A stretch of DNA of 64,000 nt from Escherichia coli. Its GTDB lineage: Bacteria; Pseudomonadota; Gammaproteobacteria; Enterobacterales; Enterobacteriaceae. How positions within the stretch are numbered: the first letter of the stretch is position 1; every line of letters starts with the position of its first letter. The notes under the pieces were generated by a model that ran no database searches, was not told the DNA's origin, and saw only the letters and a program-made list of their open reading frames with translations. This document shows positions 1 through 64,000 of this stretch, piece after piece. The stretch lies in the NCBI RefSeq assembly GCF_003018255.1, contig NZ_CP027440.1. One strand, written 5' to 3'. The position numbers and the translations under genes were made by a program.

Positions 1-402
1 TGGCGACATCCATGCATGGGGGTTAGGTTTGCCCTCATAGGGGCCTTCGGTGATCCCTACTGGCGTCACACCCGAAGAGACAATTACTTCTGGAACCCCA
101 TTGAGATGCTGGTAAAAGCGTTGGAACCACAATTCCAGATTCATACCATTGGCGAGGATCAGTTGTGCCCCCTGCGCACGTTTAATATCGCCAGGGGTAG
201 GCTGATACTCATGAATTTCTGCACCGGGCTTGGTTATGGATGAGACTTCTGCAGCATCTCCAGCCACGTTTTTGGCCATATCCGCGATGATGGTAAATGT
301 TGTAATGACCTTGAATTTTTCAGTTGCACTTGCCTGAAATGCGATCGAGCAGGTGAGGGCGAGGCACCCCAAGAGCATGGTTACTTTTTTTATTGAGTGC
401 AT
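1..402 (-). CDS. sitA: Periplasmic metal-binding protein of a Mn/Fe ABC transporter, N-terminal 134 codons; the gene runs off the left edge of the window
   Basis: Hand translation of the minus strand from ATG at 400-402: MHSIKKVTMLLGCLALTCSIAFQASATEKFKVITTFTIIADMAKNVAGDAAEVSSITKPGAEIHEYQPTPGDIKRAQG..., a signal peptide followed by sequence resembling SitA/ZnuA-family binding proteins as I remember them. Open to position 1. Confidence 0.7.
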   Translation of the reverse strand, partial: MHSIKKVTMLLGCLALTCSIAFQASATEKFKVITTFTIIADMAKNVAGDAAEVSSITKPGAEIHEYQPTPGDIKRAQGAQLILANGMNLELWFQRFYQHLNGVPEVIVSSGVTPVGITEGPYEGKPNPHAWMSP

Positions 403-434
403 AATTTAGTACCTATAGTGAGCAAAATTAGAAC

Positions 435-456
435 AAACATAGCAACGGCTATGTTT
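435..456. promoter_or_regulatory. Candidate MntR box: perfect inverted repeat AAACATAGC-AACG-GCTATGTTT, 33-54 bp upstream of the sitA start
   Basis: Palindrome read directly; it matches the E. coli MntR operator consensus as I recall it (AAACATAGCnnnnGCTATGTTT). Confidence 0.6.
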
Positions 457-477
457 TATAGCACAACCTATACAAAA

Positions 478-497
478 TGAAAATGATTATCATTAAC
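478..497. promoter_or_regulatory. Candidate Fur box (TGAAAATGATTATCATTAAC)
   Basis: Core AATGATTATCATT is one mismatch from the Fur consensus core AATGATAATCATT; lies in the sitA upstream region. Confidence 0.5.
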
Positions 498-953
498 AAC
501 TTTGTGGCCCAAAACAGGGATTAGGTTGTTTCCTGCTGGCGACATGGTATTGAGGAAAAAAGCAGGGCAGCTATTAGGCTTTGAAATGACTTTATGAGGA
601 AAATTTTTGATGGCAAAAATGGGGCAAAACGCTGTAGAAGGGGCAAAAAAGGGGCAAAAAAAGAGTGGATTATCGTAGCTTATTGTTGTCGCTGATAATG
701 TTTAACATATTGAAAAATAAATAAAATACTTATGAGTCAGATAGTTGTGATTTTTGCCCTTACTTGTTCAGGTTGTATTGTTCTTTCTTACTAATTTCTT
801 GATTTTGCGACATTTAAAAGCGACTCAATTCGTTATATGGCATCAGAAGAGTATGCGTCATGCCGGAACGCCCAGCATAAGAAATCTGATATAAAAACTG
901 TGGCGTGTATGGTACGGATTAGAGGGGAAAATGTCAGCACATTTGCGAAATGA

Positions 954-981
954 ATCAAAAAGCCCGCAGCAATGTGCGGGC
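954..981 (-). terminator. Rho-independent terminator downstream of uspF
   Basis: Hairpin GCCCGCAGCAATGTGCGGGC (962-981) followed on the minus strand by a T-run. Confidence 0.5.
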
Positions 982-988
982 GTTAGTG

Positions 989-1504
<516 letters not shown>

Positions 1505-1529
1505 TTAGATCAAAGGAGGAAGAATAAGC

Positions 1530-1556
1530 AGAAAAAGCCCGCCATAACAGCGGGCA
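1530..1556 (-). terminator. Rho-independent terminator downstream of ompN
   Basis: Hairpin GCCCGCCATAACAGCGGGC with an A-run on the plus strand (T-run on the minus strand). Confidence 0.5.
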
Positions 1557-1563
1557 GGAGGAT

Positions 1564-2697
1564 TTAGAACTGATAAACCAGACCTAAAGCGACAATATCA
1601 TCGGTAGAGATGCCGTTGGCAGCGTAGAAGCTGTCATCTTCATCCAACAGGTTTATTTTATAGTCAACGTAGGTGGACATATTTTTGTTGAAATAGTAAG
1701 TCGCGCCAACATCGGCGTATTTAACCAGATCTTTATCATCAACACCTGCCGGGTTGTCTGCACCACCGGCAGCGTGCAGGTCACGGCCTTTAGACATCAG
1801 GAAAGAGACTGCCGGACGCAGACCAAAATCAAACTGGTACTGTGCAGTAACTTCAAAGTTCTGGGTTTTGTTCGCAACTGCATAATCGCTGTCGCCAAAC
1901 GGGGTCATGTTACGCGTTTCTGAATACATGGTTGCCAGGTAAATATTGTTAGCATCGTATTTTAGCCCAGCAGTCCACGCGTCTGCTTTATCACCACCCG
2001 CCGCAGTATGGTTAACCTGGTCATTGGTGCGGTCAGAAGAGGTGTATGCCGCACCAGCGCTAAAGCCCATGCCTAAATCATATGTTGTGGAAAGACCCCA
2101 GCCGTCACCGTTTTCATGGCGAACATCACGTCCGTTGTTGGTGCCTTCCTGACCATTACTGGCTCCTTCGTTGTTACCTTGATACTGCACCGCGAAGTTC
2201 AGACCATTTACCAGACCGAAGAAATCAGTATTACGATAAGTCGCGACGCCGTTGGCACGACCAGTCATAAAGTTGTCTGCATTGGTATAAGAGTCACCGC
2301 CAAATTCAGGCAGCATATCGGTCCAGCCTTCGATGTCGTACATTACGCCATAATTACGTCCGTAATCGAAAGAACCGTAATCTGCAAATTTCAGTCCGGC
2401 AAATGCCAGACGGGTCCATGACTGGTTTGTTGAAGATTCAGTGTTGTTTGCCTGAATATTGTATTCCCATTGACCGTAGCCAGTGAGTTGATCGTTAATT
2501 TGGGTTTCGCCTTTAAAACCCAGACGCGCATAGCTCTGGTCGCCATCTTTCGCTGAATTATCAGAAAAATAATGCAGGCCATCAACTTTGCCATACAGAT
2601 CTAATTTGTTGCCGTCTTTATTATAAACTTCGGCTGCATGTGCAGCACCTGCGGCGAGCAGGGCAGGAATTAAAAGTGCCAGTACTTTGCTTTTCAT
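1564..2697 (-). CDS. ompN: Outer membrane porin N (377 aa)
   Basis: Signal peptide [21 protein letters not shown], ends in aromatic QF typical of OmpC/F-family porins; divergent micC lies just upstream. Confidence 0.9.
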
Positions 2698-2924
2698 TGA
2701 ATAAATCCTTTAGTTATTTTATTTGCCTTTTATCCCCATTTCGGGGAGTGAAAACATCCTAAAGGAGAAGTTCAGTTAGCCGATAAATATCATTTGTTAC
2801 GCCTTAAGTAAAACCTTAATCAAATAATTCTACGGAAATGATAATAAGTCTGGTGAATGTATTGAAGATAATACATACAAAATAAAAATTATACTTTTAA
2901 TTTGCTATACGTTATTCTGCGCGG

Positions 2925-3033
2925 GTTATATGCCTTTATTGTCACAGATTTTATTTTCTGTTGGGCCATTGCATTGCTACTGATTTTCCAACATATAAAA
3001 AGACAAGCCCGAACAGTCGTCCGGGCTTTTTTT
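2925..3033 (+). ncRNA. micC: MicC small regulatory RNA, including its intrinsic terminator
   Basis: Sequence GTTATATGCCTTTATTGTCACAGATTTTATTTTCTGTTGGGCCATTGCATTGC...AAGCCCGAACAGTCGTCCGGGCTTTTTTTT matches remembered MicC; located between ompN and ydbK as in K-12. Confidence 0.85.
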
Positions 3034-3062
3034 TAGAATTGGATAATCCTTATCCAGTGCAT

Positions 3063-6000
3063 TTAATCGGTGTTGCTTTTTTCCGCTTTTCCGGCCATTT
3101 GTGCCAGGAAGTCATAGCGTTTTTGCAAATCAGCTGCAGCATCTTTCCATAACTGTTCTGCCACTTCTGGCTGCTGCGAATTCAGACGACGGAAACGCTG
3201 CTCGTGAAGTAACGTTTCTTCCAGTGCTTCTGACGGCGGGCGTGAATCCAGTGCCAGCGGCAGGTTGCCTTCATCGGCTCGACGTGGATCGAAGCGATAT
3301 AGCGGCCAGAAGCCGGTGGCAGTGAGTTGGCGCATCTGGTCGTGACTGAGTGCCAGATCGTAACCATGCTCTTCACAGGGGCTATAAGCGATGATCAGCG
3401 ATGGCCCCGGATACGCTTCCGCTTCCTGAATCGCTTTCACCGTCTGGTTGAGCTGCGCGCCGAGAGAAATCTGCGCCACATAAACATGACCGTACATCAT
3501 CATGCTGACGCCAAGATCTTTACGCGCTTTACGTTTGCCGTGCTCGCCGAACTTAGTTACTGCACCCAGCGGTGTCGCTTTCGACGCCTGACCACCGGTG
3601 TTGGAATAGCATTGCGTATCCAGCACCAGAATGTTGACGTTTTCCGTCAAACTCAATACATGATCCAGACCGCCAAAGCCGATATCGTAAGCCCAGCCAT
3701 CACCACCAATCAGCCAGATTGATTTTTCTACCAGTGCATCTGCGTCACGTAGCAGTTCATGTGCTTCGGCAACATCTTTGAGTTGCTGGCGTAAAGCTGC
3801 AACCTGTTCACGACGAACCTCTGGCTTGGCGTCTGATTTCAACGCAGTTAGTAATTCCGCCGGGATTTTATCGGCAAATTGATCCAGCAGACGCAGCACG
3901 CGGACACGGTGTTGATCGACCGTCAGGCGGAAACCAAGGCCAAATTCGGCGTTATCTTCAAATAGCGAGTTCGCCCATGCCGGTCCACGACCGTTGGCAT
4001 CGGTGGTATACGGTGTAGAGGGCAGGTTACCGCCATAAATTGAAGAACAGCCGGTGGCGTTAGCGATCAACATCCGGTCACCATAGAGCTGAGTCAGCAA
4101 TTTAATATACGGCGTCTCGCCACAACCGGAGCAAGCACCTGAATATTCAAACAGCGGTGTAATCAGCTGCGATGTACGAATATCAATACGTTCCAGTTTG
4201 CTACGGTCGATTTCTGGGAGGTTGAGGAAGAAATCGTAATTGATTTTCTCTTCTTCGACATGTTCCAGGCGAGACATCATATTGATGGCTTTAATCTCTG
4301 GATTCTGACGGTCTTTCGCCGGGCAAACTTCGACGCACAGGTTACAACCGGTGCAATCTTCCGGAGCCACCTGCAAGACATATTTCTGCCCGCGCATATC
4401 ACGCGATTTCACATCCAGCGAATGCAGGCTGGCAGGGGCGTTTTCCATCGCTTCAGGCGGTACCACTTTTGCGCGAATAGCTGAGTGTGGGCAAGCAGCG
4501 ACGCAGTGGTTACATTGGGTACAGAGTTCCTCTTTCCAGATGGGGATCTCTTCGGCGATATTGCGTTTTTCCCAGCGCGTGGTGCCCATCGGCCAGGTGC
4601 CGTCTGGCGGCAGCGCCGAAACGGGGAGGGCATCACCAAGCCCGGCGAGCATCGCCGCGGTAACGGTTTTCACGAAATCAGGAGCGGCATCGGAAACCAC
4701 AGGCGGTCGATTGGCGCTGTGCGGATTAACCGGCTGCAACGGAACTTCTTCTACGGATTCACGCGCCAGCGCCAGAGCCTGCCAGTTGCGCTCCACCAGA
4801 TCCTGACCTTTGCTACTGTAACTTTTGGCAATCGCACCCTGCAATTCTGCGAGGGCGCTATCGCCAGGCAGAATTTGCGTCAGATGGAAAAAAGCCATCT
4901 GCATGACGGTATTAATACGGGCCGCCAGACCACATTCGCGGGCGATTTTCGCCGCGTTAATCACATAGAAGCGCGCTTTTTTCTGGTTTAACACGGCCTG
5001 AACTTCCTGCGGCAAGCGCGACCATACTTCATCTACGCTGTACGGCGTGTTGAGCAGGAAAATGCCGCCAGGTTTTAAACGTTCAGCCATCTGATATTTA
5101 TCGATAAACTGCAACTGGTGGCAGCCAACAAAATCAGCCTGGGAAATCAGATAAGCGGAACGAATCGGCTGTTCGCTCACGCGAAGGTGAGAAACCGTCA
5201 GGCCGCCCGCCTTTTTGGAGTCGTAAACAAAATAGCCCTGTGCGTACCACGGCGTGGAATTACCGATTATCTTGATATTGTTTTTGGTCGCGGAAACGCT
5301 GCCATCACTACCAAGGCCATAAAACAAGGCTTCAAGTTTCGCCGAGTTTGGCAGGGTGTTTTCCGGCAACGGCAGTGACAGATTGGTCACATCATCGTAA
5401 ATACCAACCGTAAAGCGCGCTTTCGGTTTAGCCGCGTTGAGCTCGGCAAATACCGCCAGTACACAGTCCGGGCCAAATTCTTTGGATGAAAGACCATAGC
5501 GCCCACCAATGACACGGGGCAGGGTTTCGCGCTCGCCATTATTAAAGGCTTCTGCCAGTGCGGTCATTACATCCAGATAGAGCGGTTCTGCCTGGGCACC
5601 GGGTTCTTTGTTTCTGTCCAGTACCGCCACGCTGCGTACGGATCCCGGCAGAGCTTGTAGCAAGTGTTTGGCGGAGAAGGGACGGTACAGGCGAACTTTC
5701 AGCACGCCGACTTTTTCGCCACGGGTTAGCAATTCATCAACCACTTCTTCACAGGTGCCAATGGCAGAGCCCATCAGGATAATCACCCGTTCCGCTTGCG
5801 GATGCCCGTAATACTCAAACGGCTGATACTGACGACCTGTCGCGGCAGCGAAATCATTCATCGCCTGTTCAACATGGTCATAGACCGCGTTGTACCAGGG
5901 GTTGGTGGCTTCGCGAGACTGGAAATAAGTGTCAGGATTGGCGGACGTACCGCGGATCACCGGATGTTCCGGGTTGAGCGCCCGGGCGCGATGAGCATCA

Positions 6001-6587
6001 ATTTCGGCCTGCGGCATGAGATCAAGAATAGTGTCATCGGCCAGCGGGACAATTTTATTGATTTCGTGGGACGTGCGGAAACCATCAAAGAAATGAATAA
6101 ATGGCACGCGGCTCTTCAGCGTTGCGATGTGCGAAATGAGAGCAAAGTCTTGCGCTTCCTGGACGTTAGCCGCACACAACATCGCGCAACCCGTCTGGCG
6201 CACCGCCATAACGTCGGAATGATCGCCAAAAATAGAGAGTGCATGTGTGGCAACGGTACGTGCCGCTACATGCAGGACAAATGGCGTCAGTTCGCCTGCC
6301 AGTTTGTACAGCGTCGGGATCATCAGCAGCAAACCCTGCGATGACGTAAACGATGTTGAGAGGGCACCCGTCTGCAAAGCGCCATGCACGGTAGCGATAG
6401 CACCCGCTTCCGACTGCATTTCAACCACGCGTGGTGTGTCTCCCCAAACGTTCTTCAAGCCGTTTCCGGCCCAGGCATCAGCCTGTTCTGCCATCGTGGA
6501 ACTGGGGGTAATAGGGTAGATGGCGATAACTTCACTGGTGCGAAACGCCACCGAAGCAACCGCGCCATTACCGTCAATAGTAATCAT
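3063..6587 (-). CDS. ydbK: Pyruvate:flavodoxin/ferredoxin oxidoreductase (1174 aa)
   Basis: 1174-aa ORF with 4Fe-4S ferredoxin Cys motifs (CTQCNHCVAACP, CTGCNLCVEVCP) and a TPP-binding GGDGW motif; K-12 position between ompN and ydbJ. Confidence 0.9.
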   Translation of the reverse strand: MITIDGNGAVASVAFRTSEVIAIYPITPSSTMAEQADAWAGNGLKNVWGDTPRVVEMQSEAGAIATVHGALQTGALSTSFTSSQGLLLMIPTLYKLAGELTPFVLHVAARTVATHALSIFGDHSDVMAVRQTGCAMLCAANVQEAQDFALISHIATLKSRVPFIHFFDGFRTSHEINKIVPLADDTILDLMPQAEIDAHRARALNPEHPVIRGTSANPDTYFQSREATNPWYNAVYDHVEQAMNDFAAATGRQYQPFEYYGHPQAERVIILMGSAIGTCEEVVDELLTRGEKVGVLKVRLYRPFSAKHLLQALPGSVRSVAVLDRNKEPGAQAEPLYLDVMTALAEAFNNGERETLPRVIGGRYGLSSKEFGPDCVLAVFAELNAAKPKARFTVGIYDDVTNLSLPLPENTLPNSAKLEALFYGLGSDGSVSATKNNIKIIGNSTPWYAQGYFVYDSKKAGGLTVSHLRVSEQPIRSAYLISQADFVGCHQLQFIDKYQMAERLKPGGIFLLNTPYSVDEVWSRLPQEVQAVLNQKKARFYVINAAKIARECGLAARINTVMQMAFFHLTQILPGDSALAELQGAIAKSYSSKGQDLVERNWQALALARESVEEVPLQPVNPHSANRPPVVSDAAPDFVKTVTAAMLAGLGDALPVSALPPDGTWPMGTTRWEKRNIAEEIPIWKEELCTQCNHCVAACPHSAIRAKVVPPEAMENAPASLHSLDVKSRDMRGQKYVLQVAPEDCTGCNLCVEVCPAKDRQNPEIKAINMMSRLEHVEEEKINYDFFLNLPEIDRSKLERIDIRTSQLITPLFEYSGACSGCGETPYIKLLTQLYGDRMLIANATGCSSIYGGNLPSTPYTTDANGRGPAWANSLFEDNAEFGLGFRLTVDQHRVRVLRLLDQFADKIPAELLTALKSDAKPEVRREQVAALRQQLKDVAEAHELLRDADALVEKSIWLIGGDGWAYDIGFGGLDHVLSLTENVNILVLDTQCYSNTGGQASKATPLGAVTKFGEHGKRKARKDLGVSMMMYGHVYVAQISLGAQLNQTVKAIQEAEAYPGPSLIIAYSPCEEHGYDLALSHDQMRQLTATGFWPLYRFDPRRADEGNLPLALDSRPPSEALEETLLHEQRFRRLNSQQPEVAEQLWKDAAADLQKRYDFLAQMAGKAEKSNTD

Positions 6588-6860
6588 ATGACACCCTTAC
6601 ATTGCGCAAATGAGGGGCGCACGAAATTGCTGCGCGCCCAGTAGTAATCCTTCAATTTTAGCAAATGGCTTTCTTCTGCATTTTCGCTTTTGTGTCCCCC
6701 ACATCAGCGTAATGAATGTTTTGATCAAACAGAGGGCAAAAAAATAGCCATAAAAAAGTAAAAATGCGGGGCAACGCTCAGGACAGCTCTCGACGCCGCC
6801 CTCTGTGCTGCCTATTATTTATGGCGGTGTCGTTTGGCTTGAAGATCAGAGGAAGAAAAG

Positions 6861-7127
6861 ATGCGAGCAGCGTTTTGGGTAGGGTGTGCCGCTTTATTGT
6901 TGTCGGCGTGTAGTAGTGAACCTGTTCAGCAGGCGACTGCGGCGCACGTAGCGCCAGGTTTAAAAGCGTCGATGTCCAGTAGTGGAGAAGCAAATTGTGC
7001 AATGATCGGCGGTTCGCTTTCTGTTGCCCGTCAACTGGATGGTACGGCGATTGGGATGTGTGCATTACCCAACGGCAAACGCTGTAGCGAACAGTCACTT
7101 GCCGCCGGGAGCTGTGGCAGCTATTAA
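6861..7127 (+). CDS. ydbJ: Small lipoprotein YdbJ (88 aa)
   Basis: Lipobox LLLSAC near the N-terminus; size and position as in K-12. Confidence 0.8.
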   Translation: MRAAFWVGCAALLLSACSSEPVQQATAAHVAPGLKASMSSSGEANCAMIGGSLSVARQLDGTAIGMCALPNGKRCSEQSLAAGSCGSY

Positions 7128-7546
7128 TTCATTAAATCCGCCAGCTTATAAGTTAATGTCTGTTTCGCGGTCGCCAGCGTTAACTGGTTCGCGGTCAGAT
7201 CCACTTGTGCACCTTCTTTCAGCATTTCGCTAATGGTGTTATCGAGTTCATTAAGCTGCGGGTTAGCGCACATCATACGGGTCATTGCCAGCCCTTTGGC
7301 GGTCAGTTCACCATTAGACAGTTTGCCTTCACCGCTAAAGCGGTTACACATGCTGCCGGAAATCATCATCTTTTCACCAAAGCTGATTTCTGGCGGATTT
7401 TTATCGCTGGTCACGGGCTTACCGTTTACGCTTTCCAGCACAAAGCGATGATGCTGTAGCTGTTCTGGGGTTACAGCAATTTTGTCATTACTTACACATC
7501 CCGCCATCAGCAGGCTTAGCGCAACGAGCGCGGCTACTTTCTTCAT
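7124..7546 (-). CDS. hslJ: Heat-shock lipoprotein HslJ (140 aa)
   Basis: MKKVAALVALSLLMAGC lipobox; Met 5 of the ORF taken as start to match the remembered 140-aa length. Confidence 0.85.
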   Translation of the reverse strand: MKKVAALVALSLLMAGCVSNDKIAVTPEQLQHHRFVLESVNGKPVTSDKNPPEISFGEKMMISGSMCNRFSGEGKLSNGELTAKGLAMTRMMCANPQLNELDNTISEMLKEGAQVDLTANQLTLATAKQTLTYKLADLMN

Positions 7547-7656
7547 TGTGGTTCTCAATTACAGTTTCTGACTCAGGACTATTTTAAGAATAGAGGATGA
7601 AAGGTCATTGGGGATTATCTGAATCAGCTCCCCTGGAATGCAGGGGAGCGGCAAGA

Positions 7657-8646
7657 TTAAACCAGTTCGTTCGGGCAGGTTTCGCCTTTTTCCAGATTGC
7701 TTAAGTTTTGCAGCGTAGTCTGAGAAATACTGGTCAGCGCTTCTGCTGTCAGGAATGCCTGATGCCCGGTAAACAGCACGTTGTGGCAGGCAGACAGGCG
7801 ACGGAATACGTCATCCTGAATTACGTCGTTGGATTTATCTTCAAAGAACAGATCGCGTTCGTTCTCATACACGTCCATACCCAACGAACCAATTTTCTGA
7901 TTTTTCAGCGCTTCAATTGCTGCCTGAGAATCAATCAATGCACCGCGACTGGTATTGACGATCATCACGCCATTTTTCATCTGTTCGAAGGCAGCTTCGT
8001 TCAACAGATGATAGTTTTCCGGTGTCAGCGGGCAGTGCAGAGAGATAACGTCTGATTCAGAGAACAGGGTTGGCAGATCGACATACTCCACACCGAGTTC
8101 CAGCGCCGCCGCACTTGGATACGGATCGAACGCCAGCAGACGCATACCAAAACCTTTCAGAATGCGCAGCATCGCCACACCGATTTTGCCGGTACCGATA
8201 ACGCCTGCCGTTTTGCCATACATAGTAAAGCCGGTCAGACCTTCCAGAGAGAAGTTGGCGTCACGGGTACGCTGATACGCGCGGTGAATACGGCGGTTCA
8301 GCGTCATCATCATACCGATGGCGTGTTCAGCAACGGCTTCTGGATCATAGGCTGGAACACGGACTACTTTCAGCCCCAGTTCTTTTGCCGCGTCAAGGTC
8401 GACGTTATTGAAACCGGCACAGCGCAGGGCGATATATTTAACGCCGTGCTTTTTCAGCTCTTCCAGCACCGGGCGGCTGCCGTCATCGTTTACGAAAATA
8501 CATACCGCTTCGCAGCCATTGGCGGTTTTAGCGGTTTTTTCCGTCAGCAGAAAGTCAAAAAATTCCAGCTCAAAGCCAAAGGACTCGTTCACCTGTTGCA
8601 GGTACTTCTTGTCGTACTGTTTTGTGCTATAAACGGCGAGTTTCAT
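7657..8646 (-). CDS. ldhA: Fermentative D-lactate dehydrogenase, NAD-dependent (329 aa)
   Basis: MKLAVYSTKQYDKKYLQQVNE... with the GxGxxG NAD-binding motif (GVIGTGKIG). Confidence 0.92.
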   Translation of the reverse strand: MKLAVYSTKQYDKKYLQQVNESFGFELEFFDFLLTEKTAKTANGCEAVCIFVNDDGSRPVLEELKKHGVKYIALRCAGFNNVDLDAAKELGLKVVRVPAYDPEAVAEHAIGMMMTLNRRIHRAYQRTRDANFSLEGLTGFTMYGKTAGVIGTGKIGVAMLRILKGFGMRLLAFDPYPSAAALELGVEYVDLPTLFSESDVISLHCPLTPENYHLLNEAAFEQMKNGVMIVNTSRGALIDSQAAIEALKNQKIGSLGMDVYENERDLFFEDKSNDVIQDDVFRRLSACHNVLFTGHQAFLTAEALTSISQTTLQNLSNLEKGETCPNELV

Positions 8647-8853
8647 AAGACTTTCTCCAGTGATGTTGAATCACATTTAAGCTACTAAAAATATTTTACA
8701 AAATTTCAAATATAATTGAAAGCTATGGCGATATTGAAAAATTCATCAACAACTATGCTTAGTGTAGGCGCAACCTTCAACTGAACGGTTAAACATGCCA
8801 CAATACCCGTATTGAATGCTTAATTTTTCGCTAAATCAGGATATTAACTACCC

Positions 8854-21225: not shown

Positions 21226-24200
21226 ATGACAGAACAACAAAAATTGACCTTTACGGCCTTGCAGCAGCGGCTGGATTCGCTGATGCTGCGCGACAGACTG
21301 CGTTTTTCTCGCCGTCTGCACGGCGTGAAGAAGGTTAAAAATCCTGATGCACAACAGGCCATTTTCCAGGAGATGGCGAAAGAGATTGACCATGCGGCAG
21401 GGAAAGTCCTGCTGCGTGAAGCGGCACGACCGGAAATCACTTATCCGGACAATTTGCCGGTTAGTCAGAAAAAGCAGGACATACTCGAAGCGATTCGTGA
21501 TCACCAGGTGGTGATCGTCGCCGGGGAAACCGGTTCCGGTAAAACGACTCAGCTACCGAAAATCTGTATGGAACTGGGGCGCGGGATTAAAGGGCTGATC
21601 GGTCATACCCAACCGCGTCGCCTGGCGGCACGAACGGTGGCGAACCGTATTGCGGAAGAGCTGAAAACGGAGCCGGGCGGTTGCATCGGTTACAAAGTGC
21701 GTTTCAGTGATCACGTTAGTGATAACACGATGGTCAAGCTGATGACCGACGGTATCCTGCTGGCGGAGATCCAGCAAGACCGCCTGCTGATGCAGTACGA
21801 CACTATCATTATTGACGAAGCGCACGAACGTAGCCTGAATATCGATTTTCTGCTCGGCTATTTGAAAGAGTTGCTACCGCGGCGTCCTGACCTAAAAATC
21901 ATTATCACTTCCGCGACTATCGACCCGGAACGCTTTTCGCGCCACTTTAATAATGCGCCGATTATCGAAGTCTCCGGTCGGACCTATCCGGTGGAAGTGC
22001 GCTATCGACCGATTGTTGAAGAAGCCGATGACACCGAGCGCGATCAGCTGCAGGCGATTTTTGACGCCGTAGACGAACTGAGTCAGGAAAGCTCCGGCGA
22101 CATTCTGATCTTTATGAGCGGTGAGCGGGAAATTCGCGATACCGCCGATGCGCTGAACAAGCTGAACTTACGCCATACCGAAATCTTGCCGCTTTATGCG
22201 CGGCTTTCGAACAGCGAACAGAACCGCGTGTTCCTGTCGCACAGTGGACGGCGCATTGTGCTGGCGACCAACGTCGCGGAAACGTCGCTGACCGTACCGG
22301 GTATTAAATACGTTATCGACCCAGGTACGGCGCGTATCAGCCGCTACAGCTATCGCACTAAAGTGCAGCGTTTGCCGATTGAGCCGATTTCTCAGGCGTC
22401 TGCCAATCAGCGTAAAGGCCGCTGTGGTCGTGTGTCCGAAGGGATCTGTATTCGTCTCTATTCCGAAGACGATTTCCTCTCGCGCCCGGAGTTTACCGAT
22501 CCGGAGATTCTGCGTACTAACCTGGCCTCGGTTATTTTGCAGATGACCGCGCTGGGGTTGGGCGATATCGCCGCGTTCCCATTTGTCGAAGCACCGGATA
22601 AACGTAATATCCAGGATGGCGTGCGTCTGCTCGAAGAGCTGGGCGCGATCACCACTGATGAACAGGCCAGCGCCTATAAACTGACGCCGCTCGGTCGCCA
22701 GCTTTCGCAATTGCCTGTCGATCCTCGTCTGGCGCGTATGGTGCTGGAAGCGCAAAAACATGGCTGCGTGCGTGAGGCGATGATTATCACGTCCGCGCTC
22801 TCCATTCAGGATCCGCGCGAGCGTCCGATGGATAAACAGCAGGCATCAGACGAAAAACATCGCCGCTTCCACGACAAAGAATCCGACTTCCTCGCGTTTG
22901 TAAATCTGTGGAATTATCTCGGCGAGCAGCAAAAGGCGCTTTCTTCTAACGCCTTCCGTCGCCTGTGTCGTACCGATTATCTCAACTATCTGCGCGTGCG
23001 CGAATGGCAGGATATCTACACCCAGTTGCGCCAGGTGGTGAAAGAACTTGGCATTCCGGTTAACAGCGAACCGGCGGAGTATCGCGAAATTCACATTGCG
23101 TTGCTGACGGGTTTGCTTTCCCATATCGGCATGAAAGATGCCGATAAACAAGAATATACCGGCGCACGTAACGCGCGTTTTTCCATCTTTCCCGGTTCTG
23201 GTTTATTCAAAAAGCCGCCGAAATGGGTAATGGTGGCGGAACTGGTAGAAACCAGCCGCCTGTGGGGGCGCATTGCTGCGCGTATCGACCCTGAATGGGT
23301 AGAACCCGTTGCTCAGCATTTGATTAAACGCACCTACAGCGAACCGCACTGGGAACGGGCGCAGGGCGCGGTGATGGCAACGGAAAAAGTCACTGTTTAT
23401 GGTTTGCCGATTGTTGCTGCGCGTAAGGTCAACTACAGCCAGATCGATCCGGCGTTATGTCGTGAACTCTTTATTCGCCACGCTCTGGTGGAAGGTGACT
23501 GGCAGACGCGTCACGCATTCTTCCGTGAAAACCTGAAACTGCGGGCCGAAGTGGAAGAGCTGGAACACAAATCACGTCGCCGCGATATTCTGGTTGATGA
23601 CGAAACGCTGTTTGAGTTCTACGACCAGCGCATCAGCCACGATGTAATCTCCGCTCGTCACTTCGATAGCTGGTGGAAAAAAGTCAGCCGCGAAACGCCT
23701 GATTTGCTCAACTTTGAAAAGAGCATGTTGATCAAAGAAGGGGCGGAAAAAATCAGCAAGCTGGATTATCCGAACTTCTGGCATCAGGGCAATCTCAAGC
23801 TGCGTTTGAGCTATCAGTTTGAGCCAGGCGCGGACGCGGACGGTGTGACCGTGCATATTCCGCTGCCGCTGCTTAATCAGGTAGAAGAGAGCGGGTTTGA
23901 ATGGCAAATCCCCGGTCTGCGCCGCGAACTGGTGATTGCTCTGATTAAATCGTTGCCGAAACCAGTACGCCGTAATTTTGTGCCCGCGCCAAACTACGCC
24001 GAAGCGTTTCTAGGCCGCGTCACACCGTTGGAATTGTCGTTGCTCGACAGTCTTGAACGAGAGCTACGGCGGATGACTGGCGTCACCGTTGACCGCGAAG
24101 ACTGGCACTGGGATCAGGTGCCCGATCACCTGAAAATCACCTTCCGTGTGGTGGATGACAAAAACAAGAAGCTAAAAGAAGGGCGCTCATTACAGGATCT

Positions 24201-25128
24201 GAAAGATGCTCTGAAAGGCAAAGTGCAGGAAACGCTGTCTGCGGTGGCGGATGACGGTATCGAGCAGAGCGGCTTACATATCTGGAGCTTTGGGCAACTG
24301 CCGGAAAGCTACGAACAGAAGCGTGGCAACTACAAAGTGAAGGCGTGGCCAGCGTTGGTGGATGAGCGCGACAGCGTGGCGATCAAACTGTTTGATAACC
24401 CGCTGGAACAAAAGCAAGCGATGTGGAACGGTCTTCGTCGTTTACTGCTGCTGAATATTCCATCGCCGATCAAGTATTTGCATGAAAAGTTACCGAACAA
24501 AGCCAAGCTGGGGCTGTACTTTAACCCGTATGGCAAAGTGCTGGAGCTGATCGACGACTGTATCTCCTGCGGGGTGGATCAACTGATCGACGCCAATGGA
24601 GGCCCGGTCTGGACGGAAGAAGGCTTTGCTGCGCTGCATGAGAAAGTCCGCGCTGAACTGAACGATACGGTGGTGGATATTGCGAAGCAGGTCGAGCAAA
24701 TCCTTACGGCAGTGTTCAATATCAACAAACGCCTGAAAGGGCGGGTGGATATGACTATGGCGCTGGGGCTTTCTGACATCAAAGCGCAGATGGGCGGGCT
24801 GGTGTATCGCGGTTTTGTCACTGGTAACGGTTTTAAACGGCTGGGCGACACGCTGCGTTATTTGCAGGCGATTGAAAAACGACTGGAAAAACTGGCGGTT
24901 GATCCGCATCGTGACCGTGCTCAGATGCTGAAAGTCGAAAATGTCCAGCAGGCGTGGCAGCAATGGATCAACAAACTGCCGCCCGCACGTCGTGAGGATG
25001 AAGACGTGAAAGAGATCCGTTGGATGATAGAAGAGTTGCGCGTTAGTTACTTCGCTCAACAACTTGGTACGCCTTATCCGATTTCAGATAAGCGTATTTT
25101 GCAGGCGATGGAGCAGATTAGCGGTTAA
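21226..25128 (+). CDS. hrpA: ATP-dependent DEAH-box RNA helicase HrpA (1300 aa)
   Basis: Walker A GETGSGKTTQ, DEAH motif (IIIDEAHERS), 1300 aa. Confidence 0.93.
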   Translation: MTEQQKLTFTALQQRLDSLMLRDRLRFSRRLHGVKKVKNPDAQQAIFQEMAKEIDHAAGKVLLREAARPEITYPDNLPVSQKKQDILEAIRDHQVVIVAGETGSGKTTQLPKICMELGRGIKGLIGHTQPRRLAARTVANRIAEELKTEPGGCIGYKVRFSDHVSDNTMVKLMTDGILLAEIQQDRLLMQYDTIIIDEAHERSLNIDFLLGYLKELLPRRPDLKIIITSATIDPERFSRHFNNAPIIEVSGRTYPVEVRYRPIVEEADDTERDQLQAIFDAVDELSQESSGDILIFMSGEREIRDTADALNKLNLRHTEILPLYARLSNSEQNRVFLSHSGRRIVLATNVAETSLTVPGIKYVIDPGTARISRYSYRTKVQRLPIEPISQASANQRKGRCGRVSEGICIRLYSEDDFLSRPEFTDPEILRTNLASVILQMTALGLGDIAAFPFVEAPDKRNIQDGVRLLEELGAITTDEQASAYKLTPLGRQLSQLPVDPRLARMVLEAQKHGCVREAMIITSALSIQDPRERPMDKQQASDEKHRRFHDKESDFLAFVNLWNYLGEQQKALSSNAFRRLCRTDYLNYLRVREWQDIYTQLRQVVKELGIPVNSEPAEYREIHIALLTGLLSHIGMKDADKQEYTGARNARFSIFPGSGLFKKPPKWVMVAELVETSRLWGRIAARIDPEWVEPVAQHLIKRTYSEPHWERAQGAVMATEKVTVYGLPIVAARKVNYSQIDPALCRELFIRHALVEGDWQTRHAFFRENLKLRAEVEELEHKSRRRDILVDDETLFEFYDQRISHDVISARHFDSWWKKVSRETPDLLNFEKSMLIKEGAEKISKLDYPNFWHQGNLKLRLSYQFEPGADADGVTVHIPLPLLNQVEESGFEWQIPGLRRELVIALIKSLPKPVRRNFVPAPNYAEAFLGRVTPLELSLLDSLERELRRMTGVTVDREDWHWDQVPDHLKITFRVVDDKNKKLKEGRSLQDLKDALKGKVQETLSAVADDGIEQSGLHIWSFGQLPESYEQKRGNYKVKAWPALVDERDSVAIKLFDNPLEQKQAMWNGLRRLLLLNIPSPIKYLHEKLPNKAKLGLYFNPYGKVLELIDDCISCGVDQLIDANGGPVWTEEGFAALHEKVRAELNDTVVDIAKQVEQILTAVFNINKRLKGRVDMTMALGLSDIKAQMGGLVYRGFVTGNGFKRLGDTLRYLQAIEKRLEKLAVDPHRDRAQMLKVENVQQAWQQWINKLPPARREDEDVKEIRWMIEELRVSYFAQQLGTPYPISDKRILQAMEQISG

Positions 25129-25153
25129 CACTGCTATTTGCCTGATAAATCTA

Positions 25154-25186
25154 AAACCCGGTAAGCATTTAGCGCCGGGTTTTTTA
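25154..25186 (+). terminator. Rho-independent terminator after hrpA
   Basis: Hairpin AACCCGG...CCGGGTT followed by TTTTTT. Confidence 0.55.
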
Positions 25187-25399
25187 TTAATTCTAAAACG
25201 GTAAGGGCAAAAATTCAGGAATTCAGAAAAATACAATTCTCAGCTGCAAGATGAATAATGTTTATCTACAGCATTTCCTTAAAAGATATGTCAGGCTTGC
25301 GGAGTGGCGGTTAAGGAAATAGGACTTCCTCCTTTCAGAGTGCTCCGCTTCTCACTATTATCTCACGCAGTATTCTTAAGGGAACGATAAGGAGGAACC

Positions 25400-26200
25400 A
25401 TGAACATTACCCCGTTTCCGACGCTTTCGCCGGCAACCATAGATGCCATAAATGTTATCGGTCAGTGGCTGGCGCAGGATGATTTCTCCGGTGAGATGCC
25501 GTATCAGGCCGATTGCGTGATCCTTGCAGGCAATGCGGTTATGCCGACTATCGACGCGGCATGTAAGATTGCCCGCGATCAGCAAATTCCTTTACTGATC
25601 AGTGGTGGTATCGGTCACTCGACAACTTTTTTGTATAGCGCCATCGCACAGCATCCGCACTACAACACTATCCGCACCACTGGCAGAGCAGAAGCGACCA
25701 TCCTGGCGGATATCGCTCATCAGTTCTGGCACATTCCGCATGAAAAAATCTGGATTGAAGACCAGTCAACAAACTGCGGTGAAAACGCACGCTTTAGCAT
25801 CGCGCTATTGAATCAGGCCGTAGAACGAGTTCATACGGCTATCGTTGTTCAGGACCCCACCATGCAGCGGCGCACGATGGCGACGTTCCGCCGTATGACT
25901 GGGGACAATCCCGATGCACCACGCTGGTTAAGTTATCCCGGATTCGTTCCTCAGTTAGGAAATAACGCAGACAGTGTAATCTTTGTTAATCCGTTGCAAG
26001 GATTATGGCCGGTTGAGCGTTATCTCTCACTACTCACTGGCGAGCTGCCACGTTTACGCGATGATAGCGATGGCTACGGTCCACGCGGGCGAGATTTTAT
26101 CGTTCACGTTGATTTTCCGGCAGAAGTCATCCAGGCATGGCAAACGCTGAAACACGATGCGGTGCTCATCGAGGCGATGGAAAGTCGCTCGTTACGTTAA
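25400..26200 (+). CDS. ydcF: DUF218-family protein YdcF (266 aa)
   Basis: Size and position between hrpA and aldA; RBS AGGAGG upstream. Confidence 0.8.
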
Positions 26201-26396
26201 AAATTGCCCGTTTGTGAACCACTTGTTTGCAAACGGGCATAACTCCTGCCTTTTATTTCTGCCTCTTATTCCTTTTATACTTGTTTTTATGAAGCCCTTC
26301 ACAGAATTGTCCTTTCATGATGCCGTCTCTATGATGATTGATGTTAATTAACAATGCATTTACCAAAAACAAACATATAAATCACAGGAGTCGCTC

Positions 26397-27836
26397 ATGT
26401 CAGTACCCGTTCAACATCCTATGTATATTGATGGACAGTTTGTTACCTGGCGTGGAGACGCATGGATTGATGTGGTAAACCCTGCTACAGAGGCTGTCAT
26501 TTCCCGCATTCCCGATGGTCAGGCCGAGGATGCCCGTAAGGCAATCGATGCAGCAGAACGTGCACAACCAGAATGGGAAGCGTTGCCTGCTATTGAACGC
26601 GCCAGTTGGTTGCGCAAAATCTCCGCCGGGATCCGCGAACGCGCCAGTGAAATCAGTACGCTGATTGTTGAAGAAGGGGGTAAGATCCAGCAGCTGGCTG
26701 AAGTCGAAGTGGCTTTTACTGCGGACTATATCGATTACATGGCGGAGTGGGCACGGCGTTATGAAGGCGAGATTATTCAAAGCGATCGTCCAGGAGAAAA
26801 TATTCTTCTGTTTAAACGTGCGCTTGGCGTGACTACCGGCATTCTGCCGTGGAACTTCCCGTTCTTCCTCATTGCCCGCAAAATGGCTCCCGCTCTTTTG
26901 ACCGGTAATACCATCGTCATTAAACCCAGTGAATTTACGCCAAACAATGCGATTGCATTCGCCAAAATTGTCGATGAAATAGGCCTTCCGCGCGGCGTGT
27001 TTAACCTTGTTCTGGGGCGTGGTGAAACCGTTGGGCAAGAACTGGCGGGTAACCCAAAGGTCGCAATGGTCAGTATGACAGGCAGCGTCTCTGCAGGTGA
27101 AAAGATTATGGCGACTGCGGCGAAAAACATCACCAAAGTGTGCCTGGAATTGGGGGGTAAAGCACCGGCTATCGTAATGGACGATGCCGATCTTGAACTG
27201 GCAGTCAAAGCCATCGTTGATTCACGCGTCATTAATAGTGGGCAAGTGTGTAACTGTGCAGAACGTGTTTATGTACAGAAAGGCATTTATGATCAGTTTG
27301 TCAATCGGCTGGGTGAAGCGATGCAGGCGGTTCAATTTGGTAACCCCGCTGAACGCAACGACATTGCGATGGGGCCGTTGATTAACGCCGCGGCGCTGGA
27401 AAGGGTCGAGCAAAAAGTGGCGCGCGCAGTAGAAGAAGGGGCGAGAGTGGCGTTGGGTGGCAAAGCGGTAGAGGGGAAAGGATATTATTATCCGCCGACA
27501 TTGCTGCTGGATGTTCGCCAGGAAATGTCGATTATGCATGAGGAAACCTTTGGCCCGGTTCTGCCGGTGGTCGCATTTGACACGCTGGAAGAGGCTATCT
27601 CAATGGCGAATGATAGTGATTACGGCCTGACCTCATCAATCTATACCCAAAATCTGAACGTCGCGATGAAAGCCATTAAAGGGCTGAAGTTTGGTGAAAC
27701 TTACATCAACCGTGAAAACTTCGAAGCTATGCAAGGATTCCACGCCGGATGGCGTAAATCTGGTATTGGCGGCGCAGATGGCAAACATGGCTTGCATGAA
27801 TATCTGCAGACCCAGGTGGTTTATTTACAGTCTTAA
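26397..27836 (+). CDS. aldA: Lactaldehyde dehydrogenase (479 aa)
   Basis: MSVPVQHPMYIDGQFVTW...; aldehyde dehydrogenase catalytic Cys region (NSGQVCNCAERVYV). Confidence 0.92.
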   Translation: MSVPVQHPMYIDGQFVTWRGDAWIDVVNPATEAVISRIPDGQAEDARKAIDAAERAQPEWEALPAIERASWLRKISAGIRERASEISTLIVEEGGKIQQLAEVEVAFTADYIDYMAEWARRYEGEIIQSDRPGENILLFKRALGVTTGILPWNFPFFLIARKMAPALLTGNTIVIKPSEFTPNNAIAFAKIVDEIGLPRGVFNLVLGRGETVGQELAGNPKVAMVSMTGSVSAGEKIMATAAKNITKVCLELGGKAPAIVMDDADLELAVKAIVDSRVINSGQVCNCAERVYVQKGIYDQFVNRLGEAMQAVQFGNPAERNDIAMGPLINAAALERVEQKVARAVEEGARVALGGKAVEGKGYYYPPTLLLDVRQEMSIMHEETFGPVLPVVAFDTLEEAISMANDSDYGLTSSIYTQNLNVAMKAIKGLKFGETYINRENFEAMQGFHAGWRKSGIGGADGKHGLHEYLQTQVVYLQS

Positions 27837-27844
27837 TGAGTGGA

Positions 27845-27872
27845 AGAGGCGGAGGTTTTTCCTCCGCCTGTG
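27845..27872. terminator. Bidirectional rho-independent terminator between convergent aldA and gapC
   Basis: Hairpin AGGCGGAGG-TTTTT-CCTCCGCCT. Confidence 0.6.
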
Positions 27873-27876
27873 TGCG

Positions 27877-28878
27877 TCAGAGTTTAGCGAATTTTTCGAG
27901 GGTGCGAATGAGTTGTGTGACGAAGCCATATTCGTTATCGTACCAGGCGACCGTTTTCACCAGTTGTAAATCGCCCACGGCGGTAATTTCCGTTTGCGTG
28001 GCATCAAACACCGACCCGAAATGGCTGCCAATGATATCGGAAGAGACTATTTCTTCATCGGTATAACCAAATGACTCGTTATTGGTGGTTGCTTGTTTAA
28101 GTGCGTTATTCACCTCTTCGGCAGTCACTTTTTTTGCGAGAATGGACACCAGCTCAGTGACCGAACCTGTTTTCACCGGCACGCGTTGCGCATGACCTTT
28201 CAGTTTGCCGCTCAGTTCCGGGATCACCAGACCAATGGCTTTTGCCGCACCTGTAGTGTGGGGAATGATATTTTCTGCCGCTGCGCGTGAAGCTCGTAAA
28301 TCCTTCCCACGCGGACCATCCACCAGTGACTGGGTGCCGGTATAGGCATGAATGGTCGTCATCGTGCCGACTTCTATCCCGAAACTGTCATGCAAGGCTT
28401 TGGCCATCGGCGCAAGGCAGTTAGTGGTGCATGACGCCACGGAAACAATGGTGTCGTTGCCATCCAGAGTGTCGTCATTGACGTTATAAACGATAGTTTT
28501 CATTTCACCGGCAGGGGCGGAAATCAACACCTTCTTCGCACCAGCATCAAGGTGCGCCTGCGATTTCTCTGCGGAGGTATAAAAGCCAGTACATTCGACA
28601 ATGATTTCTGCGCCTTTCGCTTTCCATGGAATATTTTTAGCCTCTTTTTCGGCGTAAACCGCGATACTTTTTCCATCAACGATAAGTGAATCTTCCGTAA
28701 AATCAACGCTCCAGGGGAACGGTCCGTAGTTTGAATCATGTTTCAGCAGGTAGGCGAGAATTTTTGGGGAAGTGAGATCATTAATAGCGACAACGTCTAT
28801 GTTGCTTTTGACTTCAAGTAATCGACGCAACACCAGTCGACCGATACGACCAAAACCATTAATACCAACTTTACTCAT
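27877..28878 (-). CDS. gapC: Glyceraldehyde-3-phosphate dehydrogenase C, apparently intact (333 aa)
   Basis: [21 protein letters not shown]... with the catalytic SCTTNC motif; one uninterrupted 333-aa ORF. Confidence 0.88.
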
Positions 28879-29066
28879 GGTCTTCTCCTGTCAGGAACGT
28901 TCGGATGAAAATTGATCCTTTCCAGGCTTAGACCAGGATGGCGGGATGGGCAATCTACATTCTTGCAGTGAAACGTAACGTACTGAAAACGGGTGAACAA
29001 TATTTAATGAAATTTTAAGAAAAGCCCGTTATGTTAACGGCAAATTATGTTAAAGCAGGAAATGTT

Positions 29067-29597
29067 ATGGGAAATAAATACTCAAGGTTACAAATCAGCA
29101 TTCACTGGCTGGTCTTTTTGCTGGTTATCGTAGCGTATTGCGCAATGGAGTTTCGTGGTTTCTTCCCACGTAGCGATCGGCCCCTCATCAACATGATTCA
29201 TGTTTCCTGTGGCATCTCAATTCTCGTACTGATGGTGGTTCGTCTTTTGTTAAGACTGAAATACCCAACCCCGCCGATTATACCTAAGCCAAAACCGATG
29301 ATGACGGGACTGGCGCATTTGGGCCATTTGGTGATTTATCTCCTGTTTATTGCGCTGCCAGTGATTGGTTTGGTGATGATGTATAACCGGGGTAACCCGT
29401 GGTTTGCGTTTGGTATGACGATGCCTTATGCATCAGAGGCCAATTTCGAACGGGTTGATAGCTTAAAGTCGTGGCATGAAACGCTGGCGAATCTGGGATA
29501 TTTTGTCATCGGGTTGCACGCTGCGGCTGCACTGGCACACCACTATTTCTGGAAGGACAACACACTTCTACGCATGATGCCGCGTAAACGTTCCTGA
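29067..29597 (+). CDS. cybB: Cytochrome b561 (176 aa)
   Basis: From internal Met: MGNKYSRLQISIHWLVFLLV...; membrane haem protein. Confidence 0.88.
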   Translation: MGNKYSRLQISIHWLVFLLVIVAYCAMEFRGFFPRSDRPLINMIHVSCGISILVLMVVRLLLRLKYPTPPIIPKPKPMMTGLAHLGHLVIYLLFIALPVIGLVMMYNRGNPWFAFGMTMPYASEANFERVDSLKSWHETLANLGYFVIGLHAAAALAHHYFWKDNTLLRMMPRKRS

Positions 29598-29607
29598 AGG
29601 ATATTTA

Positions 29608-29671
29608 AAGAAAACGCCTGTACTAAAACCGACCCGTGGTACAGGCGAAGAATACGGGTCTACATCGGAAG
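29608..29671 (-). ncRNA. rydC: RydC small RNA (about 64 nt)
   Basis: Minus-strand sequence CTTCCGATGTAGACCCGTATTCTTCGCCTGTACCACGGGTCGGTTTTAGTACAGGCGTTTTCTT matches remembered RydC; cybB-ydcA intergenic position as in K-12. Confidence 0.8.
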
Positions 29672-29841
29672 CGCCTATTATATTTATTTGTATGACAAAT
29701 AAAACCATAATCCTTGCCCATACGTCCATCTGGCTTATTTTTAATCAATTCACCCGATCTTTGATCTCATCAACGGTATCAAAATAAACCAGCGTATAAC
29801 GTTAAAATCGAACATAAGATTCGATAAATCATGGAGGTTAT

Positions 29842-30015
29842 ATGAAAAAACTGGCACTTATCTTGGTTATAGGAACGCTTGTTTCCTTTTATGCCGATGC
29901 CGGGCGCAAACCCTGTTCTGGTTCGAAAGGGGGGATCTCACACTGTACGGCAGGCGGCAAATTTGTTTGTAATGATGGTTCTATTAGTGCATCGAAAAAA
30001 ACATGCATTAACTGA
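29842..30015 (+). CDS. ydcA: Small secreted/lipoprotein-like protein YdcA (57 aa)
   Basis: [20 protein letters not shown] signal peptide; RBS GGAGG upstream. Confidence 0.75.
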
Positions 30016-30086
30016 AGTGTAAAAGGGGTGCCATGAGAAAATGAATCTGCTAGTCAGATGCGCGGGGAAAATCCCCGCGCTTGCCC

Positions 30087-30294
<208 letters not shown>

Positions 30295-30634
30295 TCGTTG
30301 GCCTCGGTTGATAGAAATATCGGTCGGGGCCTTCGTCTTTCTGATTCCCGGTTAGCCTGAAAACAGAAAGTCTCAGGCACCCGCAGGCATCCTATGAGGT
30401 TTCCTTAGGGACGAAAATAATCACTTTACGAAATTGCGTGCTGTTTTCCAGAATTTTTCGTCATTCGGGTTAGCCAGTTTAGCCATTCGTTACTCTCTTC
30501 ATTCCAATAGCATTAATTTTCTCTGCAATAATTGTTGTAAAAATGTGACGCAAAGAGGTTTTTGGTCATAAGTAATTACCGTCAAGTGCCGATGACTTTC
30601 TATCAGGAGTAAACCTGGACGAGAGACAACGGTA

Positions 30635-32275
30635 ATGAATACAACTCCCTCACAGCGATTAGGTTTTTTGCATCACATCAGGCTGGTTCCGTTATTTGCC
30701 TGCATTCTTGGCGGTATCTTAGTTCTATTCGCATTAAGTTCTGCTCTGGCTGGCTATTTCCTCTGGCAGGCCGATCGCGATCAGCGTGATGTTACTGCGG
30801 AGATTGAGATTCGGACCGGGTTAGCGAACAGTTCAGATTTTTTGCGTTCAGCCCGGATCAATATGATTCAGGCCGGGGCAGCGAGTCGTATTGCGGAAAT
30901 GGAATCAATGAAGCGAAATATTGCGCAAGCCGAATCGGAGATTAAACAGTCGCAGCAAGGTTATCGTGCTTATCAGAATCGGTCGGTGAAAACACCTGCT
31001 GATGAAGCCCTCGACACTGAATTAAATCAACGCTTCCAGGCTTATATCACGGGTATGCAACCTATGTTGAAATATGCCAAAAATGGCATGTTTGAAGCGA
31101 TTATCAATCATGAAAGTGAGCAGATCCGACCGCTGGATAATGCTTATACCGATATTTTGAGCAAAGCCGTTAAGATACGTAGCACCAGAGCCAACCAACT
31201 GGCGGAACTGGCCCATCAGCGCACCCGCCTGGGTGGGATGTTCATGATTGGCGCGTTTGTGCTTGCCCTGGTCATGACGCTGATAACATTTATGGTGCTA
31301 CGTCGGATCGTCATTCGTCCACTGCAACATGCCGCACAACGGATTGAAAAAATCGCCAGTGGCGATCTGACGATGAATGATGAACCGGCGGGTCGTAATG
31401 AAATCGGTCGCTTAAGTCGTCATTTACAGCAAATGCAGCATTCACTGGGGATGACAGTAGGGACTGTTCGACAGGGTGCGGAAGAGATTTATCGTGGCAC
31501 CAGCGAAATTTCCGCTGGCAATGCGGACCTTTCATCTCGCACCGAAGAACAAGCGGCGGCAATCGAACAAACTGCCGCCAGCATGGAGCAACTCACTGCG
31601 ACGGTGAAACAGAATGCGGATAACGCGCATCATGCCAGCAAACTGGCGCAAGAGGCTTCTATTAAAGCCAGCGATGGCGGGCAGACGGTTTCCGGTGTAG
31701 TAAAAACGATGGGCGCTATCTCCACGAGTTCGAAGAAAATTTCTGAGATCACCGCCGTCATCAACAGTATTGCTTTCCAGACGAATATTCTGGCACTGAA
31801 TGCTGCCGTTGAAGCCGCGCGAGCGGGTGAGCAAGGGCGTGGATTTGCCGTTGTCGCCAGCGAAGTACGGACACTCGCAAGCCGCAGCGCTCAGGCGGCG
31901 AAAGAGATTGAAGGCTTGATCAGTGAATCAGTCAGGTTAATTGACCTGGGATCGGATGAGGTGGCCACGGCCGGGAAAACCATGAGCACTATTGTTGATG
32001 CCGTCGCGAGTGTCACACATATCATGCAGGAAATTGCCGCCGCCTCGGATGAGCAAAGTAGGGGTATAACGCAGGTTAGCCAGGCGATATCTGAAATGGA
32101 TAAGGTGACGCAACAGAATGCTTCTCTGGTAGAAGAGGCCTCAGCAGCGGCAGTGTCCCTTGAAGAACAGGCGGCACGATTAACTGAGGCGGTGGACGTA
32201 TTCCGTCTGAACAAACATTCTGTGTCGGCAGAACCTCGCGGAGCTGGTGAACCAGTTAGTTTCGCTACAGTGTGA
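30635..32275 (+). CDS. trg: Methyl-accepting chemotaxis protein III, ribose/galactose transducer (546 aa)
   Basis: Two TM segments, HAMP domain and conserved MCP signalling domain ([29 protein letters not shown]). Confidence 0.92.
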
Positions 32276-32312
32276 AAATGTTAAAGGAGGGATCGACAGA
32301 TCCCTTCACCTT

Positions 32313-33236
32313 TCAGAACGGCATTGATTTTCGAATAGCGTTAATCATCAACTGGCAACCAGAAGAGAACGTCGCATCTACGCGGGTCAGTATTCCAATC
32401 GGTTCGCCTGCACCATGACCCGGAACAGGCAGGGCCACCAGCGTGGCATGACGCAGGTCGTCTTTTACAGCGCCAGAAGGGACAAACCACACGTAATCGT
32501 ATTCAACCGTAAGTTGACGAGATAGCGAAGCAGACAGCGTTTCGATACAACCCGAAGGAATTTTACATCCCTGGCTCTGCACTAATGCATCTGAATGCTG
32601 GCGTGGCGCAGTGCCTTCTGGTGATACAACGACCGGCCATTCCAGCACCCGGCTTAGCGTTACGTTCTCCTGAAGTAGCGGATGATTAGGGCGGACAACC
32701 AGCTTCAGCGATTCAAGAAACAGCAGTTCGTAATTAAGTCCGGTCATCAGTTCAGGATCTGACATCCGACCAATGCCGATATCGATTTCCCCGGTTTTTA
32801 AACCCGCAAGAATCATAGGGTTACTCATTGTCGCAACTTGCAAGGTCGTCTCTTTTTGTTGCTGATGAAACTGACCTATAACCGAAGGTAATATCCCCAG
32901 TGCCGCAGTCGGTAGTGCACCAACCCTGACGACATCATTATTAAGACCTTCTTTACGATGAAGCGACTGTCCAGCAGTGTTGATGGCGTCAAGCACTCTG
33001 ACTGCATGCGTTAAAAATTGTTCGCCGGGTAAGGTAAGTTGCGCCCCCTGACGACCACGCTCAAACAAGCGAGCGCCCGTCAGCTGCTCCAGTTCATTCA
33101 ATGTCTTAGAGAGCGCAGGTTGACTCAAATTAAGGGTTTCAGCCGCGCGCCCCAAAGTTCCTTGTTGTGCGACAGCTACGAATGTATGAAGGTGGCGCAA
33201 ACGGATGCGCTGACTAAACAGACTATTTTTTTCCAT
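32313..33236 (-). CDS. ydcI: LysR-family transcriptional regulator (307 aa)
   Basis: From internal Met: MEKNSLFSQRIRLRHLHTFVAVAQQGTLGRAAETLNLSQPALSKTLNELE (LysR HTH). Confidence 0.85.
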   Translation of the reverse strand: MEKNSLFSQRIRLRHLHTFVAVAQQGTLGRAAETLNLSQPALSKTLNELEQLTGARLFERGRQGAQLTLPGEQFLTHAVRVLDAINTAGQSLHRKEGLNNDVVRVGALPTAALGILPSVIGQFHQQQKETTLQVATMSNPMILAGLKTGEIDIGIGRMSDPELMTGLNYELLFLESLKLVVRPNHPLLQENVTLSRVLEWPVVVSPEGTAPRQHSDALVQSQGCKIPSGCIETLSASLSRQLTVEYDYVWFVPSGAVKDDLRHATLVALPVPGHGAGEPIGILTRVDATFSSGCQLMINAIRKSMPF

Positions 33237-33452
33237 AAGCGATGTTAAAAACGAAGCGGTGTCGCTGACAAGTGAAGTTGTTTGATTATGATAACTTGAT
33301 TGCAAAATATTATTAACAATTAAAGCAATTATGTTACAGCGAAATGGATAATATTGATGTTTTCGCGGCGAGATCACAGTTTGCAAATTCTTCCCGCCAG
33401 AGTGAATGCGGTTACCTACACTCCAGATTACTGACCACTGGAGGCAGACATT

Positions 33453-34796
33453 ATGGCGAACAGCATCACGGCGGATGAGATTCGGGAACAGTTTTCGCAG
33501 GCAATGTCAGCCATGTACCAGCAAGAAGTTCCGCAGTACGGTACGCTGCTGGAACTGGTAGCTGATGTGAATCTGGCTGTGCTGGAAAACAATCCTCAAC
33601 TGCACGAAAAAATGGTAAATGCAGACGAGCTGGCGCGACTGAATGTTGAACGTCATGGGGCGATTCGTGTTGGGACTGCACAAGAGCTTGCTACTCTTCG
33701 GCGGATGTTTGCCATTATGGGGATGTACCCGGTGAGCTATTACGATCTCTCGCAGGCGGGGGTGCCGGTACATTCCACAGCATTTCGGCCCATTGATGAT
33801 GCTTCTCTGGCGCGTAATCCCTTCCGCGTTTTTACTTCATTACTCCGCCTTGAGCTTATCGAGAACGAAATTTTGCGCCAGAAAGCGGCGGAGATTCTGC
33901 GTCAGCGCGATATCTTCACCCCACGTTGTCGACAACTGTTAGAGGAATATGAGCAGCGGGGCGGTTTTAACGAAACACAGGCACAGGAGTTTGTGCAGGA
34001 AGCCCTGGAAACGTTTCGTTGGCACCAGTCAGCAACGGTAGATGAAGAAACCTATCGCGCCTTGCACAACGAACATCGGTTGATTGCTGATGTGGTCTGT
34101 TTTCCTGGATGCCATATCAACCACCTGACGCCACGCACGCTGGATATTGACCGGGTGCAGTCGATGATGCCTGAATGCGGAATTGAACCCAAAATTCTGA
34201 TCGAAGGGCCGCCGCGCCGCGAGGTACCGATTTTACTACGCCAGACTAGCTTTAAAGCACTGGAAGAGACGGTGTTGTTTGCAGGGCAGAAACAGGGCAC
34301 GCATACCGCGCGCTTTGGTGAAATAGAACAGCGTGGCGTGGCATTAACGCCGAAAGGACGACAACTGTATGATGATCTACTGCGGAACGCTGGAACCGGG
34401 CAGGATAATCTCACTCACCAAATGCATTTACAGGAAACCTTCCGCACTTTTCCTGACAGTGAGTTTTTAATGCGTCAGCAAGGGTTGGCATGGTTCCGGT
34501 ACCGTCTGACGCCTTCAGGTGAGACGCATCGTCAGGCGATTCATCCCGGAGACGATCCACAGCCCTTAATTGAACGTGGTTGGGTAGTGGCGCAACCCAT
34601 TACCTATGAAGATTTCTTGCCTGTTAGCGCGGCGGGGATCTTCCAGTCAAATCTGGGTAATGAAACGCAGGCACGCAGTCACGGTAATGCCAGTCGCGAA
34701 GCATTTGAGCAGGCGTTGGGCTGCCCGGTTTTGGATGAGTTCCAGCTTTATCAGGAAGCGGAAGAACGCAGTAAACGTCGCTGTGGTTTGCTTTAA
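33453..34796 (+). CDS. ydcJ: DUF1338-family protein YdcJ (447 aa)
   Basis: Size and position between ydcI and opgD. Confidence 0.8.
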   Translation: MANSITADEIREQFSQAMSAMYQQEVPQYGTLLELVADVNLAVLENNPQLHEKMVNADELARLNVERHGAIRVGTAQELATLRRMFAIMGMYPVSYYDLSQAGVPVHSTAFRPIDDASLARNPFRVFTSLLRLELIENEILRQKAAEILRQRDIFTPRCRQLLEEYEQRGGFNETQAQEFVQEALETFRWHQSATVDEETYRALHNEHRLIADVVCFPGCHINHLTPRTLDIDRVQSMMPECGIEPKILIEGPPRREVPILLRQTSFKALEETVLFAGQKQGTHTARFGEIEQRGVALTPKGRQLYDDLLRNAGTGQDNLTHQMHLQETFRTFPDSEFLMRQQGLAWFRYRLTPSGETHRQAIHPGDDPQPLIERGWVVAQPITYEDFLPVSAAGIFQSNLGNETQARSHGNASREAFEQALGCPVLDEFQLYQEAEERSKRRCGLL

Positions 34797-35020
34797 ATTC
34801 TGACCATCCGCCTTTGCAAAAATTTGCCTGATTTTACAAACGAATCAGGCTCATCCCATCGACATAAAAAAATTGCCGATTTATGCATATTCTCTCAGTT
34901 CAACAATTGGATTATTAATAAATATTGTCTAGAGTGAGCGGTCATAAATAAGCACTTTCTTGCCGCTGAAAACGATCAGCGCGGGACCATTCACAACACC
35001 AGAAGGACTCACTTTCAGGT

Positions 35021-36676
35021 ATGGATCGTAGACGATTTATTAAAGGTTCAATGGCTATGGCCGCCGTGTGCGGTACCAGCGGCATTGCTTCTCTTTTTTC
35101 TCAGGCGGCATTCGCGGCAGATTCTGATATTGCCGACGGGCAAACCCAACGTTTTGACTTCTCCATTCTACAGTCAATGGCGCACGACTTAGCGCAAACA
35201 GCGTGGCGTGGTGCGCCGCGTCCGTTACCTGACACTCTGGCGACAATGACGCCGCAGGCTTATAACAGTATTCAATACGACGCCGAAAAATCGCTCTGGC
35301 ATAACGTTGAGAACCGTCAACTGGACGCTCAGTTCTTCCATATGGGAATGGGATTCCGTCGCCGCGTTCGTATGTTTTCTGTAGATCCAGCAACACATCT
35401 GGCGCGTGAAATTCACTTTCGCCCGGAGTTGTTCAAATACAACGATGCGGGTGTTGATACCAAACAATTAGAAGGGCAAAGTGATCTCGGTTTTGCCGGT
35501 TTTCGCGTGTTTAAAGCCCCCGAACTGGCGCGCCGTGATGTCGTATCATTCCTCGGCGCGAGTTATTTCCGCGCGGTTGATGATACATATCAATACGGTT
35601 TGTCGGCCCGCGGCCTGGCGATCGACACTTACACCGACAGTAAAGAAGAGTTCCCCGACTTTACTGACTTCTGGTTTGATACGGTAAAACCGGGGGCAAC
35701 CACCTTTACCGTTTATGCGTTGCTCGATAGCGCCAGCATTACTGGTGCCTATAAGTTCACTATCCATTGTGAGAAAAGTCAGGTGATTATGGATGTGGAA
35801 AATCACCTGTATGCGCGCAAAGACATTAAACAGCTGGGCATTGCGCCGATGACCAGCATGTTCAGCTGCGGTACTAATGAACGTCGGATGTGCGACACCA
35901 TTCATCCGCAAATCCATGACTCTGATCGTTTGTCCATGTGGCGGGGCAATGGCGAGTGGATTTGTCGTCCGCTGAATAATCCGCAAAAATTGCAGTTCAA
36001 TGCTTACACCGACAACAACCCGAAAGGGTTTGGTTTATTGCAACTGGATCGTGATTTCTCCCATTATCAGGACATTATGGGCTGGTATAACAAACGCCCA
36101 AGTCTGTGGGTGGAGCCGCGTAACAAGTGGGGTAAGGGCACCATCGGCCTGATGGAAATCCCAACAACGGGCGAAACGCTGGATAACATTGTCTGCTTCT
36201 GGCAGCCAGAAAAAGCGGTAAAAGCGGGTGATGAGTTTGCATTCCAGTATCGTCTGTACTGGAGTGCGCAACCGCCTGTTCATTGCCCATTAGCGCGCGT
36301 TATGGCGACGCGTACCGGCATGGGCGGTTTCCCGGAAGGTTGGGCGCCAGGTGAACACTATCCCGAAAAATGGGCGCGACGTTTTGCCGTCGATTTCGTT
36401 GGTGGTGATCTGAAAGCTGCCGCGCCAAAAGGCATTGAGCCGGTGATTACGCTTTCCAGTGGGGAAGCGAAACAAATCGAAATTCTCTATATTGAACCCA
36501 TTGATGGTTATCGTATTCAGTTTGACTGGTATCCGACTTCGGACTCCACTGATCCGGTCGATATGCGGATGTATCTGCGTTGTCAGGGCGACGCTATCAG
36601 TGAAACATGGCTGTATCAGTATTTCCCGCCAGCGCCGGATAAACGTCAGTATGTTGATGACCGCGTGATGAGTTAA
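35021..36676 (+). CDS. opgD: Osmoregulated periplasmic glucan biosynthesis protein D, Tat-exported (551 aa)
   Basis: Twin-arginine signal [18 protein letters not shown]...; 551 aa. Confidence 0.9.
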
Positions 36677-36815
36677 TCGTTTTTTCTTCGGCATCTTCTT
36701 CGGGAGGTGCCGTCTGGTTAAACACGATCCCGCTCGCATTTTTCCCTAAGTTAAATGAGTAATCTGATGGTGTGTATTTCAGATACACCTTGTCAGCCAC
36801 TAACAGGGAGTGCGT

Positions 36816-37040
36816 ATGTTTCCAGAATACCGAGATTTAATATCCCGTCTGAAAAACGAAAATCCTCGCTTTATGTCCTTGTTCGATAAACACAATAAAC
36901 TTGATCATGAAATTGCCAGAAAGGAAGGTTCCGACGGTCGAGGGTACAATGCGGAAGTGGTCCGCATGAAAAAACAAAAGCTACAGTTAAAAGATGAGAT
37001 GCTCAAAATCCTGCAGCAGGTGAGCGTCAAAGAGGTGTAA
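36816..37040 (+). CDS. ydcH: DUF465-family small protein YdcH (74 aa)
   Basis: MFPEYRDLISRLKNENPRF...; RBS AGGGAG upstream of the ATG. Confidence 0.8.
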   Translation: MFPEYRDLISRLKNENPRFMSLFDKHNKLDHEIARKEGSDGRGYNAEVVRMKKQKLQLKDEMLKILQQVSVKEV

Positions 37041-37048
37041 ACTTTCCT

Positions 37049-37074
37049 AAGCCGCCAGCCAGGCGGCTTTTTTA
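37049..37074 (+). terminator. Rho-independent terminator after ydcH
   Basis: Hairpin AGCCGCC-AGCCA-GGCGGCT followed by TTTTTT. Confidence 0.6.
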
Positions 37075-37102
37075 ACAACTGCATGGATTGACTGGAGATA
37101 AG

Positions 37103-37642
37103 ATGACTGAAACGATAAAAGTAAGTGAATCACTTGAATTACATGCTGTTGCAGAAAGTCATGTCACACCTCTTTATCAGTTAATCTGTAAAAATAGAAC
37201 CTGGTTACAGCAGTCGCTAAACTGGCCGCAGTTTGTTCAAAGTGAAGAGGACACGCGAAAAACGGTGCAGGGTAATGTGATGTTGCATCAACGCGGCTAT
37301 GCCAAAATGTTCATGATTTTCAAAGAAGATGAACTTATCGGCGTTATCTCGTTTAATCGTATTGAACCACTGAATAAAACCGCTGAAATCGGCTACTGGC
37401 TGGACGAATCTCATCAGGGGCAGGGGATCATTTCTCAGGCGCTGCAGGCATTGATTCATCATTACGCTCAGTCTGGTGAACTTAGACGCTTCGTGATCAA
37501 ATGTCGGGTGGACAATGCGCAAAGCAACCAGGTCGCTTTGCGCAATGGTTTTATCCTTGAAGGTTGTCTGAAACAGGCTGAGTTCCTGAATGATGCCTAT
37601 GATGATGTGAACTTATACGCGCGTATTATCGATTCACAATAA
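37103..37642 (+). CDS. rimL: Ribosomal protein L7/L12 serine N-acetyltransferase (179 aa)
   Basis: [20 protein letters not shown]...; GNAT-fold sequence. Confidence 0.88.
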
Positions 37643-38614
37643 CCCTGCCAGCGGCGTTCGCGTAATGCGCTCCTCGCCGTTAATGACTTTTGGACCACGG
37701 ACATGAACCGTGTCGCCATCAAAGGCTTCAACGACGGCGTGGTCGGTTAACTCCACATGTTTTTCAATTATCACCGCACCTGTAATACGGCTCTCACCTT
37801 GTATTACAACGTGCTCGTCGAGCAGAATCGGTCCGCCACGTACCACGGCATTTCCGCCAATCAAGACATGATGTTTTAACACACAATTACCTTCCACAAT
37901 GGCATATTCCGCCACCTGCGAACTGTAATGAATCGTCGGAATGGCATCTTCTTCTATGCCAGCTTTCACCTGCGCGTGACCGTAGACTTTAGCACAATCG
38001 CATAGCCAGACGTTGTTCTCTTCATTACCTTCAACGCTGGCAAAATCAAAAACTTCGGCGCGATGTTCAATAAAAGCATACCGGACGACGGCATCGCCAT
38101 AAATTTGTGCCTGGTGAACAATACGCGAGGCGCTAACCCTTGCGCGATCATAAATTTGTAGCAGGAGTTGATGGTCGGGCGTTAAGCCTTGTGCGGCGAC
38201 GATCATAGAATGTTGATCAATTAAGGCGTGACCAAATATTCTACATTGCCCGCAAACTAATGAGTCACGAATGGTGACACTGTCACTTATATATGCACCC
38301 TGACTGATTTCACTATTATCGATCCAGACGTTATCCGTTGCGTAAACCTCTCCCCACAGTACGCTGGTGCCGGTGATGCGCGTATTACCGGAAATCACCG
38401 CTCCGCCGAACGCAATAGCATTCTGGTCGTAAATCCAGCAATTTCCTTCCTGTGCTAACACCGTTTCGCAATCGATCCAGCCGCCAGCGGTTCCTGCTAT
38501 CACATCGTTAAAATCGCTCATGGCGATAATCTGCCGTAATAACACACTTTTTTTAGTGCCATCATCCTGATAACTAAAGGCTCGCTGTTCTTCACTTAGA
38601 CGATATTTGCGCAT
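37634..38614 (-). CDS. ydcK: Hexapeptide-repeat (left-handed beta-helix) protein YdcK (326 aa)
   Basis: Repetitive beta-helix sequence; convergent with rimL as in K-12. Confidence 0.8.
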
Positions 38615-38737
38615 AGCGTTTTCCCACAGGTGACTTACTATAACCGTAGCAAATTCTGCGGCTCTGGCTATGCTCGAGAAAATTCCATAAAATGCATTTC
38701 AAATATACTTTATAAATTAAACAAAATGAGTAAGAAG

Positions 38738-39730
38738 ATGCAGAGCGATAAAGTGCTCAATTTGCCGGCAGGCTACTTTGGTATTGTGTTGGGGACGATA
38801 GGGATGGGATTTGCCTGGCGCTATGCCAGCCAGGTTTGGCAGGTCAGCCACTGGTTAGGGGATGGGCTGGTGATTCTGGCGATGATCATCTGGGGATTAT
38901 TAACTAGCGCATTTATTACCCGACTCATACGCTTTCCGCATAGCGTGCTGGCGGAAGTGCGCCATCCAGTGCTGAGCAGTTTTGTGAGTTTGTTTCCGGC
39001 AACGACGATGCTGGTGGCGATTGGTTTTGTTCCGTGGTTTCGCCCACTGGCGGTGTGCCTGTTCAGTTTTGGCGTCGTGGTTCAGTTGGCTTATGCCGCC
39101 TGGCAAACTGCGGGATTATGGCGCGGATCTCACCCTGAAGAAGCTACCACGCCTGGACTGTATCTGCCGACAGTTGCCAACAACTTTATCAGCGCAATGG
39201 CCTGTGGTGCGTTGGGCTACACCGACGCCGGTCTGGTGTTTTTAGGCGCAGGCGTTTTCTCATGGCTAAGCCTTGAACCTGTGATCTTGCAGCGTCTGCG
39301 CAGTTCGGGAGAATTACCCACGGCGCTGCGGACATCACTCGGCATTCAGCTCGCTCCTGCGCTGGTGGCCTGTAGTGCCTGGCTGAGCGTCAACGGCGGC
39401 GAGGGTGACACGCTGGCGAAAATGCTTTTCGGTTATGGACTGCTGCAACTGCTGTTTATGCTACGTCTGATGCCATGGTATCTCTCCCAGCCATTTAATG
39501 CTTCATTCTGGAGTTTCTCGTTCGGCGTATCTGCACTGGCAACCACCGGTTTGCATCTGGGGAGTGGCAGCGATAATGGATTTTTCCATACGCTGGCGGT
39601 GCCGCTGTTTATCTTTACCAATTTTATTATTGCAATACTGCTCATCCGTACTTTTGCGCTTCTGATGCAGGGAAAATTGTTAATCAGAACCGAGCGCGCC
39701 GTTTTAATGAAAGCAGAGGACAAAGAATGA
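38738..39730 (+). CDS. tehA: Tellurite-resistance / dicarboxylate transporter TehA (330 aa)
   Basis: From internal Met: [30 protein letters not shown]..., polytopic membrane protein. Confidence 0.9.
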
Positions 39731-40320
39731 TCATTCGTGACGAAAACTATTTTACTGATAAATATGAATTAACTCGCACACACTCTGAAGTGCTGGAAGC
39801 GGTGAAAGTGGTTAAACCGGGTAAAACGCTGGATCTGGGCTGTGGCAATGGTCGTAACAGTCTTTACCTGGCAGCCAATGGTTATGATGTTGACGCATGG
39901 GATAAAAATGCCATGAGTATCGCCAACGTCGAGCGGATTAAATCCATTGAAAATCTGGAGAATTTACACACCCGGGTCGTTGATCTGAATAACCTCACAT
40001 TTGATGGACAGTATGATTTTATTCTTTCGACTGTGGTGCTGATGTTCCTTGAGGCTAAAACCATCCCAGGGCTGATTGCCAATATGCAACGTTGCACTAA
40101 ACCTGGCGGTTACAACCTGATTGTGGCGGCGATGGATACCGCTGATTATCCATGTACCGTCGGCTTCCCGTTTGCCTTCAAAGAGGGGGAATTACGTCGA
40201 TATTACGAAGGCTGGGAGATGGTGAAATACAATGAAGACGTCGGCGAGCTGCACCGCACCGACGCCAACGGTAATCGTATTAAACTGCGTTTCGCCACGA
40301 TGCTGGCACGTAAAAAATGA
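39727..40320 (+). CDS. tehB: Tellurite methyltransferase TehB (197 aa)
   Basis: SAM-binding motif [15 protein letters not shown]; start overlaps the tehA stop. Confidence 0.9.
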
Positions 40321-40482
40321 CCCGCTAGGAACAAGGCGCGTGAAAATTCCCCACGCTGAGATGGTTTACTGTTCTTCTTTTCGGTAAGCATATTTTTTAT
40401 CGAATGGATGTGAAATTAATCACAGTAGTCGAAATTTTTTAGCAGCTTAACTTACTGAAATTTAACTACTGATGATTGACTT

Positions 40483-40580
40483 AGCCCCTTTTTCGGCAGC
40501 CCCTTTTTCGGCATTGACTATGTCTTTTTCGGCATTGACTATGTCTTTTTCGGCATTGACTATGTCGTCTGAAAAGGGGC
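40483..40580. repeat. Structured tandem-repeat array: 2 x 15 bp (AGCCCCTTTTTCGGC) then 2.5 x 21 bp (ATTGACTATGTCTTTTTCGGC), closed by an inverted copy AAAAGGGGCT
   Basis: Repeats read and counted directly in the tehB-ydcL intergenic region. Confidence 0.85.
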
Positions 40581-40679
40581 TAAAAAATTTATTTTCACCA
40601 ACACTTTTTTTGCCACAACACGAAGCGGCGCTTTTTGCTATAACTTAGAAAGTAATATAATCATCTCAGGAAACTATTC

Positions 40680-41348
40680 ATGCGTACCACATCAATTGCG
40701 AAAGTTGCAGCTTTATGCGGCTTGTTGGCTCTGTCTGGTTGTGCCTCTAAAATCACCCAGCCAGATAAATATTCTGGTTTTTTAAACAATTACTCTGATT
40801 TAAAAGAAACAACCTCAGCAACAGGTAAACCTGTTTTACGTTGGGTAGACCCGAGTTTTGATCAAAGCAAATATGACAGCATCGTCTGGAACCCAGTCAC
40901 TTATTATCCGGTACCGAAACCATCTACCCAGGTAGGGCAGAAAGTTCTGGATAAAATTTTGAGTTATACCAACACCGAAATGAAAGAAGCGATTGCGCAG
41001 CGTAAACCACTGGTTACCACCGCTGGGCCGCGTAGTCTGATTTTCCGTGGGGCCATTACCGGTGTAGATACCAGCAAAGAAGGGCTGCAATTCTATGAAG
41101 TGGTTCCTGTTGCATTAGTGGTTGCGGGGACGCAAATGGCGACGGGCCACCGTACCATGGATACTCGCCTGTATTTTGAAGGTGAGCTGATTGATGCAGC
41201 GACTAATAAACCGGTTATCAAAGTCGTTCGTCAGGGCGAAGGTAAAGACCTGAATAACGAAAGTACGCCAATGGCTTTCGAAAATATTAAACAAGTTATT
41301 GATGACATGGCGACCGATGCCACCATGTTTGACGTTAACAAAAAGTAA
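40680..41348 (+). CDS. ydcL: Lipoprotein YdcL (222 aa)
   Basis: Lipobox LALSGCASK after a signal peptide. Confidence 0.85.
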   Translation: MRTTSIAKVAALCGLLALSGCASKITQPDKYSGFLNNYSDLKETTSATGKPVLRWVDPSFDQSKYDSIVWNPVTYYPVPKPSTQVGQKVLDKILSYTNTEMKEAIAQRKPLVTTAGPRSLIFRGAITGVDTSKEGLQFYEVVPVALVVAGTQMATGHRTMDTRLYFEGELIDAATNKPVIKVVRQGEGKDLNNESTPMAFENIKQVIDDMATDATMFDVNKK

Positions 41349-41382
41349 TACCAGTTGCGCCATCGTTAGATGGCGCTTTTTA

Positions 41383-42558
41383 TTATCGGTTTCTGTTAGC
41401 GATTAAATTCAACACCACGTAACAAACGCCTCCGGCAATTAATCCCCAGAACGCAGAACCAATCCCGACCAGCGTCAATCCACTTGCCGTTACCAGAAAT
41501 GCCACCACCGCCGCGTCGCGCTCACGCTCATTATGCAGCGCCTGATACAAACTGCCGCCAATGGTACTCAACAGCGCAAGACCTGCCAGCATCTGGATCC
41601 AACTTACGGGCAGGGCAGCCATCATCCCGGTAATGGCACTACCAAACAGACCTGCGATCAAATAAAAAATGCCGGCAACGGCAGCGGCCAGCCAACGTTG
41701 ATCTTTATCCGGATGCGCTTCCGGGCTTTGGCAAATAGCCGCGGTGATTGCCGCAATACCGACGGAATAAACGCCGAAAGGGGAAAAAAACAGTGCCAGC
41801 AATCCAGTAAACACAATTAATGGCGAAACAGGAGCCGAATATCCAGCTGCTTTCATTGCTGCGATACCCGGTGCGTTTTGCGATGCCATCGTCACCAGAA
41901 AAAGGGGGAGTGCAACGCTCAGGCTGTGAGCAAACGAAAAATCAGGGCTAATATAAGTGGGGAGAACGGGTTTAAAGACAACATCAGTTGTGACAACGTC
42001 ACCTTGCGCGATAACGATCACGACCCCAATAATCATCGCGGCAATTACCGCATAGCGCGGTGCAACGGCCTTGGTTGCCAGCCATACCAGCAACATACTG
42101 CCACACAACGTAAATTGATCATCCAGACTGGCAAACGCCTGTAAACCAAAGCGTAATAAAATCCCGGCAAGCATTGCCGCCGCAAGCGAGTGCGGAATAA
42201 TGCGCATCAGACGAGCAAAGAGTCCCGTTATGCCGCAGAGGACTATTAACGCGTTGGTGACAATAAAAACGCCGATGGCTTCGTTAAGTGTTAGTCCCTG
42301 TAATCCGGTGACCAACAAAGCCGCGCCAGGCGTTGACCATGCGGTGAGAACAGGTACGCGATACCATAATGTCAGAGCCAGCGTACTGACGCCCATTGCC
42401 AGCCCCAGCGCCGTCATCCAGCCAGAGATTTGTGCAGTGGTGGCTCCGGCGACAATCGCTGCTTGCCAGATTATTGCCGCTGAACTGGCGTAGCCAATTA
42501 ATACCGCCAGAAACCCCGCCAGTAGCGTGGGTGGAGGAATAGAAAACAGACGCATGGT
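41383..42558 (-). CDS. ydcO: BenE-family inner membrane transporter (391 aa)
   Basis: From internal Met: MRLFSIPPPTLLAGFLAVLIGYASSAAII..., polytopic. Confidence 0.85.
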   Translation of the reverse strand, partial: TMRLFSIPPPTLLAGFLAVLIGYASSAAIIWQAAIVAGATTAQISGWMTALGLAMGVSTLALTLWYRVPVLTAWSTPGAALLVTGLQGLTLNEAIGVFIVTNALIVLCGITGLFARLMRIIPHSLAAAMLAGILLRFGLQAFASLDDQFTLCGSMLLVWLATKAVAPRYAVIAAMIIGVVIVIAQGDVVTTDVVFKPVLPTYISPDFSFAHSLSVALPLFLVTMASQNAPGIAAMKAAGYSAPVSPLIVFTGLLALFFSPFGVYSVGIAAITAAICQSPEAHPDKDQRWLAAAVAGIFYLIAGLFGSAITGMMAALPVSWIQMLAGLALLSTIGGSLYQALHNERERDAAVVAFLVTASGLTLVGIGSAFWGLIAGGVCYVVLNLIANRNR

Positions 42559-42646
42559 CACCTCGTGCGTTATAGCATACAGGTACCGTAGCATTTGTCC
42601 GTTATAACGCACAAGTGATAAACTTCCGTTTTGCCGGAGGAGTCGC

Positions 42647-43183
42647 ATGGAAAATCTCACTCGCTTTTTATCCACCACACTTAAACAACTACGTCAGCAG
42701 CGCGGCTGGAGTCTTTCGCGACTGGCAGAAGCGACGGGCGTTTCTAAAGCGATGTTAGGGCAGATTGAGCGTAATGAGTCCAGCCCGACGGTCGCGACAT
42801 TATGGAAAATTGCCACCGGGTTGAATGTGCCATTTTCGACATTTATTTCTCCGCCGCAGTCCGCTACGCCTTCAGTTTATGATCCGCAACAGCAGGTGAT
42901 GGTGATCACTTCGCTGTTTCCTTATGATCCACAACTCTGCTTTGAACACTTCTCGATTCAGATGGCACCTGGTGCAATAAGTGAATCGACGCCCCATGAG
43001 AAGGGAGTAATCGAACATGTTGTCGTCATTGATGGGCAACTTGATCTGTGCGTTGATGGTGAATGGCAGAGCCTTAATTGTGGAGAAGGCGCTCGATTTG
43101 CTGCAGACGTTACGCATGTCTATCGTAATGGTGGGGAGCAAATCGTACATTTTCATTCCCTCATCCATTACCCACGCAGTTAA
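42647..43183 (+). CDS. ydcN: XRE-family HTH regulator with C-terminal cupin domain (178 aa)
   Basis: HTH LSRLAEATGVSKAMLGQIERNESSPTVATLWKIA; divergent from ydcO. Confidence 0.85.
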   Translation: MENLTRFLSTTLKQLRQQRGWSLSRLAEATGVSKAMLGQIERNESSPTVATLWKIATGLNVPFSTFISPPQSATPSVYDPQQQVMVITSLFPYDPQLCFEHFSIQMAPGAISESTPHEKGVIEHVVVIDGQLDLCVDGEWQSLNCGEGARFAADVTHVYRNGGEQIVHFHSLIHYPRS

Positions 43184-43255
43184 GCGGGAAAACTATTTCG
43201 CAACGTCGCGCTTGTGGCTAAAATAGCCGCCATTTTTCAGCTACTGGATAAGAAT

Positions 43256-54354: not shown

Positions 54355-54804
54355 TTAAAATGTGCGCCTGGCCACCAGCCAGGCACCAACCACAAGTAAA
54401 ATTGCGCCACAAATTGGGCCGATCAACGCCCGTAGTGGTACGCCATGGCTGCGGAAGATATCCAGCACCAGACCGCCAATCAGCTGGCTGGCGACCAGTA
54501 CCGCAATAGTTGTCGCCGCTCCCACATTCTGATATCCGCTGATACTGGCGAAGACAAAAAACGATCCCAGCAAGCCAGGTATAAGTGTCCACCAGCGCAC
54601 GTTGGACACCAGTTCGCCAAACCCCGCCATACCTTGTTTAAACCATAAAATAGAAACAAAGAGCACAATTCCTACCAAAGAGTTCAGCAACATGGCGATG
54701 AGAATGGTAGAGGAGGTCTGGGTGATGCGCACCATCAGCGTGTTCTGGACTACCAGACCAATCCCGGCGGCAATCAAAAAAGCAAGGGTGAGCGACTGAT
54801 TCAT
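54355..54804 (-). CDS. ydcZ: DMT-superfamily inner membrane protein YdcZ (149 aa)
   Basis: Hydrophobic polytopic ORF. Confidence 0.8.
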   Translation of the reverse strand: MNQSLTLAFLIAAGIGLVVQNTLMVRITQTSSTILIAMLLNSLVGIVLFVSILWFKQGMAGFGELVSNVRWWTLIPGLLGSFFVFASISGYQNVGAATTIAVLVASQLIGGLVLDIFRSHGVPLRALIGPICGAILLVVGAWLVARRTF

Positions 54805-55319
54805 CAGATTGCGTCCGGTTCACTGCGTTCGTCGAGTTGCAACTGCATAAATGTCAGGTCCAGCCAGCGCCCAAATTTAGTGCCCACCTGCGGCATTTGC
54901 GCGGTGACGACAAATCCCAGCGACTGGTGCAGATGCAAAGACGCCTGATTTTGCGATTCGATCCCGGCGACCATGACATGCTTCCCGCAATCCCGCGCTT
55001 CATCAATCAATCGGCTTAACAATTTACGCCCCAGACCTTTGCCCTGATGATCGGGATGGACATAAACCGAATGTTCCACGGTATGGCGAAAACCATCGAA
55101 ACTACGCCAGTCGCCAAACGAGGCATATCCCGTCACTACGCCATCTTCTTCGCTCACCAGCACTGGATAACCTGCTATGGTCCGCGCTTCAAACCAGGCA
55201 ATGCGGTTATCTGCATCCACCGTTTGGTCATTCCAGATAGCCGCCGTATACAACACGGCGTGGTTATAAATTTCCGCAATGGCAGCACAGTCGGCTTTGC
55301 GGGCAAAACGGATGGACAT
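54804..55319 (-). CDS. mnaT: GNAT N-acetyltransferase MnaT/YncA (171 aa)
   Basis: MSIRFARKADCAAIAEIYNHAV... GNAT fold. Confidence 0.85.
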   Translation of the reverse strand: MSIRFARKADCAAIAEIYNHAVLYTAAIWNDQTVDADNRIAWFEARTIAGYPVLVSEEDGVVTGYASFGDWRSFDGFRHTVEHSVYVHPDHQGKGLGRKLLSRLIDEARDCGKHVMVAGIESQNQASLHLHQSLGFVVTAQMPQVGTKFGRWLDLTFMQLQLDERSEPDAI

Positions 55320-55397
55320 GTTTGGCCTCGATTAAATAATGATGATGACGTTATCAATACTATCGAAAACAGCCCGAAGCAACGGATTCCTCGATGA

Positions 55398-56538
<1,141 letters not shown>

Positions 56539-56735
56539 AGTTTCAACGGCGGCGTAAGCCGCCATAAAAATCCAGGCAAAAAGCTTATTTTCAGCTTTAA
56601 TTAACTAACCACGTCATTGTTCTGCTGCTAATAACAACAAAGGTGAGTGGTTTATGATTATTCACTTTAATACACCAGGTGAACTCCTTCTGCCATGCAG
56701 GCAGGGTTGGACAGAAAACACGCGAAGGAATTAAA

Positions 56736-57401
56736 ATGCCTGGAACGGAAAAAATGAAACATGTCAGTTTGACTCTGCAGGTTGAGAACGACCTGAAACA
56801 TCAGCTTAGTATTGGCGCATTAAAACCTGGCGCACGCCTGATTACTAAAAATCTGGCGGAGCAATTAGGTATGAGTATTACACCTGTGCGTGAAGCATTA
56901 TTACGTCTGGTTTCGGTGAATGCGCTTTCTGTCGCACCAGCGCAAGCATTTACAGTTCCGGAAGTGGGGAAACGTCAATTAGACGAAATCAATCGGATCC
57001 GCTACGAGCTGGAATTAATGGCAGTTACTCTGGCTGTTGAAAACCTCACCCCGCAAGACCTGGCGGAACTCGAGGAATTGCTCGAGAAATTACAGCAGGC
57101 GCAAGAAAAGGGCGACATGGAACAAATCATTAATGCGAACAGGCTATTTCGCTTAGCGATTTATCATCGTTCAAATATGCCCATCCTGTGTGAGATGATT
57201 GAGCAACTGTGGGTCAGGATGGGACCTGGTTTACATTATCTCTATGAAGCGATTAATCCAGCGGAATTACGGGAGCGTATAGAAAACTATCGTCTATTAC
57301 TCGCCGCGTTAAAAGCAAAAGACAAAGAGGGATGCAGACATTGTCTTGCTGAAATTATGCAACAAAATATTGCTATTTTATACCAGCAATACAATCGTTA
57401 A
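56736..57401 (+). CDS. mcbR: GntR/FadR-family regulator McbR (221 aa)
   Basis: Internal Met gives MPGTEKMKHVSLTLQVENDLKHQLSIGALKPGARLITKNLAEQLGMSITPVREALLRL. Confidence 0.85.
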   Translation: MPGTEKMKHVSLTLQVENDLKHQLSIGALKPGARLITKNLAEQLGMSITPVREALLRLVSVNALSVAPAQAFTVPEVGKRQLDEINRIRYELELMAVTLAVENLTPQDLAELEELLEKLQQAQEKGDMEQIINANRLFRLAIYHRSNMPILCEMIEQLWVRMGPGLHYLYEAINPAELRERIENYRLLLAALKAKDKEGCRHCLAEIMQQNIAILYQQYNR

Positions 57402-57436
57402 ATTAAATGCCCGGCAAATACCGGGCATCAAGGTAA

Positions 57437-59539
57437 TTACTCAAATCGCCACGCAATATTCATGCCGACACCATAATTTCGCCCGGGCGCAGGTTCGTAA
57501 TATCGCCCGTTTGACTCATTGACAATGACAGAGCCAACGTATTCTTTATCGAATAAATTATCGACACGACCAAATAAATCCACAGTTAAATTGTGGTAAT
57601 TGTATTTATACCCGGTGAATAAGCCGACGAGAGTATAAGACGGCGCTTTGGCCGTATTTTCATCATCTGCCATAATATCGCCCATATAACGCGCTTCCGT
57701 ACCTGCATACCAGCCATCTTCCGGTACATAACCTATCGACGCAAAGCCCATATTACGGGCGATCCCTGGCATCCGGTTACCGTTACAATCCTGTTCATTG
57801 CAAACATTGCTGCGATAGGTCGCATCAAGCCAGGTCCAGGACGCTTTTACGCGAAAATCTCCCGCGAAACGTTGATCCCATGCCAGTTCAGCGCCTTGAC
57901 GACGGGTCTTTCCGGCATTTTTGTAAGTCGTACGCCCACCGCTACTGCTATCGACAACAATTTCATCATCGGTGTCGGTCTGGAACAATGCGAGACTAAG
58001 CAGCCCATCACCAATACGCGTTTTACTGCCGATCTCAATTGTATCGTTGGTGGAGGGTTTTAAACCAAAGTTCATACCGCTTTGCCCATCAGCGCGATAA
58101 GACAGCTCATTAATCGTCGGCGTTTCAAAACCGCGCCCGGCTGCCAGATAGACATTCCAGGCATCGGTCATTGCATATTTTAACGATCCGGCTGGTAGCC
58201 ATTTGTGATAACTGGCATCACCGCTGTCGTCGCCGTTACCCGGAGTAACGTAATGATCATTGGAATCAAACCACACAGAGCTGTAGCGCACGCCAGCATC
58301 CAGCGAAAGTTTGTCGGTCAGTTGCCACTGGGTTTGTAAATAGGGATCGACGTTCCACATCAAATTGCGTTCGTCGCGGCGCAACTCACCTTTTTGCCCG
58401 TATTCCGGCACGCCGCGATTCAGGCGGAAGTTATTGTAACCCTTGCGGTTTTCACTCATGTTTTCGTAGTTCAGGCCGGTTGTGAACGTGACTGGAACGC
58501 CCAATTCACCACGGTGTGTCCAGCGGCTGTCTATCCCCTGGTAATGGCGTTGCAGGGTAATCACGCCGCCCGCATGTGACGGGTTAAGTTGCGGGGACAT
58601 GGGGATTGACTGGTACTGGGTCGTTTCTCGCTCTCCGGCATACATCATTACACTCATATCATCTTGCGCGCTCAGGCTACGTTCATAGCGCAACCCAGCC
58701 TGAGTTTGCTTGATGGTTTTTCGCGTGTCGTACTGTTCTGCACGGGGCGCTTGTTGTGGATTCGCCTTCCATTCTGCTTCGGTTAGCCCACCTGGGTCAT
58801 CTGCTTTGATATCCACACTATTGAAAATCAGGCTTAATTTGCTGGCGTCATCAATGCGAACGCCCAGTTTGGCATTGGCTAAATTTTTCTGTGCGCCACT
58901 ATGATCACGATAGCCGTGGGTCGTAAAGCGCGTGGTTGAGACGGTGTAATCGACATCGCCTGGCTGTGTGCCGTCTCCCGTTGCGCCCGTTGCTTTCAGC
59001 CCATAGCGCCAGCTGCCAAAACTGCCGTAGTAACTACTGGCTTCAATGGTTGGTGGCTGTTGTCCGGTCTGGGTGATGACATTCATTACACCGCCAGACG
59101 CGTTGCCATACAGAGCAGAGAAGGGGCCACGCAGCACTTCCACATTTTGCACACTGCTTAAATCGATATTGGATGTCTGCCCTTGTCCGTCGGGCATGGT
59201 AGCGGGAATACCGTCAACATACAGGCGAATACCGCGAATTCCGTAAGTGGAGCGGGAGCCAAATCCGCGAATCGACAGCTGTAAATCTTGCGCATAGTTC
59301 TGCCGGTTTTGTACCTGCAAACCAGGCACGCCAGTCAGTGATTCAGACAAGTTAATGCGCGGTGTTGCCAGGCGCATCTCCTCGCCATCCACCACGCTCA
59401 CGGCTGCTGGGGTATCCAGTTCTGAAATCACCTGCGGCGCGGCACTGACAATCATGGTCTGTTCATCAGCGGCAAAAACGGTGGGGGAAAGGACAAGCAG
59501 CGCGGGAAAAACGGTCTGTCGGACGGAAAAAATCTTCAT
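57437..59539 (-). CDS. yncD: TonB-dependent outer membrane receptor YncD (700 aa)
   Basis: Signal peptide, plug and barrel sequence, C-terminal aromatic (ends AWRFE). Confidence 0.88.
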   Translation of the reverse strand: MKIFSVRQTVFPALLVLSPTVFAADEQTMIVSAAPQVISELDTPAAVSVVDGEEMRLATPRINLSESLTGVPGLQVQNRQNYAQDLQLSIRGFGSRSTYGIRGIRLYVDGIPATMPDGQGQTSNIDLSSVQNVEVLRGPFSALYGNASGGVMNVITQTGQQPPTIEASSYYGSFGSWRYGLKATGATGDGTQPGDVDYTVSTTRFTTHGYRDHSGAQKNLANAKLGVRIDDASKLSLIFNSVDIKADDPGGLTEAEWKANPQQAPRAEQYDTRKTIKQTQAGLRYERSLSAQDDMSVMMYAGERETTQYQSIPMSPQLNPSHAGGVITLQRHYQGIDSRWTHRGELGVPVTFTTGLNYENMSENRKGYNNFRLNRGVPEYGQKGELRRDERNLMWNVDPYLQTQWQLTDKLSLDAGVRYSSVWFDSNDHYVTPGNGDDSGDASYHKWLPAGSLKYAMTDAWNVYLAAGRGFETPTINELSYRADGQSGMNFGLKPSTNDTIEIGSKTRIGDGLLSLALFQTDTDDEIVVDSSSGGRTTYKNAGKTRRQGAELAWDQRFAGDFRVKASWTWLDATYRSNVCNEQDCNGNRMPGIARNMGFASIGYVPEDGWYAGTEARYMGDIMADDENTAKAPSYTLVGLFTGYKYNYHNLTVDLFGRVDNLFDKEYVGSVIVNESNGRYYEPAPGRNYGVGMNIAWRFE

Positions 59540-59780
59540 GAAAAAAGCCAGGTTAAGAATGGGAAAACACCGTCATGGTAATAAAATTGTAAATTTATGG
59601 AAAACGAAACGGCACGATATGTTAAGTAATTGAGAAAATTGTAGTCGTAACGGCAAGAAATGCTCCACATTTGAGAAAATAATGATTACCATTCCCATTT
59701 ATAACAAGAGCGTAACGATGATTACGCTTAGCGAAGCATTGTGAAGCAGCAAAAATATCGGTTCATCAAAGGGAGTCGTC

Positions 59781-60842
59781 ATGCATTTACGTCATCTGTT
59801 TTCATCGCGCCTGCGTGGTTCATTACTGTTAGGTTCATTGCTTGTTGCTTCATCATTCAGTACGCAGGCCGCAGAAGAAATGCTGCGTAAAGCGGTAGGT
59901 AAAGGTGCCTACGAAATGGCTTATAGCCAGCAAGAAAACGCGCTGTGGCTCGCCACTTCGCAAAGCCGCAAACTGGATAAAGGCGGCGTGGTTTATCGTC
60001 TTGATCCGGTTACTCTGGAAGTGACGCAGGCGATCCATAACGATCTCAAGCCGTTTGGTGCTACCATCAATAACACGACTCAGACGTTGTGGTTTGGTAA
60101 CACTGTAAACAGCGCGGTCACGGCGATAGATGCCAAAACGGGCGAAGTGAAAGGCCGTCTGGTGCTGGATGATCGTAAGCGCACTGAAGAGGTGCGCCCG
60201 CTGCAACCGCGTGAGCTGGTGGCAGACGATGCCACGAACACCGTTTACATCAGTGGTATTGGTAAAGAGAGCGTGATTTGGGTCGTTGATGGCGAGAATA
60301 TCAAACTGAAAACCGCCATCCAGAACACCGGTAAAATGAGTACCGGTTTAGCGCTGGATAGCAAAGGCAAACGTCTTTACACCACTAACGCTGACGGCGA
60401 ATTGATTACCATCGACACCGCCGACAATAAAATCCTCAGCCGTAAAAAGCTGCTGGATGACGGCAAAGAGCACTTCTTTATCAACATCAGCCTTGATACC
60501 GCAAGGCAGCGTGCATTTATCACCGACTCTAAAGCGGCAGAAGTGTTAGTGGTCGATACCCGTAATGGCAATATTCTGGCGAAGGTTGCGGCACCGGAAT
60601 CACTGGCTGTGCTGTTTAACCCCGCGCGTAATGAAGCCTACGTGACGCATCGTCAGGCAGGTAAAGTCAGTGTGATTGACGCGAAAAGCTATAAAGTGGT
60701 GAAAACGTTCGATACGCCGACTCATCCGAACAGCCTGGCACTGTCTGCCGATGGCAAAACGCTGTATGTCAGTGTGAAACAAAAATCCACTAAACAGCAG
60801 GAAGCTACCCAGCCGGACGATGTGATTCGTATTGCGCTGTAA
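59781..60842 (+). CDS. yncE: Periplasmic beta-propeller protein YncE (353 aa)
   Basis: Signal peptide MHLRHLFSSRLRGSLLLGSLLVASSFSTQA and repeated propeller blades. Confidence 0.88.
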   Translation: MHLRHLFSSRLRGSLLLGSLLVASSFSTQAAEEMLRKAVGKGAYEMAYSQQENALWLATSQSRKLDKGGVVYRLDPVTLEVTQAIHNDLKPFGATINNTTQTLWFGNTVNSAVTAIDAKTGEVKGRLVLDDRKRTEEVRPLQPRELVADDATNTVYISGIGKESVIWVVDGENIKLKTAIQNTGKMSTGLALDSKGKRLYTTNADGELITIDTADNKILSRKKLLDDGKEHFFINISLDTARQRAFITDSKAAEVLVVDTRNGNILAKVAAPESLAVLFNPARNEAYVTHRQAGKVSVIDAKSYKVVKTFDTPTHPNSLALSADGKTLYVSVKQKSTKQQEATQPDDVIRIAL

Positions 60843-60923
60843 TAGATATGGCGAGGGTGAAAATGGAGAGACTTGCCTGACTTTTATCACGCCGTATCCG
60901 GCACCTTCGTCAGTAATTTGAAT

Positions 60924-60950
60924 TTGCCCGGCACGTAGCCGGGCAATTTT
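60924..60950 (+). terminator. Rho-independent terminator after yncE
   Basis: Hairpin TTGCCCGGC-ACGTA-GCCGGGCAA followed by TTTT. Confidence 0.6.
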
Positions 60951-60954
60951 GCAA

Positions 60955-62454
60955 TTAGCTCGCCGTTTCAGGCTTAAACACAATTTCCTGTTTTTCTTCA
61001 TCTTCCTCGACGACTGGCGCAGTGCTGTGAATTTCAGCAACGCGTTTGCGCACACCAAACCAGCCTATAACCAGCAGAATACCGATAATCGGCAGCGCCG
61101 CGATAGTATAAGTCCCGTTCGGGTAATCGAACGCCATCAGCACAAGGACGCTCAGCAAAAACAGTAATGTCAGCCAGGAAGTGAAGGGCGCGCCAGGCAG
61201 TTTAAAACTGACATCCGCTGCTTTGCCTTCTTTAATCGCTTTACGCAGGCGCATCTGGCACACGATGATAAACGCCCATGAAGCGATGATTCCCAGCGAC
61301 GCGAAGTTCAACACAATCTCAAATACGCGCGACGGCACCAGATAGTTGAGGAATACGCCGACGACATACACAACCAGTGTCGCCAGAATCCCGGCATACG
61401 GCACATGCTGACGACTCATTTTCGCCATAAAACTCGGTGCGGAACCGCCCATCGCCATCGAGCGCAGAATACGTCCGGTGCAGTACAGACCTGAGTTCAG
61501 GCTGGAGAGGGCAGCGGTCAGCACCACAATGTTCATAATGCTGCCGATGTACGGCACACCCAGTTTAGAGAAAAACGTCACGAACGGACTTTGCCCCGCC
61601 TGATACGCGCTCCACGGCAATAACATAACCAGCAACACCACGGAGCCGACGTAAAACAGGCCAATACGCCAAATCACACTGTTAATCGCTTTAGGCACCA
61701 TGGTCTGCGGATCTTTACATTCTCCGGCAGCTGTACCCACCATTTCAATGGAGGCAAAAGCAAACACTACGCCCTGAATCAACACCAGCGCAGGTAGCAA
61801 ACCGTGGGGGAAGAAGCCGCCGTTATCGGTAATTAAATGAAAGCCAGTGGTGTTGCCATCCAGCGGCTGACCACTACCGAGGAACACTGTACCCACGACC
61901 AAAAAGGTCACAATGGCGAGCACTTTAATAAGCGCAAACCAGAACTCCATCTCGGCAAACCATTTCACACCAATCATATTCATGGTGCCAACGATGGTCA
62001 GCGCAGCGAGCGCAAAGACCCACTGCGGTACACCACCAAATGCGCCCCAGTAATGCATATACAGTGCAACGGCGGTAATATCGACAATCCCCGTCATCGC
62101 CCAGTTGATGAAGTACATCCAGCCTGCAACATAAGCGGCTTTCTCACCCAAAAACTCACGGGCATAAGAGACAAAACTGCCACTGGAAGGGCGGTGTAGC
62201 ACCAGCTCACCCAATGCACGCAGAATAAAAAACGAAAACAAGCCGCAGATTAAATAGACCAGTGCCAGTGCTGGCCCCGCCATTTGCAGTCGGGCTCCCG
62301 CGCCTAAAAACAAACCCGTACCAATCGCGCCGCCAATGGCGATCATCTGCACCTGGCGATTGCCCATCGCTTTGTGATACCCCTCTTCGTGGGCATTAAG
62401 CCAGCGGCGTTTCGCGGCGTGCTGATCTGAAGTGTCGGTGTCGTGTTTACTCAT
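60955..62454 (-). CDS. ansP: L-asparagine permease, APC family (499 aa)
   Basis: Internal Met gives MSKHDTDTSDQHAAKRRWLNAHEEGYHKAMGNRQVQMIAIGGAIGTGLFLG. Confidence 0.9.
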   Translation of the reverse strand: MSKHDTDTSDQHAAKRRWLNAHEEGYHKAMGNRQVQMIAIGGAIGTGLFLGAGARLQMAGPALALVYLICGLFSFFILRALGELVLHRPSSGSFVSYAREFLGEKAAYVAGWMYFINWAMTGIVDITAVALYMHYWGAFGGVPQWVFALAALTIVGTMNMIGVKWFAEMEFWFALIKVLAIVTFLVVGTVFLGSGQPLDGNTTGFHLITDNGGFFPHGLLPALVLIQGVVFAFASIEMVGTAAGECKDPQTMVPKAINSVIWRIGLFYVGSVVLLVMLLPWSAYQAGQSPFVTFFSKLGVPYIGSIMNIVVLTAALSSLNSGLYCTGRILRSMAMGGSAPSFMAKMSRQHVPYAGILATLVVYVVGVFLNYLVPSRVFEIVLNFASLGIIASWAFIIVCQMRLRKAIKEGKAADVSFKLPGAPFTSWLTLLFLLSVLVLMAFDYPNGTYTIAALPIIGILLVIGWFGVRKRVAEIHSTAPVVEEDEEKQEIVFKPETAS

Positions 62455-62720
62455 TGCTCTCCCTGATTGCTTTAATGAAAAAGTCATATAAGTTGCCATG
62501 AACAATGTTTATTCATCCTGGCGATGATAGTTATCACCATTATTCTTTATGGGTATAAAACTATCGGCGCAGCATCCTACCCGTTATCGATAAACGATGC
62601 AAAACATCCCCTTACAATTCTGAAGGGGATTCATACAACTGACGAAAAAATGACAAATACTTTTGCTGGTTAACCTGTGTGCTGTCCTAGACTTAATCTT
62701 TAAAAGATTGTGAGGGGCAT

Positions 62721-63338
62721 ATGATTAAGGTGCATGGCGTACCCGGATGGGGCACTACAATCAGTGAGATGATGCTAACACTGGCTGATATTCCTTATCA
62801 GTTCGTTGATGTCAGTGGTTTTGACCACGAGGGAACTTCACGCGAGTTATTGAAAACCCTGAACCCGTTGTGTCAGATTCCGACACTGGCGCTGGAAAAT
62901 GACGAGATTATGACGGAGACAGCGGCGATTGCATTGATGGTTCTCGATCGTCGCCCGGACCTTGCGCCACCGGTTGGGCGCGCCGAACGTCAGCAGTTTC
63001 AACGGCTATTGGTCTGGCTGGTTGCTAATGTCTATCCAACATTCACTTTCGCCGATTACCCTGAGCGTTGGGCTCCTGACGCACCCGAACAGTTAAAGAA
63101 TAATGTTATTGAATATCGTAAATCGCTTTATATCTGGCTGAATTCACAATTGACCGCTGAACCTTATGCGTTTGGTGAGCAACTAACGCTGGTGGACTGT
63201 TATCTTTGCACCATGCGCACATGGGGGCCGGGGCATGAATGGTTTCACGATAATGCGCAGAATATCAGCTCGATCGCTGAAGCTGTATGTCAGTTACCGA
63301 AATTACAAGAAGTATTAAAAAGGAATGAAATTATTTGA
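62721..63338 (+). CDS. yncG: Glutathione S-transferase-like protein YncG (205 aa)
   Basis: MIKVHGVPGWGTTISEMMLTLADIPYQFVDV...; GST-like fold. Confidence 0.85.
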   Translation: MIKVHGVPGWGTTISEMMLTLADIPYQFVDVSGFDHEGTSRELLKTLNPLCQIPTLALENDEIMTETAAIALMVLDRRPDLAPPVGRAERQQFQRLLVWLVANVYPTFTFADYPERWAPDAPEQLKNNVIEYRKSLYIWLNSQLTAEPYAFGEQLTLVDCYLCTMRTWGPGHEWFHDNAQNISSIAEAVCQLPKLQEVLKRNEII

Positions 63339-63413
63339 ATGGGATACCAGAAGATTATGTTATTTATTATTCAGTAACTTTATCCACAATGATGGACGTA
63401 ATTAATTAGATTC

Positions 63414-63626
63414 ATGTTATGTTTTTTAATTTATATCACTCTCCCTTTCATTCAGCTTGTTTATTTCATTTCCTCTGAAAAGAAACTAACTATTCACATT
63501 GTGCAGATGTTTCAGTTGTTATCACAGGCATTCTATAATCTCAAAATGTTTTTAATGATGGATATGCTCGGAGTTGGAGATGCAATTAATATTAATACAA
63601 ATAAAAATATCCGGCAGGTATGCTAA
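63414..63626 (+). CDS. yncH: Small hypothetical protein, possibly YncH (70 aa)
   Basis: 70-aa ORF at the K-12 yncH position; AT-rich, no recognisable motif. Confidence 0.5.
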   Translation: MLCFLIYITLPFIQLVYFISSEKKLTIHIVQMFQLLSQAFYNLKMFLMMDMLGVGDAININTNKNIRQVC

Positions 63627-64000
63627 AAGGATAAATGGCGTTCTCTGTATTTATTCGCGATTATCTGTAGGACAAATATGGAGCGCTTGATGAGTCAGAG
63701 CTAAAACAGCAATTGATAAATAAACATGTTGATTTATTCAAGAAAATGGATGTATTTCAAATATTGATTCTTAATATAACCTAATCAATAGATTATCACG
63801 TGAGAGCTGCACATTATTGGAGGGGCAGGGGAAAACACCATTTTGGGAACAATGAATCAGGTACTCTTACCACTGAAGCAAGATCATCCGGGCACCAGGT
63901 GGTGGTGCAGTGCTTTGGAAATGGTCCCCTCGGGGGAGTTGTCATTATTTTCTATGCTATTTGCTTATGATATTCATCAGGTGAATTTAATAAATTCCTA

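What the first reader, a model, noticed from the sequence alone, without database searches (positions are those of the whole stretch)
403..520. sitA promoter with adjacent MntR-box and Fur-box palindromes at the left edge
The window opens inside a sitA-like gene (minus strand, start at 402), placing a sit-type Mn/Fe uptake locus next to uspF-ompN where K-12 has Rac prophage genes. A perfect 9-4-9 palindrome AAACATAGC-AACG-GCTATGTTT (435-456) matches the MntR operator consensus, and TGAAAATGATTATCATTAAC (478-497) is a near-consensus Fur box, consistent with dual Mn/Fe control as described for sit operons.
Basis: partly seen in the sequence, partly recalled or inferred. Interest (0 to 1): 0.5.

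Follow-up and report, generated by a model that had tools for sequence, protein, structure and literature searches.

The report
sitA promoter: Fur and MntR operators
This is the ordinary, already-described control region of the E. coli sitABCD manganese/iron uptake operon, carrying an iron-repressor (Fur) site and a manganese-repressor (MntR) site; the only addition is a conserved second, weaker MntR site next to the first.

Summary
Window 1-402 (minus strand) is the 5' part of sitA. In matching E. coli genomes sitBCD continue to the left. A perfect 9-4-9 palindrome lies at 435-456, and a 17/19 match to the Fur-box consensus lies at 479-497.

The palindrome half-sites are identical to those in the E. 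coli K-12 mntH promoter. Across 100,044 species genomes, every Enterobacteriaceae copy of the exact palindrome sits directly upstream of mntH or sitA.

Held reviews and a 2022 Salmonella study describe dual Fe-Fur / Mn-MntR repression of sitABCD in Salmonella and Shigella. This promoter occurs in 2,355 of 5,426 complete E. coli genomes. It is therefore already known, and interest is low.

- Both cores, at exactly this spacing, are the only invariant blocks in 11 diverged sitA promoters.
- The spacing equals that of the paired sites of E. coli mntS and of the cooperative MntR array of B. subtilis mneP.
- With the Fur box, the sites cover the predicted promoter from about -49 to +16.

No binding or expression was tested here.

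The parts
1..402 (-). 5' part of sitA (134 codons), the periplasmic Mn/Fe-binding protein of the sitABCD ABC importer. The rest of the operon lies left of the window.
   Evidence: Translation. Annotated SitA in 100%-identical genomes, with sitB, sitC and sitD following. Homologues carry Pfam PF01297.
411..415 (-). Weak Shine-Dalgarno (AGG within TAGGT), 9 nt before the ATG. It aligns with AGGAG in other genera.
   Evidence: Read; inference.
435..456 (.). Proximal MntR operator: the perfect 9-4-9 palindrome AAACATAGC-AACG-GCTATGTTT (18-bp frame 437-454, centre 445.5). It spans the predicted transcription start.
   Evidence: Half-sites identical to those of K-12 mntH. Rank 1 of 63,983 positions with an independent PWM. 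Core ATAG/GCTA invariant in 11 promoters.
456..473 (.). Distal, degenerate MntR-type site (core 458-471, ATAGC-ACAA-CCTAT, centre 464.5), 19 bp centre to centre from the proximal site. It lies over the predicted spacer and -10.
   Evidence: rank 3 of 63,983. Core invariant and spacing exactly 19 in 11 sitA promoters. Same spacing in K-12 mntS and B. subtilis mneP (PMC11275975).
455..463 (-). Predicted extended -10, TGcTATAAA (reads 463->455 on the sitA strand).
   Evidence: Read. TGnTATA(A/T/C)(A/G) is conserved in 8 of 11 promoters. Not reported by the scan tool, because its rule needs T at position 6. Inference; no mapped start site.
478..483 (-). Predicted -35, TTTTCA (4/6 to TTGACA), 17 nt upstream of the -10, inside the 3' end of the Fur box.
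   Evidence: Read; inference.
478..498 (.). Fur box: 19-mer at 479-497 (17/19 to consensus on the minus strand), made of two overlapping 7-1-7 motifs at 478-492 and 484-498.
   Evidence: AATGATAAT(C/T)ATTT(T/G)CATTT is conserved in 10 of 11 sitA promoters.
447..450 (-). Predicted transcription start region, about 7 nt after the -10, giving a 5' UTR of about 46-48 nt.
   Evidence: Inference from the -10 position only.
403..603 (-). The whole sit-specific upstream region. From 604 rightward the sequence is collinear with the right end of K-12 Rac, then ttcC and uspF.
   Evidence: blastn against K-12. Boundary sequences. The alleles in alignment A1 diverge beyond about 610.

Best explanation
Window 403-520 is the promoter-operator region of sitABCD, read on the minus strand.

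Inferred layout: RNA polymerase uses a -35 TTTTCA (483-478) and an extended -10 TGcTATAAA (463-455), and starts near 449.

Inferred mechanism:
- When iron is plentiful, Fe-Fur binds the Fur box (497-479) over the -35.
- When manganese is plentiful, Mn-MntR dimers bind the perfect palindrome (456-435) over the start site.
- Probably cooperatively, MntR also binds a second, weaker site (473-456) over the spacer and -10.
- Together the sites occlude the promoter from about -49 to +16, so the importer is made only when Fe and Mn are scarce.

Shown here: the sequence features, their statistical rarity, their identity to K-12 mntH half-sites, their conservation and fixed spacing in other genera, and the presence of mntR in the species.

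Inferred: the promoter hexamers, the start site, occupancy of each site and cooperativity.

From literature: Fur/MntR repression of sitABCD in Salmonella and Shigella.
For: - Features and chance expectation.
- K-12 mntH carries AAACATAGC-AAAG-GCTATGTTT preceded by a Fur-like box, in the same order.
- Scan of 100,044 species genomes: all of the roughly 40 Enterobacteriaceae occurrences of the exact palindrome lie just upstream of mntH (36) or sitA (4).
- In 11 sitA promoters from 10 genera, the only invariant blocks are two ATAG(C)-N4-G(C)TA cores exactly 19 bp apart, plus the Fur box in 10 of 11.
- A PWM built only from K-12 mntH, mntS and mntP sites ranks the two window sites 1st and 3rd of 63,983 positions.
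- mntS has the same 19-bp pairing. PMC11275975 reports 18-bp MntR sites separated by 1 bp in B. subtilis mneP, and says the mntS spacing is identical.
- mntR is present in 5,421 of 5,426 E. coli genomes.
- Literature: PMC3852070, PMC8970401, PMC9315381.
Against: - No binding, footprint, start-site or expression data for this strain were available.
- The primary papers (Ikeda 2005, Runyen-Janecky 2006, Patzer & Hantke 2001, Waters 2011) are not held, so I could not compare the window with the bases that were mutated or footprinted.
- The consensus promoter scan did not call the promoter.
- The distal site alone, allowing 1 mismatch in a 10-base core, is not rare: 1.6 such matches are expected per 64 kb. 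Its support rests on position and conservation.
- Part of the distal site's conservation could reflect the -10 element rather than MntR.
Confidence: 0.9

Rival explanations
1. Only the perfect palindrome is an MntR operator. The distal ATAGC-N4-CCTAT element is conserved because it contains the -10 hexamer, or is bound by another factor, not because a second MntR dimer binds there.
For: The right half of the distal core (GCTATAAA) coincides with the predicted extended -10. A core match with 1 mismatch is not rare by chance. Held reviews mention MntR, Fur and OxyR 'elements' without saying there are two MntR sites.
Against: The left half (ATAG at 471-468) is also invariant in all 11 promoters, although it lies in the promoter spacer where no polymerase contact is expected. 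In Enterobacter, Cedecea and Dryocola the distal site is the perfect 9-4-9 palindrome and the proximal one is degenerate. The 19-bp spacing equals that of the mntS and mneP paired sites. PWM rank is 3 of 63,983.
Confidence: 0.25
2. The palindrome acts as an RNA hairpin in the sitA leader (an attenuator or terminator-like element) rather than as a protein-binding site.
For: The terminator scan lists it on the minus strand: a 9-bp stem with 3 G-C pairs, followed by GTTCTAATTT.
Against: The hairpin is weak (-9.8 kcal/mol). The leader's fold is not better than shuffles (z = -1.07; 24 of 200 shuffles fold as well). There is no Rfam match in 403-988. Across genera the core bases are invariant rather than covarying, and the outer arms (AAAC/GTTT) are not kept as pairs. 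The predicted start lies inside the palindrome, so the full hairpin would not be transcribed. PMC9315381 states that sitABCD has no riboswitch-like leader.
Confidence: 0.03
3. The tandem ATAG...CTAT elements form an OxyR site (four ATAG-type elements), giving peroxide induction as at mntH.
For: The OxyR consensus also contains ATAG/CTAT elements. A review says an OxyR element is present in the Salmonella sitABCD promoter.
Against: The best match to ATAGnTnnnAnCTAT-N7-ATAGnTnnnAnCTAT in 403-640 is 11 of 20 specified bases, a score reached by several hundred positions in the window. The element spacing here is 10/9/10, against 11/11/11 in the OxyR consensus.
Confidence: 0.03

Closest known systems
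sitABCD promoter of Salmonella enterica serovar Typhimurium (SPI-1) and of Shigella flexneri, with dual repression by Mn-MntR and Fe-Fur (Ikeda et al. 2005; Runyen-Janecky et al. 2006, as cited in PMC3852070, PMC8970401 and PMC9315381)
   Same: Same operon, with putative MntR and Fur sites in the promoter. Repression by Mn through MntR and by Fe through Fur is reported. Shigella sit is the E. coli-type locus.
   Different: I could not read those papers or fetch the Salmonella promoter, so base-by-base correspondence was not checked. Held reviews do not mention a paired MntR site, and they mention an OxyR element that I could not detect here.
E. coli K-12 mntH promoter (Patzer & Hantke 2001, cited in PMC3852070)
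   Same: Identical half-sites AAACATAGC / GCTATGTTT with a 4-bp spacer. A Fur-like box lies upstream of the MntR box, and both are close to the start codon.
   Different: mntH shows no second palindrome at 19 bp, only an extra CATAGC half-site. Its spacer is AAAG rather than CGTT. mntH is a core gene, whereas sit is accessory (43% of genomes).
Paired MntR sites of E. coli mntS (rybA) and the cooperative MntR array of B. subtilis mneP (PMC11275975)
   Same: 18-bp sites separated by 1 bp, that is 19 bp centre to centre, overlapping the promoter.
   Different: At mneP four weak sites activate transcription. Here two sites, one perfect and one weak, are placed to repress. Cooperativity at sitA is inferred only.
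Yersinia yfeABCD (sit homologue)
   Same: Homologous Mn/Fe ABC importer, repressed by Fur (PMC3852070).
   Different: Yersinia lacks MntR, and Fur mediates both the Fe and the Mn response (PMC3852070). The window has MntR-type operators. The yfe promoter was not examined here.

Membership tests
Enterobacterial MntR (DtxR-family) operator | Inverted repeat with half-site AAACATAGC (core ATAGC-N4-GCTAT) | tested here: met
   Perfect match at 435-456. Half-sites identical to the K-12 mntH site. Top PWM score in the window.
Enterobacterial MntR (DtxR-family) operator | Located in or over the core promoter of a manganese-homeostasis gene | tested here: met
   The site lies 33-54 nt upstream of the sitA ATG. 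In other Enterobacteriaceae the exact palindrome occurs only upstream of mntH or sitA. Overlap with the -10 and +1 is inferred from predicted hexamers.
Enterobacterial MntR (DtxR-family) operator | Cognate regulator gene present in the organism | tested here: met
   mntR is present in 5,421 of 5,426 complete E. coli genomes. It is not in the window itself.
Enterobacterial MntR (DtxR-family) operator | Mn2+-dependent binding of MntR and Mn-dependent repression | not testable with these tools
   Only literature for Salmonella and Shigella sit.
Paired / cooperative MntR array | Two or more 18-bp sites separated by 1 bp (19 bp centre to centre) | tested here: met
   Sites at 437-454 and 456-473. 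Spacing is exactly 19 in 11 of 11 sitA promoters. The same holds in mntS. Geometry is described in PMC11275975.
Paired / cooperative MntR array | Cooperative occupancy by two dimers | not testable with these tools
   Needs EMSA, mass photometry or footprinting.
Fur box | Match to the 19-bp consensus GATAATGATAATCATTATC, or to overlapping 7-1-7 motifs | tested here: met
   17/19 at 497-479, with 0.02 expected by chance. 7-1-7 motifs with 1 and 2 mismatches, offset by 6 bp.
Fur box | Position overlapping promoter elements, and conservation in orthologous promoters | tested here: met
   Overlaps the predicted -35. Conserved in 10 of 11 sitA promoters and absent in Pantoea agglomerans.
Fur box | Fe2+-Fur binding and iron repression | not testable with these tools
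   Literature only.
SitABCD / YfeABCD Mn-Fe ABC importer operon | Substrate-binding protein (ZnuA-like, PF01297) followed by an ATPase and two permeases | tested here: met
   Only the sitA 5' part is in the window. sitB, sitC and sitD follow in the identical locus L001. PF01297 is found on homologues.
OxyR binding site | Match to ATAGnTnnnAnCTAT-N7-ATAGnTnnnAnCTAT | tested here: not met
   The best match is 11 of 20 specified bases, which is background level.
Intrinsic terminator / leader hairpin | Stable G+C-rich hairpin followed by a T-run; structure conserved through covariation | tested here: not met
   -9.8 kcal/mol with z = -1.07. Poor T-run. Invariant bases rather than covarying pairs.

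The most novel reading that the evidence does not exclude
The sitA promoter of Enterobacterales carries a conserved two-site MntR array, with 18-bp sites 1 bp apart. This is the same geometry as the cooperative MntR arrays of B. subtilis mneP/mneS and of E. coli mntS. Which of the two sites is the high-affinity perfect palindrome has swapped between lineages: proximal in E. coli, distal in Enterobacter, Cedecea and Dryocola. If two dimers bind cooperatively, sit repression would respond more steeply to Mn than mntH, which has one site. I found no mention of a paired site at sitA in the held literature, but it may already be listed in regulon databases that I could not consult.
Probability: 0.6. 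Interest if true: 0.3.

Novelty: already known. Interest (0 to 1): 0.12.

Why it matters
sitABCD is a widespread accessory Mn/Fe importer linked to virulence in extraintestinal E. coli, Shigella and Salmonella. Its control by Fur and MntR explains why it is switched on under host metal restriction. All of that is established, so this finding adds only a correct annotation of the control region in this window. The small extra, a conserved paired MntR operator with the same spacing as known cooperative MntR arrays, would give a simple, testable reason for a steeper Mn response at sit than at mntH. It is an incremental point.

Tried and rejected
- Reading the primary papers (PMC545731, PMC1539580, PMC99535, PMC2681762, PMC3194919): none is held. 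The published operator sequences and mutated bases could therefore not be compared.
- Full-text search for the half-site string AAACATAGC returned only unrelated papers.
- The consensus promoter scan did not call the sitA promoter. I placed the -35 and -10 by eye and by conservation.
- RNA hairpin or terminator reading: rejected.
- OxyR site: rejected at consensus level.
- mntH was checked for a second palindrome 19 bp away and has none (read).
- Non-enterobacterial hits of the palindrome scan (AT-rich Clostridia, cyanobacteria, a MAG with six copies) have no SitA, MntH, MntS, MntP or MntR neighbour. I treated them as chance or unrelated repeats.
- The Salmonella SPI-1 sitA promoter could not be fetched.
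- No target-site duplication or terminal repeats were found at the edges of the 3.8-kb sit cassette.

Full report
**1. Observation**

- The complement of 400-402 is ATG. The frame 402->1 translates without stops to MHSIKKVTMLLGCLALTCSIAFQASATEKF....
- A 1,000-base query from the left edge is 100% identical to E. coli chromosomes in which this frame is annotated sitA and the next gene to the right is uspF.
- In one such genome (locus L001), sitB, sitC and sitD follow sitA to the left.
- The palindrome AAACATAGC-AACG-GCTATGTTT at 435-456 has two 9-nt arms that are 100% complementary.
- It is the only match in the 64-kb window to AAACATAGCN4GCTATGTTT, even allowing three mismatches. Chance expectation is 0.04.
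- The Fur-like element reads GTTAATGATAATCATTTTC on the sitA sense strand (497-479). That is 17/19 to the classical consensus, with 0.02 matches at <=3 mismatches expected per window.
- It can also be read as two 7-1-7 motifs offset by 6 bp, at 478-492 and 484-498.

**2. What the palindrome is**

I could not read the papers that defined the MntR box, so I compared the site with E. coli's own MntR-controlled promoters.
- The K-12 mntH promoter carries AAACATAGC-AAAG-GCTATGTTT, with exactly the same half-sites. A Fur-like GATAATCATTCTC element precedes it, giving the same order of elements as here.
- The mntP upstream region has two degenerate copies.
- A scan of one genome from each of 100,044 species for the exact palindrome gave 87 loci.
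- tblastn with SitA, SitB, MntH, MntS, MntR and MntP showed that every Enterobacteriaceae hit lies immediately upstream of mntH (36 loci) or sitA (4 loci: E. coli, Enterobacter sp. R1, Cedecea, Dryocola).
- The remaining hits are in AT-rich or unrelated genomes with no such neighbour.
- mntR itself is present in 5,421 of 5,426 complete E. coli genomes.
- Held literature states that MntR-Mn represses mntH and sitABCD, and that Fur represses both (PMC3852070; PMC8970401; PMC9315381).

**3. A second MntR-type site**

I aligned the window with sitA promoters from more distant genera. These were three loci from the palindrome scan and six fetched through SitA homologues of about 80% identity: Yokenella, Pluralibacter, Lelliottia, Pantoea, Izhakiella and Erwinia. 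The result is a clean phylogenetic footprint.
- Flanks and spacers vary.
- Two cores are invariant in all 11 sequences: ATAG(C)-N4-G(C)TAT and ATAG(C)-N4-GCTA. Their starts are exactly 19 bp apart in every case.
- The distal core is ATAGC-ACAA-CCTAT at 458-471 (centre 464.5).
- In Enterobacter, Cedecea and Dryocola the roles are swapped. The distal site is the perfect 9-4-9 palindrome and the proximal one is degenerate.
- A position weight matrix built only from K-12 mntH, mntS and mntP sites ranks window 437-454 first (21.1 bits) and 456-473 third (11.0 bits) of 63,983 positions.
- Taken alone, the distal core with one mismatch is not statistically rare. Its support comes from position and conservation.
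- The K-12 mntS promoter has the same arrangement: TTAGC-AATA-GCTAT and ATAGC-CTGT-GCTAT, with centres 19 bp apart.
- A cryo-EM study of B. subtilis MntR reports 18-bp sites separated by 1 bp in the cooperative mneP array. It notes that the mntS sites have identical spacing (PMC11275975).

The sitA promoter therefore fits the geometry of a two-dimer MntR array.

**4. Promoter and mechanism**

The following is inferred, not measured.
- On the sitA strand the sequence reads ...GTTAATGATAATCATTTTCATTTTGTATAGGTTGTGCTATAAAACATAGCCGTTGCTATGTTTGTTC...ATG.
- TGcTATAAA (463-455) is a good extended -10.
- The form TGnTATA(A/T/C)(A/G) is conserved in 8 of the 11 promoters.
- TTTTCA (483-478) lies 17 nt upstream, as a -35.
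- The scan tool missed this pair because it requires T at the last -10 position.
- With a start near 449, the Fur box covers about -49 to -30, the distal MntR site about -25 to -8, and the proximal palindrome about -7 to +15.
- Either metal-loaded repressor would block polymerase. This fits the reported dual repression.

**5. Rivals**

- RNA hairpin or terminator. The terminator scan lists the palindrome. Against this: the hairpin is weak, the leader folds no better than shuffles (z = -1.07), no Rfam family matches 403-988, and the conserved bases are invariant rather than covarying.
- OxyR. The consensus shares ATAG/CTAT elements, but it is matched at only 11 of 20 specified positions, which is background level.
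- Distal site conserved only as the -10. This is not excluded, but its left half lies in the spacer and is equally invariant.

**6. Context**

- This promoter occurs in 2,355 of 5,426 complete E. coli genomes, at 1,680 chromosomal and 1,059 plasmid places.
- It also occurs on 1,030 plasmid records, including Klebsiella, Salmonella and Shigella.
- Both boxes are conserved among the alleles.
- The common ColV-type plasmid allele has one change in the palindrome (ATAGT).
- Compared with K-12, the sit cassette is a 3.8-kb block lying within the right end of a Rac-type prophage remnant. It runs from 161 bp beyond sitD to 201 bp upstream of sitA.
- From window 604 onward the sequence is 98.6% identical to the last ~160 bp of K-12 Rac, then ttcC and uspF.
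- The sitA-uspF adjacency seen here is present in 501 genomes.

**7. Verdict**

It describes a known, common regulatory region, so it scores low. The paired MntR operator is a modest addition that may or may not be recorded elsewhere.

Noticed in passing
window 456-473 (core 458-471): A second, degenerate MntR-type palindrome lies 19 bp centre to centre from the perfect one. It is invariant in 11 sitA promoters and has the same spacing as the mntS and B. subtilis mneP paired sites.
   Followed up: yes
L026 6408-6460, L028 6410-6462, L048 535-587: In Enterobacter sp. R1, Cedecea and Dryocola sitA promoters the distal site is the perfect 9-4-9 palindrome and the proximal site is degenerate. This is the reverse of E. 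coli.
   Followed up: partly
L102 about 620-660 (Pantoea agglomerans sitA upstream): This sitA promoter keeps both MntR-type cores but has no recognisable Fur box at the aligned position.
   Followed up: no
L009 and L010 (ColV-type plasmid sitA promoters), aligned to window 446-448: The commonest plasmid allele (about 87.8% identity class, roughly 1,000 plasmids) reads AAACATAGTAGTTGCTATGTTT. That is one mismatch in the inner half-site, so its palindrome is imperfect.
   Followed up: no
window 603/604; L001 4792-8603: Relative to K-12, sitABCD with 201 bp of upstream and 161 bp of downstream sequence is a 3.8-kb block. It replaces about 34 bp inside the right end of a Rac-type prophage, between a terminator-like hairpin and the GGCAAAA repeats. 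No target duplication or terminal repeats were found.
   Followed up: partly
window 612-659: Four GGGGCAAAA / GGCAAAAA direct repeats (18-nt unit repeated at 30-nt spacing). They belong to the last ~160 bp of Rac and are also present in K-12, next to attR/ttcC. They may be recombinase arm-type sites; function was not examined.
   Followed up: partly
window 693-707: A weak Fur-like 7-1-7 match (TGATAATGTTTAACA, 2 mismatches) lies in the Rac-end / uspF-proximal intergenic region, and a promoter-like hit overlaps it.
   Followed up: no
window about 12386: Compared with strain 41 and K-12, the window lacks about 17.7 kb spanning feaR, feaB, tynA and paaZ through most of paaX. ydbL is joined to the 3' end of paaX and to paaY.
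   Followed up: no
window about 14617-15177 and about 41383: Further differences from strain 41: about 1 kb is missing within ydbD, and the IS200/IS605 tnpA-insQ (TnpB) element (about 1.7 kb) between ydcL and ydcO is absent.
   Followed up: no
window 2922-3042 (+), 29608-29671 (-), 30231-30382 (-): Rfam gathering-score matches to MicC, RydC and sok (the sokB antitoxin RNA next to hokB), all at their expected E. coli positions.
   Followed up: no
L058-L063 (one MAG, 'Bacterium isolate P11BWT0bin.6', GC about 62%): Six contigs each carry AAACATAGCCGTAGCTATGTTT or its complement, several near contig ends. No Mn-related gene was detected nearby, so this looks like a dispersed repeat unrelated to MntR. 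Two other MAGs (Saprospiraceae, Nitrospiria) have 2-3 copies.
   Followed up: no

Follow-up and report, generated by a model that had tools for sequence, protein, structure and literature searches.

The window, by which we mean the whole 64,000-nucleotide stretch of Escherichia coli DNA that was analysed, begins inside sitA and continues through an AT-rich spacer into uspF, ompN, the MicC small RNA and nifJ/ydbK. Its sequence matched that of E. coli strain 41 (NZ_CP076285.1) at 100% identity, and in that strain the prophage reads ttcA-intR-xisR-ralR-recT-recE-kilR...rrrD-trkG...sitDCBA. The sitABCD operon is cargo of this prophage and its right-most module, with sitA as the first gene, and it is transcribed leftward beyond the window edge. 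The sit promoter contains a perfect palindrome, AAACATAGCAACGGCTATGTTT, at ~437-458, which we take to resemble an MntR box, and the sequence ATGAAAATGATTATCATTAAC at ~477-497, which is presumably Fur-box-like. The spacer between the start of sitA (401) and the stop of uspF (989) measured 588 bp, or ~490 bp when counted from the sit promoter boxes; an earlier note on this DNA had given roughly 470 bp between the sit promoter and uspF. The spacer was AT-rich, as stated in that note (GC 0.32-0.41 around the repeats described below). A GC-rich hairpin followed by a T-run at 962-981 on the minus strand, just after the uspF stop, fits an intrinsic terminator of uspF. When 380-1000 was scanned for promoters and terminators, only weak consensus matches were obtained, no better than in shuffled sequences; a weak promoter-like match was seen at 616-589 on the minus strand. 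In an Rfam scan of 1-4000, MicC was the sole match and the repeats gave none. Literature placing sit within a Rac or uspF context was searched for and none was found. The coordinates of the features are collected in Table 1.

Table 1. Features at the left end of the window, with positions, strand and the basis of each assignment
Feature	Position	Strand	Basis or remark
sitA 5' part	1..401	-	RefSeq annotation of the identical NZ_CP076285.1; start at 401
Joint of sit cargo and Rac backbone	598..606		homology breakpoints; immediately left of unit 1
P arm of Rac-type attR	604..763	+	common to K-12 Rac, CP-933R and Rac-SA53 whatever the left-hand cargo
String quoted in the earlier note, GATGGCAAAAATGGGGCAAAACGCTGTAGAAGGGGCAAAAAAGGGGCAAAAAAAG	609-663	+	located in the window
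P-arm unit 1, ATGGCAAAAA	610..619	+	degenerate copy of the GGGGCA(A/T) motif (ATGGCA at 610)
P-arm unit 2, GGGGCAAAA	621..629	+	11 bp downstream of unit 1, forming a pair
P-arm unit 3, GGGGCAAAAAA	640..650	+	GGGGCA at 640
P-arm unit 4, GGGGCAAAAAAA	651..662	+	GGGGCA at 651; 11 bp from unit 3
IHF-consensus-like site, TAACATATTGAAA	703..715	+	1 mismatch; pattern scan, consensus match only
Second IHF near-match	720-732	-	pattern scan; between the P-arm units and the core
att core, TTGTTCAGGTTGTAT	764..778		identical in attL, attR and attB (three-way alignment)
Displaced bacterial ttcA 5' end ('ttcC' remnant)	764..813	-	CAT at 811-813 is the start codon as read on the minus strand
Exact IHF consensus, TAATTTCTTGATT	792..804	+	within the ttcA remnant; bacterial counterpart of the H'-like site at attL
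uspF	989-1423	-	right of attR
MicC sRNA	2922-3042	+	Rfam RF00121, 125.8 bits; between ompN and nifJ/ydbK

The earlier note had described four G-run/A-tract units at the sitA-uspF junction, and these were found at 610-662. All four lie on the same strand, each runs into an A-tract, and their starts (610, 621, 640 and 651) are spaced 11/19/11 bp in the GGGGCA register. A spacing of ~10-11 bp, as had been proposed, therefore holds within the two pairs but not between them. The two tandem pairs are about three helical turns apart and hence still in phase. The repeats are real and go beyond chance clustering. The exact GGGGCAAAA occurs three times in the whole window, each time in the repeat cluster, and four same-strand copies of GGCAAAA within 55 bp were seen in none of 300 Markov simulations of the whole window (largest cluster 2) and in none of 20,000 simulations of 600 bp with local composition, in which a cluster of 3 appeared once. 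A-tracts of at least four bases stand in step with the helical repeat here; the AAA/TTT periodicity at 10-11.2 bp placed the repeats first among 21,313 windows of 63 bp. A rough wedge model, indicative only, predicted a bend of ~55 degrees per 31 bp, which is at the 99.9th percentile of the window. The phasing and the predicted intrinsic bend are thus supported by computation.

To place the repeats relative to the prophage end, positions 400-1000 were searched against 5,426 complete E. coli genomes, and the matches fell into three classes. The full-length sitA-uspF arrangement was present in 494 genomes. Rac prophages without sit, as in K-12 and EDL933, matched from ~598-611 onward, and prophage-free genomes with an intact ttcA adjoining uspF matched from 764 onward. 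The arm between these breakpoints and the core was found as a single copy in 962 of the 5,426 genomes. From 764 on, the sequence is identical to the intact ttcA of prophage-free genomes, and at attL the phage provides a substitute 5' end for ttcA. Positions 764-789 correspond to the 26-bp att of the Rac-SA53 record (misc_recomb features) and match the 26-bp att within ttcA reported by Liu et al. 2015 (PMC4632033). On the other side, the homology with DNA upstream of sit on plasmids and at other chromosomal loci stops at ~595-600, and homology to the K-12 Rac attR starts at ~604-608 and continues to the core. As judged from these alignments, the left end of the window is the attR of a Rac-like prophage, and the repeats, which are phage-arm sequence at 108-154 bp from the core, are the outermost part of its P arm.

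This map bears on the suggestion in the earlier note that 600-660 could be an island boundary. The repeats do lie within the boundary zone of a mobile element, but they are not the junction itself, because homology to prophage-free genomes begins at 764, ~100 bp to the right, and the junction is at 764-778. Nor are the repeats a junction feature specific to sit, as they were kept in the sit-less Rac prophages of K-12, EDL933 and Rac-SA53. These three prophages and the sit variants all diverge just left of unit 1, as would follow if the functional attP extended no further than unit 1; by this comparison, different cargo is added just outside the functional attP. An inverted GGGCAAAAATC beside the core (749-759, minus strand) was considered as an extra site and rejected, as it was not conserved in EDL933. 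ON032529.1 ('Salmonella phage SPF_0923', L005), which is presented as a complete phage genome, carries sitABCD and continues past attR into uspF, ompN and nifJ; chromosomal DNA of E. coli type is thus part of the record, which looks like a prophage with wrongly drawn limits.

At the other prophage end, intR and xisR are intact, and the same motif is present in the P' arm. In the interval from the ttcA start provided by the phage to the stop codon of intR, attL reads AAATGGGGCAAATTGGGGGCAAACTTTGCAAC (L004, 10458-10486). Here ATGGGGCAAATTGGGGGCAAA follows directly on the intR stop, 60-78 bp past the core, and two GGGGCAAA units stand 11 bp apart in the strand orientation of the attR units. Over ~53 kb covering the prophage with its flanks, the exact GGGGCAAA has six copies, of which the P arm holds three and the P' arm two; the sixth lies within intR. 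One non-core motif is therefore repeated in both arms, as four units at attR and two at attL, at positions defined by the core of a tyrosine-integrase element. A further sequence, CTTTGCAAC, was tried as a third P' unit in Rac and dropped since it was not conserved in other ttcA-integrated lineages. An IHF consensus is located at attL between the core and the P' pair, and the attL copy of the IHF site coincides with an IHF GeF-seq peak, with none at the attR copy (PMC8407004). The integrase itself, IntR, consists of a separate N-terminal arm-DNA-binding domain (PF12167, residues ~5-69) and a Phage_integrase domain.

We then examined the conservation of the units. In an alignment of five Rac-type arms (the window, K-12, EDL933, Rac-SA53 and SPF_0923), all five kept the four units, and the spacer between the pairs and the flanks varied. 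Unit 1 was kept as T[G/A]GCAAAAA in these diverged arms, and GGGGCAAAAA at unit 3 was invariant in all five; a Rac-like arm from IMG/VR (L230) had a perfect GGGGCAAAAA at the position of unit 1. A search of viral contigs for IntR returned matches that were all at least 98% identical and mostly ended at the int stop, and it was uninformative for covariation. Relatives were instead taken from a tblastn search of phages and from a GTDB scan with one genome per species. Phage phi330, which uses the ompW site and has an intact attP, encodes an Int 43% identical to IntR; three units in tandem, ATGGGGCATCAATGGGGCATGTATGGGACAC, lie in its P arm at a distance of 133 bp from the core, and two, ATGGGGCATACATGGGACAC, lie in its P' arm, where they fall within the 3' end of int, 57 bp past the core. 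The phi330 units read ATGGGGCAT/ATGGGACAC and have no A-tract. In PA5 (Int 43% identical), the P arm, located 117 bp from the end of the record at attR, reads TTGGGGCACTATTGGGGCAAAAtgtggttgtTTGGGGCATATTTGGGGCAAAAAA, i.e. TTGGGGCACTATTGGGGCAAAA-N-TTGGGGCATATTTGGGGCAAAAAA, with a spacing of 11/20/11, and the P' arm has one pair at attL. Klebsiella phage 6 (Int 41% identical) has ATGGGGCATGGATGGGGCAAAG at the int 3' end as its P' arm. The last 862 bp of the record of Stx1a_2054 (LC744191), which probably carries chromosomal flank, gave no motif.

The GTDB scan yielded 79 species loci, with Int 41-98% identical to IntR and several different cores. The pair GGG[GA]CA-N5-GGG[GA]CA was present at the int 3' end, on the strand opposite to int, in 65 of the 79 loci, and on the int strand in none of them. 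Twelve of the other 14 had the pair with one mismatch, giving a relaxed total of ~77/79. The chance expectation was ~0.001 per locus. In the ttcA-integrated lineages, where the pair lies outside open reading frames, the units form conserved islands in a variable non-coding spacer, and an IHF-like TAAnnnnTTGATT is found ~30 bp from the pair on the core side. A search of IMG/VR for the 2+2 pattern returned 56 stretches; ~44 of these were att-like, represented more than 10 lineages by sequence and mostly lay no more than a few hundred bp from the ends of prophage contigs. Two stretches were intact attP regions with a P-arm 2+2 cluster, ~240 bp, a P' pair and then int, and the int of both was 65-66% identical to phi330 Int. 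The 2+2 layout of the window (11/19/11) matches that of PA5 and of more than 10 other P-arm lineages, and many P arms read GGGGCAT or GGGGCAC. With the cores of phi330, PA5 and Klebsiella phage 6 differing, motif and layout track, on these comparisons, the integrase family and not the integration site.

Arm-type sites of a heterobivalent tyrosine integrase are a textbook mechanism, and the GGGGCA(A)n units at 610-662 are very probably the P-arm members of such a set, bound by the IntR of this Rac-like prophage. This reading draws on their location in an att arm, the presence of the motif in both arms, its conservation throughout the family, and the presence and fold of the arm-binding domain in IntR; from these we infer that IntR physically binds the units and that recombination needs them. 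IntR would act as a heterobivalent protein, with its catalytic and core-binding domains at the crossover core and its N-terminal domain docked on GGGGCA(A/T) units. The docking sites would be two 11-bp-spaced pairs in the P arm and one pair in the P' arm, at the distances from the core given above. IHF, bending the DNA at the IHF-like sites between units and core in both arms, would allow the arm-bound integrase to bridge to the core, and this bridging could assemble the intasome on which both excision, attL x attR with XisR, and integration, attP x attB, depend. The phasing of the A-tracts and the predicted curvature would then be a side property, perhaps aiding the wrapping of the arm, because relatives keep GGGGCA without A-tracts.

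The proposed layout resembles lambda attP (P1, P2, P'1-P'3; H1, H2, H'), in which a short non-core motif is likewise repeated in both arms, partly in tandem at about one helical turn, with an IHF-type site between the core and the P' cluster and with sites ~60-160 bp from the core. The N-terminal arm-binding domain of both integrases is built of three strands plus a helix, but that of IntR belongs to PF12167 and not to the lambda type. The lambda arm motif is C/AAGTCACTAT, in contrast to GGGGCA(A/T) here. Layout and stoichiometry also differ from those of lambda, as the P arm has 2+2 units and the P' arm 2, and all of them point the same way; binding by IntR is putative. A closer relative by classification is the IntBPP-1 subgroup of tyrosine recombinases, which comprises the integrases of BPP-1, Stx2a phages and Gifsy-2 and has the AB domain DUF3596/PF12167 (Smyshlyaev et al. 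2021, PMC8138268). IntR and the relatives examined here share the combination of PF12167 and Phage_integrase with this subgroup, and they include the Stx-phage integrases of PA5 and Stx2_14040. That study classifies the proteins as putative integrases and gives no arm-site sequences; the GGGGCA-N5-GGGGCA signature was derived here and is not part of the classification. For Rac itself, IntR and XisR (YdaQ) were found to be required for excision by Liu et al. 2015 (PMC4632033), who studied the same type of element; the Rac-like element here carries sitABCD cargo. Their paper defines the core and an XisR gel shift only; the word 'arm' occurs 0 times in its text and arm-type sites are not mentioned. 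Descriptions of arm sites or of IntR binding were not found in the searchable literature, the coverage of which largely leaves out subscription journals, and the site motif for integrases of the IntR type seems to be previously undescribed.

Another protein that could occupy the P arm is the recombination directionality factor (RDF) XisR, with the repeats as its sites and an Xis filament on the P arm like those at lambda X1/X1.5/X2 or of 186 Apl. The repeats look like the arrays of Xis, Apl and Cox: sites for RDFs are usually found in the P arm as direct repeats with a spacing of one helical turn (PMC7498355), and tripartite direct repeats are described for Gifsy-1 Xis. XisR and the phi330 excisionase, which accompany these integrases, both belong to DUF1233; a comparison of RDF families, tried as a means to separate Int from Xis binding, was for this reason not discriminating. 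As both excisionases are DUF1233 proteins and RDF sites are phased repeats, the comparison alone leaves room for Xis binding in the P arm. In contrast to RDF arrays, the motif is not confined to that arm: the P' arm beside int, where RDF sites are unexpected, keeps it with 11-bp spacing in nearly all family members. The published gel shifts also speak against XisR as the ligand, since it shifted the AttR fragment but not AttM (Liu et al. 2015, PMC4632033). When the primers from the supplement of that study were placed on the window, AttR corresponded to ~596-889 and AttM was found to end at 763 and to include all four units. We therefore regard XisR sites as an unlikely explanation of the repeats. 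The XisR shift appears to need a fragment with the core and the ttcA remnant (the K-12 equivalent of 764-889), which is unusual for an RDF.

The repeats could also be primarily structural, along the lines of the earlier note, and serve as curved A-tract DNA or as an H-NS/Fis landing pad; such a pad would silence or insulate the acquired region. The strongest A-tract phasing in the window, the high predicted bend and the AT-rich context are in line with this, and G641-C655, in our own reading, may resemble a Fis-type G-N13-C site with an A-rich centre. G-runs, however, are atypical of H-NS nucleation sites. The position of the repeats is set by the att core and int and not by AT-rich islands in general, and what the family conserves is GGGGCA and not the A-tract, as seen for the phi330 units and for the many arms with GGGGCAT or GGGGCAC. 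Because of this pattern, curvature does not behave as a conserved, selected property, and neither curvature nor generic binding of nucleoid proteins serves best as the primary explanation; such a structural role is improbable, and we rank it just after XisR binding. A functionless origin, by replication slippage or chance in AT-rich DNA, is very improbable. Long simple tandem arrays of GGGGCAAAAGG, and also of GGGGCAAAACG, do exist in unrelated viral contigs (L187, L206 and L224), where they are not att-like, but the clustering in the window is far beyond chance, the repeats were kept in diverged arms, and the architecture recurs in integrase relatives with unrelated flanks. Least probable of all is that the repeats regulate the sitABCD promoter from upstream, as an activator site or as curved DNA of the UP type. 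They do lie ~110-260 bp ahead of the sitA start codon, on the side of the Fur-like and MntR-like boxes that faces away from the promoter, but they are kept in Rac arms without sit (K-12, EDL933 and Rac-SA53) and are missing from plasmid-borne and other chromosomal sit loci, with which homology stops at ~595-600.

With the units read as IntR arm-type sites, the annotation of the sitA-uspF spacer can be corrected to a complete attR consisting of P arm, core and displaced ttcA 5' end. The prophage of the sit operon has intact intR, xisR, attL and attR. The operon encodes a Mn/Fe transporter associated with virulence and would thus, in ~494 complete E. coli genomes, reside on an element that could be excised, given the intact intR and xisR at its opposite end. 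The signature seems to apply throughout the PF12167 subgroup of integrases. Whether 11-bp-phased GGGGCA(A/T)-N4/5-GGGGCA pairs with a conserved attP layout are the arm-site code of that entire 'IntBPP-1' subgroup is more evenly balanced, and such a code could hold or fail with about equal probability. It would span Rac, many Stx-converting phages and other enterobacterial prophages, and the P side would have 3-4 units, often as 2+2, at ~110-170 bp, and the P' side an IHF site plus two units at ~55-80 bp, often inside the int 3' coding end. If true, the code would provide a simple sequence rule to delimit functional attP, attL and attR and to predict excision competence, including that of sit-carrying Rac-like elements. 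GGGGCA-N5-GGGGCA would be a practical marker for the att arms of Rac-, Stx- and Gifsy-2-type integrases, and it makes a testable prediction for IntR biochemistry.

Two further observations concern the P' units and the reach of the motif. In most IntR relatives, both P' units fall within the 3' coding end of int (L089, 2727-2769; L091, ~2700-2742; and many of L108-L170), so that the DNA sites and the protein tail are coupled. The reverse complement of ATGGGGCAT encodes Met-Pro-His, and the integrases show '...MPH...' C-terminal tails, which the P' units would impose if they are indeed arm sites. Finally, a 2+2 cluster, GGGGCATTTTGGGGGCAG...GGGGCATTTTGGGGGCA, was found in two IMG/VR contigs (L189, 3815-3861; L232, 3150-3196), with a further pair 197 bp off. 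The cluster adjoins an integrase 24-25% identical to phi330 Int, and the GGGGCA arm motif may thus extend to much more distant integrases.

Follow-up and report, generated by a model that had tools for sequence, protein, structure and literature searches.

Escherichia coli K-12 carries gapC as a pseudogene: RefSeq flags the copy in BW25113 as 'frameshifted; internal stop', and a K-12 transcriptome paper gives gapC_1 (b1417) as 'interrupted'. In the 64,000-nucleotide stretch of E. coli DNA analyzed here (hereafter the window), the same gene is a single open frame, which raises the questions of what an intact gapC encodes, how exceptional it is within the species and whether it is in use. A preliminary description had presented it as an intact 333-aa GAPDH gene with an SCTTNC motif, split in K-12, convergent with aldA across a shared bidirectional terminator and possibly a third functional GAPDH paralogue of this strain. 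We integrated protein family models, structure database searches and alignment to K-12 with allele counts from complete E. coli genomes. Taken as a whole, the evidence leaves us highly confident that the window gapC is the intact ancestral allele and that it encodes a conventional type I GAPDH, presumably auxiliary to GapA.

The gapC locus and its shared 3' end

The features on which the analysis rests are as follows, in window coordinates:

26397..27836, plus strand: aldA (aldehyde dehydrogenase A), convergent with gapC (ORF, syntenic annotation)
27847..27869, no strand assigned: shared aldA/gapC 3' hairpin, a GC-rich, perfect 9-bp stem (AGGCGGAGG/CCTCCGCCT) with a T5 loop (fold, alignment)
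27877..28878, minus strand: gapC, type I GAPDH (EC 1.2.1.12) (TIGR01534, Pfam, 100% to RefSeq WP_000048661.1, 332/333 to PDB 7C5F)
28129..28137, minus strand: codon 248 (GCA, Ala; GGA, Gly in other alleles), then an A7 run that is A6 in K-12 (alignment)
28348..28350, minus strand: CAT codon of the catalytic His177 (window translation)
28429..28431, minus strand: TGC codon of the catalytic Cys150, in SCTTNC (window translation)
28762..28764, minus strand: codon 39, AAA (Lys) in the window and TAA in K-12 (alignment, translations, allele counts)
28879..29066, no strand assigned: divergent cybB-gapC intergenic region, 188 bp, presumed promoter region of gapC (conservation)
28885..28889, minus strand: Shine-Dalgarno sequence AGGAG, 6 nt 5' of the gapC ATG (read from the sequence)
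29067..29597, plus strand: cybB (cytochrome b561), divergent from gapC (start from the 531-nt RefSeq annotation)

The ORF listing gives gapC as 333 uninterrupted codons on the minus strand (27877-28878), from an ATG start to a C-terminus of ...LEKFAKL, with no stop inside the frame. Its product scored 448.4 bits (E=1.4e-134) against TIGR01534, the NCBIfam equivalog model of type I GAPDH (curated cut-off 367.2), covering model positions 1-330 of 330. Pfam assigned Gp_dh_N, the NAD-binding Rossmann domain, to residues 3-102 and Gp_dh_C, the catalytic domain, to residues 155-313, both far over their gathering scores. The SCTTNC motif occupies residues 149-154 with Cys150 inside it. In the window translation, the dinucleotide-binding motif GxGxxG reads G8-F-G10-R-I-G13 and Asp34 lies in ...AIND34L; an acidic residue here (Asp34) favours NAD over NADP in GAPDHs. 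The frame is no chance ORF, and the observation of an intact gapC is confirmed.

E. coli strain 104 carries the gene with 100% identity over all 1002 bp, annotated in RefSeq as 'gap' (WP_000048661.1), in the order ydcI-trg-hokB-yncP-orf-cybB-gap-aldA-ydcF-hrpA. BW25113 has the same order, and in the window gapC is flanked by cybB and aldA as it is in K-12. The cybB ORF has its first ATG at 29031, ahead of the start at 29067 set by RefSeq. At the nucleotide level, the window gapC is 97.5% identical to that of K-12, within the range of its neighbours (94.9-99.3%), a level that led us to reject unusual divergence or horizontal replacement of the allele.

The surroundings yielded several further observations. 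Although gapC is identical in the two strains, the window differs from strain 104 at 51 positions across 9,002 bp (23877-32878). A partial hrpA segment, 94.9% identical to K-12, clearly diverges more than the region's other genes do, suggesting a recombined segment. Directly downstream of cybB lies the gene for the RydC sRNA (29608-29671, minus strand; Rfam RF00505, 92.5 bits, gathering score 48). A sok antitoxin RNA (30231-30382, minus strand; Rfam RF01794, 104.8 bits) marks a hokB/sokB type I toxin-antitoxin locus, and both strain 104 and K-12 have hokB and yncP annotated at the corresponding position. The gene for the MicC sRNA was found at 2922-3042 on the plus strand (Rfam RF00121, 125.8 bits).

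As the preliminary description had it, gapC and aldA converge, and their stop codons, at 27877-27879 and 27834-27836, respectively, lie 40 nt apart. The bidirectional terminator proposed for this spacer stands in part: its hairpin, common to both 3' ends, folds at -23.5 and -18.2 kcal/mol on the two strands (z -2.8 and -3.7), and the stem is invariant in 18 of the 18 loci compared. A shared 3' stem-loop of aldA and gapC is real. A U-tract 3' of the stem is absent on both strands (tails GUGUGCGUCAGA in the aldA sense and CUUCCACUCAUU in the gapC sense), and a consensus terminator scan did not call the hairpin; it may plausibly act as a transcription terminator. The window tail on the gapC side, CUUCC, is poorer in U than its counterparts in other alleles (CUUUC or CUUUU). 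The window and strain 104 share a T5 loop (27856-27860) where the other 16 loci have 6 nt, giving spacers of 40 and 41 nt, respectively.

Two K-12 lesions and the frequency of intact gapC

Pairwise alignment and translations located two lesions in the K-12 gene. Codon 39 has changed from AAA to TAA (Lys39 to stop), where the window keeps AAA, and a 1-bp deletion has shortened an A7 run to A6 at gene nt 744-750 (window 28129-28135). Neither lesion is found in the window gapC by alignment to K-12 and translation, and the realignment to the K-12 gene that the preliminary description had proposed as a check left the window sequence without an internal stop or frameshift; the split state of the K-12 gene was likewise borne out. 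Loss of gapC in the K-12 lineage combined a nonsense change at codon 39 with a single-base deletion in a homopolymeric A run.

The frequency of each state was estimated in a database of 5,426 complete E. coli genomes with 33-mers centred on each lesion, a design in which a central mismatch removes every 28-base seed. DNA of gapC was found in 5,417 of the 5,426 genomes, and the remaining 9 had no gapC match. By these 33-mers, the K-12 TAA39 allele is present in 1,154 of the 5,426 genomes and the window-type AAA39 sequence in 3,711, with the A6 frameshift allele in 1,046. Of 39 full-length matches sampled at even spacing, 7 spanned 1001 bp, the length expected of the K-12-type deletion, and the two 1001-bp alleles inspected were both annotated as frameshifted with an internal stop. 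Fifteen of the 16 1002-bp alleles examined were intact; the exception, from PK8241, has the codon-39 stop only. From the allele-specific 33-mer counts and the 16-allele sample, as opposed to translation of the whole set, we estimate that at least about three quarters of the complete E. coli genomes would carry an intact gapC. By this estimate, the species normally has the gene unbroken, and K-12 with its lineage (~20% of complete genomes) forms the exception.

Copies 100% identical to the window allele were found in at least 60 complete genomes, many being poultry or APEC strains. TAA39 was found in many isolates from nature, of human, pig, sheep, frog, beach-water and waste-water origin, and the lesion is therefore not purely a laboratory phenomenon. 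That K-12 differs in this respect has been on record since the late 1990s, as conveyed by a review from the Espinosa-Urgel laboratory on Espinosa-Urgel & Kolter 1998; according to this review, environmental isolates have an intact gapC and express it preferentially in fresh water, and laboratory strains keep the promoter response of gapC and carry truncating mutations. The view that laboratory strains accumulate these mutations is incomplete: TAA39 is a natural lineage polymorphism. The strain-specific novelty that the preliminary description implied does not survive these comparisons, the intact gene being both the majority state and already published. The finding is correct and ordinary, and of low interest as a discovery.

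The PK8241 allele (L005, NZ_CP080139.1, 201-1202) combines the TAA39 stop with an R18G substitution, lacks the A-run frameshift and has a window-like haplotype (GTGTCC) in its 3' half. This combination suggests either that the nonsense change may have preceded the frameshift or that recombination may have taken place inside gapC, a reading that fits the higher count of stop alleles (1,154) than of frameshift alleles (1,046). Records labelled as plasmids account for five of the gapC matches, some genomes have gapC in two places, and a few carry only a fragment of the gene, such as H40 with 20% of it. The plasmid copies and the missing and fragmentary genes point to further independent duplications or losses.

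These frequencies make K-12 an atypical reference at the gapC locus, which matters little beyond annotation hygiene. Within that scope, the entry 'gapC = pseudogene' in metabolic models, knock-out designs and choices of neutral integration sites is untransferable to most natural, pathogenic or poultry E. coli, most of which would encode a second active GAPDH.

Selection on gapC and its expression

An intact frame may still be a gene out of use. Expression of gapC could be too low to contribute, making the window copy a pseudogene in waiting; we regard this as quite unlikely. The losses described above speak for it: the gene is gone from ~20% of complete E. coli genomes without apparent harm, and truncations and absences (the 9 genomes with no match, and H40) add to them. 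The substitution pattern of the surviving copies argues the other way. Over 15 distinct gapC alleles, Nei-Gojobori dN/dS is ~0.04, and polymorphic codons with synonymous changes only outnumber those with an amino-acid change by 65 to 10, which together indicate purifying selection on intact gapC. The dS among E. coli alleles is high, reaching 0.19 between the window and allele L016, and a ratio this low at such a dS is unexpected for neutral sequence. The K-12 lesions are a widespread natural lineage polymorphism (1,154/5,426) in a gene that elsewhere is under strong purifying selection. Allele L008 carries T152S within the SCTTNC active-site motif, together with S245L.

Regulatory sequences bear on the same question. 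The cybB-gapC intergenic region is 96.3% identical to K-12 and highly conserved in all loci compared, K-12 included. Its conservation, like that of the Shine-Dalgarno sequence and of the 3' hairpin, argues against a cryptic gene. A promoter consensus scan returned one match (29073..29044, minus strand) against 2.0 expected from shuffles, and no promoter is claimed. The lack of a significant consensus promoter and the dominance of GapA as the GAPDH of the cell are in keeping with a silent gapC; the main text of an O157:H7 proteome paper mentions GapA as the only GAPDH. Against silence, even K-12 has an active gapC promoter that depends on sigma-S: ChIP-seq places a sigma-S peak in the gapC_1/cybB region, gapC_1 is among the genes responding in carbon-limited culture, and gapC-1 and gapC-2 are up-regulated in an rpoS-dependent manner in slow-growing PTS- strains. 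All of this regulatory evidence was obtained in K-12, with its broken copy of the gene. The fresh-water expression described in the Espinosa-Urgel review also speaks against a cryptic gene.

We therefore return to an intact and auxiliary enzyme as the preferred reading of the window gapC. Transcription would start in the conserved region between cybB and gapC, chiefly under sigma-S control and in carbon-limited or environmental settings, and GapC would act beside GapA, which would carry the bulk of glycolytic flux. A bolder version is conceivable, and we hold it as speculation that is more probably wrong than right: GapC would be a conditionally important second GAPDH (under sigma-S control, carbon limitation or in cold fresh water) kept by purifying selection in most E. 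coli, its loss in the K-12 lineage would be natural and niche-linked instead of a product of domestication, and the poultry-associated G248A substitution could alter the properties of the enzyme.

Enzyme identity and comparison with known systems

G248A alone separates the window GapC from the most frequent GapC protein (WP_000048667.1, carried by most sampled strains); position 248 adjoins the A run frameshifted in K-12. This substitution is the only feature specific to the window allele, and nothing indicates that it has an effect. The same residue is the sole difference (Gly248 versus Ala248) between the window protein and a set of solved structures: a PDB search returned 7C5F, 7C5G, 7C5H, 7C7K and others, with native sequences identical at 332 of 333 residues. 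The nearest solved relatives outside E. coli GapC, in the PDB ranking, are other bacterial GAPDHs.

The 2021 paper describing these structures names the protein E. coli type 1 GAPDH, 'EcGAPDH1'; it does not use the name gapC and leaves the source strain unstated, and we equate EcGAPDH1 with GapC on the basis of the 332/333 identity. The wild-type enzyme was active with a Km for G3P of 0.73 mM, and mutants of C150 and H177 had their activity abolished or lowered 10^3- to 10^4-fold (C150 was essential, and H177A was ~8,000-fold less active). Structures were solved with NAD, G3P, the thioacyl intermediate and BPG. Given this near-identity, the window gapC very probably encodes an active GAPDH.

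The data from EcGAPDH1, which has G248, likewise underlie the canonical phosphorylating mechanism that we infer for the A248 protein of the window. GapC would be a homotetrameric, NAD+-dependent, phosphorylating type I GAPDH of bacterial type, distinct from GapA and Epd. Cys150 would attack glyceraldehyde-3-phosphate to give a thiohemiacetal and then a thioacyl intermediate, with His177 acting as base, and phosphate would attack the thioester to release 1,3-bisphosphoglycerate.

The family to which GapC belongs contains neofunctionalised paralogues, and GapC has sub-threshold matches to models of such enzymes, so that another substrate or role, such as that of an Epd-like E4P dehydrogenase or an arsenate-linked GAPDH, deserves consideration. 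We judge it very improbable. Scores against the Epd models were 277.3 bits for TIGR01532 (cut-off 530.55) and 281 for PRK13535 (cut-off 539), and the ArsJ-associated GAPDH model NF033735 gave 307.9 bits (cut-off 450), all far below the thresholds, whereas the type I equivalog was passed. The immediate neighbours of gapC are cybB and aldA, with no arsJ beside it, and a protein of 99.7% identity turns over G3P with NAD and has been captured with G3P, as the thioacyl intermediate and with BPG. An Epd-like or ArsJ-type enzyme was rejected on these grounds. That the intact frame is a sequencing or assembly artefact, for instance a miscounted A7, can be dismissed: the K-12 frameshift does lie in a homopolymer, a classic site of sequencing error, but the exact 1002-bp allele recurs in the at least 60 independent complete genomes noted above, and TAA39, a substitution, is also absent from the window.

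With these alternatives weighed, a conventional type I GAPDH remains our reading of the window gene, and four known systems place it. The orthologous locus of E. coli K-12 (gapC_1/gapC_2, b1417/b1416) shares the conserved upstream region and 3' hairpin and differs in having TAA39 and the A6 run, neither of which occurs in the window gapC. GapA, the housekeeping GAPDH, has the same fold and predicted chemistry, and both are type I enzymes; the GapA-type model PRK15425 scored 300.7 bits against a cut-off of 662, and GapC is therefore a distinct paralogue and not a GapA orthologue. Epd (GapB), the erythrose-4-phosphate dehydrogenase, is a superfamily paralogue, and GapC is not an Epd. As to the third functional GAPDH paralogue of the preliminary description, GapC does count third in the GAPDH family of E. 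coli, behind GapA and Epd, and second among the true GAPDHs. The closest match is EcGAPDH1/GapC itself, which shares the locus (cybB-gapC-aldA), the length, the termini and the Cys150/His177 pair with the window protein and differs from it by one substitution, the G248A common to at least 60 complete genomes.

Follow-up and report, generated by a model that had tools for sequence, protein, structure and literature searches.

Tandem repeats in the tehB-ydcL spacer

The window, by which we mean the whole 64-kb stretch of Escherichia coli DNA that was analysed, contains the tehB gene (39727-40320) and the ydcL gene for a DUF3313 lipoprotein (40680-41348), both on the plus strand, and the spacer between them holds a block of direct repeats, as in the original prediction. 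Tandem Repeats Finder reported a first array at positions 40483-40513 (period 15, 2.1 copies, 100% match, unit AGCCCCTTTTTCGGC) and a second array at positions 40503-40566 (period 21, 3.0 copies, 100% match, unit CTTTTTCGGCATTGACTATGT). Together with an alignment of the alleles, this placed the 15-bp unit at 40483-40512, as 2 perfect tandem copies, and the 21-bp unit at 40503-40566, as 3 such copies, neither of which was assigned to a strand. The array of 3.0 copies of CTTTTTCGGCATTGACTATGT is the one described previously as two and a half 21-bp repeats, which, in that phase, are 2.5 copies of ATTGACTATGTCTTTTTCGGC. The order of the segments over positions 40470-40600 is TGATGATTGACTT, 2 copies of AGCCCCTTTTTCGGC, ATTGACTATGT, 2 copies of CTTTTTCGGCATTGACTATGT, CGTCTG, AAAAGGGGCT, and AAAAAATTTATTTTCACC.

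The tehB-ydcL repeat block is a real, non-random feature. The 15-bp and 21-bp arrays accounted for 2 of the 3 tandem arrays with a score of at least 50 in the 64-kb window, and the word CTTTTTCGGC, which had been noted as common to all units, had 7 occurrences in the window, where 0.17 would be expected, and 4 of the 7 were inside the array. Elsewhere in the window, near-matches to the repeat words of 15 bp and 10 bp (CTTTTTCGGC, AGCCNCTTTTTCGGC) were found in unrelated sequence, with neither repeats nor a hairpin around them.

The block is enclosed by a perfect inverted repeat (I3) of 12 nt with 100% complementarity, the left arm being TTAGCCCCTTTT at 40481-40492 and the right arm AAAAGGGGCTAA at 40572-40583 (plus strand), the latter followed by AAAAATTTATTTT with no immediate T-run. 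This agrees with the earlier observation that the array ends with the inverse of its first unit. We refer to the paired arms as the basal stem and to the interval 40481-40583 (plus strand) as the expanded stem-loop, the counterpart of which in K-12 is a hairpin of 46 nt (about 1660-1705 in locus L001). The region 40470-40600 was predicted to fold as plus-strand RNA with an energy of -37.1 kcal/mol (z = -3.85); the inverted repeat, this z-score and the folds of all alleles described below bear out the proposal that the block could form a long hairpin.

The heptamer ATTGACT is located just 5' of the hairpin (40475-40481, plus strand), with further copies starting at 40513, 40534, and 40555. The contained hexamer TTGACT starts at 40476, 40514, 40535, and 40556. 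One suggestion was that these hexamers form a region of stacked promoters, in which each TTGACT serves as a -35 element and the extra copies add transcription starts directed toward ydcL. Each of the 4 hexamers does match TTGACA at 5 of 6 positions, but the sequence 16 to 18 nt downstream consists of repeat sequence (CGGCAT, TTGACT) or GGGGCT, so that none has a -10-like partner at the right distance. Furthermore, a consensus scan identified no plus-strand promoter in the array, in the whole of positions 40200-40680, or in the K-12 spacer, and the conserved promoter elements of ydcL are located further downstream. We consider the stacked promoters to be extremely unlikely.

Copy-number alleles among E. 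coli genomes

The original prediction proposed a comparison of repeat numbers across E. coli genomes, and this comparison revealed real copy-number variation. The spacer in the window is 359 nt long, versus 301 to 303 nt in nearly all E. coli, and was 100% identical to that of E. coli MDR_56 (NZ_CP019903.1), which was the sole full-length match among 5,426 complete E. coli genomes. Here, we denote the alleles by the number of 15-mer copies followed by the number of 21-mer copies. Alignments indicated that about 98.6% of the 5,426 genomes contain a single copy of each unit, allele (1,1), in the arrangement TT-AGCCCCTTTT-TCGGCATTGACTATGTCGTCTG-AAAAGGGGCT, which is a plain stem-loop (AGCCCCTTTT-(22 nt)-AAAAGGGGCT). 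The 5 other alleles were (2,2) in about 67 genomes, (1,2) in 3 genomes, (2,1) in 3 records, two of which are assemblies of strain E166, (3,1) in a single genome (strain 104), and (2,3) in MDR_56 only.

A query with three 21-mers yielded 71 of the 5,426 genomes with at least 2 copies, all 3 copies being present in MDR_56 alone and 2 copies in the other 70, while the junction of the 15-mer duplication was identified in 72 of the 5,426 genomes. When the junction and the 21-mer counts were combined, the carriers of expansions amounted to about 75 genomes, or 1.4%. Many of the carriers were isolated from chickens, turkeys, and other birds, including avian pathogenic E. coli (APEC) strains of serotype O78:H4. 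A metagenome scan for the 21-mer junction recovered a single contig, with allele (2,2), and no array larger than (2,2). An assembly artefact is unlikely, given the roughly 75 independent assemblies and the 2 concordant assemblies of strain E166. In the spacer searches, 5 of about 5,420 matches were on records labelled as plasmids, although the spacer is chromosomal.

All of the expanded alleles that we examined belong to one spacer haplotype, with 100% identity outside the repeats, and the allele alignment showed clean insertions of whole units into otherwise identical sequence. A query made by placing allele (1,1) on the MDR_56 background matched only 69 genomes at 99% identity or more, and the best 40 of these 69 matches were all split in 2 pieces, as expected for expanded alleles. 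The expansions examined are thus confined to this haplotype, on which no (1,1) allele was present among the matches listed.

Rapid change in the number of units

To place the alleles on a scale of nucleotide divergence, we compared 20 kb of flanking sequence from 11 carriers, which contained 198 variable columns. Strains 13P477T, APEC E12049, and 2009C-3133, all with allele (2,2), were identical at all 198 columns to GPEC996 with allele (1,2) and to strain 104 with allele (3,1). Relative to this identical group, E166 and 2014C-3338, both with allele (2,1), differed by 1 and 2 SNPs, respectively, 2017.09.02CC (2,2) by 40 SNPs, MDR_56 (2,3) by 71 SNPs, and E04 and 200164, both (1,2), by 144 SNPs. 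E04 and 200164 were identical to each other over the 20-kb flanks, and in both strains the tehA gene is annotated as frameshifted (loci L090 and L092, 13300-14291).

Since 4 alleles were found within 0 to 2 SNPs per 20 kb, units are gained and lost much faster than point substitutions accumulate. Such fast change in the number of whole units is the behaviour of a variable number tandem repeat (VNTR), with units arranged head-to-tail and strains on identical flanks that differ by whole units. The array has also either persisted or been moved by recombination across moderately diverged backgrounds (40 to 144 SNPs).

The 4 alleles at 0 to 2 SNPs per 20 kb could also be taken to suggest that the number of copies tunes gene expression in the manner of a contingency locus, by altering either read-through from tehAB or the distance between upstream elements and the ydcL promoter, and thereby generates heritable but reversible variants of expression in a poultry-associated lineage. 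With a perfect CRP-type site (40409-40424) on one side of the array and the ydcL promoter on the other, the 57 extra bp alter the spacing of the two, and many of the carriers are avian isolates. However, allele (2,2) dominates, with about 67 of the 75 carriers, the long units and the copy numbers of 1 to 3 are unlike classical phase-variable tracts, and the array is located outside the spacer between a -35 and a -10 element. The basal stem is, moreover, predicted to be retained in all alleles. Taken together, we regard tuning of this kind as unlikely.

A single-copy stem-loop in Escherichia

The hairpin was identified at 5,490 places in 5,406 genomes (blastn, word size 11 nt, E up to 10), with a median of 1 place per genome. 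A dispersed family of the REP/BIME type was considered as a candidate and ruled out by this median. A scan anchored on YdcL, with one genome per species, showed that the tehB-ydcL arrangement is present in many Enterobacteriaceae and that the hairpin is present in Escherichia only, namely in E. coli, in 3 divergent representatives or cryptic clades (L011 to L013), in Escherichia sp. MOD1-EC7003 (L010), and in E. albertii.

The hairpin region of K-12 was predicted to fold with an energy of -26.7 kcal/mol and z = -4.65 on the plus strand and with z = -2.49 on the minus strand, the better fold of the plus strand being due to G-U pairs. In the other Escherichia, the 2 strands folded similarly and the plus strand was not always the better. 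The stem contains an internal loop, and the apical part can pair too, CGGCA with UGUCG, including one G-U pair. In an alignment of 9 Escherichia sequences, 91% of the cells were paired in the structure derived from K-12. Only 2 pairs changed on both sides among the 9 hairpins, a result that was matched in 73 of 500 shuffles, so that covariation was not significant in an alignment whose sequence barely varies.

The ATTGACT heptamer is also present in the ancestral loop, and the 2 ancestral copies, which are 23 bp apart, were invariant in the 9 Escherichia sequences. This invariance would be expected if a regulator bound ATTGACT or CTTTTTCGGC and if the extra copies formed an iterated array of binding sites that recruits more of the protein for control of ydcL or tehAB. 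A unit of 21 bp, which corresponds to 2 helical turns, would place added copies on the same side of the helix, and the position upstream of the ydcL core promoter would be suitable. On the other hand, the invariance of 7 nt means little since the mean column identity was already 91%, no known regulator motif was matched, and the repeats are perfect and arose by recent duplication. The multi-copy state was limited to about 1.4% of E. coli, the remaining 98.6% and every other Escherichia carrying one copy of each unit, and the sharing of CTTTTTCGGC by all units results from overlapping duplications of one ancestral segment. This earlier proposal is thus very unlikely to hold.

The same conserved hairpin raised the possibility of a small structured RNA, or of the 5' leader of an extended ydcL transcript initiated at an upstream CRP-dependent promoter. 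Here, the stability and conservation of the fold, with the K-12 z-score given above, and a perfect TGTGA-N6-TCACA located 57 nt upstream of the hairpin and conserved in Escherichia are arguments in favour. However, no acceptable -10 element was found on the plus strand downstream of the CRP site, MOD1-EC7003 has kept the hairpin without the CRP block, and no canonical terminator defines a 3' end. A search of positions 39500-41500 against Rfam (E up to 10) gave no match, the best E-value being 0.49; the best overlapping match, at 17.8 bits where the gathering score is 70, was to a Tetrahymena snoRNA model and represents noise. Likewise, the one RIL-seq-derived table searched contained nodes for the tehB and ydcL coding sequences only, with low sRNA scores, and no node for an intergenic region or UTR. 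What remains of the small-RNA proposal is a single conserved hairpin that is real, while an RNA gene or leader at this position is improbable.

The original prediction also stated that the block overlaps no open reading frame, which we found to be not literally correct, in that a mechanical ORF of 58 amino acids (39 amino acids in K-12) on the plus strand at 40472-40648 crosses the repeats in frame. A small protein into which the repeats are inserted would fit with unit lengths of 15 and 21, both multiples of 3, and with a frame that is open in all 6 alleles (39 to 58 amino acids). But the start is not preceded by a Shine-Dalgarno sequence (AACTACTG-ATG), and an extra A (+1) shifts the frame in O157. 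In place of the ATG, Escherichia sp. E1V33 has ACG and E. albertii has ATA, and 8 of 39 residues are different between the translations of K-12 and of the SCPM-O-B-8794 representative (L011). The ORF was therefore judged to be non-coding, with the start, the frame and the ribosome-binding site all lacking conservation among relatives, and we give the small protein practically no credence.

Origin of the array by overlapping duplications

The alignment of the expanded alleles with the single-copy state showed that the 15-mer comprises the left arm and 5 nt of the ancestral loop, and that the 21-mer joins the final 6 nt of the left arm to 15 nt of the loop. As judged from these alignments, the block is a recent, strain-variable tandem duplication, that is a VNTR, in the top of a pre-existing stem-loop. 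The ancestral state is the single-copy, Escherichia-specific stem-loop in the tehB-ydcL spacer, in which one tandem duplication of AGCCCCTTTTTCGGC (15 bp) and another of CTTTTTCGGCATTGACTATGT (21 bp) occurred with an overlap. The overlap of the 2 duplicated segments explains why CTTTTTCGGC is common to all units. Subsequently, whole units were added or removed, probably by misalignment of slipped strands, which gave rise to alleles (1,2), (2,1), (3,1), (2,2), and (2,3).

As the mechanism we infer replication slippage, possibly helped by formation of the hairpin. The arrays measure 31 nt (2 x 15 + 1) and 64 nt (3 x 21 + 1), from which it follows that the microhomology at the junctions is minimal (1 nt). 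This is small for classical slippage and is a point against the mechanism.

Partition-function folds of the 6 alleles predicted that the basal stem is kept in all of them, with a total probability of about 1 for pairing of the right arm with one or another left-arm copy, and that the insertions enlarge only the apical region. Given this apical placement and the intact basal stem of 10 to 13 bp, the expansions are probably tolerated and near-neutral. The predicted intact stem would be compatible with near-neutrality, but also with weaker termination or altered spacing.

As a VNTR in a single-copy stem-loop, the block is best regarded as an ordinary slippage polymorphism rather than a designed array of binding sites, a stack of promoters, or a new RNA gene. 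We assign a probability of roughly 75% to the explanation as a whole, which combines a VNTR formed by 2 overlapping duplications in the apex of the stem-loop with a role for the hairpin as a 3'-end element of tehAB, discussed below. Practically no observation speaks against the VNTR part. No new kind of system emerges from the array; it is a clean natural example of what seems to be a tandem duplication nucleated in a hairpin loop, with copy numbers that outpace SNPs. The locus may serve as a fine-scale typing marker in one E. coli lineage with many members from poultry, which is of small practical value.

The stem-loop at the tehAB/ydcL boundary

The hairpin is located 160 nt past the tehB stop codon in the window and 36 nt past it in MOD1-EC7003. 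Downstream of the hairpin, a comparison of spacers across genera identified a conserved promoter-proximal block of ydcL at 40600-40679 (plus strand). This block contains the direct repeat D3, TTTTTGCCACAAC (40607-40619) and TTTTTGCTATAAC, which are 25 nt apart, and the latter includes TGcTATAAC (40636-40644), which resembles an extended -10 element of the sigma-S type. The block also contains the consensus sequence TATAAT (40656-40661), which is an Escherichia addition, and an SD-like AGGAAA. A peak for the RpoS holoenzyme is listed in a genomic SELEX study for the spacer from tehB to ydcL (PMC5493296). The conserved promoter of ydcL itself is probably dependent on sigma-S.

Our best guess is that the hairpin acts as plus-strand RNA, as a stem-loop at the 3' end of the tehAB transcript. 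It may be a non-canonical terminator, or else a barrier to 3' exonucleases after Rho-dependent termination; protection by a 3' stem-loop after Rho-dependent termination is described as a general mechanism in PMC6061677. Several observations point to such a role, among them the location of the hairpin on the coding strand downstream of tehB, the better fold of the K-12 hairpin as plus-strand RNA, and the conserved ydcL promoter block downstream of the hairpin. In MOD1-EC7003, about 127 nt after the tehB stop codon are missing and the hairpin has been kept at a distance of 36 nt. In addition, canonical intrinsic terminators are present at the equivalent place in Trabulsiella and Yokenella, and the Escherichia spacer contains no other terminator-like site on the plus strand.

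The stem-loop shares some of the properties of intrinsic terminators and of protective 3' stem-loops, in that it is a stable, G+C-containing structure on the transcribed strand, 36 to 160 nt after the tehB stop codon, at a place where other genera have canonical terminators. It differs from an intrinsic terminator in that the stem has an internal loop and that no U-rich tract is found 0 to 2 nt after the stem. Because there is no direct T-run and the stem is followed by (G/A)AAAAATTTATTTT (GAAAAATTTATTTT), the hairpin falls outside the definition of an intrinsic terminator, and a consensus scan gave no plus-strand match to a terminator in the array region of the window or in the K-12 spacer. 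We found no 3'-end or transcription start entries for tehB or ydcL in the searchable supplements of the Term-seq, RNA-seq operon-architecture, and RIL-seq papers. The conserved stem-loop at the tehAB/ydcL boundary is a candidate for a terminator that lacks a U-tract, or for some other role.

It seems quite unlikely that the hairpin, with its 2 invariant ATTGACT copies, is a functional regulatory element, acting as a terminator, a control of read-through, or a protein site, whose fast-changing expansions provide a tunable switch of tehAB read-through or of ydcL expression. If such a switch did exist, it would represent a contingency locus of the minisatellite type in a largely poultry-associated lineage, which would be unusual for E. 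coli.

Comparison with other repeat systems

The array resembles bacterial VNTR or minisatellite loci, such as the intergenic loci with units of 6 to 39 bp that are used in MLVA of E. coli, in its perfect head-to-tail copies, its whole-unit changes, the differences in copy number among close strains, and the mechanism, which is presumed to be slipped-strand mispairing. It is unlike such loci in that 98.6% of E. coli have a single copy at the tehB-ydcL locus and polymorphism is limited to one spacer haplotype, and in that 2 overlapping units of different length vary independently. In the literature, we found nothing relevant that links VNTR or MLVA studies to tehB or ydcL.

Like REP/BIME elements, the hairpin is an imperfect palindrome in an intergenic region past a gene and could stabilise the upstream mRNA, but it occurs in a single copy per genome and its sequence is unrelated to REP. 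As in CRISPR arrays, the direct repeats are short and internal dyad symmetry is found nearby, but the units abut each other without unique spacers, number only 2 to 3 copies, and derive from a single-copy hairpin. The earlier statements that the block matches neither REP/BIME nor CRISPR architecture were thus well founded, given the single occurrence of the hairpin per genome and the units that adjoin directly.

Contingency loci share with the array the property that the repeat number changes faster than point substitutions arise within a clone. They differ in that their units are 1 to 8 bp rather than 15 and 21 bp, and in that one allele is dominant here and the array is located outside the -35/-10 spacer and outside any conserved ORF. 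Both unit lengths are divisible by 3, and the array is situated about 56 to 160 nt upstream of the conserved -10 region, which is not the placement of a contingency locus.

Other features of the spacer and the window

The spacer contains a perfect core of the CRP consensus, TGTGA-AATTAA-TCACA, at 40409-40424, which is conserved in E. coli, in the 3 divergent Escherichia representatives (L011 to L013), and in E. albertii. This CRP core is part of a block of about 127 nt (about 40325-40452), which is absent in MOD1-EC7003, Salmonella, and Citrobacter. No paper linking CRP to the regulation of ydcL was found in the literature.

On the minus strand, a promoter-like site (TTCACA-16-TATGCT, 40414 to 40387) overlaps the CRP site. 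In K-12 (L001, 1594 to 1518, minus strand), a terminator-like hairpin, GCGTGGGGAATTTTCACGC followed by GTTTTGTGCT, is located about 30 nt further on and abuts the tehB stop codon, and from its sequence this K-12 pair could specify an antisense RNA of roughly 50 nt. The T-run of the minus-strand terminator-like hairpin is degenerate in MDR_56 (GCCTTGTTCC).

Downstream of ydcL, the ydcO gene follows directly in this strain (41349-41382 between them), and in K-12 a tnpA pseudogene and insQ, which represent an element of the IS200/IS605 family with TnpB, are located between ydcL and ydcO (L001, 2569-3301). The YdcL protein in MDR_56 has the accession WP_078081032.1, versus WP_001261034.1, which was common to the other expansion carriers examined, and this difference suggests a substitution in YdcL that is particular to MDR_56.

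Finally, a perfect (GTAAC)x11 repeat was identified at 14607-14662, within a ydbD-like coding sequence for a 'DUF2773 domain-containing bactofilin', and the annotation of MDR_56 gives this coding sequence a frameshift and an internal stop. Over the same stretch, the sequence is 45 nt shorter in most E. coli, K-12 W3110 among them, which fits with 2 copies if all of the difference is in the repeat. The chicken isolate GPEC464, which also carries an expansion between tehB and ydcL, is 35 nt longer, which by length alone fits with 18 copies. Since the unit length is not divisible by 3, the GTAAC repeat is a candidate for a frameshifting microsatellite, either phase-variable or inactivating.

Follow-up and report, generated by a model that had tools for sequence, protein, structure and literature searches.

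The ydcL-ydcO junction and its terminator

The window, by which we mean the whole 64,000-nucleotide stretch of Escherichia coli chromosomal DNA analysed here, contains the convergent genes ydcL and ydcO on either side of a gap of 34 bp (table 1). The lipoprotein gene ydcL is intact, and the transporter gene ydcO, the start of which was assigned by comparison with homologous PGAP and K-12 gene models, terminates on the minus strand in a TAA codon at 41383-41385. The last base of ydcL and the first position of this stop codon agree with the spacing of 34 bp reported in the initial annotation of this DNA. In K-12 the insertion sequence IS609 is found at the same place, and the locus in the window is an unoccupied target of this known IS200/IS605-family element, the biology of which is already known.

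Table 1. Positions of the principal features in the window
Feature	Position	Strand	Basis or remark
Left-end region	1-763	-	5' part of sitA at 1-402, with upstream sequence to 603; 604-763, right end of prophage Rac match
feaR-to-paaX deletion junction	12389-12391		17.7-kb deletion; 3-bp overlap, without IS remnant
paaY-pdxI junction	13113-13127		K-12 ynbG and ydbA (with IS2D and IS30C), 8.9 kb, absent; 13 unaligned bases at 13114-13126
ydcL, DUF3313 lipoprotein gene, intact	40680-41348	+	Open reading frame; Pfam DUF3313, E=5.7e-63; 97.9% identity to K-12 ydcL
ydcL-ydcO gap, 34 bp, unoccupied IS609 site	41349-41382		Annotated with equal length in CFT073, 042, and Sakai
Predicted intrinsic terminator of ydcL	41357-41386	+	Stem-loop at 41357-41376, then tail TTTTTATTAT
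TTAT target tetranucleotide	41380-41383	+	K-12 IS609 lies directly 3' of TTAT, between 41383 and 41384
ydcO, BenE-family transporter gene, 390 codons	41383-42555	-	Pfam BenE, E=2e-161; PGAP gene of 1173 bp in JNE23-011

The gap contains a predicted hairpin. A terminator scan returned a single site, with a stem GCGCCATC-GTTA-GATGGCGC of eight pairs (six of them G-C) closed by the 4-nt loop GTTA, and a fold energy of -17.2 kcal/mol (z = -3.7 relative to shuffled sequences). On the plus strand the GC-rich stem is followed directly by a run of T residues, as in Rho-independent terminators. Hairpins following the ydcL stop codon in other taxa carry paired changes that keep the stem, GCGCCGTC with GACGGCGC in E. 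albertii and GCGCCACC with GGTGGCGC in Enterobacter, and these changes, read by eye in a small sample, are compensatory. We read the 34-bp gap as a probable Rho-independent terminator of ydcL, in which the last four bases of the T-tail would form the IS609 target.

Two further observations concern the neighborhood of this terminator. E. albertii NBRC 107761 retains the hairpin but has no ydcO homologue next to it, similarity to the window resuming in sutR/rlhA, and ydcO appears to have been lost or replaced in that species. On the other side of ydcL, the tehB-ydcL intergenic region in which its promoter region lies (40483-40566) contains two perfect tandem arrays, one with a 15-bp unit repeated 2.1 times and one with a 21-bp unit repeated 3.0 times, and is 57 bp longer (15 + 42) than its K-12 counterpart.

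The TTAT target overlaps the ydcO stop codon, and the insertion point of IS609 falls within that codon. Across the junction the window reads ...GGCGCTTTTTAT/TATCGGTTTCTG... (the slash marking the insertion point), TTAT being followed by TATCGGTTTCTGT... of ydcO. Neither the left-end nor the right-end hairpin of IS609, nor any tnpA or tnpB sequence, was found at the site, and searches of the window with IS609 by blastn and tblastx gave no match.

The IS609 insertion in K-12 and the ancestry of the empty site

In K-12 MG1655 (NC_000913.3), IS609 occupies 1748 bp (1503161-1504908) between ydcL and ydcO and contains two divergent genes, the tnpB gene insQ and yncK, a pseudogene of tnpA interrupted by an in-frame stop. 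The initial annotation was right to place an insQ element here in K-12 and mistaken in calling insQ a transposase gene; its product has HTH_OrfB_IS605, OrfB_IS605, and Cas12f1-like TNB domains (Pfam) and is a homologue of TnpB-type RNA-guided nucleases. The junction was compared with that of K-12, as the initial annotation had proposed, and this defined the insertion point to the base. Of the blastn alignment blocks, the fourth ends at window position 41383 (K-12 1503160) and the fifth begins at 41384 (K-12 1504909), which are exactly the annotated ends of IS609, and in the window the two blocks abut at 41383/41384 with no element DNA between them.

The left junction in K-12 reads ...GGCGCTTTTTAT/CCGGTGCGCC... 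and the right junction ...GGAGGATGTCAA/TATCGGTTTCTG...; the left flank ends in ...CTTTTTAT and the element in ...GATGTCAA, followed by TATCGG. When IS609 was removed in silico, the K-12 sequence matched the empty site of O157:H7 Sakai at all 107 nt compared, with a length equal to that of the window, and the insertion therefore left neither a target duplication nor a scar. A 3-bp duplication of TAT was considered as an alternative boundary and rejected because the empty sites already contain TATTAT. The tetranucleotide immediately 5' of the insertion point is TTAT, which at the left end is, together with TCAA at the right end, the commonest cleavage motif in TnpB-bearing IS605 elements (PMC9956272). 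The exact IS609 target is thereby defined as the TTAT in the tail of the ydcL terminator, overlapping the ydcO stop codon.

A second by-product of the comparison concerns YdcO itself. The K-12 gene is one codon longer than that of the window (1176 vs. 1173 bp) because IS609 split the ydcO stop codon and the frame runs into the right end of the element, which partly supplies one added tyrosine codon and a TGA stop. The K-12 protein ends in ...NRNRY (K-12 1504899-1504914), and those of the window (41383-41388) and other empty-site strains end in ...NRNR. The C-terminus and stop codon of K-12 YdcO are thus products of the IS609 insertion.

Both alleles are common in E. coli. The empty junction was observed in 2138 complete genomes (about 40%) and the right end of IS609 joined to ydcO in 3265, which together account for 5403 of the approximately 5416 complete E. 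coli genomes with the locus. Among reference strains, the site is empty, each time with a 34-bp gap, in CFT073, 042, and O157:H7 Sakai, which we take to belong to phylogroups B2, D, and E, respectively. It is occupied in K-12 (presumably phylogroup A), strain C, NCM3722, and one O111:H8 strain (presumably B1).

The outgroups indicate which allele came first. Among eight species-representative loci retrieved with a degenerate pattern for the 3' end of ydcL, ydcO was observed directly after the hairpin in E. whittamii, Escherichia sp. E1V33, and two divergent records labelled E. coli (L007 and L009), and the ydcO genes of these four empty records are 85-93% identical to that of the window. Because these four outgroup lineages are empty, the ancestral state is the empty junction, and occupation arose later, in a lineage that includes K-12. 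The allele of the window, with its TAA stop and ...CCAGTT before the hairpin, is closer to the outgroup alleles than to the K-12/Sakai allele.

The closest relatives of the window are strains JNE23-011 and 21F61, avian O78:H4 strains, and 042. The ydcL-ydcO piece of JNE23-011 is 100% identical to that of the window and the two genomes are 99.77% identical over window positions 764-64000, with 109 mismatches and 4 gaps. Over positions 1-25000, 21F61 is the best match along the full length, at 99.4% identity. Identity of the window with JNE23-011 itself was rejected based on these mismatches and gaps and on the left end, which carries sitA in the window and ttcA in JNE23-011. The annotation of JNE23-011 was used as a guide only, and gene states were re-derived from the sequence of the window.

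We infer that IS609 inserted once, immediately 3' of TTAT, in an ancestor of the lineages that include K-12 (A) and O111:H8 (B1). The insertion, leaving no target duplication, would have split the ydcO stop codon and thereby supplied K-12 YdcO with its additional tyrosine and a TGA within the right end of the element. TTAT would have been the single-strand target of the element, with TnpA probably acting on it. The lineage of the window, which lies near D/F/G strains, would never have received the insertion. Based on the site anatomy, insertion point, allele frequencies, and outgroup states observed above, we consider 41349-41382 to be the native, never-interrupted ydcL-ydcO junction, with a probability of roughly 0.9.

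Use of the same target is also seen at a greater phylogenetic distance. Escherichia sp. MOD1-EC7003 (NZ_PTRE01000219.1), which is ~95% identical to the window, has a 46-bp IS609-like remnant at the equivalent TTAT (at ~8061-8106 of the oriented locus), in which the start of the left end is joined to the terminus of the right end via a CCTTCAG common to both end hairpins. A deletion behind this remnant has removed ydcO along with most of sutR. The scar implies that the site was hit, or that an occupied allele was transferred, outside the K-12 (A/B1) group; possible origins are a separate use of the site, an ancient insertion, and import of the allele. A strict single-insertion history of IS609 at this position is not proven.

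It is possible, though very unlikely, that the site was once occupied in the lineage of the window and subsequently restored by TnpA-mediated precise excision without a scar. Members of the IS200/IS605 family such as IS608 and ISDra2 do excise seamlessly, so that the sequence alone is compatible with past occupation. Furthermore, 5016 of 5426 E. coli genomes carry IS609 (median of two places, maximum of nine), at several loci and also on plasmids, which argues that active copies exist in the species, and the MOD1-EC7003 scar points to repeated or long-standing use of the site. These points are outweighed by the empty state of all four informative outgroups and of the B2, D, and E references, and by the flanking allele of the window, which is of the outgroup type and not of the K-12/Sakai type. 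Moreover, the K-12 copy, in which tnpA is a pseudogene, never moved in mutation-accumulation lines (PMC5009759).

Alternatively, homologous recombination with a donor whose site was empty might have brought in the empty allele in place of an occupied one. E. coli recombines often, and 5 of 107 flanking positions near the site differ from K-12. However, the site (~98% identity to K-12) is about as diverged as the genes elsewhere in the window (96-99% each), there is no sign of a local mosaic boundary, and the whole arrangement is present in JNE23-011 and 21F61 too, making such an import extremely unlikely; the native junction remains our preferred reading.

Insertion sequences and gene decay across the window

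The initial annotation had recognized neither an IS nor a transposase gene anywhere in the window, and five concordant checks (collinearity with K-12, megablast against plasmids, blastn/tblastx, PGAP, and Rfam) bear this out. It had named an ISfinder or BLAST search of the whole window as the check, with detection of an IS as the refutation, and the BLAST searches described below found no IS match. In blastn the window is collinear with K-12 1432000-1531000 in five blocks, with all bases from 604 to 64000 aligned, and the largest additional pieces relative to K-12 (45, 42, and 15 bp) are all tandem repeats, the 45 bp belonging to (GTAAC)n at 14607-14662. A megablast of window positions 900-64000 against 72,556 plasmids returned only 29, 26, and 7 records, none of them an IS; the matches are mislabelled chromosomes, chromosome-like fragments, or housekeeping homologues. 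Had a common enterobacterial IS been present, hundreds of plasmid records would be expected to match.

Seventeen IS sequences taken from K-12 and 042, which represent IS1, IS2, IS3, IS4, IS5, IS30, IS150, IS186, IS600, IS911, ISX, IS609, and IS1397, were compared with the window by tblastx and by blastn at a word size of 7, and none matched at E<=0.01. Applied to the K-12 interval as a positive control, the identical search detected IS2D, IS30C, and IS609. PGAP annotations of JNE23-011 and 21F61 list no transposase across the interval. Rfam, at the gathering threshold, identified no omega-RNA or IS-linked RNA in either the window or the K-12 IS609 locus, the only families found being MicC, RydC, and sok. 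All three IS copies of the K-12 interval (IS2D and IS30C in ydbA, and IS609) are absent from the window.

It is scarcely credible that these searches missed a strongly diverged or very short IS, or a piece of one, in the window. Megablast requires exact words of 28 bp, and the blastn/tblastx library comprised only 13 IS kinds (17 sequences), which leaves some room for a missed element. Against this, every base from 604 to 64000 is collinear with the curated K-12 sequence, with insertions of at most 45 bp that are tandem repeats, positions 1-603 are sitA and its upstream sequence, and PGAP annotated no transposase in near-identical genomes.

Positions 1-603 are the only window DNA without a collinear K-12 match. 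In 21F61, sitABCD, an iron/manganese transporter operon, adjoins lambdoid tail-fibre genes and is carried as cargo at the end of a lambdoid prophage in the Rac/ttcA site; JNE23-011, the nearest relative, lacks an island at this position and has an intact ttcA next to uspF. The first 763 bases of the window are thus mobile DNA, though not an IS.

The absence of IS copies from a stretch of this length is unremarkable. The 4.64-Mb K-12 genome contains 41 IS copies (PMC5009759), and at this density 0.57 copies are expected per 64 kb, with a Poisson probability of ~0.57 for none, so that a 64-kb stretch free of IS would be found in ~57% of cases, an ordinary outcome. E. coli 042 has an IS3-family element, IS1397, just after rlhA (12763-14001 of the retrieved locus), at a place homologous to approximately position 45300 of the window. 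The IS occupancy of this interval, like its scattered lesions, varies among ordinary E. coli.

The same holds for the inactivated genes. Of 60 K-12 genes compared, 54 are intact in the window, and four lesion events affect five: a deletion between feaR and paaX, a deletion in ydbD, a nonsense mutation in ynbD, and a frameshift in curA. By comparison, K-12 has four pseudogenes in the interval (ttcC, ydbA, gapC, and yncK), and CFT073 has seven in ~30 kb of it without an IS in that stretch. The density of pseudogenes in the window is therefore similar to that of K-12 and below that of CFT073, rather than well above that of commensal E. coli, and the window has no IS, where a Shigella-type genome would have several copies per 64 kb. 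The initial annotation had regarded the lack of IS beside pseudogene-like lesions as notable, IS expansion usually going with gene decay in Shigella-type lineages; this is not supported, since the empty site is ancestral and common, the lesions are few, and zero IS is an expected count.

Its statement that ydbA with its IS elements is missing was correct, K-12 1465063-1474004 being replaced by 13 bases at the paaY-pdxI junction. The nearby feaR-paaX deletion removes feaB, tynA, paaZ, and paaA-K and joins the 3' end of feaR to that of paaX (window 12181-12540); the annotations of JNE23-011 and 21F61 show the same truncated genes. In 1537 genomes a single place covers at least 80% of window positions 1-25000, and absence of the feaR-paaX cluster appears to be common to many E. 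coli.

The remaining gene states are of various kinds. In ydbD (14267-15617) an internal deletion of ~985 bp has alignment blocks that overlap by 16 bp at the junction (15156-15171), which suggests a repeat-mediated event, and the gene also contains a (GTAAC)11 microsatellite (14607-14662), 45 bp longer than in K-12. The premature stop in ynbD (19074-20366) is at codon 267 of 430 (~19872-19874) and is present in JNE23-011 and 21F61, where it is annotated as an internal stop. In curA (55500-56538) an extra A at 55707 produces a +1 frameshift relative to K-12, the first stop falling at codon 89; because curA is intact in JNE23-011, the frameshift is either specific to the strain of the window or a homopolymer sequencing error. 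The direction of decay is the opposite in gapC (27877-28878), an intact 1002-bp reading frame in the window, Sakai, JNE23-011, and 21F61 and a frameshifted pseudogene in K-12. pdxI is intact in the window and frameshifted in JNE23-011.

Comparison with known systems

Shigella-type reductive genomes have several hundred IS copies and many pseudogenes. The window resembles them in having a few inactivated genes (feaR/paaX, ydbD, ynbD, and curA) and differs in its complete lack of IS over 64 kb, its 54 intact genes of 60, and a number of lesions close to that of K-12 and below that of CFT073. It should not be taken for a piece of a Shigella-like genome in decay, and neither the lack of IS609 nor that of the ydbA IS elements calls for a special explanation. 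That IS609 is missing, as is every other IS over these 64 kb, reflects ordinary presence/absence polymorphism and does not mark the genome as unusual.

The closest known system is IS609 of K-12 itself, for which the window has the exact target in the last four bases of the ydcL terminator tail; it differs in that the element is absent and ydcO keeps its own TAA, one codon short of the K-12 gene. IS608 of Helicobacter pylori is the model of 'peel and paste' single-strand transposition, with a TTAC target and a TCAA right end. The ends of K-12 IS609 resemble those of IS608 in lying 3' of a tetranucleotide, in the TCAA right end, in the lack of a target duplication, and in the subterminal hairpins at both ends. 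The differences are the target (TTAC vs. TTAT) and the divergent orientation of tnpA and tnpB in IS609.

For IS608 and ISDra2 the single-stranded lagging-strand template is the preferred substrate. GC skew is positive on the plus strand in every 8-kb bin of the window, which places the plus strand, and hence TTAT, on the lagging-strand template. The TTAT of the ydcL terminator may thus be exposed as the kind of single-stranded substrate preferred by the IS200/IS605 family.

TnpB and its omega-RNA promote 'homing' at empty donor sites in ISDra2 and in Geobacillus IS605-family elements. The empty allele of the window has the corresponding layout, with TTAT as the transposon-adjacent motif and, directly after it, the sequence found beside the right end of IS609 in K-12, and the OrfB_IS605 and Cas12f1-like TNB domains of InsQ are those expected of a TnpB. 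However, K-12 IS609 has no match to an omega-RNA family in Rfam, and at position 14 of the guide region the window has one mismatch with K-12. Published experiments on InsQ were not found when the literature was searched for this protein in connection with TnpB. By analogy with these systems, the empty allele might be the cognate target of InsQ and an omega-RNA, with InsQ cutting it when the two alleles meet in conjugation or transduction and IS609 then being copied in, a scenario that we regard as unlikely.

In itself, the finding is of a strain outside the K-12 lineage that lacks a K-12 insertion, an ancestral and common state, and it matters little. If homing did occur, the coexistence of the two alleles would not be neutral, and homing would help to explain why ~60% of E. 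coli carry, at this site, a copy of IS609 that does not transpose in K-12, and would also explain the scar at the equivalent TTAT in a divergent Escherichia lineage. The locus provides two clean natural alleles, occupied and empty, which could be used to test targeting by the TnpB homologue InsQ.
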